A stretch of 64,000 nucleotides of DNA, from assembly GCA_963793305.1 (NCBI GenBank), contig CAWBZV010000012.1, positions 1 through 64,000 of the forward strand. The letters are read 5' to 3'. Positions 1 through 64,000 of this stretch are shown piece after piece. The position numbers were made by a program, and so were the translations under genes. A model generated the notes under the pieces. It saw only the letters and a list, made by a program, of their open reading frames with translations. It had not been told where the DNA came from and did not search any database. Positions within the stretch are counted from its first letter, which is position 1, and the number at the start of each line of letters is the position of its first letter. This stretch comes from an uncultured Gemmatimonadales bacterium. Lineage in GTDB: Bacteria; Gemmatimonadota; Gemmatimonadetes; Gemmatimonadales; Gemmatimonadaceae.

Positions 1-79
1 GCGCAAACCCTGGTGGGTCCGCGTCGGTCTCTGGGCAGCCGGCAATCCCTATCGCATCCCTGGCGACGTCCATTAGTCC

Positions 80-1429
80 TTACGCGCTCACGGTCCGCGC
101 ATAGGCACGAACGGCGCGCGGCACGACCGCCACCGGCGACGCGATCGCCTCGCGCGCGAGCACGACCATGATGAGAAACGACGCGTAGCCCGACTGGGGC
201 ACGATCTTCTCGGCCATCATCGCGACGAGTAGCCAGACCAGCAGCGTCACGCCGAGCAAGGCCTCGGTGTCCCCGGGGCTCTCGCGGAGCCGGCGGTGCG
301 CGTGGAACAGCCCGGCGAAGAGCACCGCGAGGAACAGCACCAGCCCAACCACGCCTAGATCGAGCAGCATCTCGATGTAACCGTTGTGCGCGTGCGGAAC
401 GACCCAGCCGAGGGAGAGCGCGACGGCGGCCGTGTGCACAGGGCCCCAGAACCCGTCGAACCCATATCCCACGATGGGCCGCGCCCCAATGTAGGTCATG
501 AGCTCGGACCAGAGCTCGGTGCGCCCCGTGAGGGTGCCAACGTCAGCCGTCGACTCCTGCCGTCCGAACAGCAGGGCATGCTTTGCCGAGTCGACGAGAT
601 CGGCTCCGAAGACGCCGACCGCGATCACGACCGCGGCCATCACCAGGCCGACGCCGAGCACGCGCCGCTTGGGCATGATGTAGAGCGCGCCAAAGCCCAG
701 CGCCACCACCACGGCCAGCACCGCCGTGCGCGAGCGCGTGAGCAGCATCAGGCCCGCCCCCGCGATCGCGGTCAGCACGTAGAACCGCCGTCGTTCCGGC
801 ACGAGGCGCATTGCCGCCAGGCTCGCGATGATCACGACCGCGCATTCCTGCGCGTGGTTATTCGGGTGGGTGAGCCCCGAGAGTCGATACCCGCCGTCGA
901 ACGGATGAAACTGGCCGCGCATGATCTCGAGTCCCAACGAGACGAGGAGCGTCGTCAAGCAGGCGAGCACGCTAAACGACAGGAGGTCGGACAACGTCCA
1001 TGCGCGCGCGACGGCCCACGCGGCATACGCAACGCAGAGAAAAACGACCACGCGCCGCGCGACGATGCCGGGATCGTCGGCCCACAGCGTGCTCGCCGTG
1101 GCGAGCGTGACAAACGCGACGAGCGGCACGATGATCGACCGATCGCCACCACCGCCGACGACGAGTGCACCGGGCTCCATTGGCACGCCCTTGCGTTCCT
1201 TCCATCGCCGGCGGACCGTGATCGCGAGAGCGAAGACGGCAAGCCCGATCACCGCGAACCGGCGTGACGAGCTTCCCTCCTCGAGGCCGGCCGTCGTGCC
1301 AGAGAGGGCTGCCTTGAGGTTTCCCGCCTCCGACTCCTTGTTCACGCGATTGTTCCAGTCATAGGGACCGCCCGCCCAAAACAGTCCAAAGAGCAGGAGA
1401 AACGCCAGCCAGGGTCGTCGCATTGCCAT
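80..1429 (-). CDS. O-antigen ligase/Wzy-type polysaccharide polymerase
   Basis: 449 aa with many hydrophobic helices; motifs RLSGLTHPNN, LLTRSRTA, TLTGRTELW, GYGFDGFW, HAHNGYIEMLLDLGVVG typical of the Wzy_C/O-antigen ligase family; last gene of the EPS operon. Confidence 0.85.
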   Translation of the reverse strand: MAMRRPWLAFLLLFGLFWAGGPYDWNNRVNKESEAGNLKAALSGTTAGLEEGSSSRRFAVIGLAVFALAITVRRRWKERKGVPMEPGALVVGGGGDRSIIVPLVAFVTLATASTLWADDPGIVARRVVVFLCVAYAAWAVARAWTLSDLLSFSVLACLTTLLVSLGLEIMRGQFHPFDGGYRLSGLTHPNNHAQECAVVIIASLAAMRLVPERRRFYVLTAIAGAGLMLLTRSRTAVLAVVVALGFGALYIMPKRRVLGVGLVMAAVVIAVGVFGADLVDSAKHALLFGRQESTADVGTLTGRTELWSELMTYIGARPIVGYGFDGFWGPVHTAAVALSLGWVVPHAHNGYIEMLLDLGVVGLVLFLAVLFAGLFHAHRRLRESPGDTEALLGVTLLVWLLVAMMAEKIVPQSGYASFLIMVVLAREAIASPVAVVPRAVRAYARTVSA

Positions 1430-1441
1430 AAGCCCTTCGTG

Positions 1442-2551
1442 CTAAACGGTTCTCGGCGGCGCCGCATCGAACGCTTGCGCGATCGCTTGGTACACCGCCG
1501 ACTTGGGTTGATAGTTGGCGTCGAGCGGCAACGTGCGGACGTCCTGCCCGTCGTCGCGCGGCGCGTGATTCTTGAGCCAACTGTACTTGTCGGAGAGACC
1601 CCAGGTCTCGACGACGATGACGTTCGTGTTCTGCAGCACCGCATTGAGGAACGTGCTGTACGACTGGGCAATGGCCTGGTCGCGCGCGTTCGGGTCCGCC
1701 GGCAGTCCCTTATCCTGCACGTCGAGCTCCGTGACGAGGATCTTGAGACCCATGTCGGAGATCGACTTGAGGAAGCCCGTCAGCAGCTTGGTGTTCAGCT
1801 TCTGCAAGGAGCCTCCGTACAGGTGCGCTTGGAGACCGAACGCCTGGATCGGCACGTTCTGGCTTTTCAGCTTGCTGATCAGATTGAGGATCGCGGTCCG
1901 CCGGGCGTCGATGCCCGGGAAATCGTACTCGACGCCGAAATCGTTGTAGACGAGCAGCGCCTGTGGGTCTGCCTGACGCGCGACGTTGAAGGCGAGCGGG
2001 ATGTAATCAGTGCCCATCGCCGCCTGCCAGACGGAATTGCGAATCCCGTCGGGGTTGTGATCTTCCGGTTGGATCGCCTCGTTGACGACGTCCCACGAGT
2101 GCAGCTTGCCCGCATAGTGGCCGCACACGGTCTGGATATGCCGCGTCAGGAGATCCCGCGCGTTCGACGAGTTCGCCGTATTCTTGAGCCACGGGGGGAT
2201 CGACTGCCAGAACGCGAGGGTGTGGCCGCGCATCTTGATGCCGTTGGATTGGCACCACGAGAGCAGCGCGTCGCCCGGGCCGAAGTTGTACGTATTGAGG
2301 CCCGGATGCACCGTGCCCCACTTGAGCTCGGACTCCGGCGTGAGGATCGCGCACTCTTTGATAAAGGCTTGCTGGTACGCTTGGTCCTGGAGGAGCGTTA
2401 TCGGGCCGGCCGAGCCGTACAAGATTCCCTTGGCCGCAGCTTTGGATTTGAGTGTCGCGTCCGCGCGAGGCCAGGCAAAGCGGCTGGCGAGCGAAGGTGC
2501 GAGCGCCGCTGCCGCTGTCGTACGGACGAAATCCCGTCGGTGCATCATCAT
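1442..2551 (-). CDS. Glycoside hydrolase family 10 (endo-1,4-beta-xylanase-like) with Tat signal
   Basis: Start reassigned to ATG 2551 (AGGGAG RBS; MMMHRRDFV twin-arginine motif); GH10 motifs TPESELKW, MRGHTL, WDVVNEA (acid/base), LVTELDV (nucleophile), WGLSDKYSW. Confidence 0.9.
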   Translation of the reverse strand: MMMHRRDFVRTTAAAALAPSLASRFAWPRADATLKSKAAAKGILYGSAGPITLLQDQAYQQAFIKECAILTPESELKWGTVHPGLNTYNFGPGDALLSWCQSNGIKMRGHTLAFWQSIPPWLKNTANSSNARDLLTRHIQTVCGHYAGKLHSWDVVNEAIQPEDHNPDGIRNSVWQAAMGTDYIPLAFNVARQADPQALLVYNDFGVEYDFPGIDARRTAILNLISKLKSQNVPIQAFGLQAHLYGGSLQKLNTKLLTGFLKSISDMGLKILVTELDVQDKGLPADPNARDQAIAQSYSTFLNAVLQNTNVIVVETWGLSDKYSWLKNHAPRDDGQDVRTLPLDANYQPKSAVYQAIAQAFDAAPPRTV

Positions 2552-3315
2552 GCGATTCTCCCTCTGCGAAGCCATTCGCGAACAAAGAGGCCGAGGACGG
2601 GCCACGGCTCGACGAGGTAGCGTCGGCCGAGGCGCCGCGGCTCGGCCGCGAGCCGGAACGCCCACTCCAGCGACCACCGTCCGGCCCACCGTGGAGGCGT
2701 CGGTACTGCGCCCGCGACGTAATCCAGCGCCGCACCGGCGAGCAGGACCGCGTTCGCGGCGATCGTATTCCGGTGGGCGTGCACCCAGTGCTCCTGCCGG
2801 GGCATGCCCAGACCGACCATCAACACGTGCGGTGTATACCCAGCGATGTCGGCCAATATCGCCGCATTCTCGGCGCTCCCCGGGGCGTGATCGAAGTAGC
2901 CATGGTGCACCTTGATCGCGAGCGTCGGATGCCGCTCGCGCAACACTTCCGCGCCATGCTCGGCTACACCCGGCCGCCCGCCGAGATAGTACACGCGCCA
3001 TCCGCGCTGGGCCGCTTCGGCCATGAGCGCCGGCACCCAATCCACATACGTGACGCGGTGCTCGCGGCGGAGCGGGTATCCCAACGCGCGGCCGAGCGGC
3101 ACGAGTGGCATCCCGTCGACATGCGTGATGTCGGCCTGCTCGTAGAACTCTTTCATGCGGGCATCGCGACGCATGAGCGAGACACTGTTCATGTTGTGAT
3201 TGGCGATCACGACACGCTCGTTGGCGTCAACCGCTCGGGCGATGCACGCATTGAGATCGTCTCGCGTGTACGCGCCGACGCGAATGCCGAGGAACGCGTA
3301 AGGCTCCGGCCTCAT
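2548..3315 (-). CDS. WecB/TagA/CpsF family glycosyltransferase
   Basis: Start at 3315 (ATGA overlap with the upstream stop); motifs VDGMPLV, RVTYVDW, YYLGGRPG, HHGYF, VGLGMPRQE, GAALDYVAG, LEWAFRL. Confidence 0.9.
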   Translation of the reverse strand: MRPEPYAFLGIRVGAYTRDDLNACIARAVDANERVVIANHNMNSVSLMRRDARMKEFYEQADITHVDGMPLVPLGRALGYPLRREHRVTYVDWVPALMAEAAQRGWRVYYLGGRPGVAEHGAEVLRERHPTLAIKVHHGYFDHAPGSAENAAILADIAGYTPHVLMVGLGMPRQEHWVHAHRNTIAANAVLLAGAALDYVAGAVPTPPRWAGRWSLEWAFRLAAEPRRLGRRYLVEPWPVLGLFVREWLRRGRIA

Positions 3316-4478
3316 GTCAGCGCCTCCACGTGCGCACAAATCGCCGCGACTCTGGCGCCCCAACTGTGGTGCGCTACCGCATCGTGGCGGGCGCGCTGGC
3401 CCATGACATCGAGACACTCCCGTGCGGAAACCGCTTGGCGTAACGCACGGACGAGATCATCAACGTCGCCGGGAGCGAACAAGAAACCACTTTGACAATC
3501 GACCAACGCAGCCTTGGCATCGGGCACAGCCGAGGAGATCACGGGCCGACCCATGGCCATATACTCGTAGAGCTTGAGCGGCGACCTGAAGGCCGAGTGG
3601 CCGGAGTAGCACACATCAGCGCTCGCCATCAGCGCTGGGACGTCATCGGGTGATACACGGCCGAGAAAGCGGGGAGCGATCTGCAGTTGCTGAGCCAGCG
3701 CGACGAGGGCCGCCCGATCGGGGCCGTCTCCCGCGATCGTCACCTGTACCTCCTGAACCTGCGCCGACGCACGGAGGAGAACATCGAGGCCCTGCCATGA
3801 CGCGAGCGATCCGACAAACAGCACCGTAAACGCACGCGCGGAGCGCGGTGCGTTCACCCGAGCGGGATCGAAGCGATGGACGTCGACGCCATTCGGAATG
3901 ACGGCGATCTTCTCTCGCGGGACACCCATGTCGGCGACCAGCCGGTCGGCGAGCGCCTGACTGATGGCGACAAGAGCGGTGCACTCATGGTAGGCCTGCC
4001 GCTCGAGTCGGCGCGCCAGAGCGGTGAGAACGACGCCGGAGCGCTCGCGGCTGGCTTCCTCGGTGAGGAGCGCATTGGTCTCGAGAATCCAGGGAACACC
4101 GTGGCGCGCGAAGCGGGAGCCAAGCGACTGGAAGAGCGCGAAGCGCTCGTAGACCCAGTCGACGCGGGTGCCGAGCTCGGACCATGCGCCTCTGGTGTGG
4201 CGGCCGCGGAGGCCCAGGCGCGCGATGTCGGCGGCGAGGGTCCAGGCGCGTCCACGATGCAGCATGGACTCGCCATCGCGCGCCACGACGTCGGGCATCC
4301 GATCGCCGACGATGTAGCGCGACACGGTCCACCCGCGGCGCTCGAACCCGTCGATGACGCCGAGGACGTGGGCGCGCGGACCGGCCGCATCGGACGCGCT
4401 GCGCGTGGTGACGCGCGGCGCGCCCGACAGGTAGCCGAGGCGGCGATCAGACCGGGTGGGTGACTCGATACTCTTCAT
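3312..4478 (-). CDS. Glycosyltransferase family 4 (GT-B)
   Basis: IPNGVD, FVGSLASWQGLD, IAGDGP, SPLKLYEYMAMGRPVI motifs. Confidence 0.9.
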   Translation of the reverse strand: MKSIESPTRSDRRLGYLSGAPRVTTRSASDAAGPRAHVLGVIDGFERRGWTVSRYIVGDRMPDVVARDGESMLHRGRAWTLAADIARLGLRGRHTRGAWSELGTRVDWVYERFALFQSLGSRFARHGVPWILETNALLTEEASRERSGVVLTALARRLERQAYHECTALVAISQALADRLVADMGVPREKIAVIPNGVDVHRFDPARVNAPRSARAFTVLFVGSLASWQGLDVLLRASAQVQEVQVTIAGDGPDRAALVALAQQLQIAPRFLGRVSPDDVPALMASADVCYSGHSAFRSPLKLYEYMAMGRPVISSAVPDAKAALVDCQSGFLFAPGDVDDLVRALRQAVSARECLDVMGQRARHDAVAHHSWGARVAAICAHVEALT

Positions 4479-5379
4479 ATCGTCCCCCGAGTGCTCCGGT
4501 GATCATGCCAGCACCGCGCCAGATGAGCTGCAACGCCTGGACCAGTCGCACTTGGCGGTCGCGCCGCGAGAGCAGCGCGACCGGCATCAACAGGACGCCT
4601 TGGACCATGCGCCCAAGGCCACGCACGATGCGCACGGGCAGTGCAATGATCACATCCGGCCGATCGCGGTCCACTTGGCCGAGCGTGGCGCCATTGCGAT
4701 AGGTACGCCGGAGCAACCAGCCGAGGTTGGCGCGGCTCGCCGGGATCCATTCTTCGACCGAGGCGTCGTTGGCCCAGACGATGCGGGCGCCGTTCGCCTT
4801 GGCGCGGCGGAAGAACTGGAGGTCTTCGCCGCCCGTGAGCGCGAATCGGTCGTCGAAACGGCCCGTCTTGTCGAAGACCGCGCGGCGGACGAGCACGTTG
4901 TGCGTGTGCGCGTGCGGCAGCTCGTGGCCGGTCTCGTAGCGCGGGCGATCGAAGAATCGACCATCGCGGACCCACTCGGACGGCGGCACCGGAAAGCATG
5001 GAAGCACCGGACCGGTCACTATGTCGGCGTCATACTTGGCCTGCGCGCGGAGCAACGCGGCGAGCCAGTTTGCCTCCGGCACTTCGTCGTCATCGAGCAT
5101 GGCGATGAAATCGACGTCGGTGCCCGCGGCTTCGACTGAGCCATTTCGGGCGTACGTAATCCCTCGGCGCGGCTCGACCACGTATCTCAACCCCAGCGCG
5201 AAATCACCCGACCGCGCTTCGCACGCATCGCGTGAAGGGCCGGCCGCGTCGTTGTCCACGACGACCACCCGGACGCAGGCGTCGGTTCGGAGTGCGGCGA
5301 GCCCATCGAGCAGGCGCGCCAGACCATCCGGTCGCGCGTACGTGGCCACGCAGACTGCCACCCTCGTCGCGATCGTCAT
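4447..5379 (-). CDS. Glycosyltransferase family 2 (ExoM-like)
   Basis: VATYARP, VVVVDND, RGITYARN, AMLDDDE, GGEDLQFF motifs. Confidence 0.9.
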   Translation of the reverse strand: MTIATRVAVCVATYARPDGLARLLDGLAALRTDACVRVVVVDNDAAGPSRDACEARSGDFALGLRYVVEPRRGITYARNGSVEAAGTDVDFIAMLDDDEVPEANWLAALLRAQAKYDADIVTGPVLPCFPVPPSEWVRDGRFFDRPRYETGHELPHAHTHNVLVRRAVFDKTGRFDDRFALTGGEDLQFFRRAKANGARIVWANDASVEEWIPASRANLGWLLRRTYRNGATLGQVDRDRPDVIIALPVRIVRGLGRMVQGVLLMPVALLSRRDRQVRLVQALQLIWRGAGMITGALGGRYEEYRVTHPV

Positions 5380-6680
5380 AGTGACACCGTCTCGGGCTCA
5401 GGCACCGGAGTAGGCGTCCGATCATCCGCCCGTTTCCGCAGATGGAAAATGAGCGCCCACAGCGTGACGGAAAGGAGCCCATCGCACATCAGGCTCGACC
5501 ACGCGGCGCCGCGCCACGAGTAGTGGGTGATCAGCGGAAAGTTGATGCCGATATTGATGGCGGCGACGATCACCTGGAGCAGGGTCCGTGTGGCCTGGAA
5601 CCCGGCGCCGGTCAGCGCATCGGCGGCGGCAAACTGGACGGACTTGAGAACGGGCAGCAGCGAGAGCCAGCGCACGGCGCCAGCGGCCTGATCGAAGTCA
5701 TGACCGAGCAGCTGCGGCAACAGCGGTGCGACGAGGAACATCGCGATCCCGGCGAGGGCGCCATAGCTCAGCGCCGGCGGCAAAAGCTGCTGGGCGACCT
5801 TTGCGCTCGACCGGACGCCGTGCGCGCCATGCTTGAAGAATTTTGGGTACGCCGCCTGACCGATCGAGCGGATCGGCACGAGCAGGACGTCGATGACCCG
5901 GTACGCCGCCGAATAAATACCGGTCGCGCTCAGATCCGGGACCAGACGGCCGAGCATGACCTTGTCGATGTCGTTATAGACATTCTGCGCCGAGATGCCG
6001 GCCGCGAAGAAAAATCCATCACGGACGTCGCGCGTCGTGTAATTGAAGCGGATGACCGGGCGACCCAGCTCGCGCGAGGTCAGCCAGAGCGCCGTCGCGG
6101 TGCTGAGCGCGGTGCAGGTCACGTAGTAGTACCCCCATGCCGCAGCCGTATGCGCGCCCGGCGTCGCCACGAATGCACACGCGGCGAGCAATCGCAAAAA
6201 CGTCGTGACAATGGGGAGCTGCGCCGTGCGAGCCATTTTCTCTTGCGCTTGATACGCCTGTCCGCACAGGAAGAGCACGGTCGCGAACACGAGATCCGAG
6301 GTCGCGACGCAGATGACCAACGACGTGGCAATGGTGGCCGGCAGCAACGCGCGCCCGACGAGCGCCGCGGCGCCAACGGAGATGGCACCGGCCACCAGCG
6401 TGAGGGTCAGCGCGCCGCCCCAGTAGTGGTCGAACGCCTCCCGGCGACGCGCCACGTGCTGAATGAGCACGTTGCCCGCCCCGAGCCCGGCCATGGGCGC
6501 GATAAGCTGCGAGAGCGCCGTGGCGGCCGCGAACGCGCCGAGACCGCCGGCGCCCAGGGTGCGGGCGATGACGATGAAATACGCCGCTTGGAGGACCTTC
6601 AGCCCGCCCTGGCCAACCGTCAACCAGGCCGCGTTGCGAGCGAGGAGGCTCTGCCGCAACCGCTGCCAGACCGGCGCCAA
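5376..6680 (-). CDS. Wzx-type oligosaccharide flippase (MOP superfamily)
   Basis: Polytopic membrane protein; IARTLG, IDKVMLG, GIYSAAYR, GAAWSS motifs; probable TTG start at 6680 just after the upstream stop (ORF track extends to 6758). Confidence 0.85.
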   Translation of the reverse strand: MAPVWQRLRQSLLARNAAWLTVGQGGLKVLQAAYFIVIARTLGAGGLGAFAAATALSQLIAPMAGLGAGNVLIQHVARRREAFDHYWGGALTLTLVAGAISVGAAALVGRALLPATIATSLVICVATSDLVFATVLFLCGQAYQAQEKMARTAQLPIVTTFLRLLAACAFVATPGAHTAAAWGYYYVTCTALSTATALWLTSRELGRPVIRFNYTTRDVRDGFFFAAGISAQNVYNDIDKVMLGRLVPDLSATGIYSAAYRVIDVLLVPIRSIGQAAYPKFFKHGAHGVRSSAKVAQQLLPPALSYGALAGIAMFLVAPLLPQLLGHDFDQAAGAVRWLSLLPVLKSVQFAAADALTGAGFQATRTLLQVIVAAINIGINFPLITHYSWRGAAWSSLMCDGLLSVTLWALIFHLRKRADDRTPTPVPEPETVSL

Positions 6681-6682
6681 TG

Positions 6683-8287
6683 CTAGGCCGCGCCTCGACC
6701 CTTGAGCACCGCCGGCACGGTCATCGCCAGGATCTTGAGATCCAGTCCGAGTGACCATCGGTCAATGTATTGCAGGTCCAGCGCGACCCAGCGCGAGAAG
6801 GTCAGATCGCTCCGACCGCTGACCTGCCACAGTCCGGTCACGCCGGGGCGGACGCTGAAGCGCCGCATGAGCCACGACTCGCTGAACCGATGCACATCGC
6901 GCAGCGGCAGCGGGCGGGGGCCGACGAGCGACATGTCGCCGCGCAGCACGTTCCACAGCTGGGGCAACTCGTCGAGCAACGTCTTGCGAAGGAACTTCCC
7001 AATGCGAGTGACGCGGGGATCGTCTTTGATCTTGAAGACAGGCCCGGCGGCTTCATTCCGATCTTCCAATGTCGATTGCAGCGCTTCGGCGTCGGTGATC
7101 ATCGTCCGGAACTTGAACATCCGGAACCGCCGCTTATTGAAACCGAAGCGCTCCTGCGCGAAGATCACGGGACCGTGGCCGTCCAGGCGAATCGCGAGCG
7201 CGATCAATGCCAGGATGGGCGACAGGGCCACCAATCCCACGCCGGCGAGCGCCATGTCGAGGCCGCGCTTGATCACCAGCCGCGTGTCATTGGCGACCAT
7301 GTGCATCCGGATGACCGGGATCTGACCGGTCTGCTCGAACGATGGCCGCGCGAGCGATGACTGAAAGACGTCGGCGAGATACGCCGCCCGCACGCCGAGC
7401 CGCTCGCACAAGGCGATCGTCTGCTGGATCTGCTCGTAGCAGGATTTGATCGGCAGGGTGATGAGGACGTCGTCGATCACCCGCCCCATCAAGATGCGCT
7501 CGAGCTCATCGAGGTCGCCCAGGAGACGCTGCGACACTTCGTCGGCCACGGGATCCAAATTCGTGTCGACGAACCCGGCGATCCGAATTCCATCTTCGCC
7601 CCGATGCGTGGCCAGCTCGTGATAGAGCCGCAGCGCGCGGGGCCCGCTGCCGACGATGAGGACGTGCCGCTCCTCGACGCGCGCCGAGGGCGCGGCCGCG
7701 GCGATCCAGATCGCGCCGCGGAGCACGAGGAGCGCGGTCACGGTCGCCAGGATGAAGTACGCGACCGTCGTCAGGCCAAACGCGCCCGTGTGCGACGCCA
7801 ACGGGAACAAGATCACCGGTGCCATGCCGACGAGGCACGCGCCAATGAGCCGTGTGACGTATTTCGTCGGATCGGCGAATCGCCGCTCCTCGTAGAGCCC
7901 GAACGTGCTGAGGCTCACCTGCATCGACACACCGAACAGCGCGAGGAGCAGCACGTTCTTGACGGTGATGCGCATCTGCAAGAACGCTTGAACGCCCTTT
8001 GCGCCGGGATGATCCGCGTTCATGACCAGGAACACCCCGAACAAGGTCGTGAGCACGACCGCGATATCGAGGTAGCGGCAGACGCGCAGGAACGACGCGA
8101 GGCGTTTCGCGGGAACCGTGCGCGCCGAGAGCCGCCGCGCGGCGCCGGTCCCGTCAGCATCAGTCGCCATCGCGGCATCGTGCCCGCTCACCGCGATCGT
8201 ACTGGCGTTCTCGTACTGCACGACACTGGCCCCACCGGAGTAGCGCCGGTGGGTACCAGAGTCTCGTACGTCAGCCCGCACAGTCAT
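6683..8287 (-). CDS. Priming undecaprenyl-phosphate glycosyl-1-phosphate transferase (WcaJ/CpsE-like)
   Basis: N-terminal TM helices, Rossmann-like LIVGSG, C-terminal Bac_transf motifs KRGLD, KFRTM, DDPRVT, DELPQLWNVLRGDMSLVGPRP, RPGVTGLWQV. Confidence 0.92.
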   Translation of the reverse strand: MTVRADVRDSGTHRRYSGGASVVQYENASTIAVSGHDAAMATDADGTGAARRLSARTVPAKRLASFLRVCRYLDIAVVLTTLFGVFLVMNADHPGAKGVQAFLQMRITVKNVLLLALFGVSMQVSLSTFGLYEERRFADPTKYVTRLIGACLVGMAPVILFPLASHTGAFGLTTVAYFILATVTALLVLRGAIWIAAAAPSARVEERHVLIVGSGPRALRLYHELATHRGEDGIRIAGFVDTNLDPVADEVSQRLLGDLDELERILMGRVIDDVLITLPIKSCYEQIQQTIALCERLGVRAAYLADVFQSSLARPSFEQTGQIPVIRMHMVANDTRLVIKRGLDMALAGVGLVALSPILALIALAIRLDGHGPVIFAQERFGFNKRRFRMFKFRTMITDAEALQSTLEDRNEAAGPVFKIKDDPRVTRIGKFLRKTLLDELPQLWNVLRGDMSLVGPRPLPLRDVHRFSESWLMRRFSVRPGVTGLWQVSGRSDLTFSRWVALDLQYIDRWSLGLDLKILAMTVPAVLKGRGAA

Positions 8288-8296
8288 TTGCTCAAC

Positions 8297-10826
8297 TCAG
8301 GCATTGACGGTGTAGTACTTGTCCCGGTAGCCCTGGAACCGATAGTTGCCATCGTAGGCCGCATCCCGAGCAAAATCGACGTCGTTCAGCACGGCACCAA
8401 GCACCGGTGCACGGACGTGACGCAGTTGCTCCATGGCGAACGACAATGCTTGCGTCGCCGTTACGCCCGACCGCGCGATCACGAGAACGCCATCGGCATG
8501 CGCCGAGAGCAGTGCGGCGTCCGTCACGATATTGATCGGTGGCGAGTCGATAATGATGCGGTCGTAGTACGACGGCAGACGCTCCAGGAGCTCTTGCATT
8601 GCCGGCGAGTCGAGCAGCGCGGCCGGCTGCGCAGGCAACGAACCGGTCGGCAAATAATGCAGTTCCCCTCCTCTGCCCAGCGATACACCTCGAACAGCGG
8701 CCTCGAGCAACGTCGTTCCAGCAATGACATCACTCAAACCCGGCGTACGCGAGGCGCCAAACACGCGGTTGATAATCCCGCGGCGCAGGTCCGCATCGAC
8801 CAGTAACACCCGGTGGCCGCGAGTGACAAGCGTAACCGCGAGATTGACCGCACTGGTGGTTTTGCCATCCCCCGACAACGGGCTCGTGATCACCAATGTC
8901 TTGAGCACGCTCTCGCCACGTGGCCGCAAGAACGCGAGGTTGGTCTGCAGGCGACTATATGCCTCGGCCACGGCGCTCCGGGCATCCGGCTCTGCGCCGT
9001 CGAGCACCTCGCCGTTGGTTGTCCCGTTCAACTCGGCGTCGAGCGCCGCAATGCGTTGCCGGTGCGACAACCGCCGGCGTCCGTGCCCACCCGTCGCGCT
9101 CGGATCGCCGAGCTCGCCGGAGAACCGTAGACGTGTGGTCAACGCGTTGCCTGAGATACGTGGAATGAGCCCCAGCACGGGCGCACCCGTCGCCGCGAGC
9201 ACATCGGCCCGTGTATGGACCGTGTGGTCGCGCGAATCACGCGCCAGCGCGAAGCCGAGCCCCACCAGCAATCCCAGGAGCACCGAGACCGCCAGATAGA
9301 GCGGCGGTTTCGGGCGGATCGGCTCGACCGGAATGACGGCCGGGTCCATGAGCTGCAACGTCGGGTCATCCACGGCCTCGGCGACTTGCGCCTCTTTGAG
9401 CCGGGTCTGCAACGCGACGTAGATCGTGTCGAGCACTCTCGGCGCCCGCGACAGTCGGGCGTATTGCGTCTCGACGGCCGGAATCACGTTCATTCGGTGC
9501 GAGTACTGCCCGAGGACGCTGTCGTACGAGCTGACCTGCTCGGTCAAGCCGGCGAGGTACGTCGTCGCGATCGTGCGGATTTGATCCTCGACCTGATGCT
9601 CGCGCTCGGTGAGTGCGAGCACGTCGGGGTCTTTCGGTGTGCGACGGGTCAGGAGCGTGGTGCGCTCATCATCGATCGTCGACAACGAATGCAGCAGCTC
9701 GGTCGACGCTTGGTTCTTGAGCAGCGTCGGGAACGCGATCAGCCGCCGGTAGGGCGATGGATCGTCCGGCTTCTGGTGCGCGGCCTCGAGCGTTACCTGG
9801 CGCATCAGTGTCGTCAGTGCACCCTTCTCGGCGTCCAGATCCGCGCGCTCGGCCTGGATGTTCGCCGCGTGCTGAACATCGGCCTGCGCCTCATCCGGCA
9901 GGCTTACGACATTGTGCTGCTCGCGGAACGTCTGCAGCGCGGCGTCGGACGTATTCAGCTCGTTGGAGAGCGAGTCCAGTTGCTCGCGCAGAATTTTCAC
10001 GGTGCTCCGTGCCTGCACCTTCTGCATCGAACGTCTTGTCGATAATGAACAGGTGGGTGAGGACGTTGGGCACGTCACGCGTGAGCTCCGGGTCCTTCCC
10101 GCGATAGGTCACCGTCATGACATCGGCGTCGCGCACGGGACGCTCGACCTTCCGATGCTTGTCAAAGACCTGGTACGCGTCCTCGCGCGTTTGCAGTTCG
10201 ATATGGATCTTGCCCGGCCCTTCCTTCGCGGTCCGCGGGCGCAGGACGGCCATAATGCCGGGGACGTTGAGTTGCCCGCCGGGCTGGACCACACCGAGCA
10301 CTTTGCCATCGCCATTCGTGACCGTGAATCCACCACCAGCCGAGTCGCGGCGTGTCAGGTCGTACGCCGCCGAATCAGCCAGCGGGTCGACGTGAAAGTA
10401 GCTGAACACGGCGCTGCGCGGGACGCGCGTGGGCTTGACGATGGCGCGCAGCCCGAGCGAATCGATCGTGGCTTCGGCCAGTCGGCGACTTTGGAGCACC
10501 GAGACCTCGGTCGCAACCTCGCGATCGTTCGTGACCTGATCGAACAGGCTCGGCATATCCATCTTCTGCGACAGGACGCGAACCGCCGCGGTCGCCTCGT
10601 ATGTCGGCGTCATGACAATGCACAACGCGCCAACGAGGCCAACGATGATGACCATCGACGCGAGCACGACCCACTTCTGACGACGGATCAGATTCAAGAT
10701 GCCGTCGATCGAGAGCAGATCTTCATCGCGGCGCGAGGGCACTGGCCCCGACCAGGGTGGCGTCTGGTACGGCCCGAGGCTCGTACCGTTTCCGTTGCTG
10801 CCGTTCGGTGTGATGGAGTGGCTCAT
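8297..10826 (-). CDS. wzc: Wzc-type polysaccharide co-polymerase/tyrosine autokinase (one +1 frameshift near 10037, probably a sequence error)
   Basis: N part in ORF 9891..10910 (start MSHSIT at 10826, TAATG overlap), C part in ORF 8297..10078; Walker A SGDGKTT, VDADLRR, IIIDSPP and Tyr-rich tail; removing one base joins them into ~842 aa. Confidence 0.88.
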
Positions 10827-11491
10827 TAGTATCGGATCAGCGTCGAGACGACAATGGCGGTGGCCGTAATCGCGCCACCGATGACGTAGATACCGTTGCG
10901 CGAGAACCAACTGCGCTCCGGCACGTAGAGCTCGTCGCCGGACCGGATCGTGGTCCGGCCGATCGGCGTGTCCTGCGAGAAATCGACGTCGATATTCTGG
11001 CCGCCCCGGCGGAGTTGGAAATGCTTCGGGTTGCCGTTCGGCAATGTGCCGCCCGCCAGAGCGAATACGTCGTGTACCGTCATCGTGGGGTCGACGGGAT
11101 AGATGCCGGGGTGGTTAACGGCCCCGAGAATGGTGACGCGCCTGAGAAACGTCACTTCGATCGCGGGATCCCTTAAGTACTGGGCGTACGTGGTCATGAG
11201 CAGGGATCTGAGCGAGTCGGCTGTTATCGAGGCGACCTTCGTCGGCCCGAGCTTCGGGAATACTGCGGTCCCGGACTCGTCGACCGGGAATTCACCGGAG
11301 AGGTCGGGCTCGCGCCAGATACGCAGCCGGATGACATCGCCAGGCAGCAGCCGACTCTGCCCGAGCACCGTGTCCCCGCGGCTGGCCTGGGGCGGCGTGG
11401 CGCTCGCAAAGTTGCTCTGCGAGGCCGCCGGCCCGGCGCCAGCGGCAGCCACGAGCGCGAGTATTGGGATACATCTAATCATTTGGTTCAT
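10826..11491 (-). CDS. Polysaccharide export protein (OPX/Wza-like, Poly_export + SLBB)
   Basis: Signal peptide; LLPGDVIRL, VDESGTAVFPKLG, VTILGAVNHPGIY, IRSGDELYVP; C-terminal hydrophobic helix; start 11491. Confidence 0.85.
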   Translation of the reverse strand: MNQMIRCIPILALVAAAGAGPAASQSNFASATPPQASRGDTVLGQSRLLPGDVIRLRIWREPDLSGEFPVDESGTAVFPKLGPTKVASITADSLRSLLMTTYAQYLRDPAIEVTFLRRVTILGAVNHPGIYPVDPTMTVHDVFALAGGTLPNGNPKHFQLRRGGQNIDVDFSQDTPIGRTTIRSGDELYVPERSWFSRNGIYVIGGAITATAIVVSTLIRY

Positions 11492-11530
11492 GCGGATTCG
11501 CTGAGTGAGCAACAGGTACTCGGCCGTGCT

Positions 11531-11546
11531 CGCAAGACGCGAACCG
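11531..11546 (-). promoter_or_regulatory. Candidate sigma-54 promoter of the EPS operon
   Basis: Minus strand CGGTTCGCGTCTTGCG: GG-N10-GC with TTGC, 40 nt upstream of the first gene. Confidence 0.45.
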
Positions 11547-11740
11547 TACCGCGCATGAGTAGCGGCATTTTGGTCTAGTGGTATGAGCGAGTCGGCCGAG
11601 TTGGATCGTCGGTGATTTCTTGAGCAAGTCCTGCACCTGACCAATTCGCGGCGCGCATTTGCCAAAGGCTGCTGTTACGTCTATCTATCCTGCACACCTG
11701 CAACAGGTTGCGGCACTGTTACAACATGCGACAGCGAATG

Positions 11741-11756
11741 TGTGATGCAGATCACA
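11741..11756. promoter_or_regulatory. Palindromic operator (CRP/FNR-type box or TGT-N10-ACA enhancer)
   Basis: TGTGATGCAGATCACA = TGTGA-N6-TCACA in the intergenic region upstream of the EPS operon. Confidence 0.6.
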
Positions 11757-11760
11757 ATTA

Positions 11761-13200
11761 TCAGTTCGCGCGACAACTGAGGTTCGGCTGAGGCACATGG
11801 GTCGAGTGCGGCACGGGGACATCAAGTGCATTTGGGGCATCACTGAGGTCATATAGCGAAGCGAACGCCGAGCGCGCCGGTATTGTGAGGTACGCACGAC
11901 CTGTTGCGTTCAGGTAGCGAACGAGCAACGAATCTTCGCGCACGCCGTTGCCCTCGAATTCGTGGGCTACAACGAGCCAGACGCGATGGCGACCGCGCAG
12001 CGCGGCAAGCTCCTGGAGATAGGCCGGCCAGTCTGTCCGATGGCATCCGCCCCGTGTTATTCCCGTCGTGTCGGCGTAGTACTCGAACGTGGGCAGCGCG
12101 CCGTAGTAGACGTACACGGCATCACCGGGCTGCCGCACCCGCGCCAGCGCCGTGGCGACCGTGCGCATGTCTTCGTGATGCTCGGGAAACAACGCCTCGA
12201 CGCCCTGGATCGCGACAAGCGCCACGACGATCCACCTCGGCCCCGCCGCGATCGCTAGGAGGGCGCTCGGCAGCAAGTAGAGCGCGAGGCGGTCGGACAA
12301 TGGGTAAAGTCCCGCCGCGGCCGCGCCGATCGCCACTGCTATCGGCATCATGACGCTGCGTCGTTGCAGAAACCACAGTCCGACCAGTATCGCGATGAGC
12401 CACATAATCCCCGGTGGCACGCGCAACAGTGAATCAAGAACGTGCGCTGGCTGCGTGAGAGGCCAGCTCCACCTGCGCCAGAATCCGTCGGCCCAGAAGC
12501 GATGCAAATATTCACGATCGCTCGGCATCAGCCTGTGCTCGGCGACCCATATCGCGGGCGCGGCACTGAGCGCCCATACTATCGTAACCGAGAGGCGTCG
12601 CCGCACGATCGCGAGCGCGGCGAGCACGATGACCGCGGGGTACGAGCACCACACGAGCACCGCGCCGAGCGCGCCCGCGACGAGCGGGCGGCAGTCGATG
12701 GCGAGCATGAGCGCAATCGCGATCGTGACGTCCCACGCGTAGGGTTTCGCCTCAGCCGCGTACGTAACCAGTGCACGGTTGCAGGCGAACAACCAGATCG
12801 CGGCGACCACGAGTCGGTCATCGCGCAGCACGCGCCGGGCGAGTTGCGCGAACAGAGGCAACGAGGCGAGGGACGCCAGGAGCGGCGCGAGGCGCAGCAC
12901 GCGACCGCCCGTGCCGAGCAGCGACACGCTCGTCCATTGCGCGAGCAGAAATCCTGGCGGTGTAATCTGCCCGTAAGGGAGGGGCGACAATAGTACAGCG
13001 CCGAGTGGGCGATGAATGATGCCAAGCGAGAGCATAGCTTCATCGAGCCAGATCGGCTGATTTATCATCCACCGACCCACGCGTAGGGCGACACCGAGCA
13101 CTATCGCGGCCGAAACACCACCCCCAAGACCACGGAGATTTAATGCGTTTGGCAGGCGCAATTCGCTTCCTCGCGCCGGCGCTCGGCCTATTGGCCGCAC
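11761..13200 (-). CDS. GT-C fold membrane glycosyltransferase (PMT/ArnT-like); true start probably near 13100
   Basis: PIWLDEA, TPPGFL, LRLAPLL, YAAEAKPYA, LYPLSDRLALYLLP motifs with many TM helices; the annotated ORF start overlaps the divergent gene. Confidence 0.75.
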   Translation of the reverse strand: MRPIGRAPARGSELRLPNALNLRGLGGGVSAAIVLGVALRVGRWMINQPIWLDEAMLSLGIIHRPLGAVLLSPLPYGQITPPGFLLAQWTSVSLLGTGGRVLRLAPLLASLASLPLFAQLARRVLRDDRLVVAAIWLFACNRALVTYAAEAKPYAWDVTIAIALMLAIDCRPLVAGALGAVLVWCSYPAVIVLAALAIVRRRLSVTIVWALSAAPAIWVAEHRLMPSDREYLHRFWADGFWRRWSWPLTQPAHVLDSLLRVPPGIMWLIAILVGLWFLQRRSVMMPIAVAIGAAAAGLYPLSDRLALYLLPSALLAIAAGPRWIVVALVAIQGVEALFPEHHEDMRTVATALARVRQPGDAVYVYYGALPTFEYYADTTGITRGGCHRTDWPAYLQELAALRGRHRVWLVVAHEFEGNGVREDSLLVRYLNATGRAYLTIPARSAFASLYDLSDAPNALDVPVPHSTHVPQPNLSCRAN

Positions 13201-14135
13201 CGCCCGGCTATCATGTGCTGGCGACCTATACGATCGGCGGCACGGGCGGATGGGACTACGTAGCGTTCGACACGGTCGGCCATCGCCTGTTCGTCGCCCG
13301 CCAGACTCGCATCCAAGTCATTGATCCGGAGACGGGGAAGGTGCTCGGCGAGATCCCCGGCATGTCGCGCGCGCATGGCATTGCGTTCGCCTATGAGGTC
13401 GGCCATGGCTTCGCGACCTCGGGCACCGATAGTACCATCACGATGTTCGATCTCAAGACGCTCGCGGTGCTCGGCACGGCGAAGGGGCAGCTCGACGCGG
13501 ACGCCGTGCTGTATGATCCTGCTTCGAAGCGCGTGTTCTCGTTCAACGGCGACTCCAAGAGTGCGACGGCCGTCGATGCTCAGACTGGGAAGGTCATCGG
13601 CAACATCGACCTCGGCGCGGGGCCGGAATTCGGCGTCACCGCTGGCGATGGGAAGCTGTACGTCAATCTCGAGGAAGAGGGCAACATTGCCGAGATCGAT
13701 GCGCAAGCCATGAAGGTTACGCGTAAGTGGGAGTTGGGGACCTGCAAAGGGGCGACTGGTCTCGCCATTGATCGCGTGCACCATCGGTTGTTCAGTGGGT
13801 GCAATACGAAAGGGGCGCCCATCATGGCAATCTCTGATTACACTGCCGGGAAATACATCACGAGCATCCCCATCGGGCCCGGGGTTGACGCTGCCGGGTT
13901 TGATCCCGGAACCGGCTACGCGTTCGCTTCGAGTGGCGCGGACGGTACGTTGACCGTGGTGCACGAGGATAGTCCCGACAAGTTCACGCTCGCCGAGTCG
14001 GTGAAGACAATGCTCGGCGCACGCACAATGACCGTGGATCCGAAGACCCACAAAGTCTATGTCGTGAGCGCGAAGTTCACGCCGGAGCGGAAGATGGTAC
14101 CGGACAGCTTCACGCTGCTCGTGCTCGGCATGTAA
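13143..14135 (+). CDS. YncE-like secreted beta-propeller protein
   Basis: Signal peptide; GGWDYVAFD, AHGIAF, DAVLYDP, GLAID, GARTMTVDP repeats. Confidence 0.85.
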   Translation: MRLAGAIRFLAPALGLLAAPPGYHVLATYTIGGTGGWDYVAFDTVGHRLFVARQTRIQVIDPETGKVLGEIPGMSRAHGIAFAYEVGHGFATSGTDSTITMFDLKTLAVLGTAKGQLDADAVLYDPASKRVFSFNGDSKSATAVDAQTGKVIGNIDLGAGPEFGVTAGDGKLYVNLEEEGNIAEIDAQAMKVTRKWELGTCKGATGLAIDRVHHRLFSGCNTKGAPIMAISDYTAGKYITSIPIGPGVDAAGFDPGTGYAFASSGADGTLTVVHEDSPDKFTLAESVKTMLGARTMTVDPKTHKVYVVSAKFTPERKMVPDSFTLLVLGM

Positions 14136-14139
14136 GGGC

Positions 14140-14310
14140 CTCCTCGGCGCTTCGCGCCTCGTCGCCCTGACGGGCGAACGGTCGCGAAGGCGAGCCAGAC
14201 TAGGATGCCAGGCTGACGATGCCAGGCTGTTGCCAGAGGGGGCAGTGCACCGACCTACAGTGCACTGCCCCCTTTTCGCGTAAGGCGACGAGGCGCGAAG
14301 CGCCGAGGAG
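14140..14310. repeat. 27-bp perfect inverted repeat pair (REP doublet/MITE-like)
   Basis: CTCCTCGGCGCTTCGCGCCTCGTCGCC at 14140-14166 and its exact reverse complement at 14284-14310; each arm has an internal GGCGC-TTC-GCGCC hairpin. Confidence 0.85.
14237..14276 (+). terminator. Rho-independent terminator
   Basis: 14-bp perfect stem AGGGGGCAGTGCAC / GTGCACTGCCCCCT, 9-nt loop, ending in TTTT, between convergent genes. Confidence 0.7.
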
Positions 14311-14313
14311 CCT

Positions 14314-15828
14314 TTAGCGGTGGTGTCCTCCGCCACCGCCATGGCCGCCGCCACCACCACCGTGGCCGCCGCCGCCGGAGCTGTAGTGCGCGTGCGAGCC
14401 GCCACCACCGCTGCTGCCGTGCGGCGCACTGCCGCCGCTGTGGGGCGAGCCACCGCCGCCACCGCTGCGAGGCGCGCTCTGGGTGCGATCATATGGCTGC
14501 GCACCGCCGCCGGCAGAGGGCGCGACCCGATGCGCAACCGGCATCGGTGCGCGTGACCCGGCGCCGTAACCCGGCGACGAGTAGCCAGGATGCCCGGCCT
14601 GGAAGCCGCCAGACGGCGACGCTGAAGGGACGCGGCTAGCGGTGACCCGCGAGCCGACCGCCCCACCACCATTCGGCGTCATAACGCGCCCTGTGTTGGC
14701 AGGGACCGGCGCCGAACGCCCAGCAGTCTGCGGGAACACGGTGCGGTTGCCCACGGCACGATTGCCGATGACACCGACACCGCCGTGCGCCGACAAGCTG
14801 GCACTCGAGAAGACAGAGCGTGAACCAATGGCCGCGCTACCGCCGAAGCGACCCCGGTACCCGGTGACGCCAGGCCCGCCGAGCGTACGACCAGAGAACA
14901 CTCCGGTCGACGCGTAGACGCCGCGGCCGCGATACCCTATGCCACCCCACGGGTGATACCCGACGCCCCAACCCGGATGGTGGTAGAAGCCACCACCGTA
15001 GCCACCGCCGTAGTACCCGCAGCCCCAGCATCCTCCATAGCCACCGAAGCCAAAGCCGACGCCGAAGCCGAACCCGCCGCCCCATCCCCAACCCGCGTAC
15101 GGGTAGTAACCCCAGAACGGATCATACGGATCGTAGTACGAACCACCCCACCACCACGGGCTCGGCCCGTACGTCGCAACGACGACCGGCGGCGGATAGT
15201 AGGCGCTGGCGGCCGTACCGTCAGAGTAGCCGCTGTTATCGTAGCTACCATTGTCCGCATACGCCTGATCCCGACGGAACGGCGGCGCGATGCGATAGGT
15301 CGCCAGGTCGTAATCGAAATGGGCGCCCGTCGCCATCTGCTGCACGATGTCGGTCATGACCTGCTCTTCGTGCCCGGTCACACCGCTATCAGGAAAAGCG
15401 TCCTGATCCCAGTGATCGCCAGTCATGAAGTTGTCGAACTTGAACGGCGCAGCCGAATACGCGACGTAGACCATGCCGGTCCCGTGCGTCTCGGTCACTC
15501 GGAAAGCCTCGCCGTCGTCGTGCGAGCGCACTTCGAACTTGGTGCCGGCCGCGATATGATTGGGCTCATTCGGGTCGGCTGGGAACAACGGCCGTACCCG
15601 GCCGTCGGGCGTCGCTTGCAGCACCACGACGAAACCATCATCACGAACTCTCACGAACACGCGGGCGCGGTCCCCGCGGTCATATACGCTGTTGCTGTTC
15701 AGCGTGACGCGGACTGCCGGATCACCGGGTCCAGCGTTCGGCGATGCTGCCTCTGGGCTGGTCGACGCATCCTGCGCCGCCGCCACTCCCGCCACCATCG
15801 CCACAAGTACTAACGCATTCCGCCACAT
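14314..15828 (-). CDS. Secreted DUF4384-domain protein with long Gly/Tyr/Trp/Arg-rich low-complexity tail
   Basis: Signal peptide, GGAGG RBS; YDRGDRARVFV...DGRVRPLFP DUF4384-like motif; C-terminal ~300 aa low complexity. Confidence 0.75.
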   Translation of the reverse strand: MWRNALVLVAMVAGVAAAQDASTSPEAASPNAGPGDPAVRVTLNSNSVYDRGDRARVFVRVRDDGFVVVLQATPDGRVRPLFPADPNEPNHIAAGTKFEVRSHDDGEAFRVTETHGTGMVYVAYSAAPFKFDNFMTGDHWDQDAFPDSGVTGHEEQVMTDIVQQMATGAHFDYDLATYRIAPPFRRDQAYADNGSYDNSGYSDGTAASAYYPPPVVVATYGPSPWWWGGSYYDPYDPFWGYYPYAGWGWGGGFGFGVGFGFGGYGGCWGCGYYGGGYGGGFYHHPGWGVGYHPWGGIGYRGRGVYASTGVFSGRTLGGPGVTGYRGRFGGSAAIGSRSVFSSASLSAHGGVGVIGNRAVGNRTVFPQTAGRSAPVPANTGRVMTPNGGGAVGSRVTASRVPSASPSGGFQAGHPGYSSPGYGAGSRAPMPVAHRVAPSAGGGAQPYDRTQSAPRSGGGGGSPHSGGSAPHGSSGGGGSHAHYSSGGGGHGGGGGGHGGGGGHHR

Positions 15829-15858
15829 AGAATCCTCCGGACTCTCACCGTATCAGAG

Positions 15859-15904
15859 AGCGAGGAACGTGCCACCATGTAAATATAGTTATTTCAACCA
15901 CTTA
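15859..15904 (-). promoter_or_regulatory. Sigma-54 promoter with IHF-like site
   Basis: Minus strand TGGCACGTTCCTCGCT (15874-15859); TTTCAACCACTTA (15892-15904) is one mismatch from WATCAANNNNTTR, in an AT-rich patch. Confidence 0.7.
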
Positions 15905-15950
15905 TAGCAAATCACACCAGCGATTCTGTCCATTTATTCGGACGCCTGTG

Positions 15951-17325
15951 TCATCGACGTTGGAATTCGGGTGTTTCGAGAACTGGGGCCTTCAGGCCCA
16001 AGACAAATTTAACACGATTGAGCAAGGCCCCGGCATTCATCCACTCCTCGCCCGTTTCCGGATACCCATTGGGCGCCACGTGCCCAAACAAGGGCTCCCC
16101 GAGGTTCGCCACGGTTTGCGCGGCTCGCGGGGTGGTGTCGGGAGGAGCATTTACCGCTCGGAAGGCACTGACCACGAATTCGAACGGACTCTTCACTTTG
16201 GTGCGGTTCGTCACAGCGGCATAGAACTCGTGGGAGGTCACGATTGTCCTTATGACTTCACGTATATCGCCATCGGTTCGCCTGAACGTCGCGGCCGCGC
16301 GCGACACGAGAGCCGGTGGTGGCGTGTCCGAGACGAACCGCCGTATCAGCTTTGTCGAGATATAACGAGCCGTTGCCGGATGCCGGGCGACGATGTCGAG
16401 CACGGTCTCGCCATCCGCGAGCCCCTGTCCAGCGGGCAAAGCGTGGCCCAACACCATCTTCGGCCCGGCGTCGTGCCACTCCGGACGGAACTCGAACTGG
16501 CCAACGTGCTCGGGATCGAAGATTGTCCACCCGGTGAACGCTCGCGCGACGTTCGATCACGTCCTGCTGCGTGTAGCCACCATCGACGCCGAGCGTGTGC
16601 AGCTCGAGGAGCTCGCGGCCGTAGTTCTCGTTCAGCCCGTGGCCCTTTCGTCTCGCGTTGCCCACCAACAACGGTCGCGTGGGTTCGGCTCCGGAGTCCC
16701 AGTTGTCGAGATAATAGAGCATCGCTGGACTATGGGCGACGGCACCGAGCAGATCGCGGAATTTGCCAAGGGCATGCGGCCTCACCACGTCGCGATCAAA
16801 ATCAACGAGGAGATATCGCTCCGGTCCCTTCCCCGAATAAATCGAAAAATGATTCTCCCAAAAGTCGGTCATGACTTCAAGGAGCTGCCTCTGACTGACC
16901 TCGGCCCGCGCCACGCGTGACGCCTGAAGATCCGTCAGAATTTTGTTGGAGGCCGCGTCGGCTTGTTTGAGCGCGACCGAATCGTCGTGGCGTTGGGCCG
17001 AATCGGGCGGCGACGGATACTTCGTGCGCTGACTCCGGAGCTCCTGCGGTAGCACGTAGATCCGCGCGAGATTGGCCGTGGGCATCGACTCCGCGGGGAA
17101 TCTCGCCAGAACGCGGTCGGTGGCTGCATCGCTGATTCGCTCCGGATGCAGCTGCGCGTCGATCCATCGCTTGATGCCAACGCGACCCACCGAATCAACC
17201 TCGCCTGGTCGCGGACCGAACGTCAGGCGATCGAGGGCCTGAAGCGGCGCGTGGCCGCCCGTCACGCATCCCATGAGGACACAGACGAACGGCCACGCGA
17301 GGTACGGAGTGAAGCGACTAGCCAC
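15951..17325 (-). CDS. DUF1800 family protein (one +1 frameshift near 16551, probably a sequence error)
   Basis: LDRLTFGPRPG, QLLEVMTDFWENHF, SPAMLYYLDN, NENYGRELLELHTLG; after the shift VARAFTGW, KVKSPFEF, PNGYP, PEFQRR; GTG start 17325. Confidence 0.85.
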
Positions 17326-19162
17326 GCCCCTTCTCGGGTTTCTTTTCTTCTTCTTTCGGAGGAGGCGGCGCCTTCTTGCCCTTCTTGTTCTTGGGTTTTG
17401 GCTTCGGCACCGGCTGCTCCTCGTTCGCCGGCGTTCCATTGTGCTCCGGCGGCTGCGGGACACGCGAAGCCGTTGCCGGTTGCCCCACTGGCTTTGCCGC
17501 CGCCAGCGTCTGAGTCTTGGCCGGCCGATCCACAAACCCGTTGTTACCCGCCTGCACCGGCTGCGCCGCCGCAAGACCCTCACGAGCAGGCTTGAGCGTG
17601 CCACCGTTCGTGTTCGACGCCGGTTTGATGAGCGACTGATGCTGCGGAGCGCTCTGACGCAGCTGATTTTCCTGCGCCGGCACTAACGGTTTGCCGCCAT
17701 TCTCGGCGAGCGCCTGTTGCTTCTGTGCAAATGGCACAGCAGCAGGAGGCGGCGCGGTCTTGGCGACGACCGCACGATTCTCGACCGCGGCCGGCGGTGC
17801 TTTGACGCTTGCCGCCGCGGCGGTGTTACCCGTAACGGCCGACTTCTGCGGCACTGTTCCCGTCGGCGGAGCCGTTCCGTTGACCGGAGCACTCGCCAGC
17901 TGCTCAGATGTTACTGGCACGGCCGCCTTCGACACCGACGCCCCACTCGCCATCGCGTTCTGCGGCACCGCCGTCACCGCCCCCGGCGCACCCGCATTGC
18001 GATAGTTCGTGATGTTCGTGGTGTTCGTGGTGTTGTAGTTATTAATAACCGTGGTGTTGTTGTTGATCACGGTCGTGTTGTTCACGACGTTGACCTGATG
18101 CACGTAGTTGTCACTCACCGCATACGGCGGGTGATACACTTCGCCCACGCCGAGCGCGACCCAACCCACGCTACCGCCACCACCGACGGCGACGCCAACG
18201 TGCCAGCCACCGCCGCCGACGAAGGCGACCAGCGCCGGCGCGTATACCGGCCGCGCGACAACGACAACCGCGGGACCCGGATTTGGATTCGGGCACCAGA
18301 ACCAATTTCCACCGGCGTACGCCCAGCGCCCGTAGTGATACGGGGCGTAACCCCACGGCGCCTCATCGACCCACGACCAACCCCACGGGTCGACCCACAC
18401 CCAGCGACCGGTGTGATACGGAGCCCAACCAGGTCCAACGTGATCGGGAACCCACACGTTCCCGTACCCGTCGACGTACGTCCAGTGGCCGTACTGGTCG
18501 AGGTCTTCATACCCGGGCATCTCGCGCGAGACATATCGGACCGAGACTGATCCGTCCTCGCGGTGATCGCGGGACAGGCACCACTGATCCCAGTCGTCGG
18601 GAGCGCCTATGTCGGTGAGATCATAGGTCGGCGAATCCGTGCCCTTCACCAATGCGACTTGGTGGGCATTCACCTCGAACGACGACCCGGCGGCGGTCAC
18701 CTCGACGCCGCCGTTCCACACGCGCACGGTCGACAGCGTGCCGTCCGGGTTGACATCAACACGGTACTCACCGGCGCGTCCAAACGTGATGGCGCTGTTT
18801 GGTGAGTCGATCTCGTAGACTTGTCCATCGTCGACCGACCGAATGCGGATCGTCGCCGTGCCGGAGGCCAGGCGCATTTGCAGGGTGTTGTCGTCGACGT
18901 TCACGAAGTCGAGCTCCGTTTGCGCCGAGAGACGAATCGCGGTCGCACCGACGTGGACCTCAGCCCGGGAGTTCTCGTCGGTCCACAGTCGATCGCCGGT
19001 CGTGAGCGGTCGGTTGGGTTGGGCGATAGCCCACTCATCCACGCCCGACGCGCGGAACGAGACAGTGCCTTGGATCAGATTCAACCGGCCTACTCTCGCC
19101 GGAGGATCGGCCACTAAACTCGGCGCCGCTAACCCGAGCAGCAAAATCAAACGGTGTCGCAT
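17318..19162 (-). CDS. Secreted FecR-like/DUF6600 domain protein with Asn/Thr-rich and Pro/Lys-rich tail
   Basis: Start MRHRLILL at 19162; DPPARVGRL, NRPLTTGDRLWT, GYEDLDQYGHW, WAPYHTGRW, PWGYAPYHYGRW, YAPALVAF. Confidence 0.8.
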   Translation of the reverse strand: MRHRLILLLGLAAPSLVADPPARVGRLNLIQGTVSFRASGVDEWAIAQPNRPLTTGDRLWTDENSRAEVHVGATAIRLSAQTELDFVNVDDNTLQMRLASGTATIRIRSVDDGQVYEIDSPNSAITFGRAGEYRVDVNPDGTLSTVRVWNGGVEVTAAGSSFEVNAHQVALVKGTDSPTYDLTDIGAPDDWDQWCLSRDHREDGSVSVRYVSREMPGYEDLDQYGHWTYVDGYGNVWVPDHVGPGWAPYHTGRWVWVDPWGWSWVDEAPWGYAPYHYGRWAYAGGNWFWCPNPNPGPAVVVVARPVYAPALVAFVGGGGWHVGVAVGGGGSVGWVALGVGEVYHPPYAVSDNYVHQVNVVNNTTVINNNTTVINNYNTTNTTNITNYRNAGAPGAVTAVPQNAMASGASVSKAAVPVTSEQLASAPVNGTAPPTGTVPQKSAVTGNTAAAASVKAPPAAVENRAVVAKTAPPPAAVPFAQKQQALAENGGKPLVPAQENQLRQSAPQHQSLIKPASNTNGGTLKPAREGLAAAQPVQAGNNGFVDRPAKTQTLAAAKPVGQPATASRVPQPPEHNGTPANEEQPVPKPKPKNKKGKKAPPPPKEEEKKPEKGRG

Positions 19163-19197
19163 TTGTGCCTCCAACCCGGATGGTTCGCCCTGTATCG

Positions 19198-19232
19198 AGC
19201 AAGCTGCGGTCCAAATATCTAACTCGTTGCGA
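19198..19232 (-). promoter_or_regulatory. Sigma-54 promoter with IHF-like site
   Basis: Minus strand TGGACCGCAGCTTGCT (19213-19198), preceded by CAA-N4-TTA (19232-19220). Confidence 0.6.
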
Positions 19233-19369
19233 CCAGTGAAGATAACTGCTCGGATCAATCTCGCGTTGTCCTCGACAGAGGACACGCCAGGGACCGTTCG
19301 TCACGCCTGAGACGATCGTACCCACGCACTCGTTAGTCGTTACCGTGCGCGTGTATGTTCTGACCCGCT

Positions 19370-21145
19370 ATGGCTCAGCCGATCATTCCTCTTCCACCAG
19401 AAGAGGCAACCACAGAGACCGGCGAGATGGTGCGCCCGCAGACGCCGCGCTGGGTCGACGCGCTCATGCTCGTCGTCGTGCTGGCCATCGTGTACGGCGT
19501 CCTTCGCGCCGTCAGTACGTGGAGGGCGCCGCTCAGCTCCGGCACGCGCGTCTCGCTCGACCTCTGGCACCTGCCGCTCTACGCCGCGCTGTCGACGCTC
19601 CGGATGGCGCTGGCCTACGCGATCTCGCTCGTATTCAGTCTCGCCTATGCGAAGATCGCGGCCGCGAGCAAGACCGCGGAGCGGTTCATGCTGCCGCTGC
19701 TCGATATCCTGCAGAGCATACCCATTCTGTCGTTCATGCCCGGTGTGGTCATCGGGCTGGCGTCGCTCTTCCCCGGACGCGCCTTGGGACTCGAGTTGGC
19801 CGCCGTCCTGCTCATCTTCACGAGCCAGGCGTGGAACATGGCGTTCAGCTTTCACCAGTCATTGCTCACGATTCCCCATGAGCTGAGCGAAGCCTCCACG
19901 GTCTATCGCCTCGGATCATGGCGCAGGTTCACGCTGCTCGAATTGCCATTCGGCGCGATCTCGTTGATTGCCAATAGCATGATGAGCTGGGCCGGTGGCT
20001 GGTTCTTCTTGATTGCCGCGGAGCAGTTCACGCTCGGCAAAAGCAATTACGAGTTGCCTGGACTCGGATCGTTTTTGCAAGAAGCGACACGCGCCGGCAA
20101 CATGATGGCGCTCGTGCTGGGTTTGTTCGCGCTCATCGCAATCATTATTGCATTGGACCTGTTCCTGTGGCGGCCGCTCGTCGCCTGGTCCGATCGGTTC
20201 AAGTTCGAGCAGTCGGGCGCTGGCGATGTACCCCGATCCACCGTCCTGGAGTGGATCCAGGGGTCCGCATGGATCGAGTGGGTCAATGCCCATACGTTCG
20301 AGCCGTTCGGCCGCTGGCTCAATCGCGTGCTGAGCCCGCCACGACCGGCGCAGATTCGTTATGCGGACGACCCGGAGCCTTCACGCAACTGGTTGCAGAA
20401 AAACTGGAAGGGTCTCCTCGCGATAGCCGTCGCCACCGTGATCGTCGCGTGGGGCGCGATCGCGTCGGTGCGAGAGTTGGCCGGACTGTCCGGCAAAGAC
20501 TGGGGAACGATCGGCATGGGCGCCGGAGCCACGTTTCTCCGGACGCTGGCCGCACTGATCCTGGCCGCTGCCTGGACGATCCCGGTCGGCGTCGCGATCG
20601 GGACCAACCCGAAATGGTCCAGCCGCGCGCAGCCAATCATTCAGGTCATTGCATCGGTCCCAGCGACCGCCGTCTTTCCGTTGCTGCTCGCGGTGCTGCT
20701 CGGCATCCCCGGTGGCCTCAATGTCGCCGCCATCCTGCTCATGCTGCTCGGGACGCAGTGGTATGTGCTGTTCAACGTCGTGGCCGGCGCGATGGCCATC
20801 CCGTCTGACCTCCGCGAGGCCGCCGTCAACTATCAAGTGACCGGTTGGCGACGGTGGAAGACGTTGATCTTGCCGGCGATCTTCCCCTACCTTGTCACGG
20901 GGATGATCACCGCGACCGGGGGCGCCTGGAACGCGAGTATCGTCTCCGAGTTCGTGACCATCCCGCCGGATCAGACCAGGAGCACGATCGGACTCGGCGC
21001 GTTGATCACGCAAGCCGCGAACAGCGGCAACTTCCCGTTGTTGCTCGCCAGCACCTTGGTGATGGCCTGCATTGTGATCACTGGCAATCGGTTGGTCTGG
21101 CGTCGTCTCTACGGATTGGCCGCGACCCGTTACCGGCTCGACTGA
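19370..21145 (+). CDS. NitT/TauT family ABC transporter permease (duplicated TM domain)
   Basis: LDILQSIPILSF, FTSQAWNMAFSF, NSMMSWAGGWFF, GTQWYVLFNV, GGAWNASIVSE; two permease repeats. Confidence 0.9.
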   Translation: MAQPIIPLPPEEATTETGEMVRPQTPRWVDALMLVVVLAIVYGVLRAVSTWRAPLSSGTRVSLDLWHLPLYAALSTLRMALAYAISLVFSLAYAKIAAASKTAERFMLPLLDILQSIPILSFMPGVVIGLASLFPGRALGLELAAVLLIFTSQAWNMAFSFHQSLLTIPHELSEASTVYRLGSWRRFTLLELPFGAISLIANSMMSWAGGWFFLIAAEQFTLGKSNYELPGLGSFLQEATRAGNMMALVLGLFALIAIIIALDLFLWRPLVAWSDRFKFEQSGAGDVPRSTVLEWIQGSAWIEWVNAHTFEPFGRWLNRVLSPPRPAQIRYADDPEPSRNWLQKNWKGLLAIAVATVIVAWGAIASVRELAGLSGKDWGTIGMGAGATFLRTLAALILAAAWTIPVGVAIGTNPKWSSRAQPIIQVIASVPATAVFPLLLAVLLGIPGGLNVAAILLMLLGTQWYVLFNVVAGAMAIPSDLREAAVNYQVTGWRRWKTLILPAIFPYLVTGMITATGGAWNASIVSEFVTIPPDQTRSTIGLGALITQAANSGNFPLLLASTLVMACIVITGNRLVWRRLYGLAATRYRLD

Positions 21146-21146
21146 C

Positions 21147-22526
21147 ATGGCACTAGCGATCGAACCCAGCGCGACGGCTGGCACCGGCGAGGTCCTGATT
21201 GCGGCCGAAAAGGTCTGCAAGTACTACGGCGATGATCGGTCGCCGGTACTCGACAACGTCAGTCTCGACTTGAAATCCGGCGAGTTCATCGCCCTCCTCG
21301 GCCCCTCTGGCTCCGGCAAGTCCACGCTACTTCGCGTGCTCGCCGGCCTCATGCCTCCCTCCGAAGGTCGGGTACTGGTCCACGGCGACCCGCTCCAGGG
21401 ACCAAATCCGCGGGTGGCGATCGTCTTTCAGAGCTTCGCGCTGTTCCCGTGGCTCACGGTGCTAGACAACGTGGAGCTGGGTCTATTGGCTAGTCCCATT
21501 GCCCCTGCCGAGCGACGCGATCGTGCGCAGCACGCGATTGAGCTGATTGGCCTGGCAGGCTTCGAAGAGGCGTTCCCCAAGGAGCTCTCGGGCGGCATGA
21601 AACAGCGCGTGGGCTTCGCGCGGGCGTTGGTGGTGCAGCCGGAAGTCTTATTTATGGACGAGCCCTTCTCGGCGCTCGACGTGCTCACGGCCGAGAATCT
21701 TCGCCTCGAGCTGCAGGAGTTGTGGACCGAGCGGTCGATTCCGACCCGGTCAATTCTGCTGGTTACGCACAACATCGACGAAGCCGTCAGCCTTGCGGAT
21801 CGCATCCTCGTGTTCGGCGCGAATCCCGGCCACATCCGGGTCGAGCTGAAGGGATTGCCCGTCGCCGAGCGCCGGCAGAAGAACGCGGCGCGGGGGCGGT
21901 TGTTCGATACGATCTATCATGTGATGACTAATCCCGAGGAAGACGCCGTCACCTACGTCGAACAGCGCGCCGCGCCCGATGAGGCGCCGGCCCGAGTCTC
22001 GGCCGCGGTCAGACCCCGGCGGTATCAGACCCTACCGGACGTGGGGATCGACGACCTCACCGGCTTCGTGCAGTACCTCGCGACGACAGTGGCCGGCCGA
22101 GGCAACGTCCACGAGTTGTCCCGCGACCTGCAGATGCGGACCGACGACCTCCTGGCGCTCGTCGAGGCGACCGATCTCCTCGGCTTTGCGGACTTGCAGG
22201 AGCGCCAGGTGATTCTCACGCCTGTGGGACAACGGTTTGCGGATGCGCCGGATGTCGAGGAGGAAAAGGCCATCTTCCGCGAAGCGGCGCTGGAACACGT
22301 GTCGCTCCTTCGGTATATCGTGCGGGAGCTCGAGGCGAGCCCCACGCACACGCTCGAAGCCGACCGCGTGACCGACGATCTCGAACATTCGTTCTCGGGC
22401 GAGGAGGCCAGGCGCCAGTTCGAGACCGTCGTCGACTGGGGCAGATACGCGGAGTTCTTCACGTACGACGATAGCGCCGGCGAGCTCAAGCTGGATGAAG
22501 AACATCGGGTGAGTAGCCCTAGCTAG
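21147..22526 (+). CDS. NitT/TauT family ABC ATP-binding protein with C-terminal AAA-associated domain
   Basis: [37 protein letters not shown]-terminal WGRYAE domain. Confidence 0.92.
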
Positions 22527-22546
22527 GTTCCCGTCGTCTTAAACGT

Positions 22547-25267
22547 ATGTGGAATAGTCGGTGGGCGCGGCTTGTCGCGACCGGCGTAGTCGCCTACGCG
22601 GTCGCGTACTGGGGCTGGCTGGCGTTGGGGTGGCTCGCCCCCGCGCTCGGCGCAGCGTTCCGCGCGCGCATCGCCGGCATTGAGTTTCTGCCCGTCAACC
22701 TGGGACTCATCGTCGTCGCGGCATACGCGGCCCGACGCGCGCCGTCGCCGGAAGTGCGCCGCTGCATGACGTTGCTCGCGGTCGCCACCGTGAGCCCGTT
22801 CATCGGCAACGCGTTCTCGTCGTACGCCCACCACGTGCTCCACCGGAATCCCGACGTGATCTGGTGGGTGAACGCGCCGCTGCTCCTCTACTATCCGATC
22901 GCGACCGCCGCGCTCCTCTCGTTGCCGCGTGCGCCGCGCGCGCAGACCGAGCAGCGCAAGTTCTTGTTCGACGCGATCGCGGTCGTCGTGGGTGGCGGCC
23001 TCGCGATCTGGTATCTGGTTTGGGTTCGGACCGTTCAGACGGGCGTGCGCAGCCAGATCGAGACGTTCTACAACACCGCCTATCCGATCGGCGACATCGT
23101 CGTGATCGCTGGCATCGTGACGGCGCTGCTCCGACGTCCAGACAGCAGCCAGCGCCGTGCGTCGCAGTTGTTCCTGCTCGGCATGGCGATCTACATCCTC
23201 TCCGATCTCGCCGACCAGAATATCGTCGCGCAACTCGGCGAGTTCGTCGGCAGTTGGACTGACGCCGCCGCGATGCTCGCCTACGGGCTCATGGCATGGG
23301 GATGCGTGCGCTATGCCACCGATCCAGTGCCGCCGGCCGCCGTGGACGATCCCGCGGCGCTGACGCAGCCTTTCAGCCCGTTGCCGTACGCGTCGCTCGT
23401 GCTGTGCTACCTCTTGCTCCTGTTGGAAGCAAGCCGGCAGCCGGCAGGCGAGCGATGGCCGGTGCTGGCGGTCGGCGCCGTGCTGCTGACGCTCGTTGTT
23501 GTCCTGCGGCAGATCCAAGCCGTGCGAGAGAACGCCGTCCTGGTCGCGCAACGCGCGGCGCAGGTCAACGAGGCCCGTCTCCGCTCGCTGGTTCAGCACT
23601 CGTCCAACGTCATCTCGATCATCGCGCCGGATGGCACGGTGCTCTTCGTCAGTCCGTCGATCAAGCGCGTGCTCGGGTACGACGCCGCTGAGCTCATCGG
23701 CACCTCCCTGCTCAGCCTCCTTCACCCCGAGGACATTCCGCGCGGCCAAGGTATTCTCTCCCGGGGCGGGATGGCGGCCGGCGGCCCTGGTGAGCCAACC
23801 GAACCCGTCGAGTGGCGCGTGCGGCATCGCGATGGGCGCTGGTTGGATCTCGAGACCGTCGGCACCAATCTGCTGCACGATCCGGTCGTGCGCGGCATCG
23901 TCATCAATACGCGCAATGTCAGCGAGCGGCGTCTGCTGGAAGCCCAGCTCAAGCACCAGGCATTTCATGATCCGTTGACCGGTCTCGCGAATCGGTCACT
24001 GTTCATCGACCGCGTGACGCATTGCCTGGCCCGCGCCCGGCGATCACGCTCGACGGTGGCGGTGCTGTTCCTGGATCTCGACAATTTCAAGAATATCAAT
24101 GACAGCCTCGGACACGTGGCCGGCGATCGTTTGCTGGTAGCGGCCGCGGTACGGCTGGTCGGCTGCGTCAGAACGACCGACACGGCGGCGAGACTGGGTG
24201 GGGACGAGTTTGCCGTGCTGCTCGAAGACCCGAGTGGAGATCATCGCGCGCCCGCGGTCGCCGAGCGCATTACCGTGGCCATGGCGGCCCCGTTCGTTGT
24301 CGAGGGTAAAGAAGTATTCGTCTCGGCGAGCGTCGGCATCGCGACCGCCAATGCGGCGAACACGAACGGCGAGGCGGCCTCCGACCTGCTGCGCAATGCC
24401 GACATGGCGATGTACACCGCCAAGTCGCGCGGCAAAGCGCGCTACGAGCTGTTCGAGCAACGCATGCACCGCGAAGCGATGGAGCGCCTGGAAATAGAAG
24501 GCGATCTGCGGCGCGCGGTCGAACGCAGTGAGTTCGGGTTGCTCTATCAACCGATTGTCGATCTCAAGACCGGCGCGGTATCGGGCGTCGAATCGCTCCT
24601 CCGCTGGCACCACCCAATGCGCGGCACCGTGTATCCGTCGCAATTCGTCCCGCTCGCGGAAGAGACCGGGCTGATTGTGCCGCTGGGCACCTGGGTGCTC
24701 CGCGAAGCGTGCCGGCAGGCGCGAGTCTGGGATCCGAAACTCGATGGCACGTTCTCGCTCAGCGTCAACGTCTCGGGCCATCAATTACAGCATGCCGCCG
24801 TCATCGATATGGTCCGCTCGGCGCTGGCCGAGTTCGGGTGGCCGGCCGAGCGGCTCGTGTTGGAGATCACCGAGAGCATCTTGATGCAGAACGCCAACGT
24901 CATGCTGCAGCGCCTGGAAGGGCTCAAAGCACTGGGCGTTCGTCTCGCGATCAATGACTTCGGGACCGGCTACTCCTCGCTCTCGTACCTGCAGCGGTTC
25001 CCGATCGACATCTTGAAGATCGCCAAGCCGTTCGTCGACGGCGTCGGCTCCGCGCGCGCCGAGTCGGCCCTGGCCCGCGCGATCATCGCGCTCGGCGAGA
25101 CGCTGTGTCTGACGACGATCGCCGAGGGCATCGAGGTCCACGAACAACTCGTCGGGCTGCAGCAACTCGGCTGCGAGCTCGGGCAAGGGTACTACTTCGC
25201 GCAGCCGCTCTCGGGCGAGGCGCTGGGCGCGATGCTCTCCGAACGGCTAGCTGGTCAGTTTACGTAG
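22547..25267 (+). CDS. Membrane-anchored PAS-GGDEF-EAL diguanylate cyclase/phosphodiesterase
   Basis: Multi-TM N terminus, PAS (LLHPED, RHRDG), [44 protein letters not shown]. Confidence 0.93.
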
Positions 25268-27841
25268 CGCCGCCGCGGTGTTGCGGCGGGCCATGTGCCC
25301 GGCCCACAGATCGCCGCGCTTTGCCAGCCGCTCCGGAAATGTCTTGATCGTGAACATCCCCGGTGTCAGCGTATCCGTCAGCTCATCCCAGTCGAGCGGC
25401 GTCGATACGTGAGCGCCATCGACGGCTCTCACGGCATAGACACCCGCAACCGTCTTTCCCACGATATTCTGCAGGTAATCCACGTAGACCGAATCGGCCG
25501 GGCGCGCTTTGACGCTGCGCTCGATGGTGGTCTCCTTGGGATGCGCTTGAGACACGCGCGTCGCAATGAGCTGGGCCACGAGTCTGGCTGCCTCCTCCAA
25601 GGTGTTGCGCGGCAGCGGGACATATATATGAATGCCCGACGCGCCTGAGGTCTTCGGCGCTCCGTGTAATCCCATTGCGTCGAGCTCTTCTTTTACGAAT
25701 CTCGCTACCTGCACGACGCGTTGGAACGTCGCTTTCGGGCCCGGGTCCAGATCGATGACCGTATAGTCCGGCGTGTCGAGCGATTGCACGCGGGCCATCC
25801 ATGGATCGACCGACACGGCGCCGAGTTGGATGGTATACAGCAGAGTGGCGAGCGACCCACCGACAAACCGCCGCTCATCTTCGCCGAGCGTGTCTACGCG
25901 TACGCCATCCGGGACATCACTCGGCGCGTTTTGCTGATAGAACGGCTTGCCGTCGATCCCGTTGGGGAATCTTTTCAGCACCAGCGGCCGATCCGCCATA
26001 GTCGGCAGAATCGCATCGGCGATCTGGGCGTAGAATCTCAAGAGATCCCCTTTGGTGTACCCATCGCGGGGAAAGAAGACTTTTTTGAGATTTGATACGT
26101 CGAGCGTCTCGGAGCCGATGTGCAGCGTGCCATCGCCGCCGTCGTTTTCGATCTCTTGAAGCTCTTCAACGAGAGAACTGGCTTTCTTTTTTCGAGACAC
26201 GGGAGGCGCGTGTTGGATGCTCTCTTTCTCGCGAGTGACGAGCCGGGCCGGCTTATCATCGCGAACGCCAAGAAAGACGGGCTGCCGCAAGTATCCTTCG
26301 TCCGTCCATTGGATGAACTTGACCTCGACCACGATCTTGGGCTCAACCCAATGCGCGGGTTCGTTCGTCTTGGGAACGGACTCGAACGGTAACGTCGAGC
26401 GCGCGAGTGGCCCGAGGCGCTTGTGCATGTCCCGCAGCGCTTCGTCGGTGAAGCCTCCGCCCGCGTGCCCGGCGTAAATGAGCTTCGACCCTTCATAGTA
26501 TCCGACAATCAGCGCGCCGAGCGCGATGCGGGATTTGCGAGGGTCGGTCCACCCGCCGACGACGAACTCCTGCTGTTCCTCGAGCTTGAGTTTGAGCCAG
26601 TTGCGCGACCGGTGGCCGGCATCATAGCGCGCACTGGTCTTCTTCGCGATCACACCTTCCCAATGGTCCGCACGCGCGCGGGCCAACATGCCCGGGCCAT
26701 CCGGGCTCGTCTCGGCGAGGCGGATGGTGCTGTTCGTCGCGCCCTTGAGCCGCCGCTCCAGCGCTTGCCGGCGTTTCGTCCACGGCTCGTCGAGGAGCGA
26801 GACGTTGCCGTCCGCGAGCAGGTCGAACGCAATCAGCGCCGCCGGCTCTGATTTCTCGTGCTCGGCGATGTCCGAGTCGCCAATCAGGTGCATGCGATTC
26901 TGCAGACCCTGAAATCGACCAGGCGTGTCGCCGACGAGCGCCACGATCTCGCCGTCGAGCACGAACGGTGTGCGCGACTTGGCCGCGAGGTTGCGCACGG
27001 CCTCGGCGATCGCCGGGAATTGTCGCGCCTTGTCGATGCCGTTGCGCGAGACCAGAGCGACCTGTTTCGGCGTGCCGTAGGCGATCACGCGAATGCCATC
27101 GTATTTCGGCTCGAACGTCCAGCCGCCGCCGTCCGGCATGGACGTGCCGATCGTCGCCAGCATTGGTTCGATGCCAATCTCTTTTTTACTCGTTGCCGTC
27201 TTCTTCGGCATGGCCTTGCCCGCGGTGACTTTTTTCGGCGGGTCGCCGGCCGCGATCTCGTCCATCGTGCGGCCGGTGACGACCGACGTGGTGTACTCGG
27301 CCACCGGGTCAACGTCGGTCACGTAGTCATCGCGATGTTTGATCAGCAGCCATTGCGGCTTTTTCTCATTGCCCCGTTTTGTCCGTACCAGGGCGAACGA
27401 GCCATGCATTCGTTGGCCATGAAACGTGAAGGCCAGCTTCCCAGCGGCGAGCCCCGAGCGAATGGCCTCGGGCTCGTCCCCGTCATCGCCGACCTCGTCG
27501 GCCGTGTACGTGCCGCGATCCCAGATCATGACCGAACCGCCCCCGTACTCGCCCTTCGGGATCGTCCCCTCGAACGTGTTGTACTCCATGGGGTGGTCTT
27601 CGACCTCCATGGCCAGACGCTTGATGGTGGGGTCGAAGCTCGGCCCTTTCGGGACGGCCCAACTTTTCATGACGCCGTCGAGCTCCAGTCTCAAGTCGAA
27701 ATGCAACGCGGTCGCCGCGTGCTTTTGGATCACGAACTCGAGCTGGTGTTCTTTCGCCTCTGGCGTCACATTGCCGGCGGGCTCGGCGGTTTTTGAGAAG
27801 TCCCGCTTCCGTTGATACTCGCTCAGCGGAGTCGATGGCAT
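25247..27841 (-). CDS. ligD: NHEJ DNA ligase D (phosphoesterase-ligase-polymerase)
   Basis: [92 protein letters not shown]. Confidence 0.95.
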
Positions 27842-27870
27842 AACCTGAATATACCGATAGATTATGCGCC
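27842..27870. promoter_or_regulatory. Back-to-back leaderless-type -10 promoters for ligD and gmhA
   Basis: 29-bp intergenic region; TATATT 6 nt before the ligD ATG (minus) and TAGATT 7 nt before the gmhA ATG (plus); no SD. Confidence 0.6.
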
Positions 27871-28441
27871 ATGTCTTCAGGAACCACGTTCGCGGACCAC
27901 TTCGCGTCGCATCAGCAAGTGGTGCGACAGAGCATCATCGAGCTCAACGACGTTGCCGGCGCCGTCGAGCGCGTGCTCATCGAGGCCCTTCAAAAGGGCA
28001 ACAAAGTCATCTCATTCGGGAATGGCGGCAGCGCCACTCAAGCGAGTCATCTCGCCGGTGAGTTGATCGGTCGATTCCTCAAGAATCGCCGCCCCTTGCC
28101 GGCCATCGCGTTGGTGAGCGACCCGGGCTCGGTGACGTGCATCGCGAACGACTTCGGGTATGGCGCACTGTTCGAGCGCCAGGTCGAGGGACTGGCGCGA
28201 GCGGGGGACGTTGCGATTGGGCTCACGACAAGCGGCCGTTCGGAAAACGTCAAGCGCGGGCTCGCCGCCGCTCAGCGCGCGGGCGCGATCGCGGTCGCCC
28301 TCACCGGCGCCGCGGGACTCATTGATGCGACGGCTGATTTTGTGGTGGCGGTGCCGAGCGCGGAAACCGCAAGTATCCAAGAAGTGCATTCTGATGCTGC
28401 TCCACGCGTGGTGCCAAGGCATAGATAAAGTCTTCGCTTGA
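27871..28441 (+). CDS. gmhA: D-sedoheptulose-7-phosphate isomerase (SIS domain; +1 frameshift near 28390)
   Basis: FGNGGSA, TCIANDFGY, FERQVEG, TTSGRSEN, IQEVH; removing one T restores IQEVHLMLLHAWC (~189 aa). Confidence 0.9.
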
Positions 28442-28475
28442 CGCTTGGTGCGCACGAGTGTATCTCGTGCCGCCC

Positions 28476-31021
28476 ATGCGCATCCCGTTGCTGCTCGTTC
28501 TCTGCGTTGCCCCGCTGTACGGACAGCGCAACATGATGGCCGATTCCATCGTGCCGACAGCAGCCGCGACGACGCTCTCGCAGTTGCTCACCGCGCGAGT
28601 CCCCGGTCTCCAGATCTTATCTCAGGATGGCAGTGCCGGGGCGGGACCAGTCGTCACAATTCGGGGATACTCGGCCGGGCCAACCGTGAGCCGGCCGCTC
28701 TTGTTTATAGATGGGATCCGGGTCGACGACGCCGGTGGTCTCGGCATCTCGATGCCATTGATCGCCTATCACCCGGCGACGGGACGATTCGATGACATTG
28801 ACCCGGCCGACATTGAGCGCATTGATGTGCTGTCGGGCGCGGCCGCCGCGAGTCTCTATGGTCCTGGCGCCGGTAACGGTGTCATTCTCGTCACTACGAG
28901 ACGCCACAGCCGGTCGTCGATCAGTGGCGAAGTGTCAGCCGAGGGAGGCGTCGCGACGACCTCGGTCGATGCGCCACAGAGTTACTTCTCGTGGGGACAT
29001 AGCGGAAACACCGTCGGCCAATGTCCGCTCGCTGCGCAAGCCGAGAAGTTGTGCACGCTCGACAGCCTGTCGCACTACAATCCGCTCCCCAGTAGCATCA
29101 TCCCCGCGTACACGCAGCGATACGGCGCCCTTGTCGGCGCGGACGTTGCCGGTCAGCAGATCTCGCTCAGCGGCCACTACGCGAACGATCCTGGCACCAT
29201 CGAGTTGAATCCGACAGAACGCGCGGCGTATCGGACCGATCTCGGCCTCGAGCCGTCGCCTGGACAACGCCGCCCGTCGGCGCTCGATCAAGGTCAGATC
29301 CGCGGCTCATTCGTATCTCCCATAGGCATCACGGCGTCGATCGGCTACATTGGAACCCACCAGCGCGATGGCGCCATCGACAGCTATCTGAGCGATGCCG
29401 CACTGGGGAGTGGGACGCGCGCGTTCAACGATGGGTGGGCCGGACCGACGTCACGCCCCGCATTCGATCTGGCCGATGTCTCGACTGATCACGCCCAACA
29501 TTCTGCTGTGGAGTCTGCAGGGCCTGTGGCAGCCACTCACACCGCTGTCGGTGCACGCGACGGTTGGCGCCGATGCGGTCTGGCGCACGACGGGCGATCG
29601 CGCCATTGGCCTTTCACCCAACGGCCAGGACACGGTCGCGGGTGTCGACGAACAGCACTTGACGCAGTACACGGTCGACCTGGGCGGCACCTGGAGCGCC
29701 GCGATCGCGCCGGCGCTTGCATCACGAACGTCATTCGGACTCCAGTACCTGGCCGCGAATGCGAGCGACTCGGCGCTGTCGACCGACGGCTCGAGCGGGT
29801 CGGTGGCGCTCGAGAACTCCACGCTGCATTTGGCCGATCTCACGCAAAGCGCCTATGTGAACGAGGCGCTGTCGATCGTCGACAAGGTAGCAGTGGGTGG
29901 CAGCGTCCGGTGGGATCACCACCGCCTGCAATCCGGGCATGTCTCGTCGACGGTGGCCGATCCGTCCGCAACCGTGAGTTGGGCCGTGCTCGGCACGACG
30001 TTCTGATCCGCGCATTCGGCTGCGGAGCGCTATCGGCCAGACCAGCACGCCGATTGGCACCGTGGAGCTCGCGGCCCTCGCGCTCCCGCTCCAATTCAAC
30101 AGCTTGCCGGTGCGACCCCCGACGCGCCAGCGAGAAGTCGAGGCGGGGATCGATGCGTCACTGCCCGGCGATCGCGTCTCGGCGAGTCTCACGACGTATG
30201 CCCGGCGGTCGGTGAACGCGATCCTGCCTTTCACGGTCCCGGACAATACGGGAGGTCTCGTCCGCCTGGCCGAGCAGGGAACGGTGAGCGACCGCGGCAT
30301 TGAATTCAGCACGACCGCGCGCATCATCGAGCGTCCCGTTCTCGCATGGGACGCGACCCTGACGGCCTTCGAGCACTGGAATAAAGTGCTGCGCATCCCA
30401 CAGGACGAGGAATGGTATGACGGCATGCTGCGGGTTGCCCAAGGCCATCCGATCTATGGCTTCTGGGCCGTGCCGTATACGTTCACGGATGCCAACCACA
30501 ACGGGGTGATCGAGCCGGACGAAATCAGGCCTGGAGCGCCCACGTACGTTGGATCGACGGTCCCGACGCACGAGGCATTGCTCGCCAGCACCGTGCATTT
30601 CTTCAAGCGCTCCGTGCACGTCAGCGTGCTCTTCGACTACCGCGGCGGGTATGTGCTGCCCGATCAGAACAGTCTGTATCAGGGCCTCGTATTCACCGCG
30701 CGCGCGCAGAACGTCGCCGGCTCCTCGCTCAGCGAGCAAGCGCTGGCGACAGCCGCTCTCACCGGTCCCGGCTGGCCACAGGGATTGGCCGACCGTGTCT
30801 CGGCCGTTCGCTGGCGCGAACTGTCCGTGACTGCAGAGCTCCCGGTTCCGCGCCCGATCTCCGTCACACTGGCTGTGCGCAATCTCGCCCTATGGACGAA
30901 ATACCCCGGCGATCCCGACATTGCTCTGGCCGAGCAGCCAGTGACCATCGCGTCGATCGCACCGACGCTGCAGCTGCCGCAACCTCGGACCGTATTGCTC
31001 CGCGTTACCGCCGGCTTCTAG
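28476..31021 (+). CDS. SusC-like TonB-dependent receptor, paralog 1 (+1 frameshifts near 29501 and 30001)
   Basis: Plug motifs PLLFIDGIRV, DIDPADIERIDVLSGAAAASLYG, NGVILVTT; barrel RQREVEAGID, DRGIE, LFDYRGG, RNLALWTKY; C-terminal F; three ORF pieces join to ~847 aa. Confidence 0.85.
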
Positions 31022-31057
31022 CGTCGTGTAGCATGCGCGACTATATCTCGTGGCGGC

Positions 31058-33584
31058 ATGCGACTGCGCTGGATTCTGATCGTGTTGGCCTGTCTCTGCG
31101 GCGCTTCAGCTCGGGCGCAGCAGAGGACGATATCCACGGATTCGACTGTGCTGACGGCGCCGGTCGGCACGCTGTCGGAGCTCCTCAACGGTCGCGTGCC
31201 GGGACTCGCCGTGTCGTCCAGCGATGGGAGCACCGGCGCGGGGTCCACCGTGTCCGTGCGCAGCGGCGGCCAGCCGTTGCTCGTGATCGACGGGGTGCGC
31301 GCCGACAACGATCCGGGTCTGCATAATCTGGCGGCGCCAGACCACCCGGCTCCCGCACGATTCGACGATCTCGACCCATCCGAGATCGCTACCATCCAAA
31401 TCCTTCCGGGCCCGTCCGCGACAGCGCTCTACGGACCTGATGCCGGCGACGGCGTCATCCTCGTCACCACCAAGCACGCCTCGTCAAAGGGCAGAGGTTT
31501 CCTCACGGCAGAAGGCGCGCAGGTCACGACGCCCATCCGCCTGCCCGACAACTATTACGCCAGGGGCCACCAGGGCGGCACCCCCGTACAGTGCTTGACG
31601 TACCTGCGCGCCGCGGGTCAGTGCACGCTCGACAGCGTGACGCATTTCAACCCGCTGCCCCCGACGCTCGAAACCGTCTACCAGGACCGCCTCGGCGCCT
31701 CCGTCGAGGGCACGTCGCCGACCCAGCGCCTGTGGCTCGGCGGACACTACGCCAATGATCCTGGCACGCTGCAGATGCCGGGACCGGATGCGTCGATCTA
31801 CACGAACGAGTACGGCTTCGGCCCGGCGCGGTCGCACACGCTGCCGAACCGCCAGCAGGAGGGCGACATCCGCGGATCCTTCGGCATCGATCTCGCGAAG
31901 ACCACCGATGCCGAGGTCACGCTCGGCTACGTCAGCCGATACCAGCGCGATCCGTCGCCCGCCACATTGCTCCAGAGTGCCGCCGCGGGACCTGGGTACG
32001 CCGGGGTGAACGACGGGTGGCAGGACTCCGTGAACCGGCCATGGAATGACTTCGCCAACGTCGCGCGTGAGAACGCACGCCACGTGAACGGCGGCGTCAC
32101 CATCAACTGGCAGCCCAAGCCGATCTGGGCGACGCACATCACGGGTGGCGTCGACGCGGTCGACCAGACGTTCGGCGACATGAGCATCCTGGCGCCATCA
32201 CTGGGGTCCGACAGCGCCATCACCTACGATCATACGCGTCTCACCCAGTACACGGCGGACGCCGGCGCGACCCTGACGGTGGGCGACTCGGTCGCCCGAT
32301 CGCAGACGACATTCGGGCTGCAGTATCTGGCCGAGCACTTCCGGGACTCGTCGTATCGGTTCGCCGGATTTCCCGGGACGTTCAACCAAGGCTTCGAGAA
32401 TATCGCGGCCGGCAGCCAGGATCGAAGCGCTTACGCGCGCGAGGTGGCGACGCTCGCCAATCATTTCGTGCTCGCCGGCGGCGCGCGGTACGACGACCAG
32501 CGGCTCCACGCGGCCCATCTCAACTCGTCGACACTCAACCCCTCGTTCGACGTCAACTGGGCCATCCTCGGTTCGGTGGCGGACCCTCGCCTTCGTATTC
32601 GCGGCGCGATGGGGCAGACCACGACGCTCCTCGACGCCCGGCAGCTTGGCTCGGTGGCTGCCCTGGATGTAGCGCAGCTCGGGTGTCTGCCGTTTACCGC
32701 GTGCTCGCCACCGCCGATCCATCCCGAGCGCCAACGCGAGTGGGAGACGGGGTTCGATGCATCACTCCCGCATGACCGGTGGACGATCGGGCTCTCGCTC
32801 TACTCGAAGCGTAGCATTGGTGTGCGTGTGCCCTTTGACACCATACTGGTTCCACAGGCCATCACATCCGATCGCGGCGTGGAGTTCGAAACCCGAGCCA
32901 GGCTGATCGATCGGCCGACGTTCGGCTGGAACTTCGCGTTCGACGCGTCGCAGAACACGGATAAGGTGCTTCGCATGAGCAGTCTCGCGAGCCATCTCTC
33001 TATCGGCGATCCGGTCGGCGCCGTGGTTGGCCATCCACTCGCGGGCGTGTGGCAAAACACGTACACGTACAGCGACGCCAATCACGACGGCGTGATCGAG
33101 CCGAGCGAGGTCCACGTCGACGGTACGACGACGCTCGGTCAGTATGTCGGGTCCGCTGTGCCAACGCATTCTCGCATCCGCATCGACGTTGATCGAGATG
33201 TTCCATCGCCAACTGCGGCTGGCGACGCTGTTCGACTATCGAGGGGGATACGTGCTTCCCGATCTCTCGCTCGAAGAGCACTACGGCTTGGGAGCGCGTG
33301 CGATCAATGCGCCTGGTGCATTGCTCGCCCAACAGGCGGCCATCCTCGCCATTAGCCAGGCCGGAGATCCACCAATGCAGCGCGTCTCAGCGCTGCGCTG
33401 GCGCGAGTTATCGGCGACGGTCGGGACGCCCGGGGTGCACACCGTGCAATTGACGCTCGCGGTCCGGAACCTCAGGCTCTGGACGCATTACCAGGGCGAT
33501 CCCGATTGGCTGCTCACGCCCGTGCAGGAGGAGCAATTGCCCGAGCCGAGGACGTGGCTGCTACGGCTGACCGCCGGGTTCTGA
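31058..33584 (+). CDS. SusC-like TonB-dependent receptor, paralog 2 (+1 frameshift near 33170)
   Basis: PLLVIDGVR, DLDPSEIATIQILPGPSATALYG, PERQREWETGFD, LFDYRGG, RNLRLWTHY, LRLTAGF; joins to ~841 aa. Confidence 0.87.
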
Positions 33585-35339
33585 CCTGAACACGATACGT
33601 GCCGCGCCTGGCGGCGCGTGCACGATGATTGTGTGCGGACTCGTGGTGCCCGCTGGCCGCACCGTGACACCGACGTCGGCGCTGACGTAGCTCCACGATG
33701 CCGGCACCGAGATCGGCAGTCCGTCGATGGCCTGCTGAGCGTTGAGGTGCAGCGTGATCGTTGGACCCTCGGCGGTCACGTCGCAGCCGACCGCGTCGCG
33801 CGCCGCCCACCAGCGACCGTAACCCGACACGGTACCAAACCAGGCGGTCGATCGGAGCGCCCCAACGAACCCCTGTTCGAATTTGAGCTTGTAGTCCGTG
33901 ACGTTCGGATGGATCAACACGACCATCTCGCCGCCGTAGCGGGACACCCGCCGCGCGACGTTGAGCGCGTCGTTGATCCGCGCGTCCATCCGAGGGAGCG
34001 CCTCGTCCTCGATAGAGACCGGAAACTCGAAGATGCCACTCTCGGCCTCGCCCGCCCGATCATCCGTGAGCGCGAACGGCAGATGCGTGAGCGACGCATT
34101 CGCGGTCGTCGATGAGCTGAAGCGATAGCCGACCGCGGCGAGCGCCTGGGGCAGTACGCGAGGCTCGGCGAGATAGCCGGGCCGGAATGCCGTGACGGTG
34201 TCGGGCGCGATCGATTCCAGGAGATATTTGCTGATCCGGAGCTCGCCGAGCACCGTTGCACCCGTTGTCGCCGTCGCGTTCTGCACGAACGGCCGATAGC
34301 CCGGAAAGCGCTCGTCACCCGTGCCGACCGGGAGGGTGGCAAATTGGCGCGAGTGGGCGACCGAGTGACTGGCGAGCTCCAGCCCGGCCATGGCGAGCTG
34401 TCGGAGCTTCGGCGACGCCGCATCATTGAAGAACACGTCATCGTTATAGTCGCGCACATACTTGGTCTGCACGAAGTACGTCGCCGGAATGCCCGCGGCG
34501 TGCTCGAAGTCGGCGTAGGCCTGCGAGTTGTCGACGGAGCGCAGGTAGTCCACGTCATGGGTGATCATCACCGCGAGCGGCTTGCCGTCGGGTACGGTGC
34601 CGAGCGTGACCGCGTGCGGCTCACCGTCGACATAGAGCTGTCGTATCACGCGGAGCCAGACGTCGATCGTCGGCTCGAATTGGTTATCGTAGGCTCGCGC
34701 GAGCGTCTCGTCATGACCGCCATAGCCGGTCTCGAGCAGCGCGCCGAGATCGACGCCGAGTGCATAGGCATGGCCATGGACCGTGATGGCCGCGGTGCCA
34801 TCGTCGAATGTCGCGAGCGGCGGTTCAATCGGTTTCGTGTACCCATACGCAGGTGGCGCTCGGAGCGTCGACTCGCGAGGATCATCGAGGCCGAAGCGCT
34901 TGATCGCACCTGGCGCAAAAGTGATCGCTGAGCGAGTGCGCGATGGGACGGCCTCGGCAAACCCGAACGTTTCGGCCAACCCACCACCCAGCACGTTGGT
35001 CGCGATCAAGGTCCCATGGTATTCGGTGAGCGCATGCAGTGCGTCGGCGGAGAGGGTACGGCCAGAGATAATGGGGTACACCAACACGACCCGATGCGTC
35101 AGGGCCGCGTGATAGTCACGCGTGATGACAAACGGGATGCCGATGGTACGGAGCCCGTGCGCGAGGGGCAGCCATGGGGCGGATGAGTCGGTGAGGAGCA
35201 CCGCCAACCGACTGGCGCCGCCAGTGGAGAACGATTGCCATTGGGCAGCCGTCGCATGCCGGATATGCGTCGCGTTCGCCGGCCCGGGACCAGGCAATAC
35301 CGCCGCAGCGGCGAGGCTCGCCGCGAAGAGTCCGCGCAT
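33561..35339 (-). CDS. Secreted polysaccharide deacetylase-like (NodB/CE4 fold) protein
   Basis: Signal peptide; ITHDVD, ATYFV, ELASHSVAH, FRPGYL, VLIHP motifs. Confidence 0.7.
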   Translation of the reverse strand: MRGLFAASLAAAAVLPGPGPANATHIRHATAAQWQSFSTGGASRLAVLLTDSSAPWLPLAHGLRTIGIPFVITRDYHAALTHRVVLVYPIISGRTLSADALHALTEYHGTLIATNVLGGGLAETFGFAEAVPSRTRSAITFAPGAIKRFGLDDPRESTLRAPPAYGYTKPIEPPLATFDDGTAAITVHGHAYALGVDLGALLETGYGGHDETLARAYDNQFEPTIDVWLRVIRQLYVDGEPHAVTLGTVPDGKPLAVMITHDVDYLRSVDNSQAYADFEHAAGIPATYFVQTKYVRDYNDDVFFNDAASPKLRQLAMAGLELASHSVAHSRQFATLPVGTGDERFPGYRPFVQNATATTGATVLGELRISKYLLESIAPDTVTAFRPGYLAEPRVLPQALAAVGYRFSSSTTANASLTHLPFALTDDRAGEAESGIFEFPVSIEDEALPRMDARINDALNVARRVSRYGGEMVVLIHPNVTDYKLKFEQGFVGALRSTAWFGTVSGYGRWWAARDAVGCDVTAEGPTITLHLNAQQAIDGLPISVPASWSYVSADVGVTVRPAGTTSPHTIIVHAPPGAARIVFRSEPGGQP

Positions 35340-35360
35340 ATGGTGAATGACGACTGACGC

Positions 35361-35783
35361 CTAGGCCGGTCGCGACCGGCCGTCGGCCGCGGCGCAGCGC
35401 TCGCGGACGATGGCCGACAATTCCTCGATATCGAACGGCTTGAGGAGCACCGGGCACCCAGTGGCTTGCAGCGTGGCGTGCGTCGAGGCCGCGATATCGC
35501 CCGTAATGAAGATCGTGCGCTCTTTGAGGTGCGGCTGCACACTCTGCGCGTACTCGAAGAGCAGGTCGCCGCGCACGTCCGGGATCCGATAGTCGAGGAT
35601 GAGGCAATCGATCTGCTTCTCGCCGAGCGTGCGTTCGGCGGCCTCGCCAGACGAAGCGACGTTGACGACGTAGCCGTCCCGCATCAGCAGCGTCGCGAAT
35701 GCCAGTCGGATCGACGGCTCATCGTCGACGAGCAGGATGCGCAGCCCGCCGCCGCGGCGCGGCTTATCCGCGTCCGGCAGCAC
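35361..35783 (-). CDS. Single-domain response regulator (CheY-like receiver)
   Basis: ILLVDDE, LILDYRIPD (phospho-Asp), FITG, LLKPF all intact; no output domain. Confidence 0.92.
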   Translation of the reverse strand: MLPDADKPRRGGGLRILLVDDEPSIRLAFATLLMRDGYVVNVASSGEAAERTLGEKQIDCLILDYRIPDVRGDLLFEYAQSVQPHLKERTIFITGDIAASTHATLQATGCPVLLKPFDIEELSAIVRERCAAADGRSRPA

Positions 35784-36600
35784 GGCGGAGAATGGTGAGG
35801 ACGGGTGGCGCGGCTGGCGCGCGGCCGACGACGAGCTTGGCGAGGGACTCGGCGACGCATTGATCGGGCGTGACGATCCGTCGCCACGCCGCGAACCGGC
35901 GGCCGCTCATCTGGCGCACGTGGGCGGCGAAGATGCGCGGGTCGGCGTATCCCAACCGCAGCGCGACGTTGGACATTGAGAGCGCGGGATTCTGGGCGTA
36001 CTGGTAGCCGCGGAGCACGCGCGCCGCGAGCACCAGCGTGCGGGCCGGGGCGAGTCCCAAGCGTTCCAGCCAGCGGTTGACGTTGCGCCGCGGCATCTCG
36101 GCCGCGACCGCGATGTCCGTCGCGCTGCGGAACCGCGTGGGCCGGCGAAACAACAACTCCACCGCGCCGACCAGCGCGGGCGGGGCGTCGCCGGCGACGA
36201 GCGCGACGCGGAGGGCGCCCAAGATGCGCTCCTCGATCCCGGTCGCGCGCAGCGTCTCCAGCCGATCGCGGAATCGCGTCGGCTCATCGTCGAAGCCGCG
36301 GAGGACGCAGTGGCGCACGCCGAGCTCGCCGAGCGAGAGCATCGCGCGCGTCGATTCGGCGGTGATGTTCGTGTACACCAGGACGGCGACGGCCGGGAAC
36401 CCAGCGCGGATCGCGCGCACCGCTTCGGTATCAGCTGATCCATCGACGCAGGGATCGACGACGGTCACCTCGACGGGTCTGGCCCGCAGCACGCCGGCCA
36501 GGGCCGGCCAACTCGACGCGGCCAGCACGGTGTGCTCGTCCCCGGCGACTATGCGGAGGTGGGACAACATGGCTGGAGTGAGGCGGGCGACTACGAGCAT
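35764..36600 (-). CDS. AraC-type HTH regulator with degenerate receiver-like N-terminal domain
   Basis: Start ~36600 (MLVVARL); N-term VVDP...VLVYT; C-term SATDIAVAAEMPRRNVNRWL and SMSNVALRLGYADPRIFAAHVRQMSG (AraC double HTH). Confidence 0.75.
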   Translation of the reverse strand: MLVVARLTPAMLSHLRIVAGDEHTVLAASSWPALAGVLRARPVEVTVVDPCVDGSADTEAVRAIRAGFPAVAVLVYTNITAESTRAMLSLGELGVRHCVLRGFDDEPTRFRDRLETLRATGIEERILGALRVALVAGDAPPALVGAVELLFRRPTRFRSATDIAVAAEMPRRNVNRWLERLGLAPARTLVLAARVLRGYQYAQNPALSMSNVALRLGYADPRIFAAHVRQMSGRRFAAWRRIVTPDQCVAESLAKLVVGRAPAAPPVLTILRRAAGRG

Positions 36601-36720
36601 GGGGCCCGCCGCCCGAATGCACCGTCCTTTGTCCCGAATCGCGATTGGCACGACAGATGGAGCAGCCGAGTATAGGTGCACCAAATACGGCTCAGCTGCC
36701 CAATCGCTTCCGAGGTGTAC

Positions 36721-36915
36721 ATGCTCGTTCGCTTCACACTCGCCGCCGCGCTCCTTGCTCTCGCCACTGCCTGCACCAGTCCGACCGCGCCGGTAGCGAA
36801 CTCGAACAGCGCAGTGCACGGCGGCATGTCTGGCGGTGGGGTAATGCCAGGATCCGGCGGCCACACGACCACGACAACACCGGACGACGGCGTGATGCCG
36901 GGGTCCGGCGGTTGA
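36721..36915 (+). CDS. 64-aa exported (lipo)peptide precursor with two GVMPGSGG repeats
   Basis: GAGGTG RBS before ATG 36721; hydrophobic signal ending in lipobox-like LATAC; GVMPGSGG at 36838-36861 and 36889-36912 with only synonymous differences. Confidence 0.8.
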   Translation: MLVRFTLAAALLALATACTSPTAPVANSNSAVHGGMSGGGVMPGSGGHTTTTTPDDGVMPGSGG

Positions 36916-36994
36916 ACGGCTAAATACCTCGCGGGCCGCTCCATGTCCGTCGGTTCGAGTACCTGATCTCCGTACTGCACGTGGCCGTTGCCGG

Positions 36995-38302
36995 CTAACC
37001 GCCGGCCGCGGCGAGTAGTCGCGCACCGTGTATTGCTTCAGCCACCCGGTTCACCCGAGCCGGCCGGGGGGACGCAATCGTGTGTCGTGGCGGCACCAAG
37101 GCGCGACCAGCGCTGAGAGCCGCCAATGCTGCCTGCGCGCGACGGAGAATATCGGCCAGTCCGTACCGTTGCGCGACGGTGACCGCCCGGTCGAACGCCG
37201 CCGCGGCGAGTGACGGCTGGCCGAACGCCAAGTGGCCCTGCCCCACGTAATAGTCGAATTCCGTCGCGAGTGACGGCGGGAGGCCGATGCCGCCCAACGC
37301 GCGCCGATGCCGCATGAAATCGAGCTCGCGCCGCTCGATCGTCGCGATCTCAATCATATTGATCGTGGCCGCCCACCGCGTGAACGGCTCTTGCGCGGTC
37401 TCGGCGAGCAACGCGTTGGCTTCGCGCGCCACGTCGGGATAGCCGGCCTGCAAGAGGAGTGTCGCCAGTGACACGAGGACGCGCTCGCGCTCGATCACAT
37501 CGGTCATGGCGGTCCACGCTTCATACGCGTAGGTGATCGCATCGTCCGGGTGGCCGAGCTGCGCAGCGACGAGGGAGAGGTCGTGAAACGCCATCGCGCG
37601 CACCTCGCCACAGTCGGTTCCGGTCGCGCCCGCAATGATCGCGGCGAGACGCTCATGCGCCACCGACAGATCGCCCCGTCCGACTGAGATCTTCGCTTCG
37701 CCGAGGTTCGCCCGCAACACGCTACGCTCATCACCTCGCGTCGCGGCGAGCTTGCCAGCGGCGCGGTACGCCTGCAGGGCGCGTTCGACGTCGCCCATCG
37801 TGCGGTAGCACACGCCGAGATAGATCGCCGTGGCGGTCGCGACCTCGCCATCCAGCGGCCCGATGACGCCATCGCCGACGTACGAATCCCAGACGATGGC
37901 GTAGACGTTGGCGGCGAGACCCCACGCCGAGCGGATGTGGAGCGCGCGGGCGTAGGCGAACAATGGCGCGACGAGGCGTGGGGGCTCGCCATCGTGCGCG
38001 GCAACGATCCGCGCGACGATCGAGCTCAGGAGCCGGCGCTCGGCGCCTTTCGTCGGCAGCTCCGCGATCACGCTTTGGACCGCGTCGACCTCATACTTGA
38101 AGGCCTTCTCTTGGGCACGCAGCGTGGCGAGCGAAGATTGCGCGCCATTGCCGTACTCGCTCCACGCATTGAGGAGGCGGAGCGCGACCAGGCCGGCACG
38201 GGCGGCACGCCATGCATTGCTGGCTTCGTCGGTCGTCGCCAGGACGTTGAAGAACGCGCGATGGCGCAGCGTCCCGTTTGTATCAATCATAGGTAGCACC
38301 AT
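36995..38302 (-). CDS. Tetratricopeptide-repeat (all-helical) protein
   Basis: TPR-like units (LGVCYRTMGDVERALQAYRAA; AFHDLSLVAAQLGHPDDAITYAYEA; VGQGHLAFGQPSLAAAAFDRA); no signal peptide or TM; start 38302 or 38290. Confidence 0.75.
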   Translation of the reverse strand: MVLPMIDTNGTLRHRAFFNVLATTDEASNAWRAARAGLVALRLLNAWSEYGNGAQSSLATLRAQEKAFKYEVDAVQSVIAELPTKGAERRLLSSIVARIVAAHDGEPPRLVAPLFAYARALHIRSAWGLAANVYAIVWDSYVGDGVIGPLDGEVATATAIYLGVCYRTMGDVERALQAYRAAGKLAATRGDERSVLRANLGEAKISVGRGDLSVAHERLAAIIAGATGTDCGEVRAMAFHDLSLVAAQLGHPDDAITYAYEAWTAMTDVIERERVLVSLATLLLQAGYPDVAREANALLAETAQEPFTRWAATINMIEIATIERRELDFMRHRRALGGIGLPPSLATEFDYYVGQGHLAFGQPSLAAAAFDRAVTVAQRYGLADILRRAQAALAALSAGRALVPPRHTIASPRPARVNRVAEAIHGARLLAAAGG

Positions 38303-38445
38303 CGGGATCCGGTTTCTCGGATGAAGGCTACGATACGGTAATGCGGCGGATTCTGCCATGCCGTGATGCCTCCCACAGCCGGAGCACACCGTCCCGCTTT
38401 GGGACAGTAGCGATCCCGGGCACCGTCGCCTATATCGTTGCCAGA

Positions 38446-38476
38446 TAAGGTGTTGCGTTTCGGCACGTCACATGCT
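38446..38476 (+). promoter_or_regulatory. Candidate sigma-54 promoter with IHF-like site for the ADOP permease
   Basis: CGGCACGTCACATGCT (38461-38476, GG-N10-GC) preceded by TAA-N4-TTG (38446-38455). Confidence 0.55.
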
Positions 38477-38493
38477 TGGAACTGAGCTCACCT

Positions 38494-40884
38494 GTGCGCG
38501 CCCTACTGAATGACGTACGCGTGGCGATTCGGATACTCGCCAGATCTTGGTCGTTTTCACTGACAGTTATAGCGACACTAACGCTAGGTATTGGCGCCAG
38601 TATAGCGACTTTCAGCGTCGTTAGTGGTGTTTTGTTGCACCCGCTCCCGTATGCTGGCGCCGACCGCCTGGTGGTCCTGACCGGCGGCAACCGGGTCTCG
38701 ATTCCTGATGGCATTGATTGGCGCGAGCGCGGCCGGTCGTTCTCTGACATTGCCTTGTTCTTGAGCTCCTGGGATTTTGACTTGAGCGCGCCGGCCGAGC
38801 GCATTAATGGCGCCGTCGTCGAACCACGGTTCTTCCATGTGATGGGACTCCATGCCGAACGAGGGCGCGAGCTCGAGGCCGCCGACAACGTTGCCGGTGG
38901 TCCGCGGGTGGTCGTGATCGCTCATCGGCTCTGGGTGCGACGGTTCAACGCTGACACCGCGGTCGTCGGCCGCGCGATTCTGTTGAGCGGGAAACCCGCG
39001 ACGATTGTTGGCGTGATGCCCGACGCCGCTGATGTCTTCGAGGCCGGGGTCGATCTCTGGGGGGTCGAAGCGATCGAGACCCCCTGGGCGCGTGACAATC
39101 GCGGCACAAACAACTTCGACGCCATCGCCCGCCTCGCTCCGGGCGTCACGCTCGATGGCGCGCGAAGGGAGATCAGCGCGATCTCGCGGGAACTCGCCGC
39201 GCAGTATCCGGAGAGCAACGAAGGCAAGATCGCCGGCGCCACGCGACTCATTGATGCATTGGTGGGGCCGGTGCGCGCGCCGCTCGTGCTGCTGCTGGGT
39301 GCGATCACCCTGGCCCTGCTCCTCGCCAGCGCGAATCTCGCCGGCCTCTTGCTGGCGCGCGCCGAGACGCGCCGGGCCGAAATCGCGCTCCGGCGGGCGC
39401 TCGGCGGCGGGCGCGCCGCGATCATCCGGCAGCTCATGACCGAGGGATTCGTACTCGTCTCGGTCGGCACCGCGCTCGGGCTCGTCCTCGCGGCCGCCGG
39501 TCGCAGCGCGCTTGTGAGCGCCGCGCCTGCATCATTGCCGCGCGTCGCGGAAATTGGCATCGACGCGCGCGTGATCGCGTTCTCCGTCGCCCTCGCCGTT
39601 CTCACGGGTGTGTTGTTCACGCTCGGTCCCGCGATCGCGCTCGTGCGGGCGTCGCCGGCCGAGAGTCTCTCCGCCCGCGGCCAACTCGCGCCGCATTCGC
39701 GTAACGTGTTGCGTGGGCTCGTCGTGGCCGAATTGGTCGCGGGACTCGTGCTCGTCACCGGCGCGGCGTTGCTCGTTCGTAGTGTCGTGAGCCTCGAGCA
39801 CGTCGACCTGGGATTCGATCCCGCGGGCGTCGTCACCGCTGACCTCGTGCTGCCCGAAGCCCGCTACGGGACCCGCGCACAGCAGACCGCGGCGTTCCGC
39901 GCGGTCGTGCAGGCCCTCGTGACATTACCGGGCGTGGATGCCGCGGGCTCCGTCATCGGGGCGCCGCTCTCGGCGACCGGTCACGTTGGTCATACACTCG
40001 CGGTCGAAGGTCGTCCGCCATTGCCGGCCGGCGCCGATGGCGCAGCGGATCGCCCGGTCGTCGGGAGTTATTTCCGCGCGCTCCGGATCCCGATCACGGC
40101 TGGGCGTGCGTTCACCGAAGCGGATCGCGAGGAGACACTCCCGGTCACCATCGTCAATCATGCGCTGGCCGAGAGACTCTGGCCGGGCGCGTCGCCGCTC
40201 GGCGCCCGCATCAAATGGATTCGCGTCGACGGCAACCCGGGATGGATGACGGTGATTGGCGTCGCGGGAGATGTCGCTGGCAGCGATCCCGCGACCCCGG
40301 ACGAACCGGCCGTGTACATGCCCTACGCACAGCGGACCGAGACCTGGCAGCGATTCGGCACGCTCGTCGTCCGTGCGCGCGATGCCCGACGCGGCGCCGC
40401 GGCGCTCCGCGAGGCGATCGCGCGCGTCGACGCCGATGTGCCGCTGGCTCATGTGGGCTCGATGCTCGACCACAGGGGCGCGACGATCGCGCAGCAGCGC
40501 TTCGACGCGATGGCGCTCGCCGTGTTCGCGCTCGGCGCTCTGGTGCTCGCGGTGCAAGGCGTGTACGGCACGGTCAGCTATCTCGTCGAGCACCGCCGCC
40601 GCGAATTTGGCGTGCGGGTAGCGGTCGGGGCGACCAAGGGCGACGTGGTGCGCCTCGTCCTTGGCGACGCCGCGCGCGTCGCGCTGGTCGGCTTGAGTGT
40701 AGGATCTCTCGTGGCGCTCCTGGCGACGCGACTCCTCTCCGGGCTCCTGTACGGCGTGGCGCCCGATGACTTCTCCACGCACGTCGCTGCCGCCATCACG
40801 CTCGCCGCCGCGGCACTCGGCGGCGCCTACTTCCCCGCCCGGCGGGCGGCTCGCGCCGACCCCGCGACATCCCTCCGTCAGTAG
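38494..40884 (+). CDS. Duplicated MacB/FtsX-type ABC permease (ADOP-like orphan permease)
   Basis: TLTLGIGASIATFSVV, PLPYAGADRLV, ANLAGLLLAR, EIALRRALG, LGFDP, RRREFGVRVAVGA, PARRAARADP; ~800 aa; probable GTG start 38494; no ATPase gene adjacent. Confidence 0.9.
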   Translation: MRALLNDVRVAIRILARSWSFSLTVIATLTLGIGASIATFSVVSGVLLHPLPYAGADRLVVLTGGNRVSIPDGIDWRERGRSFSDIALFLSSWDFDLSAPAERINGAVVEPRFFHVMGLHAERGRELEAADNVAGGPRVVVIAHRLWVRRFNADTAVVGRAILLSGKPATIVGVMPDAADVFEAGVDLWGVEAIETPWARDNRGTNNFDAIARLAPGVTLDGARREISAISRELAAQYPESNEGKIAGATRLIDALVGPVRAPLVLLLGAITLALLLASANLAGLLLARAETRRAEIALRRALGGGRAAIIRQLMTEGFVLVSVGTALGLVLAAAGRSALVSAAPASLPRVAEIGIDARVIAFSVALAVLTGVLFTLGPAIALVRASPAESLSARGQLAPHSRNVLRGLVVAELVAGLVLVTGAALLVRSVVSLEHVDLGFDPAGVVTADLVLPEARYGTRAQQTAAFRAVVQALVTLPGVDAAGSVIGAPLSATGHVGHTLAVEGRPPLPAGADGAADRPVVGSYFRALRIPITAGRAFTEADREETLPVTIVNHALAERLWPGASPLGARIKWIRVDGNPGWMTVIGVAGDVAGSDPATPDEPAVYMPYAQRTETWQRFGTLVVRARDARRGAAALREAIARVDADVPLAHVGSMLDHRGATIAQQRFDAMALAVFALGALVLAVQGVYGTVSYLVEHRRREFGVRVAVGATKGDVVRLVLGDAARVALVGLSVGSLVALLATRLLSGLLYGVAPDDFSTHVAAAITLAAAALGGAYFPARRAARADPATSLRQ

Positions 40885-40899
40885 CGTATACTGCGCGCC

Positions 40900-42258
40900 G
40901 TGTCTCCGGCGCGCGCTGTGCTGATCCTCATCGCCGCGACGACGGCCGCGCGCATCGCGCTGGCGCTGACCGTCGGCCTCGGCGTCGATGAGTCGTACGC
41001 CGCCTCCGTCGCGCATCCCATCGCGCTCAGCTACTTCGATCATCCACCGCTGCATTTCTGGATCGCGGCGGCGGCCGAGTTGCACAGGGGAGCGAGTCCG
41101 CTGGCCGATCTGGCGGTTCGGTCGCCGTTCATCGCGCTATTCGCGCTGACGACGTGGCTCATGTACCTGGTCACCACGCGCGTGTTCGACGCCCGCGCGG
41201 GGATGTATGCGGCGCTTGCGCTCAATGTCTCGCCCGTGTTCAGCGTGAGCACCGGCGGTTGGGTGCTTCCCGACGGGCCCTTGATGTGCGCGTGGCTCGC
41301 GGCGGTGTACTGCGTCCTTCGCGCGGAGGACTCCCCCTGGTGGTGGCTGGGCGCCGGCGTCACCACGGGGCTGGCGCTGCTGTCGAAATACCACGGCGTG
41401 CTGCTCATGGGCGGGATTTTTATCTACTTGCTCATCGCTGCGCGCCAGTGGCTGGCTCGTCCGTGGCCGTACCTCGCGGCATTGATTGCACTGGCGATGT
41501 TCACGCCGGTTATCGTCTGGAACGCCGAGCACCAGTGGATCTCATTTGCGTTTCAACTCGGCCGCAACACCGAGTCCCACGCGCCCCGACTCCTGGCGCT
41601 CGCCGAGAATATCGGCGGTCAGGTCGCACTGGTCACGCCGTGGGTGTGGATACCGCTCATCATCTCCGCCTGGCACGAGCGCCGGTCGTCGCCGCTCTGC
41701 GCGATCCTCGGCGTCATTCCGATCGCGTTGTTCACACTCGCGTCGCTGGGCGGCAACCCGGGGCAGCCGCATTGGCCAGCGCCGGGCTATCTCATGCTGT
41801 TCCCATTCCTCGGGCATGCCGCGTCCAGGTATCCGCTGCGAACGCGCCACTGGCTCGCCGTGTCGGGATGCATACTGGCATTCGGGGTGACGGCCGTCGC
41901 CGTACTCCAACCGGTCGAGGACTTGATCGACTGGCGAGGCCTCGACGCGGCTGGCGAGGCGTTCGTTGCGGCGCCCAGTTGGATCCAGGCGGGCAAGGCG
42001 TCGTGGGCGCTGGGCCCCGATGTGCCCGTCATCTGTCTGTGCACGGCACCGCACCAGTTCGCCTTCACTCGCGACCAGGGCGAGTTTGTCGGGCATGATG
42101 CGATCATCGTGATGCGACCGAAGACCGCGGTGCAGATGTTGCCGCGGTATCAGCCGTATTTCGCGTCGATCACGCCGCTACGCGAGATGCACATCCACGG
42201 GACGCTGACGGTCGATCTGTATCTGGCGAAGAATTTTCAGAGACTGTTCCCGAGGTGA
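40900..42258 (+). CDS. ArnT/PMT family (GT39/GT83-like) membrane glycosyltransferase
   Basis: GVDESY, SYFDHPPL, LPDGPL, GLALLSKY, WNAEHQWISFAFQ, HWPAPGY; TATACT 7 nt before the GTG. Confidence 0.87.
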   Translation: MSPARAVLILIAATTAARIALALTVGLGVDESYAASVAHPIALSYFDHPPLHFWIAAAAELHRGASPLADLAVRSPFIALFALTTWLMYLVTTRVFDARAGMYAALALNVSPVFSVSTGGWVLPDGPLMCAWLAAVYCVLRAEDSPWWWLGAGVTTGLALLSKYHGVLLMGGIFIYLLIAARQWLARPWPYLAALIALAMFTPVIVWNAEHQWISFAFQLGRNTESHAPRLLALAENIGGQVALVTPWVWIPLIISAWHERRSSPLCAILGVIPIALFTLASLGGNPGQPHWPAPGYLMLFPFLGHAASRYPLRTRHWLAVSGCILAFGVTAVAVLQPVEDLIDWRGLDAAGEAFVAAPSWIQAGKASWALGPDVPVICLCTAPHQFAFTRDQGEFVGHDAIIVMRPKTAVQMLPRYQPYFASITPLREMHIHGTLTVDLYLAKNFQRLFPR

Positions 42259-44585
42259 AAGAGATAGGTGACTTTCACGAAGAAACTATCGGACGTGCGC
42301 GTCAGGCCGGTGAAGTTGAAGGCCCACGGCTCGGAGTAGGCGCCGCCGTACCCCAGAAAGAAGACCGTGCCCGGCGTTGGTTGATACGAAAATAAAAAGT
42401 TGCTACTGACGGAGTTGGACACGTAGTGCAGCGCCGGCGTATATGCCCCGGTGGTCGGATCGCGGATCACGATCGGATCATTCGTGCGTCCATCGTCCCG
42501 CAGATTGGCTTGCGCCGCCGAGTTGTACTGGCCGATGAAGCGAACGTAGATGGGCCGCGAGAGCTGGTAGGCGATCTCGAGGTAGGGCACGCGCTGCACG
42601 TAGACTTGCGTGTTGTCCGATCGCCGGACGTATTGATTCTGCGCGTAGATGAGCGAGATGCGCGCGCGATCGTTCGGGCGCCAATCGATCGTCGAGTTGA
42701 CGAAGAAGATCCACGCCGACGACCACTCGTAGAAATTGTCGTCGAACCCCGAGAGGATCTGCACGGACGCATCGAAGCGCTTCCAGTTCGGCGTGGCAAA
42801 CCCGGTGACGATGTCGAGGTTGGGCAGGTTCCCCGTCGTCTTCCCCGCATTGTACGGCACGGTGTCGTGACCCGCGACGTAGTAGTAGTTGGCGTAGAGC
42901 GTCGGGTCGTAGCCGTACGTCTCGACGAAGACATTCCCATACAGCTGCCACCCGCCGCGCAACGCGACGGTGTTGCTGAAGTGCCAGCGGACGTCCTCGC
43001 CGCGATGCAGCGCCTCGAAGTGATTGTAGACCCACGTGGTGACTTGGGCGAAGTCGAATGTGTAGCTCTGAAAGAGCCCGTCGGGTTTCCCGTAGAAGAT
43101 CAGCGCGTTGTCGAACGTCGTGTTGACGATGCCGGCGCGCGAGATGAACCCGTCCTGATCGACGAAGTGCGGATCGATGGCGTTGATCGCCCAGGTGAGC
43201 CGCAGGTGATGGCCGTTGCGCTCGAACAGCGCGTTCCACAAGCCGCCCAGTCCGCGGACCGAGTCGGAGTGCGTCGAGCTCATCACGCCTTGCAGGCGGA
43301 GATCGTAGATGCCACCGAACACGGTGCGGGTATCGATCCCGGCGACGTGATTGTACAGTGAGGCGTCTTCGCGATCGGCGCCGAGGAGGCCGATGGTCGT
43401 CCCGAAGCCGATTTCGCGGCGCGCGCGCAGGATGTTGACGTACGGGTGATCCTGTCCGGTCAGCGATGCACTCGATGCGTCGACGGCAGACAGGAGGCCG
43501 ACGCTCGCGCCGGCAAGCTCGCCGCTGACCTTGGCGGCGCCATCTGGTTGCAGGATGCGACGCGTGTACACCAGGCCTGACGGCGTGTCGAACTGCTCGA
43601 GCCCATCGAGGAAAAACGGGCGCTTCTCGGGGAAAAACAACGCATTGCGCGGGTCGTAGGATATCTGCGGAACGTCCGACTCGACTTGTGAGAAGTCGGG
43701 ACGTACGGTCCCATCCAATGTCAAATTGTCAGTAATTCCCCAGCGAACGTTGCCGCCGGGGTGGAGCGGCTGGACGCCGTACTTCCAGCCGTTTGGCCCG
43801 GGATTGCCGTCGGTCGTCGAGGTGAGCTCCGGATTGACGTTGAGCACCGTTCCGCGACTCAGACCGGTCAATCCTTCGAGCGTCCCCGATTGCGCGAGAA
43901 ATGACGCGGCGGCGAGTCGGGCTGGCGCCCAGGTGTCCTGAAAGCCGGAATGTTGGACCTGGCGCACGATGTTCAAGCGCCATTGTTGTTCACCGGACGT
44001 GAACCGGATGCTGGCAAACGGAATCTTGACCTCGACCTCGTAGCCGAAATCGGTCACGTGGCCCCGCGACTCCCACGTGTAATCGGTCGAGAAGTCCACC
44101 GTGTCGCGCGAGCTTGCGGCGGCGCCGAGGCCCGAACCACGGCTCTGCATGCCTTCGCTCAGGATACCATCGGCTTGAATGCCCAGCGGATTGACCCCGA
44201 AGACGTAGGCCGTCCGGTGGTCGTGCGACGTGTCGAGGATGATCTGCACGTAGTCGTCGGCCGCGATCTTGTCCCGGTCGGCGAGGGTCGCATGCACAGG
44301 ACCGTGGGCCTCGTACGCCCGAATGCCGAAGTAGATGGCGCGCTTCGAGTAAAAGACCAGCACGACGGTCGAGTCGGCGGCCGGAAGACCATCCACTGGA
44401 AGGAATTGCGAGAATCCCGTGAGGCGCGCCGCCTGGCCCCACGCGGGCTCGTCGAGCACGCCATTGACCGTGATATCGGCGTCGACGCGTGGCGCATGCA
44501 CCGTGACTTGGCCGGCCCGCCCGTCGTACACGGGCGCTGGCTCACCGTGCAAAACGGAGAGCAACGAGATGATAGAGGAGATCAC
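42237..44585 (-). CDS. CBM9-like + DUF5916 outer-membrane beta-barrel protein
   Basis: VNGVLDEPAW, FGVNPLGIQAD, EVKIPFASIRF, PDFSQVESD, FFPEKRPFFL, FFVKVTYLF; probable GTG start 44585. Confidence 0.82.
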   Translation of the reverse strand: MISSIISLLSVLHGEPAPVYDGRAGQVTVHAPRVDADITVNGVLDEPAWGQAARLTGFSQFLPVDGLPAADSTVVLVFYSKRAIYFGIRAYEAHGPVHATLADRDKIAADDYVQIILDTSHDHRTAYVFGVNPLGIQADGILSEGMQSRGSGLGAAASSRDTVDFSTDYTWESRGHVTDFGYEVEVKIPFASIRFTSGEQQWRLNIVRQVQHSGFQDTWAPARLAAASFLAQSGTLEGLTGLSRGTVLNVNPELTSTTDGNPGPNGWKYGVQPLHPGGNVRWGITDNLTLDGTVRPDFSQVESDVPQISYDPRNALFFPEKRPFFLDGLEQFDTPSGLVYTRRILQPDGAAKVSGELAGASVGLLSAVDASSASLTGQDHPYVNILRARREIGFGTTIGLLGADREDASLYNHVAGIDTRTVFGGIYDLRLQGVMSSTHSDSVRGLGGLWNALFERNGHHLRLTWAINAIDPHFVDQDGFISRAGIVNTTFDNALIFYGKPDGLFQSYTFDFAQVTTWVYNHFEALHRGEDVRWHFSNTVALRGGWQLYGNVFVETYGYDPTLYANYYYVAGHDTVPYNAGKTTGNLPNLDIVTGFATPNWKRFDASVQILSGFDDNFYEWSSAWIFFVNSTIDWRPNDRARISLIYAQNQYVRRSDNTQVYVQRVPYLEIAYQLSRPIYVRFIGQYNSAAQANLRDDGRTNDPIVIRDPTTGAYTPALHYVSNSVSSNFLFSYQPTPGTVFFLGYGGAYSEPWAFNFTGLTRTSDSFFVKVTYLFHLGNSL

Positions 44586-44704
44586 GCGACAGTATGAGGA
44601 ATGCGCGGTCGGAAGAACAGAGACCGATGTATACAAACAGAATACTAGGGTCCGGTCTCGTTAATCATTTGCTTCAAACAATTTATCGTCGCGATGTCCT
44701 ATTA

Positions 44705-44757
44705 TTGACAGTTCTTCCACCGCGCGTTACTGAATCCCTGACTTTATTAGAGGAGGA
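44705..44757 (+). promoter_or_regulatory. Candidate sigma-70 promoter and RBS of susC-susD
   Basis: Exact TTGACA at 44705-44710, weak -10 (TACTGA) 17 nt later, AGAGGAGGA before the GTG; AT-rich intergenic region. Confidence 0.45.
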
Positions 44758-44762
44758 TTGGA

Positions 44763-47735
44763 GTGAGACGATTAATAGTGAGATCGCTCGGGCTCCTAGG
44801 GCTGTTGGTGGTTGCAGGACCGGCATCGGCACAGGAGCCGGGTGCCCGTCTCGTGGGTCACGTGATCGACGTGGCTGACAAAGTGCCAGTCCCCGCCGCG
44901 CAGGTGTCCGTGACCGGTACCACGATCGGCGCGCTGACGAACGACAGTGGGATGTTCGCGCTCCGCTTGCCGAGCGATGCGAAATCGCTGACGGTGCGCC
45001 GTATTGGCTACCGCCAGACGACGATCGCGGTGACTGCCGGGCAGACCGAGATCACGATCGCGCTCGAGAAAGACGTGCTCAAACTCGAGCAACAGGTGAT
45101 TACGGGCGTCGCGACGACCGTTTCCTCTCGGAATTCGGCCAACGACGTGGCGGTGGTGAACTCGCAGCAAGTGAACGAAGTGCCGGCACCGACCGTCGAA
45201 AGCGCCCTCCAGGGCAAGATCGCCGGCGCCGTGATCCAGGAGAACAACGGCGGCGCGCCGGGCGGCGGACTCCAGGTGCAGATCCGCGGCATCACTTCGA
45301 TCAACGCGAATGCCGAGCCGCTCTACGTCATTGACGGCGTGATCGTCAACAACGAGACGGTCAACAACGACATCAACGCCATCAATAATTCCGGCGGTGG
45401 TCAGACCTCGACCGGCCAGAACGCCGCCAACGCGCCGAGCTTCGAGGACAGCGGTGTCAACCGCATCGCGGACATCAATCCCGCGGACATCGAGACGATC
45501 GAAGTGCTCAAGGGCGCGTCGGCGTCCGCGATCTACGGGTCGAAGGCGTCAGCCGGCGTCGTCGTCATCACGACAAAGCACGGCACGGCCGGCAAGCCGA
45601 AGTGGGACCTCTCGACCAAGGTCGGCCACTTCGAGGACGCGAACACCCTCCCGCTCCGGCAGTTCCCGACGCTCCAAAGTGCGCTCGCCTGGGGCGCCGA
45701 GTATGGCCATCCGGCCGACTCGATCAAGAAGTACTACGCGGGCCCGCAGAACTATCAAAGTCAGCTCTTCGGCAGCCAAGCGGCGTCGTACTCCGCCGAC
45801 CTGAGCGTCTCGGGGACGGCCGGTGCCACGCAGTACTTCCTATCGGGCAGCACGAAGTACGACAATGGCCTCGAGAACAACACCGGATACAACAAACAGT
45901 CGATCCGGTCCAACGTCGCACAGGAGCTCGGGTCCAACCTCAAGGTCTCGGCGAACCTGAGCTACATGCACGACCTCACGCGCCGCGGCATCACCGGGAA
46001 CGACAACATCGGCGTCAGCCCGTACAACGTGTTCTCGTATACGCCGCAGTTCGTGAAGATGAACGCGCAGAGCGCCAACGGCAGCTGGCCGTGGAACGGA
46101 TTCGGCCCGGCCAACCCGTTCGCCGATGCGGCCGAGATCCAGACGCCCGAGCAGGTGAGCCGCTTCATCGGCGGTGGGACGGTCGACTGGACGATCTTCC
46201 AGCAAGAGCACCAGTCGCTCAAGCTGAACATCCAAGGCGGGGCCGACTTGACGAGCGTCAGCGACCTGCTGTACGCGCCGCCCGACCTGCAGGTCGAGCA
46301 GCTGGAGCCCAGCGCTCTTCCGGGCACGTCAGTCTCGAACTCGGCGACCACGAACTACTTCAACTACGGGTTCAACCTCAGCCACACGTACACGGGCCTG
46401 TCGTTCCTCGAAGCCACGACCTCCGTCGGCTACAACCGCGATCGCCGGTCGACGCTCAATCCCGTGACGGTCGGACAAAATCTGCTGGCCGGCGTCAGCT
46501 CGCCGACCGTCGGCACCGTGCAGGAGAACTTCCTGTATCACACGGAGCAGTACGATCAGTCGTTCTATGGGCAGGAGCAGTTGCAGTTCCTGCAGCGCGT
46601 GACCGTCACGGGCGGCATCACCGCCGAGCGGTCGACCAGCGACGGATTCGTCGACCAGTGGTACTACTATCCGCGCTTTTCGGGCTCGTTCCTGGTGCCC
46701 GAGTTCTCCCACGCGGTCAATGAGCTCAAGTTCCGCGCGGCATACGGGCAGTCGGGCAACCTGCCGAACTACGGCGTCAAATACACGCCGTACCTCCCGA
46801 CGCAGGATGGCGGCTTGAATGGCCTCGGCGCGAACTCGCTGCATGGCGCCACGAACATTCGGCCGGAGTCGGAAACGGAGATCGAGGCGGGCCTGGACCT
46901 CACACTGTTCGACTCGCGCGTCCAGATCTCCCCGACTGTGTATCAGAAGCGCCTGACCGACCTGCTCCTGCAGGCGAGCGTCGCGCCATCGCTCGGATAC
47001 CAGAACCAGTGGTTCAACGGCGGCCAGTTCACGAACCGCGGTATCGAAGTCGCACTCACGATGACGCCGATCCAGATGAAGGGCGGCAGCTGGGTGTCGA
47101 CGACCACGTTCTATCGGAACTACAGCCGGGTCGACGCGCTGCCGACGACGCCCGGTCTGATCGGCAACACGTATGGATTCGGCGAAGGCTACGTGGCGGT
47201 CGGCCGGTCGGTGTCGGAGATCGTGAACACCGCGGCGAACCTCCCGAGTGGCTTGCCCGTGCAAGTCGGCGACTTCCAGCCGGCCTACCGGATGAGCTTC
47301 AGCAACGAGTTCAACGTCGGACCGTTCCGGCTCTTTGCGTTAGTTGATTGGAGCCGTGGCGGTCAAACCATCAACCTCACCGATCTCTACTTCGACGGCG
47401 GGCCGGGCCTGTGGGGCGACTCGGCGGTATCCGCGAAGCGGTTCGCCAGCTTCGCGGGCGGCGCCACCGCGTATGTCGAGCCGGCGGATTACCTCAAACT
47501 GCGCCAGGTGTCCTTCAGCTACTCGCTCCCCTCGCAGCTCTTTGCGTTCACGCACGGGCGCATCTCGAACGCCAAGCTCTCGATCACGGGCCGCAACCTC
47601 CTCGCGCAGTTCAAGTACGACGGCTTGGACCCTGAGCTCAGCACGAATGGAAACCAGACGGTGACTCGCGGCCAGGAAATCACGAACTACCCGCCGGCCC
47701 GCAGCTATTTCCTCGGCCTCGAACTCGGATTCTAA
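44763..47735 (+). CDS. SusC/RagA family TonB-dependent outer-membrane receptor
   Basis: Signal peptide, carboxypeptidase-regulatory-like N domain, LQGKIAG, IRGITS, PLYVIDGV, DINPADIETIEVLKGASASAIYGS, C-terminal LELGF. Confidence 0.95.
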   Translation: MRRLIVRSLGLLGLLVVAGPASAQEPGARLVGHVIDVADKVPVPAAQVSVTGTTIGALTNDSGMFALRLPSDAKSLTVRRIGYRQTTIAVTAGQTEITIALEKDVLKLEQQVITGVATTVSSRNSANDVAVVNSQQVNEVPAPTVESALQGKIAGAVIQENNGGAPGGGLQVQIRGITSINANAEPLYVIDGVIVNNETVNNDINAINNSGGGQTSTGQNAANAPSFEDSGVNRIADINPADIETIEVLKGASASAIYGSKASAGVVVITTKHGTAGKPKWDLSTKVGHFEDANTLPLRQFPTLQSALAWGAEYGHPADSIKKYYAGPQNYQSQLFGSQAASYSADLSVSGTAGATQYFLSGSTKYDNGLENNTGYNKQSIRSNVAQELGSNLKVSANLSYMHDLTRRGITGNDNIGVSPYNVFSYTPQFVKMNAQSANGSWPWNGFGPANPFADAAEIQTPEQVSRFIGGGTVDWTIFQQEHQSLKLNIQGGADLTSVSDLLYAPPDLQVEQLEPSALPGTSVSNSATTNYFNYGFNLSHTYTGLSFLEATTSVGYNRDRRSTLNPVTVGQNLLAGVSSPTVGTVQENFLYHTEQYDQSFYGQEQLQFLQRVTVTGGITAERSTSDGFVDQWYYYPRFSGSFLVPEFSHAVNELKFRAAYGQSGNLPNYGVKYTPYLPTQDGGLNGLGANSLHGATNIRPESETEIEAGLDLTLFDSRVQISPTVYQKRLTDLLLQASVAPSLGYQNQWFNGGQFTNRGIEVALTMTPIQMKGGSWVSTTTFYRNYSRVDALPTTPGLIGNTYGFGEGYVAVGRSVSEIVNTAANLPSGLPVQVGDFQPAYRMSFSNEFNVGPFRLFALVDWSRGGQTINLTDLYFDGGPGLWGDSAVSAKRFASFAGGATAYVEPADYLKLRQVSFSYSLPSQLFAFTHGRISNAKLSITGRNLLAQFKYDGLDPELSTNGNQTVTRGQEITNYPPARSYFLGLELGF

Positions 47736-47737
47736 CG

Positions 47738-49177
47738 ATGAGACGCATACTTCTTCTCAGCCTCGCCGGCACCGCGCTCGTCGGGTGCAAGGACTCGAAC
47801 GTCCCGTTCCTCACGGCGCCGACGAACATTCCGAACTCGACGGCGGGCATTCAGAATGCCGTGACGGGCCTCATCAGCGGCTCACGCAACGACGTGCAGA
47901 GTTACATGGTCGATGCGGCGGCCTTCGCGCGCGACGGTGGCAACTACACCAACACTGAGCCACGCTTTATCACCTACGAGTTGGGCCTCGACCCGATCAA
48001 TCCGGCGTGGTCGAGTACGTGGACATTCAGCTACGCCAACATTCTGCAGGCGCACCAGATCATCAGCACGGTGCCGCAGATCGCGCCCACGTTGTCGACC
48101 GCCCAGGCGGCGGCCCTCACGGGGGTGGTGCAGACCATCGAGGCGTACAACTACATGAACGTGGCCGAGGATCATGACTCGCTCGGCATGGCGATCCTCC
48201 CGGCGCAGACCACCGGGACGACGCCACCACCAGCGGTGTGCTTCAAGGATGGCTGGAAGTACATCACGGCACTCCTCGACTCCGCCTACACGAACCTGCA
48301 GGCTGGCGGCGGCGGAGCACTGCCCGTTAAGCTCCCGGACGGATTCAGCGCAGTGAGCGCCTCTGGGACCGCGTTTGCGTCTTTCAACCGCGCGCTCGCG
48401 GGCAAGGCGTACCTCGAGTATGCCTACGCGATCGCTCGGAGCTCCGGCGGCTCGGCACCGACGCCGACGACCGCTGGCTCGCCGGACCTGACAGCCTTGA
48501 CCGCGGCGGACAACGCTCTCGCACTATCGGCGTTGCTCGACACGACCAAGCTCACGGTCAACTCCCCGGCCGGCTTCACACCCGACGGCTATAGCGTGCT
48601 CCATAACTTCAGCGGCAAGTCGGGCGATGCCGTCAACCCGATGAACGGCCTATTCGGCACGTTCCGCATCCTCAACACGATCCCGTCGAGCCAGGATACG
48701 GTGAAGGATGCCCGCTGGCTGGCGAAGTTCCAGATCACGACCGCCGCCCCACAGCAGCAGACGTACGACGCGCCCGTGTCACCGTATATCTATACGATGT
48801 ACGCCACCACAGACTCGTATATCCCGATCGTTCGGAACGAAGAGCTGGCGCTCGTGCGCGCGCAGATCCAGCTTGGCCTGGGGAACTACGCGACCGCGGC
48901 GAACTACATTAATGCCGTACGGACCAGAGTCGGCAAGTTGCCGGCGGCGGTGATCGCCGCGACCTACCTCTCGACCCGCGACGCACTGCTCCACGAGCAG
49001 CAAATCTCGACCGCGCTCGAGGCGAGCGGCGACCGCATGATCGCCCTGCGCATGTACGACCTGGAAGTGCAGCAGGATACGACGTGGGGCAAAAACGACC
49101 TCCACACAACCGTCCAACCCATTCCGTTCGCGGAGACCACCGCGCGCGGCGGTAGCTTCACCACCACCTGTCCGTAG
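47738..49177 (+). CDS. SusD/RagB family lipoprotein
   Basis: Lipobox LVGC, directly after susC; PIVRNEELALVRAQ, INAVRTR, GDRMIALR. Confidence 0.9.
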   Translation: MRRILLLSLAGTALVGCKDSNVPFLTAPTNIPNSTAGIQNAVTGLISGSRNDVQSYMVDAAAFARDGGNYTNTEPRFITYELGLDPINPAWSSTWTFSYANILQAHQIISTVPQIAPTLSTAQAAALTGVVQTIEAYNYMNVAEDHDSLGMAILPAQTTGTTPPPAVCFKDGWKYITALLDSAYTNLQAGGGGALPVKLPDGFSAVSASGTAFASFNRALAGKAYLEYAYAIARSSGGSAPTPTTAGSPDLTALTAADNALALSALLDTTKLTVNSPAGFTPDGYSVLHNFSGKSGDAVNPMNGLFGTFRILNTIPSSQDTVKDARWLAKFQITTAAPQQQTYDAPVSPYIYTMYATTDSYIPIVRNEELALVRAQIQLGLGNYATAANYINAVRTRVGKLPAAVIAATYLSTRDALLHEQQISTALEASGDRMIALRMYDLEVQQDTTWGKNDLHTTVQPIPFAETTARGGSFTTTCP

Positions 49178-49184
49178 GTCGCGC

Positions 49185-49955
49185 TTAGCGCGGCGGCGAC
49201 GAATCCTCTTTCGTCGCCGCCGTGTCGGCGGCTGTCTCCGGACCGACGCCCATCGTCCGCAGATAGAGATTCAGCGAGCCGAACGTCAGCTTCGACTTGA
49301 TCTGCAGCACCGCCCGCGTCGAATCGTCCGAGACCCACACCTCGGCGTGCCCGCCCTCTGAAAAAATTCCCGGCGTCTTGAAGATCGGCTGCACGACGAT
49401 CGCGTCGAACGTCCCCGCCGGCACCGTGACCTTCTCTTTCCGCAGCACCTTCAGGATGACGGGGTTGATCTTCGGCCGGAAATACCGGTCGTACTGATAC
49501 GTCTGCCCCACGACGAGCGGCTGGGTCCTCACAAAATACAAGAACGTCGCGTCGTCCAACGGATTCGGCACCGAGGGCTCGGGCTGCTTCCCTTCCTGCT
49601 GCATCGTCTGCGACTCGGGATAGAACTCGAATCGCCGATGCACGTGATGCCCGCCCTCGTTGACGTCCTGCCAGAACCGGAACAACGTCATCGTCGACGG
49701 ATCGAACCAGCTCTCGGTCGTGTCGTTCACGTGATATAACAACGCGCTCCCCTGCACCGCGAACAAGACGTGCAACACGTCCTTCCCGTGCACCGTGTCA
49801 CCGCCGGTCAGCGCGAGCGTCGCGTGCCCCACGCGCAGGGAGCCAAATTTCACGTTGTACGTGAAGCGCTCCCCTGCTTTGAACGGGATCGGGTCCGTCT
49901 GCGCCGCGACGGTCCGGGCCGCGAGCGCGAGACCCGCAATGAGGGAAAACCGCAC
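49185..49955 (-). CDS. DUF3108 family secreted protein
   Basis: Signal peptide from GTG 49955; PFKAGERFTYNVKFG, EKVTVPAGTFD, EVWVSDD. Confidence 0.8.
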   Translation of the reverse strand: MRFSLIAGLALAARTVAAQTDPIPFKAGERFTYNVKFGSLRVGHATLALTGGDTVHGKDVLHVLFAVQGSALLYHVNDTTESWFDPSTMTLFRFWQDVNEGGHHVHRRFEFYPESQTMQQEGKQPEPSVPNPLDDATFLYFVRTQPLVVGQTYQYDRYFRPKINPVILKVLRKEKVTVPAGTFDAIVVQPIFKTPGIFSEGGHAEVWVSDDSTRAVLQIKSKLTFGSLNLYLRTMGVGPETAADTAATKEDSSPPR

Positions 49956-49956
49956 G

Positions 49957-51144
49957 TCAGGCCAACGCGGGCTCGGCGCGGAGCCGGCGACGGAGCGCGA
50001 AGCGCCTCCGCGCGAGCGCGAGCCCAATCAACATCGCGGCCGTCACCAGAATGCTGGAGCGGAGCGCCCATGTCTTCGGGCCATCGAGCTGTGCTCCGGG
50101 CCGCGCCAACTTCTTGCCATCATATCGCACAATCGGATTCAAGAACATGAGCGTATGGGGTGTCGAGATCACCGTGCGCACATATGGATCACCGGGCTGG
50201 ATGGCATACGATGCCGACTGGACACCGAACGCCCGAGCGAGCAATCGGCCACCTTGCCCGATAAAGTCAATGCGCGACACGGGTCCCTCACAGGTCACGG
50301 TGAGTGTATCACCGCGAACCGCAATCTGTTCCGGATGCGCGTCGCTTCTCGCTTGATGTCCAGCCACCGCATAGGTCCGCCCGGCTTTGAGCGCCTCAAC
50401 GACGTCGGCGGCTCTCGTGCTCGGCGTCAGAATTTCCGTCCACATCGCGCCAGTCTGCCCGGCGTCCGTGATGTTGTGCGAGTCGTCACTGCCGATCGCC
50501 CAGACGGCGTGCCCGCTCGAGAGCGCGACATCCCACAGTGAGTCCGAGACCACGAAGTGGTTGAGCACTTCGAAGAGCTGATAGTGCGTCAGAAAGCGAA
50601 GATCGTCTCGCGAATACCCGCCGCGTAACGCGGGATGCGCGAGCGCGACCAATGACGCGTCGCCGGCGACCCGATCAATGACGTACTGCTTCTCCGAGCG
50701 CGACTGGGGCAGCGGAAAGTCGAACCAGACGACATGCCGCGCGTTGATCCCCAAGAGATGCGTCTTGAGCGCATTGACCCCATGCTCGTACACGGGCACG
50801 AACGACGAATCGGTCCGATGGTGATCGATGTGCAGGTAATCCGACACGCCCGCGATGTCGTAGCCCAACTTGTTATAGTAGTAATCGACGATGGCGCTGT
50901 CTGTTTGGCGCCCCTCGGTGAGCCCACCCCACGCCCGGCCATGCGCATGGAAGTTCGCGGTCCGCCAGTGCGCGCCAGCGGGGGCATCGGCGTACGGATT
51001 ATAAAAGGCCGTGCCGCTGAACGGGGCTGGTGTTGGAAAGCGATATACCGGACCAATCGCATACGGCGCGATCGCGATCCCCAGCGGGACCCCGATCACG
51101 ATCAGCGCTGCCCATTTCACGAACGCGACTATACGCTGCACCAT
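49957..51144 (-). CDS. Membrane-anchored PHP-domain metallohydrolase
   Basis: NFHAH, VSDY, YEHG, LAHP, FEVLN, GSDDSH; N- and C-terminal TM helices. Confidence 0.8.
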   Translation of the reverse strand: MVQRIVAFVKWAALIVIGVPLGIAIAPYAIGPVYRFPTPAPFSGTAFYNPYADAPAGAHWRTANFHAHGRAWGGLTEGRQTDSAIVDYYYNKLGYDIAGVSDYLHIDHHRTDSSFVPVYEHGVNALKTHLLGINARHVVWFDFPLPQSRSEKQYVIDRVAGDASLVALAHPALRGGYSRDDLRFLTHYQLFEVLNHFVVSDSLWDVALSSGHAVWAIGSDDSHNITDAGQTGAMWTEILTPSTRAADVVEALKAGRTYAVAGHQARSDAHPEQIAVRGDTLTVTCEGPVSRIDFIGQGGRLLARAFGVQSASYAIQPGDPYVRTVISTPHTLMFLNPIVRYDGKKLARPGAQLDGPKTWALRSSILVTAAMLIGLALARRRFALRRRLRAEPALA

Positions 51145-51163
51145 GGAAAGCTATATTGGCTCC

Positions 51164-52258
51164 ATGACGAGCACACGTGGCGCGGCCATCGTCTACCGTC
51201 TCTATGATGTGGGCTTCGAAATCGATCTCAATCGCGCGGCCGAGCTGCTCACGGCGGCGCGCGATGCGGGCGAGCCCTTGCGTGTGCGACCGGTGCGTGG
51301 GGAGGCCCAAGCGATTCAGATCGCGAACCCACCGATCACGGTGGCGCTCGGCGCCGAGTCGCTGGGGGTTCCCGGCGCCGCAGGGCCCGCGGAGGTCTCG
51401 ACCAGGATCTTCGACTTTGGCGTCGTCTCGCTGCGGATCACGATCCCCGCCGCCGAGATGACGTGGGCCGAGTTCACGGCTTTTGGCAATGCGGTGGACG
51501 TGGGGTTCGACCTGACGCCGATATTCGACCGCCAGCTGGCGTCGCTGCTGGCCTGCATCGGGCCGGCGGTCGAGCGACAGGAGGTCAAGAAGGTCACCGA
51601 AGACTACGTCGTCTTTCGCATCACCTCGCGCCTGAGTCCGGATACCTGGCGCGATGAGAACATTGTCCCGTTGTTGCTCAACGAGCGGCGAGCGCTCTCC
51701 GACATCGCGCGGAGCGAGCTCCTGCCGCATCGGTTCTCGTACTACACCGATGACCTGACCATCCTCACGTGGGACAACGCGCTCATCGTCGAGCCGTCGG
51801 CGGACGACGCGGACGTCCAATACATCCTCGAGTTCGCCAACGCGCAACTGCTCGAGCTCCGCGTGTACGATGCGATTCTCGACGCCGAGTTGCCGAAGAT
51901 GTACGATCGCGTTGCCGTGGCGCGGCCGCGGGGCGCCGGCCTCTTGCGCGGGCGATACGCGCTCATCCTCGCCGATTTGCAGGCGCTCGTCGCGGATTCG
52001 ACGGAGCTGGTCGAGCGCGTCGAGAGCGCGCTCAAGGTCACGGACGACGTCTATCTCGCGCGGATCTACACGGCGGCGCTGGAGATTTTCCGGGGTCGCG
52101 AGTGGCGCGCCGCGATCGACCGCAAGTTGTCGATCATTCGCGAGACGTACGACATGCTGAATGCGGAGTCGCAGGCCGCCCGCTCGGAGGCTCTCGAGCT
52201 CTTGATCGTGGTGTTGATCATGCTCGAGATCCTCCTCGCGATTCTACTCCGCCATTAG
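51164..52258 (+). CDS. Conserved membrane protein, RMD1/DUF155-like
   Basis: YRLYDVG, FDFGVVSL, ILEFANAQLLELRVYD, DDVYLARIY, C-terminal TM ELLIVVLIMLEI; TATATT 6 nt before ATG 51164. Confidence 0.65.
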   Translation: MTSTRGAAIVYRLYDVGFEIDLNRAAELLTAARDAGEPLRVRPVRGEAQAIQIANPPITVALGAESLGVPGAAGPAEVSTRIFDFGVVSLRITIPAAEMTWAEFTAFGNAVDVGFDLTPIFDRQLASLLACIGPAVERQEVKKVTEDYVVFRITSRLSPDTWRDENIVPLLLNERRALSDIARSELLPHRFSYYTDDLTILTWDNALIVEPSADDADVQYILEFANAQLLELRVYDAILDAELPKMYDRVAVARPRGAGLLRGRYALILADLQALVADSTELVERVESALKVTDDVYLARIYTAALEIFRGREWRAAIDRKLSIIRETYDMLNAESQAARSEALELLIVVLIMLEILLAILLRH

Positions 52259-52271
52259 CGCGCGGCTCGTC

Positions 52272-55200
52272 CTACTTGCATTTCGCCAAGTACGCTTTGA
52301 TCACCTGCACCGCGACGCCCAGCCGCCAGAGATCCTGCCAGCCGTAGTACCCGCCTCCCCGTGGCACGTAGTGCTCTATGCCGAGGCAGCCGAATAACCC
52401 CGTGGTGGGCTTGTTCGGCAGCGCAGCATACGGGTTGAACGTCGCCATCGGATCCGCCCCTCCAACGTTGGGGGTGTTCTCGAAGATCGAGATCGAACCA
52501 CCGATCGCGCTCGTCGGGCCAGGAATGCACGCGGTCGGAACCGTCTGACACAACTGGTATGCGGCCACCGTCGAGTCGGCCTTGGTCCCCGGGGGCGGGA
52601 ACATCGGATTGCTACCGGTGATGTCGCCGGCAGTGCAAGACGGCAGGTTGATGCTGCAGTACCCTTGATTCGGCGTGAACGCGCAGTCCTGCCCAGGCAG
52701 GTTGCACGTCGGACCGGGAATTCCGCCGCTACTGGCTGGAGCGGGGCCGTTGCCGGGCGGGCCATTGCTGGCTCCCGGAGCCGTTGGGCCGGGGCCAGGA
52801 TCGCCGGATCCGGGCGGTATGTCGCTCCATCCACTACCATCGCAGACCGCGAACTCCCCGTTCCCGCAGAAGAACGTGCCGCTCGCATCCGTCGAATTGA
52901 TCGGATCTCCACCGCCGAACGCGTATTGGTTGATGCCCCCCGACAGCCCGAGCGGATCCGGCAACAGGAAACGCCGGGTGACGGGGTCGTACCAGCGCGC
53001 CCGCATGTAATACAGCGACGTGACCCCATCCTCGTACAACAAGGACTTCCACCGCAGCGGTGTCGTATCGCTGGTGGTGGCGACGCGAGCGTTCCCCCAG
53101 GGATCGTATTGAATCGAGTCTTCGATCCCCGAGCTATTGAACTGGCCGATGACATTGCCGCCCGCATCGAGCGCATAGTAGTGCACCGTCGACGAGCCTT
53201 TCGCGCCCTTGATGCGTATCAGCGGATAATCCGCTGTGCCGGGATAGTACGCGAACTCGGACAAGCGGGTATTCGCCGAACCGTCGAGGATCGCCATCAA
53301 CTGATTGTTGTCCCAGAGATAGTACCGATCCACCGTGCCGTTCGTGGTGCGACGCGCGAGCTGACCGTAGTTGTCGTAGTCGTAGATCCGCGTGGTGTCG
53401 CCCGATACGATCTGCGCCAGGCGACCGTCCGCGCTCCACGTATACTGCCTCGTGGTGGAACCACTCGTCATACCAGAACGGTCGCCGTCCGAGTCGACGG
53501 TGAACGTGAGCGCGCCCCACGCGGTCAATCGACCATCGGACCCGACGGTGCCGATGGTGTCCGCCGAACCCACGACAACAGTGTCGAGACTCCCGGCCGC
53601 GTCGAACCTGTAGCCGTCCGTCTCGTCCGTCTGCACGACACGCGTCTCGTTTACCGTGCAGCCGTTGCCGTACAGCTGGTTCCCCGGACACGAGGTGATA
53701 TTGTCGTTCCACTGACCGATCTGTCGTTGCTGGAGCTCGCCCACCCCATCGTACGAATAGAACTCGACGGAGTCCGGCTTCACCACACCGTGATCGAGCT
53801 CAATCACGTGGGAGAGATTGTCGTACCCGTAGCCTCGATACAGGTTGAACCCGGTCCACGTCGTGTTTCCGAGCATGCCGAAGGACGTATAGGCATCGAT
53901 GCGGCTCCCACTGACGCCGGTAAACAGCATCGTGTCCGTTCGGAACACCGGGTCGCGACGGAATGAGATCGTGTCGGGGCCGACGACGACGTGATCCAGC
54001 GTCCCGGTCGTCGCGTTGTAGAGGAATTTCCGCGTGTACGGATCGATCCCGGTGACGTTGCTGCTGACCGTGGTCGTCATGGAATCGACGCGATCGTGCG
54101 AGTCGTAGAAGTACGTCCGCTTGTACGACCGATTACCGGCCAGCAGAAAAATGGTGGTCGACGAATCGACATTGCCCGTGCTGGGCGAGAGGTAGCTAAT
54201 CTCGCGCGTGACCGGATTCCAGGCGTTGACCGTGTCGCCCAGCTTGGAGTACGTGATGATCTCCAACGTATCGAGCTCGCCGGTGAAGCTCGGCGGCCGG
54301 TGCACGTGCGTCACCCGGCCCAGCAGATCGTAGAGATACTTGACCATCTGGCCCTGCCGATTCGTCGTCGTCGCCGTCGTCAACCTCGACGTATACGTGG
54401 TCGTCTCCGTGCGATTCGCCGGATCGGTCTGCGTGACGGGCAGATTCACCGCGTTGTATGTGGCGCTGAACACTTCCCCTTTGGGATTCGTCAGGGATGT
54501 GACGTTGAGGCCATCGCGCTGGTAGATCGTCGGGTTCGCGTGCACCCCATCGAACACGGAGTCCACCCGGTTTAGGAGATCGTACAGCGTCGTCGTCACC
54601 TGCGTGGTGATCTGACTCGTGTTGCTGTAGGCGCTCAGCGTCACCACTGAGTCCCGGCCGAAGCGGTCGAACCGCCTGGCGGTGAAGTGCTGACTGGATT
54701 TCAGCATGACCGTGTCTACGTTGCCGGTCCAGCTGTCGTACACAAAGCGCGTCGTATCGCGAACGCCGTCGACCATCGAGGTGTCCCGCAGCCGCGCGTC
54801 GGGGTGGTAGCGCGTCGTGTCGCCTCCCACCACGGTCGAATCGATGTGCCCGCGCGTCCCGATGAAGAACTGCTGCGTGGGCTGGTTGGTACCGGAGATC
54901 TGGAGCGGTTGGTCGAATGCGCCGTACTGGTAACTCGTCGCAACCTGTCCGGCCGGCTGACTGAAGACGAGCAGCGGCCCGCTATACTGGTACTCATCGA
55001 CGCCTCCGACCGGGTGGGTCACCGTCGCCGGGTATCCGTTCTGATCGTAGGTCACGCTCATCTGGATCCCCATGTTCGTGGTCGAGACGAGCGGCTGTCC
55101 CCACCGATCGGCCGTGAACTGGGTCGTGTCACCGCCGGCGGTCACCACCATGCTTTGGACGAGGTCCGCCTCGACGGGCGTTGCGGGTGTCGTACTCGTC

Positions 55201-57165
55201 AGGCCGGTCGGCACGCCGACGGTCTGCCATGGCGTATAGGTCGTCACGAGGTGAATCGTGCTCAACGTCCCGGTCGAATTGAAGTCGAGCGGCACCTTCG
55301 GCGTGCTCGCCGTCGCCAGCTTCGACGTGATCGGCTCGAACGTGTAGGTCGTGACGTTGCCATTGCGATCGGTGAGGGAGTCGAGTCGACCCGATGAATC
55401 GTAGCCGAACTTCGTGCTATCCCCATCGGGGTCCGTCCATTTCCGCAGGAAACCGCTCGCATCGACCGAGACCAACGTCACCCGGCCGCTGTCGGGCGCG
55501 TTGTCGTTCCCGCGGGGCTCCACGATTTTCGCCAGATGGCCGTTCGCGTCGTAGTGGAGCGTGATGTGCGTGTGCGCCCCATGGTACATCCGCAAAGGGT
55601 CGGAGATGGTGAGCACGCGCGCCTCCGGTCCGAGGCTATCGTCGGTAAACCACACCGTGTCCTTCGCCGTCCGATCCACGACATATCCGGCGGTCTGGCC
55701 GTTCGTCGCGCCCCATACCTCCTTCGAGGAGTCGGGATAGTCCCGCTCCGGACTTCTCGGTACGCCCAGGCTGTCGTGGCTGTTGATCAAGGAGAACACT
55801 CCCGGCGGATCCGTCGTGCCACACGAACACGCGTTCGTGGTGGGATACGTGATCTCGCCGCCGTCGCCGGTCGCCGCCAGGTACTTCGTTTGGTCGACCG
55901 TGCCGTTCGCGTGAAAGTAGCTGTAGAGTTTCGGCGCGCCGGAGAGCGTCCAACCGCGCGCGTACGGCGACGCGCGCTCGTTCAAGACAGCCAGCGTGTG
56001 GGAGGTGTCGGTCACCTGCTCCGTGTGGCCGTCGGCGAAGATCGCCGTCACCACGAGTTGCATCTCGTACGCACCGGAGACGAATCCCGAGGGCAACGTG
56101 GCGTCGACGTTGATCGCGCCGGCGAGTCGGAACGGCTTAGTCGTGCCGTTCGCGGGGGAAGCGCTGAAATTGAGAATCGTCTCGCCGTTCGTGAACGTCG
56201 CCCAGGTGCCGTGCACCAGCGCCTGGAACGTGTACTTCGTCACGGACGGGGCGCCGCTGACCAACGTGACATCCGCGTAGACCACCGGACGAAGCGCGAC
56301 CCGATCGCCGTTGTACACGAGGCGCACTCGATTCGCGGCACCGCTGGTGATGTACCCGGGCGTGCTCATCGATGCGGTCATCGCGAAGCAATTGACGGCG
56401 CAGCGCTTGACGTTCTTGGTCATCTTGATTCGTGTAGCTCGTCGATACGAGGAACGAGTGCCCGATGGTGTAGGCGTAGCTGCCCGTCGCGCTCGCACCG
56501 CTCAAGCTCGCCGTGAGCCGAATGGCCCCTGTCGCGCCGACCGAATCGGTGACGGCGAAGTGCACCGCGACGTTGGAGGAGCCTTGCGCGCCGACCGTCA
56601 CGGATGACGGCGCGGTGCAACTCGCGATGCCTCCAGGCGAGGGCGTGCAACTGAGGCTGAGGGCGAAGTTCTCGCTCACGCTCATCTGACTCGTGACTTT
56701 GAAGACGACCGAGTCACTCGTGCGGGAGATGAGCGTGATACCACTGTCAGCCGGCGTGACCACCGCCGGTGGATGGTTGATCGTCAGATTGAAGTTGCCA
56801 CACGAGCCATTCATGCCGTTGCCGAACCCGCTACACGCGGTGACCGCAAACGTGTTGGTGCCCGGTATCAGCGTGTAGGTGCCCGAGCTCGTGTCGCACG
56901 AGACGCCGCCGAAGGAAAGCGCCGCGCCATTGAACGTTCCTGACGCGCTTTGGAGCGGCGCCCCGGCGGGACAGACCGAGATGGTCTCGGTGATGGTGGG
57001 CGCAGTGACCGTAGTGATCGACGGATTGAACGTCACCGTCGGTGGCGGGTTGTGACAGGTATCGCACATGAAGTACGGTCGTGGGTGCGCTTGCTGTGCG
57101 AGCACCCCGGTGGCGAACGCGCACAGGGTGACGAGCAGCGCTAGGGCGAGCGAACGAACGGACAT
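52272..57165 (-). CDS. Secreted RHS/YD-repeat protein with Ig-like N-terminal domains (+1 frameshift near 56417)
   Basis: GAGGAG RBS, signal peptide, YD repeats, RHS core YDPWG, LYYMRARWYDP, GINQYAF, DPINSTDASG; joins to ~1630 aa. Confidence 0.9.
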
Positions 57166-57212
57166 CGGCTCCTCGGGCTACGAGAGGGGAACTGCGGACC
57201 CCCCTCTCATTA

Positions 57213-57228
57213 GGCACCGGATGTGCCG
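57213..57228 (-). promoter_or_regulatory. Candidate sigma-54 promoter of the RHS gene
   Basis: Minus strand CGGCACATCCGGTGCC (GG-N10-GC); repeated GCGAA motifs about 90-120 nt further upstream. Confidence 0.45.
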
Positions 57229-57360
57229 GGCCAGATCGCGGCGCAACCTGCAGTAGGATCACGCGTTGCGTCTCACGGCCACCTTCGCCGTTCGCGTTAT
57301 TCGCAGGGCGCGCGTGCGAATTCGCGCGACAAAATGCGAAAAACGCGAATGGGCGGCGAG

Positions 57361-57873
57361 CTAGCGAGACTGCCGCGCCAACTGCTGGGTCAGCGCCGGG
57401 ACGACGCCGGCGCCGCGGAGATACGCGGTGAGTTGGCCGCGATGGTGCGACTCGTGGCCGATCACGAACCACAGGCCGGATAAGCGACTCATCGCGCCAG
57501 AAGGAACCAGGCGGCTCGGCTGCGTGTCCGAGATAAGCCGCTCGCCGTGTTGGCGTATTCGACCTCGCACTTCGTCACCCGTCGTCCGAAGCAGCGCGAT
57601 GAGCTCGGCCTTGGTGCGCACGCGCGGCAGCGCGGCGCGTACGGCATCCATCACAGCGGGCTTGAAGAGATTGCCGAAGTTACACTCGGGGGCGAGCAAC
57701 TCGTTGGTGAACGCGATGCCGTGCTCGGCGACGTGTTGGCCGATCTCGCGGATCGACCGCGCCTGCGGGTCGGGTCGGTAGTCGAGTTGATCCTCGGAGA
57801 CGAGATCGATCTCCGACATCACGCCATTCCGCGTCGCTTCCCAGACCGCCAGCGCTTCGTCAACGAGACCCAT
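57361..57873 (-). CDS. DinB family protein
   Basis: LDYRP, RSIREIGQHV, HESHHRGQLTAYLRGAGVVP. Confidence 0.88.
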   Translation of the reverse strand: MGLVDEALAVWEATRNGVMSEIDLVSEDQLDYRPDPQARSIREIGQHVAEHGIAFTNELLAPECNFGNLFKPAVMDAVRAALPRVRTKAELIALLRTTGDEVRGRIRQHGERLISDTQPSRLVPSGAMSRLSGLWFVIGHESHHRGQLTAYLRGAGVVPALTQQLARQSR

Positions 57874-57874
57874 G

Positions 57875-59359
57875 TTACCCCGGCGGCAAGTATCTCCGCA
57901 GGAAATCTATCACGTGCTCCGCCGCCTGCTGGCTCTCGGCCGGCGTAAGGCCATTCGGCGAGCCGGGGTACACGTCCGTCTCGTGCGGGACGTTGTACTT
58001 GGTCAGCATCGCATCCAATCGCCGGGCTTCGGTGATGGGCACGAACGTGCTTGCTTCGCCGCCAACGATCAGCACCGGCGGTAGCTTGCCGGCGTTCGCG
58101 GGGTCGCGCACGCGATACACGCCGAAATAGTCGACGACCGCCTTGACGCGTTTGTCCACCTGCGCTCGATGGAGCGCGAGCGCCGCACCGACGTTGATGC
58201 CGACGAGTCCGATCTTCGTCGAGTCCACGCCGGGCGCCGTCTGGAGCTGCGTGATCGCGTCGCCGAGAGAGCGCATCCACTGGCCGAAGTCCGCGCGCTG
58301 GTCGCCGACATCCGCTACGATCGTCTTCGTGCGGTCGAAGTACTGCAGGATCTCGACGACGTACCCGTGTGCAGCCAGCTTCTTCGCGGCCTCCCGCAGC
58401 ACAGAGTCCTCGGCCGGCACACCGCCGGCGCCGTGCAGCAGGATCAGCGCCGGGTGTGGTCCGTGAGACTTGCTGAGTGCCTCGAAACGTTCCCAGCTGA
58501 CCGGCACGCTGTCACTGATCACAGTGCCCTTCTCGAATCCCGCCGGTTTCGGCGCCGCTGGCTTTGGCTCGACGGGCTTCGGCGGCTCGGCCTTCGGTGG
58601 CTCGGGCTTCTGTGCGACCACAACCATCGAGTCCACGGCCGCCCGCGCGGCGGGCGCCGCACCCCAAATAGAGTCGGGATTGTCCGAGACAAAAACCCGA
58701 GCCTCGAGCATCCACCCGAACACCCTCGGCTTGAACACGCCGGCGACGGCGTCGCAGCCCGCTTGGGTATCGATCACGCTCTCAGGCCCGAAGACGGGCT
58801 TACCGTCCGCCCCCACCTCCGACCACCTCGCGGTGTCGTCCGGCTTGGGCACGCATAAATCCACGTGCTGGTGCCACTGCGCCACGCTCAATGGCACGCG
58901 CTGATCCAGCACCTCCTCAGTGCTCGCACCGGGAGCCATATACGTGGCGCCGAGCAGTCGATATCCGTTCCTGCCCCGACGATAGATGAGCGCCGCGGGC
59001 TTCGCGGGATTGAAACGGACGGCTTCCTCGATCGCATAGCGCCAATTGAACACGTGGACAATGGCCCTCGCCGTGGTATCGCCGTCATGGAGCTCCCGAT
59101 ACCCGTCGCGCGCCGCGAGGTCAGGCGTCGCGTACTTGCCGATCGCGTCGCGAATGGCGACCACCAGCTCGTCGGCGCGCAGCGAATCCACCGCGCTGGC
59201 GGGCCGCCGGTCGGTCGTGAGCAGGTGCGCGGTCTCGCCGCTAGCCATCGCCCGGACCGCCGCAACGACCGCCGGATTATCATGGTCGTCGATCGGCGCC
59301 GCGTCACCTGGCCGGCAAGCCGCGACTCCCACCATGAGGACCAGAACGTGGCGGCGCAT
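57875..59359 (-). CDS. Lipoprotein: uncharacterised N-terminal domain, Pro/Lys linker, degenerate dienelactone-hydrolase-like domain
   Basis: Lipobox VAAC; N domain RFNPAKPAALIY...GATY...WHQH; linker KPEPPKAEPPKP; alpha/beta-hydrolase PALILLHGAGG, LAAHGY, KIGLVG, PPVLI. Confidence 0.72.
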   Translation of the reverse strand: MRRHVLVLMVGVAACRPGDAAPIDDHDNPAVVAAVRAMASGETAHLLTTDRRPASAVDSLRADELVVAIRDAIGKYATPDLAARDGYRELHDGDTTARAIVHVFNWRYAIEEAVRFNPAKPAALIYRRGRNGYRLLGATYMAPGASTEEVLDQRVPLSVAQWHQHVDLCVPKPDDTARWSEVGADGKPVFGPESVIDTQAGCDAVAGVFKPRVFGWMLEARVFVSDNPDSIWGAAPAARAAVDSMVVVAQKPEPPKAEPPKPVEPKPAAPKPAGFEKGTVISDSVPVSWERFEALSKSHGPHPALILLHGAGGVPAEDSVLREAAKKLAAHGYVVEILQYFDRTKTIVADVGDQRADFGQWMRSLGDAITQLQTAPGVDSTKIGLVGINVGAALALHRAQVDKRVKAVVDYFGVYRVRDPANAGKLPPVLIVGGEASTFVPITEARRLDAMLTKYNVPHETDVYPGSPNGLTPAESQQAAEHVIDFLRRYLPPG

Positions 59360-59389
59360 ACCCTGTATACGCTACCCGGGTGGCTCAGG

Positions 59390-60598
59390 TCACAGGCGTG
59401 ACAGGCCCGCGACGGCGGCGATGAACCGGTCGACCTCCTCCGCGGTCGTGTAGCACGCGCAGCCGGCTCGAACCAGGCCTTCCGGGGCATGCCCGACCCG
59501 GGCGATCACCGTCGAGGCATAAAAATCCCCGCTCGACGCGAATATCGCCGACCCAGCCAGCCGCTCGGCCACCGTCCGCGGGAGCATATGACGGTAGGCG
59601 AAGGACAGCGTCGCGGTCCGGGGTCGCCCCGGAGGCGGCCCATAGAGCCTCACGCATGGAAGCGTCTCGAGCCCCCGCCAAAGCCTCGCGACTAGCGCTT
59701 GACCCTCGCGATCCAACCGAGTCATCGCGTCCACCAGCCGCTCCCGTCGTGTCGCCCCTGTCTCTCCGAGGGACGCGAGGAAGTCGATAGCGGCACGGGT
59801 GCCGACAATGCCCTCGTGGTTCAGGGTTCCGGTCTCGAGCCGCTCGGGTGCCTCGTTCGACGCCGGCTCGAGCTTAGGCACGTCGAGGTCTTGTAGCAGC
59901 TCCCTCCGTCCATAGAGCACACCGACATGTGGCCCGTAAAATTTGTAGGCCGAGCACGCCAGAAAATCGCAACCCCAAGCTTTGACGTCCATGACCGCGT
60001 GAGGCGCATAGTGGACCGCGTCGACGAAGACGAGGGCCCCGGCGCTGCGGGCGAGCTTGGCGATCGCCGCCACGTCGTTGACGGTGCCGAGTGCATTCAA
60101 TGCCGCGCCGATGGCGACCAACCGCGTGCGCGGCGAAAGCAGTCGGCCAAACTCGGCCAGATCGAGCTCTCCGGTCGCGGGATCGAACGGAACGACGCGA
60201 ATCGTGATGCCGCGCTCGCGCTCGATGGCGCGCCAGGGGGCAACATTGCCCTGGTGATCGAGGTCCGTGACGATGACCTCATCGCCGGCTTTCCACCCGC
60301 GCCCGAGCGAGCGGGCAACGTGGAATGTGAGCGTGGTCATGTTCGCGCCGAACGCGACCTCGGAGGGCGATGCGTTGAGCAGGTCCGCCGCCGCCTCGCG
60401 CGCCGCATGAATCATCGCGTCAGTCTCTTCGCTCGACGGATAGGCCCAATCGGTGTTGGCGTTGTGATGGTACAGGTAGTCGGTCATGGCCTGACCGACC
60501 GCGAGCGGCGCCTGCGTGCCACCCGGGCCGTCGAAGTACGCGACCGGCCGACCATTGTGGCACCGCGCGAGCGCGGGGAATTGTTCTCGAATCGACAT
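59390..60598 (-). CDS. Cysteine desulfurase-like class V PLP enzyme
   Basis: Start MSIREQFPAL at 60598; YFDGPGGTQ, FGANMTTL, FVDAVHYAPH, CSAYKFYGPH, LETGT. Confidence 0.9.
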   Translation of the reverse strand: MSIREQFPALARCHNGRPVAYFDGPGGTQAPLAVGQAMTDYLYHHNANTDWAYPSSEETDAMIHAAREAAADLLNASPSEVAFGANMTTLTFHVARSLGRGWKAGDEVIVTDLDHQGNVAPWRAIERERGITIRVVPFDPATGELDLAEFGRLLSPRTRLVAIGAALNALGTVNDVAAIAKLARSAGALVFVDAVHYAPHAVMDVKAWGCDFLACSAYKFYGPHVGVLYGRRELLQDLDVPKLEPASNEAPERLETGTLNHEGIVGTRAAIDFLASLGETGATRRERLVDAMTRLDREGQALVARLWRGLETLPCVRLYGPPPGRPRTATLSFAYRHMLPRTVAERLAGSAIFASSGDFYASTVIARVGHAPEGLVRAGCACYTTAEEVDRFIAAVAGLSRL

Positions 60599-60612
60599 GA
60601 TAGGCAGGAGTA

Positions 60613-61818
60613 CTATGACCAGAAGCGCCACGCAACGGCGATGGTGACGAGCTGGGCGCCGATGACGAGGGCGACGCACCCGGGCCACCCGGCCCATCGC
60701 CACAGGAGGCCGGGCAGCTCTCCGCCGACGCTGCCGCCGAGGTAATAGAAGGCGACGTACAGCCCAGCCGCCGACGACCGGGTCGCGAGCGGCGCCGCGT
60801 GTTGGAGGTAGCTCGTCGACGAGGACTGGCAGACGAAGACCGCCGAGCTGCACACGGCGAGGCCAATCGCGACGAGCGCGAGATTGTGGGTCAGGGTCAG
60901 CGGCATGATGGCCGCCGAGATGAGCAATGCCCCGGTCAGCGTCCTTCTCGATCCGAATCGATCAATCCACTGTCCCGCGACGGGCGTCACGAACACGCCG
61001 ACGAGGTAGACGACAAAGATGCTGGACAGGAGCGCCGGACCGAGCGAGAAGGGTGGGTCGGCCAGGTAAAAGTTCACGTAGGTGAACGTCGCGACGAGCG
61101 AGAACAGCACACTGAATCCAACCGCATAGGTCGCGATCAATCGCCGATTCCGCAGGTGCGGCATAATGGCGAAGGGGGCGGCGTGCGGTGTGAAATGTCG
61201 CTCCGTGGGGAGCCACGCCCACGTGACCAGCGCACCGACGACGTTGAGGACGCCGAGGACGACAAATGCCATGCGCCAGTCGGCGACCGACGTGACCAGC
61301 CCGGCAATCACCCGCCCGGAAAATCCACCGAGGACATTCCCGGTCACGAGCGCCGCCATCGCTGCTCCGACACCGCGTCCCGCGAATTCCTCGGTCACGT
61401 ACGCGATCATGACGGCGAATACCGCGGGCATGACCAACCCTTGTAGAAACCGCCAGACGACGAGCGCGAACAGCGTGTGCGCGGTCGCCGCCAGCATCGT
61501 CGGAATGGCGAGCACGAACATCGCGGGCACGATGACGCGCTTCCGGCCGAGGCGATCGGCCGCGAGTCCGACGAACGGAGCGGCCAGCGCGACGGCCGCC
61601 GTCGACACGCTCACCGTGAGGCTGGCGCCGGCTTTGCTGACATTGAACTGATGTTCGAGGGTCGGTAGCAGCGGCTGTGTGGCGTAGAGATCCAGGAACG
61701 CGCACATGCCGCTGACCCCGACCGCGAGCCGCGCCGCTCCGCGGCGCGTCGATGCAGCGCTATCGCGCTGCTCGACTGGTCTGTTCGCCAAGAGATCTCC
61801 TTCGTCGATCTCTCTCAT
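60613..61818 (-). CDS. MFS transporter (YnfM-like)
   Basis: LYATQPLLP, ADRLGRKR, RFLQG, AYVTEEF, GGFSGR, GLYVAFYYLGGS. Confidence 0.9.
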   Translation of the reverse strand: MREIDEGDLLANRPVEQRDSAASTRRGAARLAVGVSGMCAFLDLYATQPLLPTLEHQFNVSKAGASLTVSVSTAAVALAAPFVGLAADRLGRKRVIVPAMFVLAIPTMLAATAHTLFALVVWRFLQGLVMPAVFAVMIAYVTEEFAGRGVGAAMAALVTGNVLGGFSGRVIAGLVTSVADWRMAFVVLGVLNVVGALVTWAWLPTERHFTPHAAPFAIMPHLRNRRLIATYAVGFSVLFSLVATFTYVNFYLADPPFSLGPALLSSIFVVYLVGVFVTPVAGQWIDRFGSRRTLTGALLISAAIMPLTLTHNLALVAIGLAVCSSAVFVCQSSSTSYLQHAAPLATRSSAAGLYVAFYYLGGSVGGELPGLLWRWAGWPGCVALVIGAQLVTIAVAWRFWS

Positions 61819-63202
61819 TCGGCGCGGACGGTCTCGACGAGGCGATCAATGTCGTCTGGAGTCGTCAGGTGATTCACGAAGCAGGCGCGGAGCCAGAATC
61901 GCCCGTCGAGGATGGTGCTGGACAAGAACGCCTGCCCGCCAAGCTGGATGGTCCGTAGGGCCACGCGATTTCTTTCGTCACTCCCCTTGAATCGAAAACA
62001 CACGATACTGAGTGACGTCGGCTCCCATACCTCGAGCTCCGGTCTCGCGCGAACCAACTCGGCCAGCCGCCCGGCCAGCGTGCAGTCGTGCGCGATCCGT
62101 TCTGCGTAGCCCTCGACGCCATGGTATCGCAGCGCCATCCACGTCTTGAGCGCGCGAAATCCTCTCGTCTGTTGGATACCGTACTCGCTGAGCCACGGCT
62201 CGTCGTCGGTGCGCAAATATGGCGGCACGAGGCTGAACGTATCGCGCATGAGGTTGGAATCTCGCACAATGACGAGCCCATTCTCGACGGGTACCGACAA
62301 CCACTTATGTGGGTCCACGGCGAGACTGTCAGCCCGATTGATGGCTCTCAGAGCCGTCGCGTACGCCTTCGTGAGCACCGCCGGCGCGCCGTACGCACCA
62401 TCGATATGCAGCCACACGCCGTGTCGCGCACAAATGTCCGCGATGTCATCAATCGGGTCGATGGCCCCAGTGTTGACGGTCCCGGCGCTCGCGATGACGG
62501 CCATAGGCTGGTGCCCGGCCACCAGATCCTCGCGAATCATCGCGTCGAGCGCATCGGGTCTCGCTCGCAAAGCCGCATCGGATGGCACGACCCGCATCGC
62601 CTTGCGACCCAGGCCAAGCAACTCGATCGCTTTCGTGTGGCACGAGTGTGCCTCGGCTGTCGCGTACACGCGAAGCGTGACGCGTCGGCAGCCCATCGGC
62701 GCGAACGTCATGTCCGATATGTTGGCAGGCGTGCAGGCGAGCAACCGCGAGCCCGGTGAGCGCGGCGACCGAGCTGCCGCTCACGAGCAACCCCATCGTG
62801 CCCGCTGGAAACCCCAGCATCTCGGCAAACCAGCGAACGACTTGTCGCTCGACGTAGACGGCGGCATGGTCCCCGCCGGCGACGCTGGGATTCATCGCGG
62901 CCGCGAGCGCGTCGGCGAAGATCCCGATCTCGGTGGGTGGAGAGTTCACCCAAGCCGAAGAAACGGGGATGCCCGTTGCCAAATGGGTACGGCGCAATGT
63001 CACGAGCGAACGCGTCGAGGATGTCGTCGCTCGATTGACAGGCGGTCGGCAGCGGCGCATGCTGCCAGGCCTCGACGAGCTCCCGCGGAACCGGTTTCCA
63101 TACGGGTCCGTCGCCGAGCTGCTCCAAATAGCGGGCAATGAGATCGACGACTTTAGCACCGACGCGGCGCACCTCGGCAGCCGACCAACCTTTACCGTTC
63201 AT
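61815..63202 (-). CDS. Group II PLP-dependent amino-acid decarboxylase (+1 frameshifts near 62952 and 62690)
   Basis: GHPRFFG-WVNSP, GLLVSGSS, EAHSCHTKA, SAGTVNTGAIDP, WLHIDGAYG, DPHKWL, TRGFRALK; three pieces join to ~461 aa. Confidence 0.88.
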
Positions 63203-63253
63203 GGCGAAAAAAAGCCTTGCATCCGGCCGTCTAAACGGCGACTCTGTGTAACA

Positions 63254-63907
63254 ATGGAGTCACAGCCAGTCCCCGCCACAGACGGCGCGGCGCCAGCCGC
63301 CGACGCTACCCCAGCCGCGCCGAATGAACAACCGCGCCCGCGCGTTCGCCGCACCGCGCGCACGCCGTCGTACGCGCTCGACCTGCTGATCGTGCGCCAC
63401 GGGCCGGCCGGCGACCGCGACGAGTGGGCAAAAACCGGACAGGACGACGACGAGCGCCCACTCACCTCGAGCGGCATCCGCGAGATGCGCCGTGCCGCGC
63501 GCGGGCTGCGGCAGCTCGTGGGCTCGGTTGACGCGATCGGTACGAGTCCGCTCGTGCGCGCGAGGGAGACCGCGGAGATCTTGGGTCGGGCGTTCAACGT
63601 CACGCCGGTCGAAGCGCCCGCGATCGGCGACGGCGACCGGCACGGCATTCTGCGTTGGGTACGCAGCGCCGCGGCGGTGCGCGCGAAAAAACGCCGTGGT
63701 GAGCGCATCACGATCGCCATCGTCGGGCACGAGCCGGACCTGAGTGCGTCGATCTGTTGGCTCCTGACGGGACGGCCCACGGAACCATGGACAGAGATGA
63801 AGAAAGGCGGGGGGTGCCTGCTCTCGTTCACCGGTCGCCCGAAACCGCGCCAGGCGCATCTGCGCTGGCTCCTGACTCGCTCGCAATTGGAACGTCTCGC
63901 ACGCTAA
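63254..63907 (+). CDS. sixA: Phosphohistidine phosphatase SixA-like (histidine phosphatase superfamily)
   Basis: LLIVRHG, DDERPLT, TSPLVRARETA, IVGHEPDL, MKKGG; start MESQP at 63254. Confidence 0.85.
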   Translation: MESQPVPATDGAAPAADATPAAPNEQPRPRVRRTARTPSYALDLLIVRHGPAGDRDEWAKTGQDDDERPLTSSGIREMRRAARGLRQLVGSVDAIGTSPLVRARETAEILGRAFNVTPVEAPAIGDGDRHGILRWVRSAAAVRAKKRRGERITIAIVGHEPDLSASICWLLTGRPTEPWTEMKKGGGCLLSFTGRPKPRQAHLRWLLTRSQLERLAR

Positions 63908-64000
63908 TGGAACTCCCGAAGGACTTTCTCGACCAACCCGTCGAGCGGGCCTCACGCATCGTCGCCCTCGATCTCCTGCGCGGCGTCGACGCGACTCGTC
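63907..64000 (+). CDS. 5' end of a gene truncated by the window edge (possibly CHAD-domain protein)
   Basis: TAATG overlap with the sixA stop; reads MELPKDFLDQPVERASRIVALDLLRGVDATR; product guessed only from the usual sixA-CHAD linkage. Confidence 0.45.
   Translation, partial: MELPKDFLDQPVERASRIVALDLLRGVDATR

Follow-up and report, generated by a model that had tools for sequence, protein, structure and literature searches.

Among the described peptide-signalling systems, PlcR-PapR exerts positive feedback on its peptide gene, the cCF10 pheromone of Enterococcus PrgX derives from the signal peptide of a lipoprotein, and in agr and comQXP conserved flanks enclose a contiguous hypervariable block that takes in the peptide and the receptor part facing the ligand. 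Receptors of the RRNPP kind begin with a three-helix bundle (Rap) or an HTH; their mature peptide, taken back up by an oligopeptide permease, docks on the concave TPR side and switches the N-terminal domain, and Rap proteins act on response regulators by a catalytic Gln or a ComA-binding surface. PMC10075063 and PMC9765709 present the reading of peptides by intracellular receptors as a trait of Firmicutes; there, the RRNPPA receptors are cytoplasmic proteins of 250–500 aa with 5–9 TPR-like repeats. Rap-Phr systems are documented to duplicate the autoinducer within its gene, to expand into paralogs and to include orphan receptors (PMC5199041, PMC9765709), and PMC5199041 also reports nprX duplications. 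For PrgX, the pheromone gene is usually not near the receptor gene (PMC9765709). As for export, the strict level of RRNPP_detector takes Sec/SPI signals, and LIPO signals are taken at its relaxed level only.

In this work, we have analysed a window of 64,000 nucleotides (the whole stretch of DNA), which holds a cassette that looks like peptide "dialect" signalling of a type known so far from Gram-positive bacteria. Our literature search has found no publication on this cassette. All the ORFs named in a first-pass annotation of this DNA are present where it placed them, and its guess of Gemmatimonadota agrees with the relatives, which carry the names Gemmatimonadaceae or Gemmatimonadota. The features are as follows.

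33561..35339, minus strand: secreted polysaccharide-deacetylase-domain protein, co-directional, starting 21 bp past the lone receiver gene
35361..35783, minus strand: lone receiver (REC) with a complete phosphorylation signature, its gene sharing 20 nt with the end of the AraC gene
35764..36600, minus strand: AraC-type regulator, 278 aa, with an atypical receiver domain and a double HTH
36611..36639, minus strand: degenerate tandem direct repeat (ATTCGGG twice, 21-bp period), candidate AraC operator
36721..36915, plus strand: 64-aa pre-pro-lipopeptide, ORF from ATG, with a lipobox signal and a repeat tail
36838..36861, plus strand: first 8-aa unit, GVMPGSGG, putative mature signal
36889..36912, plus strand: second, C-terminal 8-aa unit, GVMPGSGG
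36800..37999, no strand: hypervariable specificity block (peptide tail and TPR C-terminal region), recombining as a unit
36995..38359, minus strand: TPR protein, 454 aa, candidate receptor (TPR_2 E 6.6e-8)
38476..40884, plus strand: ADOP duplicated permease (TIGR03434 E 9e-224)

The conserved core consists of the TPR protein, the peptide and the REC-AraC regulator, often with the lone REC, while the deacetylase and the ADOP permease are local neighbours. The latter two had been proposed as parts of the module, which is not borne out across related loci. Actually, the deacetylase adjoins the cassette in genomes G001 and G005, was not found in the retrieved stretches of G003, G002 and G008, and is present at 2 of 45 AraC-picked loci; it is a possible local output of the cassette. 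The permease belongs to a set of 59 paralogous ORFs in this genome and is not adjacent to the cassette in G005 and G002.

The peptide and TPR genes are convergent, with a stop-to-stop gap of 79 bp. If they form a pair, as the first-pass annotation suggested, TPR homologues should have neighbouring peptide ORFs and the linkage should persist in relatives, and both have been observed. A convergent lipo-peptide stands behind 76 (strict) or 83 (relaxed) of the 91 strong TPR loci, whereas among 2518 long, unrelated ORFs of this genome the same screen finds 28 with such a peptide, and AraC is present at 80 of the 91. Picking loci by AraC gives a lipo-peptide ahead of it in all 34 with room for the peptide gene, and the linkage is also found in 12/12 metagenomic loci. 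Among 137 order-level genomes, 73 have both the cassette-type AraC and a strong TPR, 51 have neither, and 13 are discordant. Overall, the linkage of TPR, peptide, AraC and REC is kept across two families of the order. The TPR family comprises 828 clusters at 50% identity; all 45 named relatives and most of the top Atlas clusters belong to Gemmatimonadota. As a rule, the cassette is chromosomal and present once, and no phage or viral match was found in the phage collections searched. This genome encodes 18 full-length TPR paralogs, of which 9 are paired with a convergent peptide gene and 8 have no peptide nearby; their peptide tails differ, and AraC is missing near 7 of the 10 peptide-bearing paralogs, as it is at locus L198.

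The precursor was already noticed as exported, which holds with the correction that its signal is a lipobox, as called by a regex screen, instead of the Sec/SPI signal of the strict RRNPP_detector level. Signal peptide II covers residues 1–17 before the lipid-acceptor Cys18 (LATA/C18), with a basic n-region, a hydrophobic h-region and the lipobox Cys (MLVRF-TLAAALLA-LATA/C), so that lipidation is predicted. A T/S-P-T-A-P linker and then the tail with two GVMPGSGG units follow, the DNA of the two copies differing at synonymous positions. There is a GAGGT at 36712–36716 upstream of the ATG, and an RBS-like site is found in 98 of 118 family members. Against the close relative L141, codons 1–24 show 7 synonymous changes and 2 that are non-synonymous; together with the low convergent-lipobox null, this indicates that the ORF is more than chance.

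Across the peptide family, the same screen finds the lipobox with Cys at +1, and residue +2 is mostly T/A/S. The tails are uncharged 7–9-mers rich in Gly/Ser/Asn/Thr, often in tandem copies, and repeated units are present in all 11 close metagenomic loci. A two-Cys loop occurs in 73 of 115 precursors, and the number of extra Cys is even in 114 of the 115, where a null expects about 52 odd ones. The unit size is concordant by two routes, with repeats of 7–9 aa and two-Cys loops mostly of 7–8 aa. The G-x-x-x-G-S-G motif put forward for the whole family does not extend to it, as a two-Cys loop, or a unit such as FExQGANN, forms the end of many members. Among the conserved neighbours of 86 loci there is no RiPP modifying enzyme or RRE, and neighbourhood clustering finds no protease, transporter or membrane partner conserved beside the cassette.

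The TPR gene has a GGGAGG 7 nt upstream of its ATG, and its product is without an N-terminal hydrophobic stretch (cytoplasmic) and without an HTH by Pfam. The structure model (pLDDT 94.8) shows three long N-terminal helices and about 7 helix pairs, so that this 454-aa protein lies in the RRNPPA receptor range, as does the 64-aa precursor at 79 bp in the propeptide range (10–100 aa, −60 to 400 bp away); the host, on the other hand, is from Gemmatimonadota and not from Firmicutes or their mobile elements. The model matches Rap pLS20 with Z 23.1 (rmsd 8.0, 326 aligned, model 31–382 on chain 9–363), RapH with Z 22.5, NprR with Z 21.9 and RapF with Z 21.0. Its N-terminal helices (28–102) align to the N-termini of Rap pLS20, RapH and RapF from model 30–31 on chain 4–9, at rmsd 6–8, which is a resemblance at fold level. 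However, TPRs of LGN/Pins (GPSM2) are best or tied, at Z 22–24 (up to Z 24.2, rmsd 3.8). The Rap-like fold thus stands as an end-to-end match, while its specificity does not, since LGN-type TPRs tie. These eukaryotic scaffolds bind extended peptides in the groove, judging by PDB entry titles; most of their matches begin at model residue about 70–108 and miss the N-terminal bundle, and the likeness is one of fold only. The identity to Rap is 11–12%, and the best 60 of 131 PDB matches in a profile search contain generic TPRs and no Rap.

In the regulator, HTH_18 is found with E 1.3e-7 and 32.3 bits, just below the Pfam cut-off of 33.6. Its N-domain is a receiver fold that keeps D49 (71/73) and T77 (58/73) and lacks the acidic pair and Lys, departing from the canonical signature of phosphorylatable receivers. 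The lone REC carries D20-D21, D64, T94 and K115-P116, with D21 and D64 in 110/110 rows and K115-P116 in 92/92 ungapped rows, the rows including other receivers located in the retrieved loci. It stands behind 61 of 91 TPR loci, was not seen at C3:78k and C9:55k, which are paralogous cassettes, and is a frequent but optional partner.

AraC/XylS proteins bind tandem half-sites spaced about two helical turns through a C-terminal double HTH. Correspondingly, HTH_18 is accompanied here by a direct repeat with a 21-bp period, the candidate operator, which is found before the peptide gene at 76 of 106 loci versus 0–6 in shuffles. Between clades, the repeat sequence changes together with the recognition helix of AraC. 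That of the window is weak (7/12 matches, negative score on the family matrix) and sits at the family-typical offset. Upstream of TPR genes, the repeat is found antisense in 18 of 117 cases versus 2 on the sense strand; it precedes the TPR gene as well in part of Gemmatimonadaceae, and none was found before the TPR gene of this window. This genome has only one further site, a weak one, and the extra sites of other genomes stand before unrelated genes.

We have also found the co-variation of peptide and TPR that the first-pass annotation looked for, both among close relatives and family-wide. Nine different 8-mer units, each in 2–4 copies, occur among close relatives with AraC 94–99.6% identical. 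In Mantel tests, the unit correlates with the TPR C-terminal region (TPR-C; rho 0.47, p about 3e-4) and not with the N-terminal 105 aa (TPR-N; rho −0.03, p 0.57), and the two trees conflict, each alignment rejecting the tree of the other (AU p 7e-5 and 1.5e-56). This indicates a recombining specificity block. At locus L253, AraC is 98.9% identical to that of the window, but TPR-C shares 68% identity with the window and 71% with G003; the AraC of G003 is 80% identical, and its unit is near-identical to that of L253 (GVGAGSSG / GIGAGSSG). The DNA identity to G001 is 61–81% inside the block versus 81–98%, mostly 86 or more, outside. As the breakpoints lie inside both genes, the signal peptide and the TPR N-terminus stay with the backbone, and the tail and TPR-C travel together. 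Family-wide, the partial rho is 0.33 for peptide and TPR-C given AraC and −0.02 for peptide and AraC given TPR-C, over loci that are not phylogenetically independent. The peptide tail lies physically next to the TPR 3' end, so that linkage accounts for part of the co-variation and is not fully separable from the RRNPP-like co-evolution seen here; units are also duplicated within the peptide gene, as in RRNPP systems.

The best explanation is that a diderm runs a peptide circuit resembling Rap-Phr, to which we give a probability of roughly 60% and in which we infer the processing, import and ligand recognition as well as the quorum-sensing role. Sec would export the precursor, which would receive its lipid at Cys18 and be retained in the envelope, where a periplasmic or surface protease may free the unit (here GVMPGSGG, two per precursor). 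The unit would reach neighbours, re-enter via an Opp/Dpp-type importer and bind the TPR groove allele-specifically. Without it, the conserved N-terminal bundle would keep REC-AraC inactive, as RapF does with ComA, or else act on the lone REC, as RapH does with Spo0F; binding would make the bundle let go of its partner. The freed AraC could then bind the tandem repeat and raise the peptide, the TPR in some lineages, and a few lineage-specific targets. Different alleles would be dialects, and the TPR paralogs without peptide possible eavesdroppers. To our knowledge, the passage of an 8-mer across two membranes is not established for this phylum, which counts against this explanation, as does the reduction that a disulfide loop would meet in the cytoplasm. 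Also weighing against it are the tie of the fold match with LGN/Pins, the lack of a protease or transporter conserved beside the cassette in the neighbourhood clustering, the weak operator of this window, and the unrelated genes behind the extra sites of other genomes.

The same wiring could be cell-autonomous, with the unit cut in the cell's own periplasm and re-imported, so that the circuit would serve timing or the surveillance of export, lipidation or envelope integrity. The lipid anchor with T/A/S at +2 would tether the precursor, an outer membrane would retain the peptide, and the mostly single-copy, chromosomal cassette without phage matches also agrees; yet a private monitor offers no obvious reason for nine co-existing alleles on near-identical backbones, for alleles common to diverged backbones, or for 18 paralogs with different tails, and we hold it unlikely. 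Alternatively, an intact surface or vesicle lipopeptide or a small toxin may serve kin discrimination or antagonism, with the TPR as cognate immunity protein or chaperone and AraC driving the pair. Allele swapping and divergent polymorphism are also known from toxin-immunity loci, the two-Cys loop fits an extracytoplasmic active form, and the repeat stands before both genes in some genomes. This is nevertheless distinctly unlikely, as such uncharged tandem tails are unlike a membrane-active toxin, neighbourhood clustering finds no conserved membrane partner, and the TPR N-terminal bundle follows the backbone and not the peptide, which suggests a constant downstream partner.

It could also be argued that the TPR regulates AraC while sensing something else, the lipoprotein being a mere AraC target and the co-variation a hitch-hiking on the recombining stretch. 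Both variable parts are adjacent DNA and 8 of the 18 paralogs have no nearby peptide. We consider this very unlikely, however, because the TPR-peptide pairs relocate without AraC and the breakpoints leave the rest of both genes with the backbone.

Compared with the described systems, the cassette shares with Rap-Phr an HTH-less candidate receptor made of an N-terminal helical bundle and a TPR superhelix, a neighbouring gene for a small exported precursor that carries the unit at its C-terminus, and probable targets with a receiver domain. Duplicated units, numerous paralogs, orphan receptors and allele-specific divergence are also known from Rap-Phr (PMC5199041, PMC9765709). It differs from Rap-Phr of Bacillus, its plasmids and phages by the diderm phylum, the SPII-type lipoprotein precursor, the frequent two-Cys loop, the tail-to-tail layout with one contiguous specificity block, and the putative target (REC-AraC, lone REC) encoded in the cassette itself. 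NprR-NprX and PlcR-PapR likewise join a TPR receptor to an adjacent propeptide, while DNA binding here would lie in a separate AraC-type protein. As in PrgX systems, a short peptide that a TPR-like receptor reads in the cytoplasm may stem from a lipoprotein. The pheromone of PrgX comes from the signal sequence, whereas here the signal is conserved and the variable unit is the C-terminal tail of a precursor with its own, adjacent gene. The hypervariable block inside conserved flanks recalls agr and comQXP, which, however, use membrane histidine kinases and modified peptides, in contrast to a soluble TPR without linked modifying enzyme.

More broadly, these cassettes may represent a widespread Gram-negative peptide-pheromone system, with tethered lipoprotein pro-pheromones, 7–9-residue linear or disulfide-looped signals and intracellular Rap-shaped TPR readers, though we put this at slightly less than an even chance. 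Under this pheromone reading, the tail-to-tail layout would let the peptide and the receptor pocket swap as one block and give strain-level dialects, and, with a similarly tentative standing, some soil lineages might run over a dozen channels, eavesdroppers included. If the cassette works as proposed, an abundant, barely cultured outer-membrane soil phylum shares the logic of these systems with a different precursor type, which would make one ask by what route a peptide signal passes two membranes and whether Rap-like receptors have two origins. The allele series found in nature (nine 8-mers, a few TPR alleles) would offer a cheap specificity matrix without culturing the organism. Family-5 peptide-binding proteins (SBP_bac_5) are encoded at two loci in this genome, without linkage to the cassette, and also in 11 of 14 control genomes.

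The window, contig C12 of a genome of 5.7 Mb (hereafter the own genome), contains every ORF named by the first-pass annotation. The cassette, i.e., a TPR gene, a convergent small lipopeptide gene and a REC-AraC regulator (AraC), with a lone receiver (lone REC), and its flanking genes are laid out as follows.

33561-35339, minus strand: deacetylase gene, flanking the cassette
36600-35764, minus strand: AraC
36611-36639: direct repeat, degenerate, 7 of 12 matches
36721-36915, plus strand: 64-aa peptide ORF, GAGGT five bases before its ATG
38359, minus strand: ATG that, judged from the sequence, is most likely the TPR start, with GGGAGG upstream (residue numbering, alignment and folding use the 434-aa form from ATG 38299)
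38476-40884, plus strand: ADOP permease gene, flanking the cassette

The cassette is real and conserved, and it looks undescribed. The phylum guessed previously, Gemmatimonadota, agrees with all 45 of the 45 named relatives, mostly Gemmatimonadaceae; the locus-search alignment reached Gemmatimonadota only, and the range figures apply within this phylum. In a survey scoring 8 candidates per genome, the TPR profile was found at E 1e-8 or better in 116 of 201 phylum genomes, namely in 34/38 of the own family, 63/96 of the next and 0/3 of the third family of the order, with weak matches outside the order. The TPR family comprises 828 clusters at 50% identity (E 1e-30 or better). Atlas rows that come from Bacteroidota and Acidobacteriota point to possible occurrences beyond the phylum. 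The 140 fetched loci yielded 91 distinct strong TPR ORFs with sufficient sequence past the stop codon, and a convergent small lipobox ORF follows 76 of them by the strict definition and 83 by the relaxed one, versus 28 of 2518 other long ORFs of the own genome. The peptide ORFs anticipated beside TPR homologues are thus present. Beyond the peptide, AraC is seen at 80/91 and the lone REC at 61/91 of these loci, the latter count being depressed by short loci. The 34 weak TPR matches show a peptide in 16 cases (strict and relaxed alike), AraC in 13 and the lone REC in 3. The unpublished genome G012 contributes one row to alignment A1 and to the linkage counts, and no claim is based on it alone.

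When loci are picked by AraC instead, 11 of 45 end too near a contig edge, and the remaining 34 all carry the peptide, one of them broken by an assembly gap. Among 137 order-level genomes, 73 have both a cassette-type AraC and a strong TPR, neither is found in 51, and 13 are discordant, with thresholds chosen after the scores were seen and with non-independent kin genomes. Contigs from three soil metatranscriptome sets (word shares 0.06-0.07) contain relatives' pieces of 85-99% identity over AraC, peptide and TPR, and one of them joins the peptide start to the TPR 3' part across 342 unlike letters; the runs were chosen using the window sequence, and contigs are uninformative on transcription, strand and level. 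A literature search by title and start of abstract, with most subscription journals outside its coverage, found no paper on the cassette.

The signal of the 64-aa peptide is closed by a lipobox, LATA|C18, and the ORF encodes GVMPGSGG twice, the two copies using synonymously different codons. Comparison of its first 24 codons with those of the near relative L141 shows 7 synonymous changes and 2 non-synonymous ones. Readings of the gene as a shadow ORF and as a RiPP precursor were both rejected. Across 115 distinct mature peptides, the first residues follow a conserved pattern, C-[TAS]-x-x-T-[AG]-P; the tails vary and are rich in the residues G, S, N and T. Two extra Cys residues occur in 73 of these peptides, none in 41 and one in a single case, while chance would give odd counts in ~52. 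The Cys loops are mostly of 7-8 residues. A terminal unit (in the window, the repeated 8-mer closing the tail) is exactly repeated in eight peptides under a strict test, with up to about five copies. Both the looped and the repeated tail forms suggest an active unit of 7-9 residues.

DNA identity between the window and the relative G001 is 61-81% inside 36800-37999 and 81-98% outside, mostly 86% or more, and this block spans the peptide tail and the TPR from residue ~100 onward. AraC is 98.6% and TPR 79% identical in this pair. A metagenome scan gave 12 loci, all with the peptide, and 11 of them are close (AraC 94-99.6%, partly on incomplete lengths). Together with the genomes they display nine units in 2-4 copies each: GVMPGSGG, GVLTGSGG, GTT[VI]GSSG, GVVIGTGG, GVTVGGGT, GVTTGGGT, GVSVGGGT, GVGLGGST and GVGAGSSG. 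The last belongs to locus L253, whose AraC is 98.9% identical to that of the window; its C-terminal TPR region (TPR-C) is 71% identical to that of the relative G003 versus 68% to that of the window, and its unit is nearly the same as the G003 unit, GIGAGSSG.

Co-variation of peptide and TPR, which the first-pass annotation had proposed as a check, is borne out. After four duplicates and G002 (7-aa unit) were dropped, unit similarity tracks TPR-C similarity (rho 0.47 with 9 alleles and 0.56 with 11; p ~3e-4, the lowest value that 3000 permutations allow) but not that of the 105-aa N-terminal region, TPR-N (rho -0.03, p 0.57). Between TPR-N and TPR-C, the tree of either region is rejected by the alignment of the opposite one (AU p 7e-5 and 1.5e-56), the TPR-N tree being weakly supported. 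In a second case, from the other family, L066 and L073 share 97% identity in AraC, 88% in TPR-N and 55% in TPR-C, and their tails differ. Over 71 cassettes, the partial correlation of peptide with TPR-C given AraC is 0.33, versus -0.02 the other way. Physical adjacency by itself would yield part of this co-variation. That breakpoints lie within both genes, and that very divergent alleles persist, suggests that the peptide-TPR pair is under selection. The window contributes an unusually clean natural allele series, by which the ligand-receptor claim becomes directly testable.

The TPR model (pLDDT 94.8) consists of three long helices at the N-terminus plus about seven helix pairs. Since its alignment with Rap proteins runs nearly from one terminus to the other (pLS20 Rap, Z 23.1, 326 aligned at rmsd 8.0; RapH, Z 22.5; RapF, 21.0; also NprR, 21.9), the modelled architecture is Rap-like at fold level. 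The earlier likening to Rap therefore stands for the overall architecture but not as a specific match, because LGN scores Z 24.2 over 292 aligned positions starting at residue 108 (rmsd 3.8). AimR, PlcR and Rgg are not among the fold matches listed, the best 60 of 131 matches in a PDB profile search are generic TPRs, and phage records, viral contigs and PHROGs gave no match. When TPR (alignment A2) and the mature peptide of 47 aa were modelled as a complex, the score was 0.02 and the mark 0.32, controls not being folded, and we make no call from it.

Of the 18 full-length TPR paralogs in the own genome, 9 are accompanied by a convergent peptide, 1 has a co-directional peptide upstream and 8 lack any nearby, and each paralog peptide has a tail of its own. 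A quick 58-row tree places the window TPR among its genus orthologues (99) and separates it from the remaining 17 paralogs (99). Several paralogs, mostly peptide-less, bear an N-terminal Cys/His-rich module, C-x-G-x2-3-H-x-W...DA-x-x-CCNG (own-genome C2:445987, C3:1532345, C5:651897, C5:1498940 and C10:147828; database proteins P0094, P0097, P0102, P0116, P0122 and P0129), which is possibly a metal-binding domain; in the scanned database proteins it matches no Pfam entry. Another database protein, P0065 (644 aa), carries an ECF-type sigma-70 region 2/4 domain N-terminal to a full family TPR, which may represent another kind of output or an artefact of read-through.

The N-domain of the regulator folds as a receiver in which D49 and T77 are kept and the acidic pair and Lys are absent, and the lone REC has the full phosphorylation signature. 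No kinase is found among the conserved cassette neighbours. Between peptide and AraC (100-250 bp), a lag-21 direct repeat occurs in 76 of 106 cassettes versus 0-6 in shuffles (21 cassettes at lag 20 and 12 at lag 22), usually some 80 bases ahead of the peptide start. From clade to clade, its sequence changes along with the AraC recognition helix. Sites are rare across the genome (14 versus 3 in the control over 5 genomes; 16 versus 1 in a second count), and one repeat pattern has sites in just 2/5 genomes. The same geometry is seen before the TPR gene in 4/5 genomes and in 18/117 cassettes (sense control 2), though none was found before the window's TPR, and also before an AraC-less peptide-TPR pair (L198). 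Extra sites number 0-4 per genome, with a single weak one in the own genome, and precede unrelated genes of no evident common function: lipoproteins, an SH3 protein, a trypsin-like protease, a pilin-like protein, histidine kinases, a LuxR regulator, DyP peroxidase, GmrSD and UvrD. The sole recurring non-cassette target seen is the same histidine-kinase-like gene behind a tandem repeat in L235 and L239 (G084 and G076, one genus). A sigma-70 scan of 35200-38600 gave no promoter, no terminator was found between the window's convergent genes, and the family alignment offers only a suggestion of -10/-35 elements. In the second family of the order (L047-L100), many cassettes have the end of the second repeat right at the AraC start or no more than a few bases away, which suggests that AraC is autorepressed or has a leaderless message; the TPR gene in this family is often preceded by a pilin-like gene.

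Building on the observed linkage, allele structure, folds and repeat, we propose that the precursor would be lipidated, the unit cleaved off the lipopeptide, and the unit would cross the envelope and then be imported; family-5 binding proteins, whose genes are common, number two in the own genome. TPR would recognise the unit, and recognition may release REC-AraC or act on the lone REC, with feedback on the peptide promoter. Likenesses to agr, comQXP, cCF10 and PlcR feedback are apparent. We consider the receptor-ligand wiring of TPR and peptide probable, and cell-cell communication by the cassette our preferred reading, at a probability of about 0.6. That the cassette is a private timer or envelope monitor seems unlikely, kin antagonism with immunity is rather improbable, and hitch-hiking is the least probable of these readings.

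As a communication system, the cassette would work like Rap-Phr (compared through parts of PMC10075063, PMC9765709 and PMC5199041), but unlike RRNPP systems it lacks an SPI signal in the strict sense, and its host is not one of the Firmicutes. For these reasons, and with homology to RRNPP no more than possible, we do not file it as an RRNPP member. 'Gemmatimonad' has 0 occurrences in the main-text portion of PMC9765709.

The deacetylase and the ADOP permease, previously taken as module parts, are not kept beside the cassettes of all relatives. The former adjoins the cassette in G001 and G005, and was rejected as a core part since it was not found in the stretches fetched from G003, G002 and G008; a separate adjacency count does not inform on the deacetylase, most loci being too short. 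The latter was rejected as it is non-adjacent in G005 and G002 and has 59 paralogous ORFs in the own genome. Most Gemmatimonadaceae cassettes lie near Rho-like and BamA-like genes (names read from sequence). In the own genome this usual site (C4:145070, within C4:141277-150709) shows an AraC paralog only, TPR, peptide and REC not being seen there, so the window's copy sits elsewhere.

In the own genome, a stretch at C2:167918-175916 (minus strand) has a distant REC-AraC paralog ahead of coaE-like, lipoate-ligase-like and opp/dpp-like genes. This order recurs in 2 of 14 other fetched stretches (L212 and L213, where no binding-protein gene was matched), so we do not count it as support. At C5:654599-657104 (plus strand), PqqD-like, lasso-B2-like and asparagine-synthetase-like ORFs, as read from sequence, come after the AraC paralog in a TPR-AraC pair that has no peptide, and are possibly a RiPP output of that paralog. 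In the window, two tandem SusC-like TonB-dependent receptor genes (28458-33584, plus strand; Plug domain in the second) are split by frameshifts, and several TPR paralogs elsewhere in the own genome are split likewise, which may reflect assembly indels. Two ORFs named by eye, LigD-like DNA ligase/polymerase (25247-27841, minus strand) and membrane PAS-GGDEF-EAL-like (22547-25267, plus strand), are unrelated to the cassette.

What the first reader, a model, noticed from the sequence alone, without database searches (positions are those of the whole stretch)
36721..36915. Small ORF with a twice-encoded GVMPGSGG core under apparent purifying selection
Seen: the protein is MLVRFTLAAALLALATAC-TSPTAPVANSNSAVHGGMSGG-GVMPGSGG-HTTTTTPDD-GVMPGSGG-stop. 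The two DNA copies (ggg gta atg cca gga tcc ggc ggc vs ggc gtg atg ccg ggg tcc ggc ggt) differ at 5 of 8 codons, all at synonymous third positions. A degenerate GGMSGGG precedes them, and the last copy is flush with the C terminus. Inference: the amino-acid sequence is the selected unit, as in multi-core pheromone or RiPP precursors. The lipobox suggests membrane tethering before proteolytic release.
Basis: partly seen in the sequence, partly recalled or inferred. Interest (0 to 1): 0.8.

Follow-up and report, generated by a model that had tools for sequence, protein, structure and literature searches.

The report
Swappable peptide signal with paired receptor
This tiny gene in a soil bacterium with two membranes makes a membrane-anchored precursor carrying two copies of a short peptide, and close relatives have exchanged that peptide together with the matching part of the neighbouring receptor-like gene, as expected of a strain-specific chemical 'dialect' of a kind described so far in Gram-positive bacteria.

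Summary
The ORF is real: 64 aa, lipobox Cys18, GVMPGSGG twice, 5 synonymous and 0 replacement differences. It is the small gene of a four-gene cassette in a Gemmatimonadaceae genome. A convergent TPR protein has a Rap-like fold and no HTH. A divergent pseudo-receiver/AraC regulator and a single-domain receiver complete it. Ten orthologous alleles keep the frame, RBS and repeat layout but carry nine different cores. A block of about 1.2 kb (peptide tail plus TPR residues ~110-431) differs between relatives whose AraC is 98-99% identical. Core similarity tracks that TPR part (Mantel r=0.55, p=0.0002), not AraC (r=0.06). All 30 top family loci have a convergent lipobox peptide (control 27 of 798). 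A 21-bp tandem repeat lies about 110 nt upstream of the peptide in 22 of 23 held-out AraC-linked loci. Best reading (0.7): a Rap-Phr-like peptide signal and receptor with swappable pherotypes in a diderm phylum. Processing, import, receptor binding and target are all inferred. Descent from Rap is not established. No paper on this system was found in eight searches. Two earlier scan notes describe the cassette in other genomes; the allele swap was not found among them.

The parts
36721..36915 (+). 64-aa lipoprotein-type propeptide gene (P0001)
   Evidence: frame and RBS kept in 10 of 10 orthologous alleles
36712..36716 (+). Shine-Dalgarno GAGGT
   Evidence: present in all 10 alleles
36721..36774 (+). 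signal peptide (aa 1-17) and lipobox Cys18, followed by the family motif T-S/N-P-T-A-P
   Evidence: pattern match; same motif in the 9 other family peptides of the genome; SignalP not available
36838..36861 (+). core copy 1, GVMPGSGG (aa 40-47)
36889..36912 (+). core copy 2, GVMPGSGG (aa 57-64), flush with the stop
36995..38290 (-). 431-aa TPR protein, candidate cytoplasmic receptor, convergent with the peptide gene (79-nt gap). Model: N-terminal helical bundle (25-99), about 7 helix pairs, no HTH
   Evidence: Pfam TPR_2 and TPR_MalT weak; AF2 pLDDT 94.9; VIA Z 22.4 to Rap of pLS20, tied with LGN 22.3
35764..36600 (-). 278-aa regulator, divergent from the peptide gene: receiver-fold N-domain lacking the acidic pair and the Lys, plus AraC-type HTH_18
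35361..35783 (-). single-domain response regulator (canonical receiver), fourth gene of the cassette
   Evidence: PF00072; beside the AraC gene in most family loci
36608..36642 (+). 21-bp-spaced direct repeat 113 nt upstream of the ATG, candidate AraC-type operator (diverged copy)
   Evidence: matrix trained on 15 loci of other genera; window score 5.6, p=0.011, same position as in training loci; 22 of 23 held-out AraC-linked loci above the 99th background percentile
36750..37970 (.). exchanged allele block: peptide tail, intergenic gap and TPR codons from about 110 to the end (edges approximate)
   Evidence: identity to G001, L034 and L035 falls from mostly 90-100% outside to 47-92% inside; AU tests

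Best explanation
A peptide signal and receptor cassette that works like Rap-Phr. (1) Shown: the gene is conserved, coding, and always paired with a convergent TPR gene. (2) Inferred: the precursor is exported by Sec, lipidated at Cys18, cut by signal peptidase II and, with Thr at +2, probably sorted to the outer membrane. Proteases then release the 8-residue core, twice per precursor. (3) Inferred: the core enters the cytoplasm of the same or neighbouring cells by an Opp/Dpp or PTR2 transporter and binds the TPR groove. (4) Inferred: the TPR protein has no DNA-binding domain, so its N-terminal helical bundle acts on a protein, most likely holding the pseudo-receiver/AraC regulator (or the single receiver) inactive until peptide binds. 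(5) Inferred: the freed AraC protein binds the 21-bp tandem repeat upstream of the peptide gene, giving positive feedback. (6) Shown at sequence level: the core and the TPR repeats are replaced together as one block between close relatives, producing strain-specific alleles on a constant regulator backbone. The tail-to-tail layout puts the two variable parts side by side.
For: Pairing: 10 of 16 regex hits for the precursor pattern in the genome are family members and all 10 end within 83 nt of a TPR paralog; 30 of 30 top family loci carry one (26 were new loci) against 27 of 798 control genes. Alleles: nine cores in ten alleles, each repeated 2-4 times. First versus last copy: 32 synonymous, 1 replacement difference (biased, since cores were defined by identity). 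Co-variation: core similarity versus TPR 113-330 r=0.55, p=0.0002; versus AraC synonymous identity r=0.06, p=0.34; versus TPR 1-112 r=0.16, p=0.12; partial on AraC and local synonymous identity r=0.52, p=0.0008 (10 alleles). L035 (GVGAGSSG) and G003 (GIGAGSSG) share 74% in TPR 113-330 against 56-68% for G003 with the other eight of the ten alleles, without raised synonymous identity. Tree conflict: AU p=3e-6, 2e-4, 3e-61. Fold: the Rap of pLS20 is the top VIA hit over residues 28-379 (Z 22.4, rmsd 7.3, 325 aligned), and phi105 Rap, RapH and RapI are among the top 7. Asn311 is kept in 122 of 136 homologs. 3 of 14 long homologs are fused to a receiver and 1 to a sigma-70 domain. The genome has LspA, LolA, two SBP_bac_5 proteins and a PTR2 transporter. 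Repeated pheromones, orphan receptors and about 11 paralogs per genome are known Rap-Phr traits (PMC9765709, PMC11343458, PMC5199041).
Against: No experiment shows processing, import, a target or a phenotype. The peptide tail and the TPR 3' part are physically linked, so recombination would move them together without any functional tie; among the 8 close alleles the partial test is not significant (r=0.28, p=0.07). The fold match is tied with eukaryotic LGN/Pins (Z 22.3, 21.9), and no Rap is among the 60 shown of 96 profile hits in the PDB. A lipid anchor is not what a freely diffusing signal needs, and the core must cross two membranes. 12 of 22 TPR places in the genome have no family peptide. 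The operator match in this window is weak (p=0.011), and the two other cassettes of this genome with peptide and AraC lack it (p=0.24-0.25). The AU groups were chosen after the trees were seen.
Confidence: 0.7

Rival explanations
1. Cell-autonomous circuit: the core is cut in the periplasm and re-imported by the same cell, so the TPR protein reads export or envelope-protease activity (a timer or stress gauge), not neighbours.
For: The lipid anchor and the outer membrane would trap the peptide; Cys18 and the TAP motif are kept family-wide; ten paralogs need distinct cores just to avoid cross-talk.
Against: A purely private signal gives no clear reason for nine alleles at one locus among strains with 94-99% identical AraC, nor for block exchange.
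Confidence: 0.11
2. Kin tag or toxin-immunity pair: the lipopeptide is passed by contact or vesicles and harms or marks cells lacking the matching TPR allele.
For: Polymorphic linked pairs moved as a block are typical of such loci (recalled); a lipid anchor suits membrane transfer.
Against: The cores are short, uncharged and Gly-rich, with no toxin family match. A 431-aa Rap-like protein, a dedicated regulator with an upstream tandem site, and 12 TPR places without a peptide fit signalling better.
Confidence: 0.08
3. The small lipoprotein is a linked passenger (for example a surface glycopeptide or structural lipoprotein) and the TPR protein senses something else.
For: Linkage alone explains co-transfer (close alleles p=0.07); one TPR paralog faces a 144-aa cupredoxin lipoprotein with a similar N-terminus.
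Against: Copies within one gene are identical in protein and differ between alleles; pairing is 30 of 30 against 27 of 798; the L035/G003 pair shares core and TPR residues across a deep split.
Confidence: 0.07
4. Multi-core RiPP precursor modified by enzymes encoded elsewhere.
For: Repeated cores; 31 of 54 family peptides have two extra Cys that could close a ring; one TPR/AraC paralog pair sits beside lasso-peptide genes.
Against: No modifying enzyme among the window neighbours; the leader is a lipoprotein signal peptide, so the core leaves the cytoplasm; the adjacent ADOP permease is missing at the G005 ortholog.
Confidence: 0.04

Closest known systems
Rap-Phr systems of Bacillus and its mobile elements (RRNPPA branch without HTH), especially Rap of pLS20 (PDB 6t3h) and phage Raps with duplicated pheromones (PMC11343458)
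   Same: TPR superhelix with an N-terminal helical bundle and no DNA-binding domain; adjacent small exported propeptide with a C-terminal 5-10-residue core, sometimes repeated; many paralogs and orphans per genome; receiver-type proteins as likely targets.
   Different: Diderm host (Gemmatimonadota); lipoprotein signal peptide instead of Sec/SPI; genes tail to tail; linked pseudo-receiver/AraC partner with a tandem upstream site; over half of the family's cores lie in a Cys-Cys loop; alleles arise by block exchange inside the receptor gene, whereas PMC5199041 found no recombination between Rap homologs; sequence homology to Rap not shown.
Staphylococcus agr and Bacillus comQXP pherotype cassettes (recalled, not read here)
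   Same: A hypervariable block spanning the signal precursor and the sensing part of the receptor, between conserved flanks.
   Different: Those use membrane histidine kinases and a modifying enzyme; here the candidate receptor is a soluble TPR protein and no enzyme is linked.
Enterococcus sex pheromones sensed by PrgX (derivation from lipoprotein signal peptides recalled)
   Same: Lipoprotein precursor as the source of a short peptide for a TPR-type receptor.
   Different: There the pheromone comes from the signal peptide; here the end of the signal peptide is constant across alleles and the variable, repeated part is the C-terminal tail.

Membership tests
RRNPPA / Rap-Phr | 5-9 TPR motifs in a superhelix (PMC9765709) | tested here: met
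   AF2 model with about 7 helix pairs after residue 107, pLDDT 94.9; VIA Z 22.4 to 6t3h
RRNPPA / Rap-Phr | N-terminal three-helix bundle and no HTH (Rap subfamily) | tested here: met
   helices 25-47, 54-75, 83-99; alignment to 6t3h starts at model residue 28 / chain residue 9; no HTH in Pfam. Model-level only.
RRNPPA / Rap-Phr | small exported propeptide gene next to the receptor | tested here: met
   79-nt gap, convergent; 30 of 30 family loci versus 27 of 798 controls
RRNPPA / Rap-Phr | Sec/SPI signal peptide (the 'strict' level of RRNPP_detector, PMC10075063) | tested here: not met
   lipobox with Cys18; SPII is admitted only at that tool's 'relaxed' level. Pattern test, SignalP not run.
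RRNPPA / Rap-Phr | mature pheromone of 5-10 aa, usually C-terminal, at times repeated | tested here: inconclusive
   8-aa repeat flush with the stop fits; the processed form cannot be seen from sequence
RRNPPA / Rap-Phr | sequence homology to Rap/NprR receptors | tested here: inconclusive
   no Rap among 4 phmmer hits or the 60 shown of 96 profile hits; no Rap family in Pfam or NCBIfam for the window protein; fold tie with LGN
RRNPPA / Rap-Phr | allele-specific binding of peptide in the TPR groove | not testable with these tools
   only indirect co-variation of core and TPR 113-330
RRNPPA / Rap-Phr | re-import by oligopeptide permease | tested here: inconclusive
   two SBP_bac_5 genes and one PTR2 gene in the genome; common genes, no link to the cassette
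RRNPPA / Rap-Phr | acts on a response regulator or repressor by protein contact | not tested
   suggested by linked receiver genes and receiver fusions; no direct test made
RRNPPA / Rap-Phr | host in Bacillota (PMC9765709 found its profiles only in Firmicutes among 13,513 genomes) | tested here: not met
   same-genus relatives are titled Gemmatimonadaceae
multi-core RiPP precursor | linked modifying enzyme or RRE | tested here: not met
   none among the window proteins scanned
pheromones cut from lipoprotein signal peptides (Enterococcus type) | specificity resides in the last residues of the signal peptide | tested here: not met
   LALATAC-type end nearly constant across alleles while the tail varies

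The most novel reading that the evidence does not exclude
Gemmatimonadota, diderm soil bacteria, run their own family of cytoplasmic peptide quorum-sensing systems, possibly evolved independently of RRNPPA from a TPR scaffold. Signals are made as outer-membrane lipopeptides (perhaps passed by vesicles or contact), read by an HTH-less TPR anti-activator of a pseudo-receiver/AraC protein with positive feedback, and diversified by swapping a tail-to-tail signal-plus-sensor block. That gives at least nine dialects at this locus and ten parallel channels in this genome.
Probability: 0.5. Interest if true: 0.86.

Novelty: new variant of a known kind. Interest (0 to 1): 0.73.

Why it matters
Cytoplasmic peptide-receptor signalling is described as a Bacillota trait (PMC9765709, PMC11343458). 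A working equivalent in a diderm phylum, with matches in 142 of 301 genomes sampled, would change that view and raise new questions: how a lipid-anchored peptide is released and crosses two membranes, and what ten channels control in one soil bacterium. This locus makes the idea directly testable. Nine natural core/receptor alleles on a near-constant backbone give a ready specificity matrix of 8-residue synthetic peptides against purified TPR proteins, and the tandem site gives a candidate reporter promoter.

Tried and rejected
Complex prediction of the TPR protein (alignment A2) with peptide residues 33-64: verdict 'no answer', score 0.02 against a mark of 0.32, controls not folded; no evidence either way. 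RNA: three soil metatranscriptome runs with 6-8% of words, contigs only. Contigs from relatives cover parts of all four genes, and two span the peptide 5' part into the TPR end with a different middle, i.e. another allele; they cannot show strand, start or transcription. Promoter/terminator scan of 36400-37200: none. Pfam: nothing for the peptide; NCBIfam: one sub-threshold lipoprotein hit. ESM Atlas: unnamed clusters under 0.9 only. Codon-usage score does not separate the + frame (0.6) from the antisense frame sharing third positions (-0.8). No TPR relative found in PLSDB plasmids or IMG/VR with the close alignment A1, so no sign of mobile-element carriage; these searches are narrow. A genome scan with the tandem matrix gave 250 hits at score 9 or more and no clear regulon; three of the top 25 lie within about 2 kb of TPR paralogs. 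A sigma-54-like GG-N10-GC upstream is present by eye in 4 of 10 alleles only, rejected. Rows dropped from the allele statistics: L038 (extraction artefact, near copy of L037) and G004 (AraC off the contig, near copy of G001); L036 and L041 duplicate G005 and G001. The NCBIfam scan of the whole TPR alignment was not obtained. The family Cys count is circular (the pattern required Cys); one search did not require it and found 9 convergent peptides, all with a lipobox Cys.

Full report
OBSERVATION. The ORF 36721-36915(+) is as described: 64 aa, GAGGT four bases before the ATG, lipobox Cys18, GVMPGSGG at aa 40-47 and 57-64. The copies differ at five third positions, all synonymous (P=0.002 under random change). 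An exact 8-aa repeat appeared in 0 of 20000 shuffles of the tail. The antisense frame that shares third positions also repeats an 8-mer, so strand had to be settled with orthologs. The + frame is open with the same RBS in 10 of 10 alleles; that antisense frame has a stop in 2 of 10. GGMSG before the first core is linker: GMSG precedes different cores in G005, L034 and L039.

SURROUNDINGS. Same-genus relatives are titled Gemmatimonadaceae. The peptide gene ends 79 nt from the stop of a convergent 431-aa TPR gene (36995-38290). It is divergent from a 278-aa HTH_18 regulator (35764-36600), which is followed by a single-domain receiver (35361-35783). The regulator's N-domain has a receiver fold (FixJ, HupR and RcsB lead). 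It keeps the beta-3 Asp but lacks the acidic pair and the Lys (canonical residues recalled). No modifying enzyme was found among the 6 and 38 window proteins scanned.

FAMILY. The TPR protein has 27 matches in its own genome, 7-21 in each of 5 same-genus genomes, and matches in 23 of 41 genomes. The profile A2 finds 142 of 301 genomes of the phylum at E<=1e-15, mostly in two families (54 of 69, 72 of 125); only 6 candidates per genome were scored and the weakest matches may be other TPR proteins. In the own genome 10 of 16 pattern hits are family precursors, and all 10 end within 83 nt of a TPR paralog; 12 of the 22 TPR places have none. All 30 best loci have a convergent lipobox peptide within 187 nt (4 were seen before), against 27 of 798 control genes under the same rule. 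Of 54 distinct peptides, 31 have two extra Cys and 9 have an exact repeat of 6 or more residues; all 9 belong to the locus studied here. L035 carries three linear copies and a fourth between two Cys, which suggests that looped and linear cores are two forms of one thing (inference).

ALLELES AND THE SWAPPED BLOCK. Ten orthologous loci carry nine cores: GVMPGSGG x2, GVTTGGGT x2, GVTVGGGT x2 (two loci), GTTV/IGSSG, GVGAGSSG x4 (third copy ends in N), GVVIGTGG x2, GVGLGGST x2, GIGAGSSG x3, GVIIGST x2. G001, L034 and L035 have AraC 98-99% identical to ours and TPR 1-112 88-96% identical, but TPR 113-330 only 70-72% identical; synonymous identity falls from 87-90% in AraC to 57-62% there. DNA identity drops at about 36750 and recovers at about 37970 against all three. 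G001 groups with G000, L034 and L035 on AraC (99/99) but with G005, L039 and L040, which have similar cores, on TPR 113-431 (100/100). AU tests reject the AraC clades on the TPR part (p=3e-6, 2e-4) and the reverse (p=3e-61) (groups chosen after seeing the trees). Core similarity follows TPR 113-330 (r=0.55, p=0.0002), not AraC synonymous identity (r=0.06, p=0.34) or TPR 1-112 (r=0.16, p=0.12). Partialling out AraC and local synonymous identity leaves r=0.52, p=0.0008 for 10 alleles, but r=0.28, p=0.07 for the 8 close ones. Linkage alone therefore is not excluded. The strongest single case is L035/G003: cores 7 of 8 alike, TPR 113-330 74% identical against 56-68% for G003 with the other eight alleles, shared helices around 225-261, synonymous identity at background. 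L038 and G004 were dropped from these statistics; L036 and L041 are duplicates.

RECEPTOR FOLD. The model is confident (pLDDT 94.9, pTM 0.90) and all-helical: a bundle at 25-99, about seven helix pairs from 107, no HTH. The right edge of the swapped block falls at the bundle/repeat boundary. Among 48161 chains VIA ranks the Rap of pLS20 first (Z 22.4, rmsd 7.3, 325 aligned), tied with LGN (22.3) and Pins (21.9), then phi105 Rap and RapH (20.4). Foldseek puts LGN first and the pLS20 Rap and NprR at ranks 18-19. By sequence profile no Rap is among the 60 shown of 96 PDB hits. So it is built like a Rap; descent from Rap is open. Asn311 is kept in 122 of 136 homologs; RRNPPA receptors use Asn to hold peptide backbones (recalled). 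Of 14 long homologs scanned, 3 have a receiver domain and 1 sigma-70 domains.

CANDIDATE OPERATOR. Upstream regions of AraC-linked cassettes in other genera show a 21-bp-spaced direct repeat about 110 nt before the peptide ATG. A matrix trained on 15 such loci (consensus ATGTCACAAAAATG) scores above the 99th background percentile (5.9) in 22 of 23 held-out AraC-linked loci. Two of three held-out loci without a detected AraC also score high; the third is at a contig edge. In the window the best site is at -113 (36608-36642), score 5.6, p=0.011; the other alleles score lower, and the 9 other peptide cassettes of the genome have p=0.04-0.95. Tandem half-sites 21 bp apart are typical of AraC-family activators (recalled). 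Binding is untested.

MECHANISM. Most likely (0.7): export and lipidation (LspA and LolA present), proteolytic release of two cores, uptake by Opp/Dpp or PTR2, binding in the TPR groove, release of the pseudo-receiver/AraC protein, and activation of the peptide promoter. Pairing, allele exchange, folds and the repeat are shown; every biochemical step is inferred. Rivals: private periplasm-to-cytoplasm circuit (0.11), kin tag or toxin-immunity (0.08), passenger lipoprotein (0.07), RiPP (0.04).

LITERATURE. PMC9765709 (abstract, Introduction, Results parts 1-2 of 3): RRNPPA definition, hits only in Firmicutes among 13,513 genomes, repeated pheromones, orphans. PMC11343458 (abstract, Introduction): duplicated pheromones are matured and active. 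PMC5199041 (12 passages): about 11 raps per B. subtilis-group strain, intragenic duplication, no recombination between Rap homologs. PMC10075063 (listing and 6 passages): SPII propeptides are accepted only at the relaxed level. Eight searches listed no paper on this system; Gemmatimonad with RRNPP gave 0 papers. The library lacks most subscription journals, several searches were seen only as top listings, and no supplements were read. Two earlier AI notes of this scan describe the three-gene cassette in other genomes; they are not independent support. A word search for an allele swap among the scan's notes found nothing.

UNPUBLISHED GENOMES. G012 supplied 1 of 15 training sites, 1 of the 30 loci and 1 of the 54 peptides, and counts in the tallies; G086, G125 and G204 count in the tally. 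No sequence of theirs is quoted and no conclusion depends on them.

VERDICT. Real gene; probable Rap-Phr-like signalling cassette with swappable pherotypes in a diderm phylum; new variant of a known kind; interest 0.73.

Noticed in passing
L082:3967-9256 (G000:C5, about 652-657 kb): A TPR paralog with an N-terminal extension and a co-directional pseudo-receiver/AraC paralog sit directly upstream of lasso-peptide genes: PqqD/RRE, Transglut_core3 peptidase, Asn_synthase-type cyclase split across two frames, and a short candidate precursor at about 9140-9256. No lipobox peptide is present, so the pair may regulate the lasso cluster or sense its product.
   Followed up: partly
L084:4545-6273 (G000:C3, about 1331.5-1333.3 kb): A TPR paralog faces a 144-aa cupredoxin lipoprotein whose N-terminus resembles the peptide family, in the position of the peptide gene.
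   Followed up: no
L076:2484-5726 (G000:C3, about 520-523 kb): A peptide/TPR cassette without AraC lies directly behind an ECF sigma factor and a FecR gene; a TPR homolog fused to sigma-70 domains exists (P0068). Sigma factors may be a second target class.
   Followed up: no
G000:C3:1063665-1066090, C3:591796-593167, C9:54238-55525, C5:663711-664800: Several TPR paralogs are split across frames; the C9 one still has its peptide and AraC. Decay or assembly error not distinguished.
   Followed up: no
window:28458-31021 and 31058-33584 (+): Two adjacent SusC-like TonB-dependent receptor genes, each split across reading frames.
   Followed up: no
window:80-11491 (-): Wzy-dependent polysaccharide cluster (Wzy_C, WecG, glycosyltransferases, flippase, sugar transferase, Wzc-like, Wza-like) with a GH10 gene inside.
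   Followed up: no
window:38476-40884 (+): ADOP family duplicated permease (TIGR03434 over cut-off), divergent from the TPR gene; present in G001, missing at the G005 ortholog.
   Followed up: partly
window:52272-56423 (-): About 1400-aa RHS-repeat protein.
   Followed up: no
G000:C5:1270699 (+), C5:1268812 (-), C3:721492 (-), C2:12529, C2:865359: Strong copies of the 21-bp tandem motif elsewhere in the genome, three of them near TPR paralogs; possible regulon members.
   Followed up: partly
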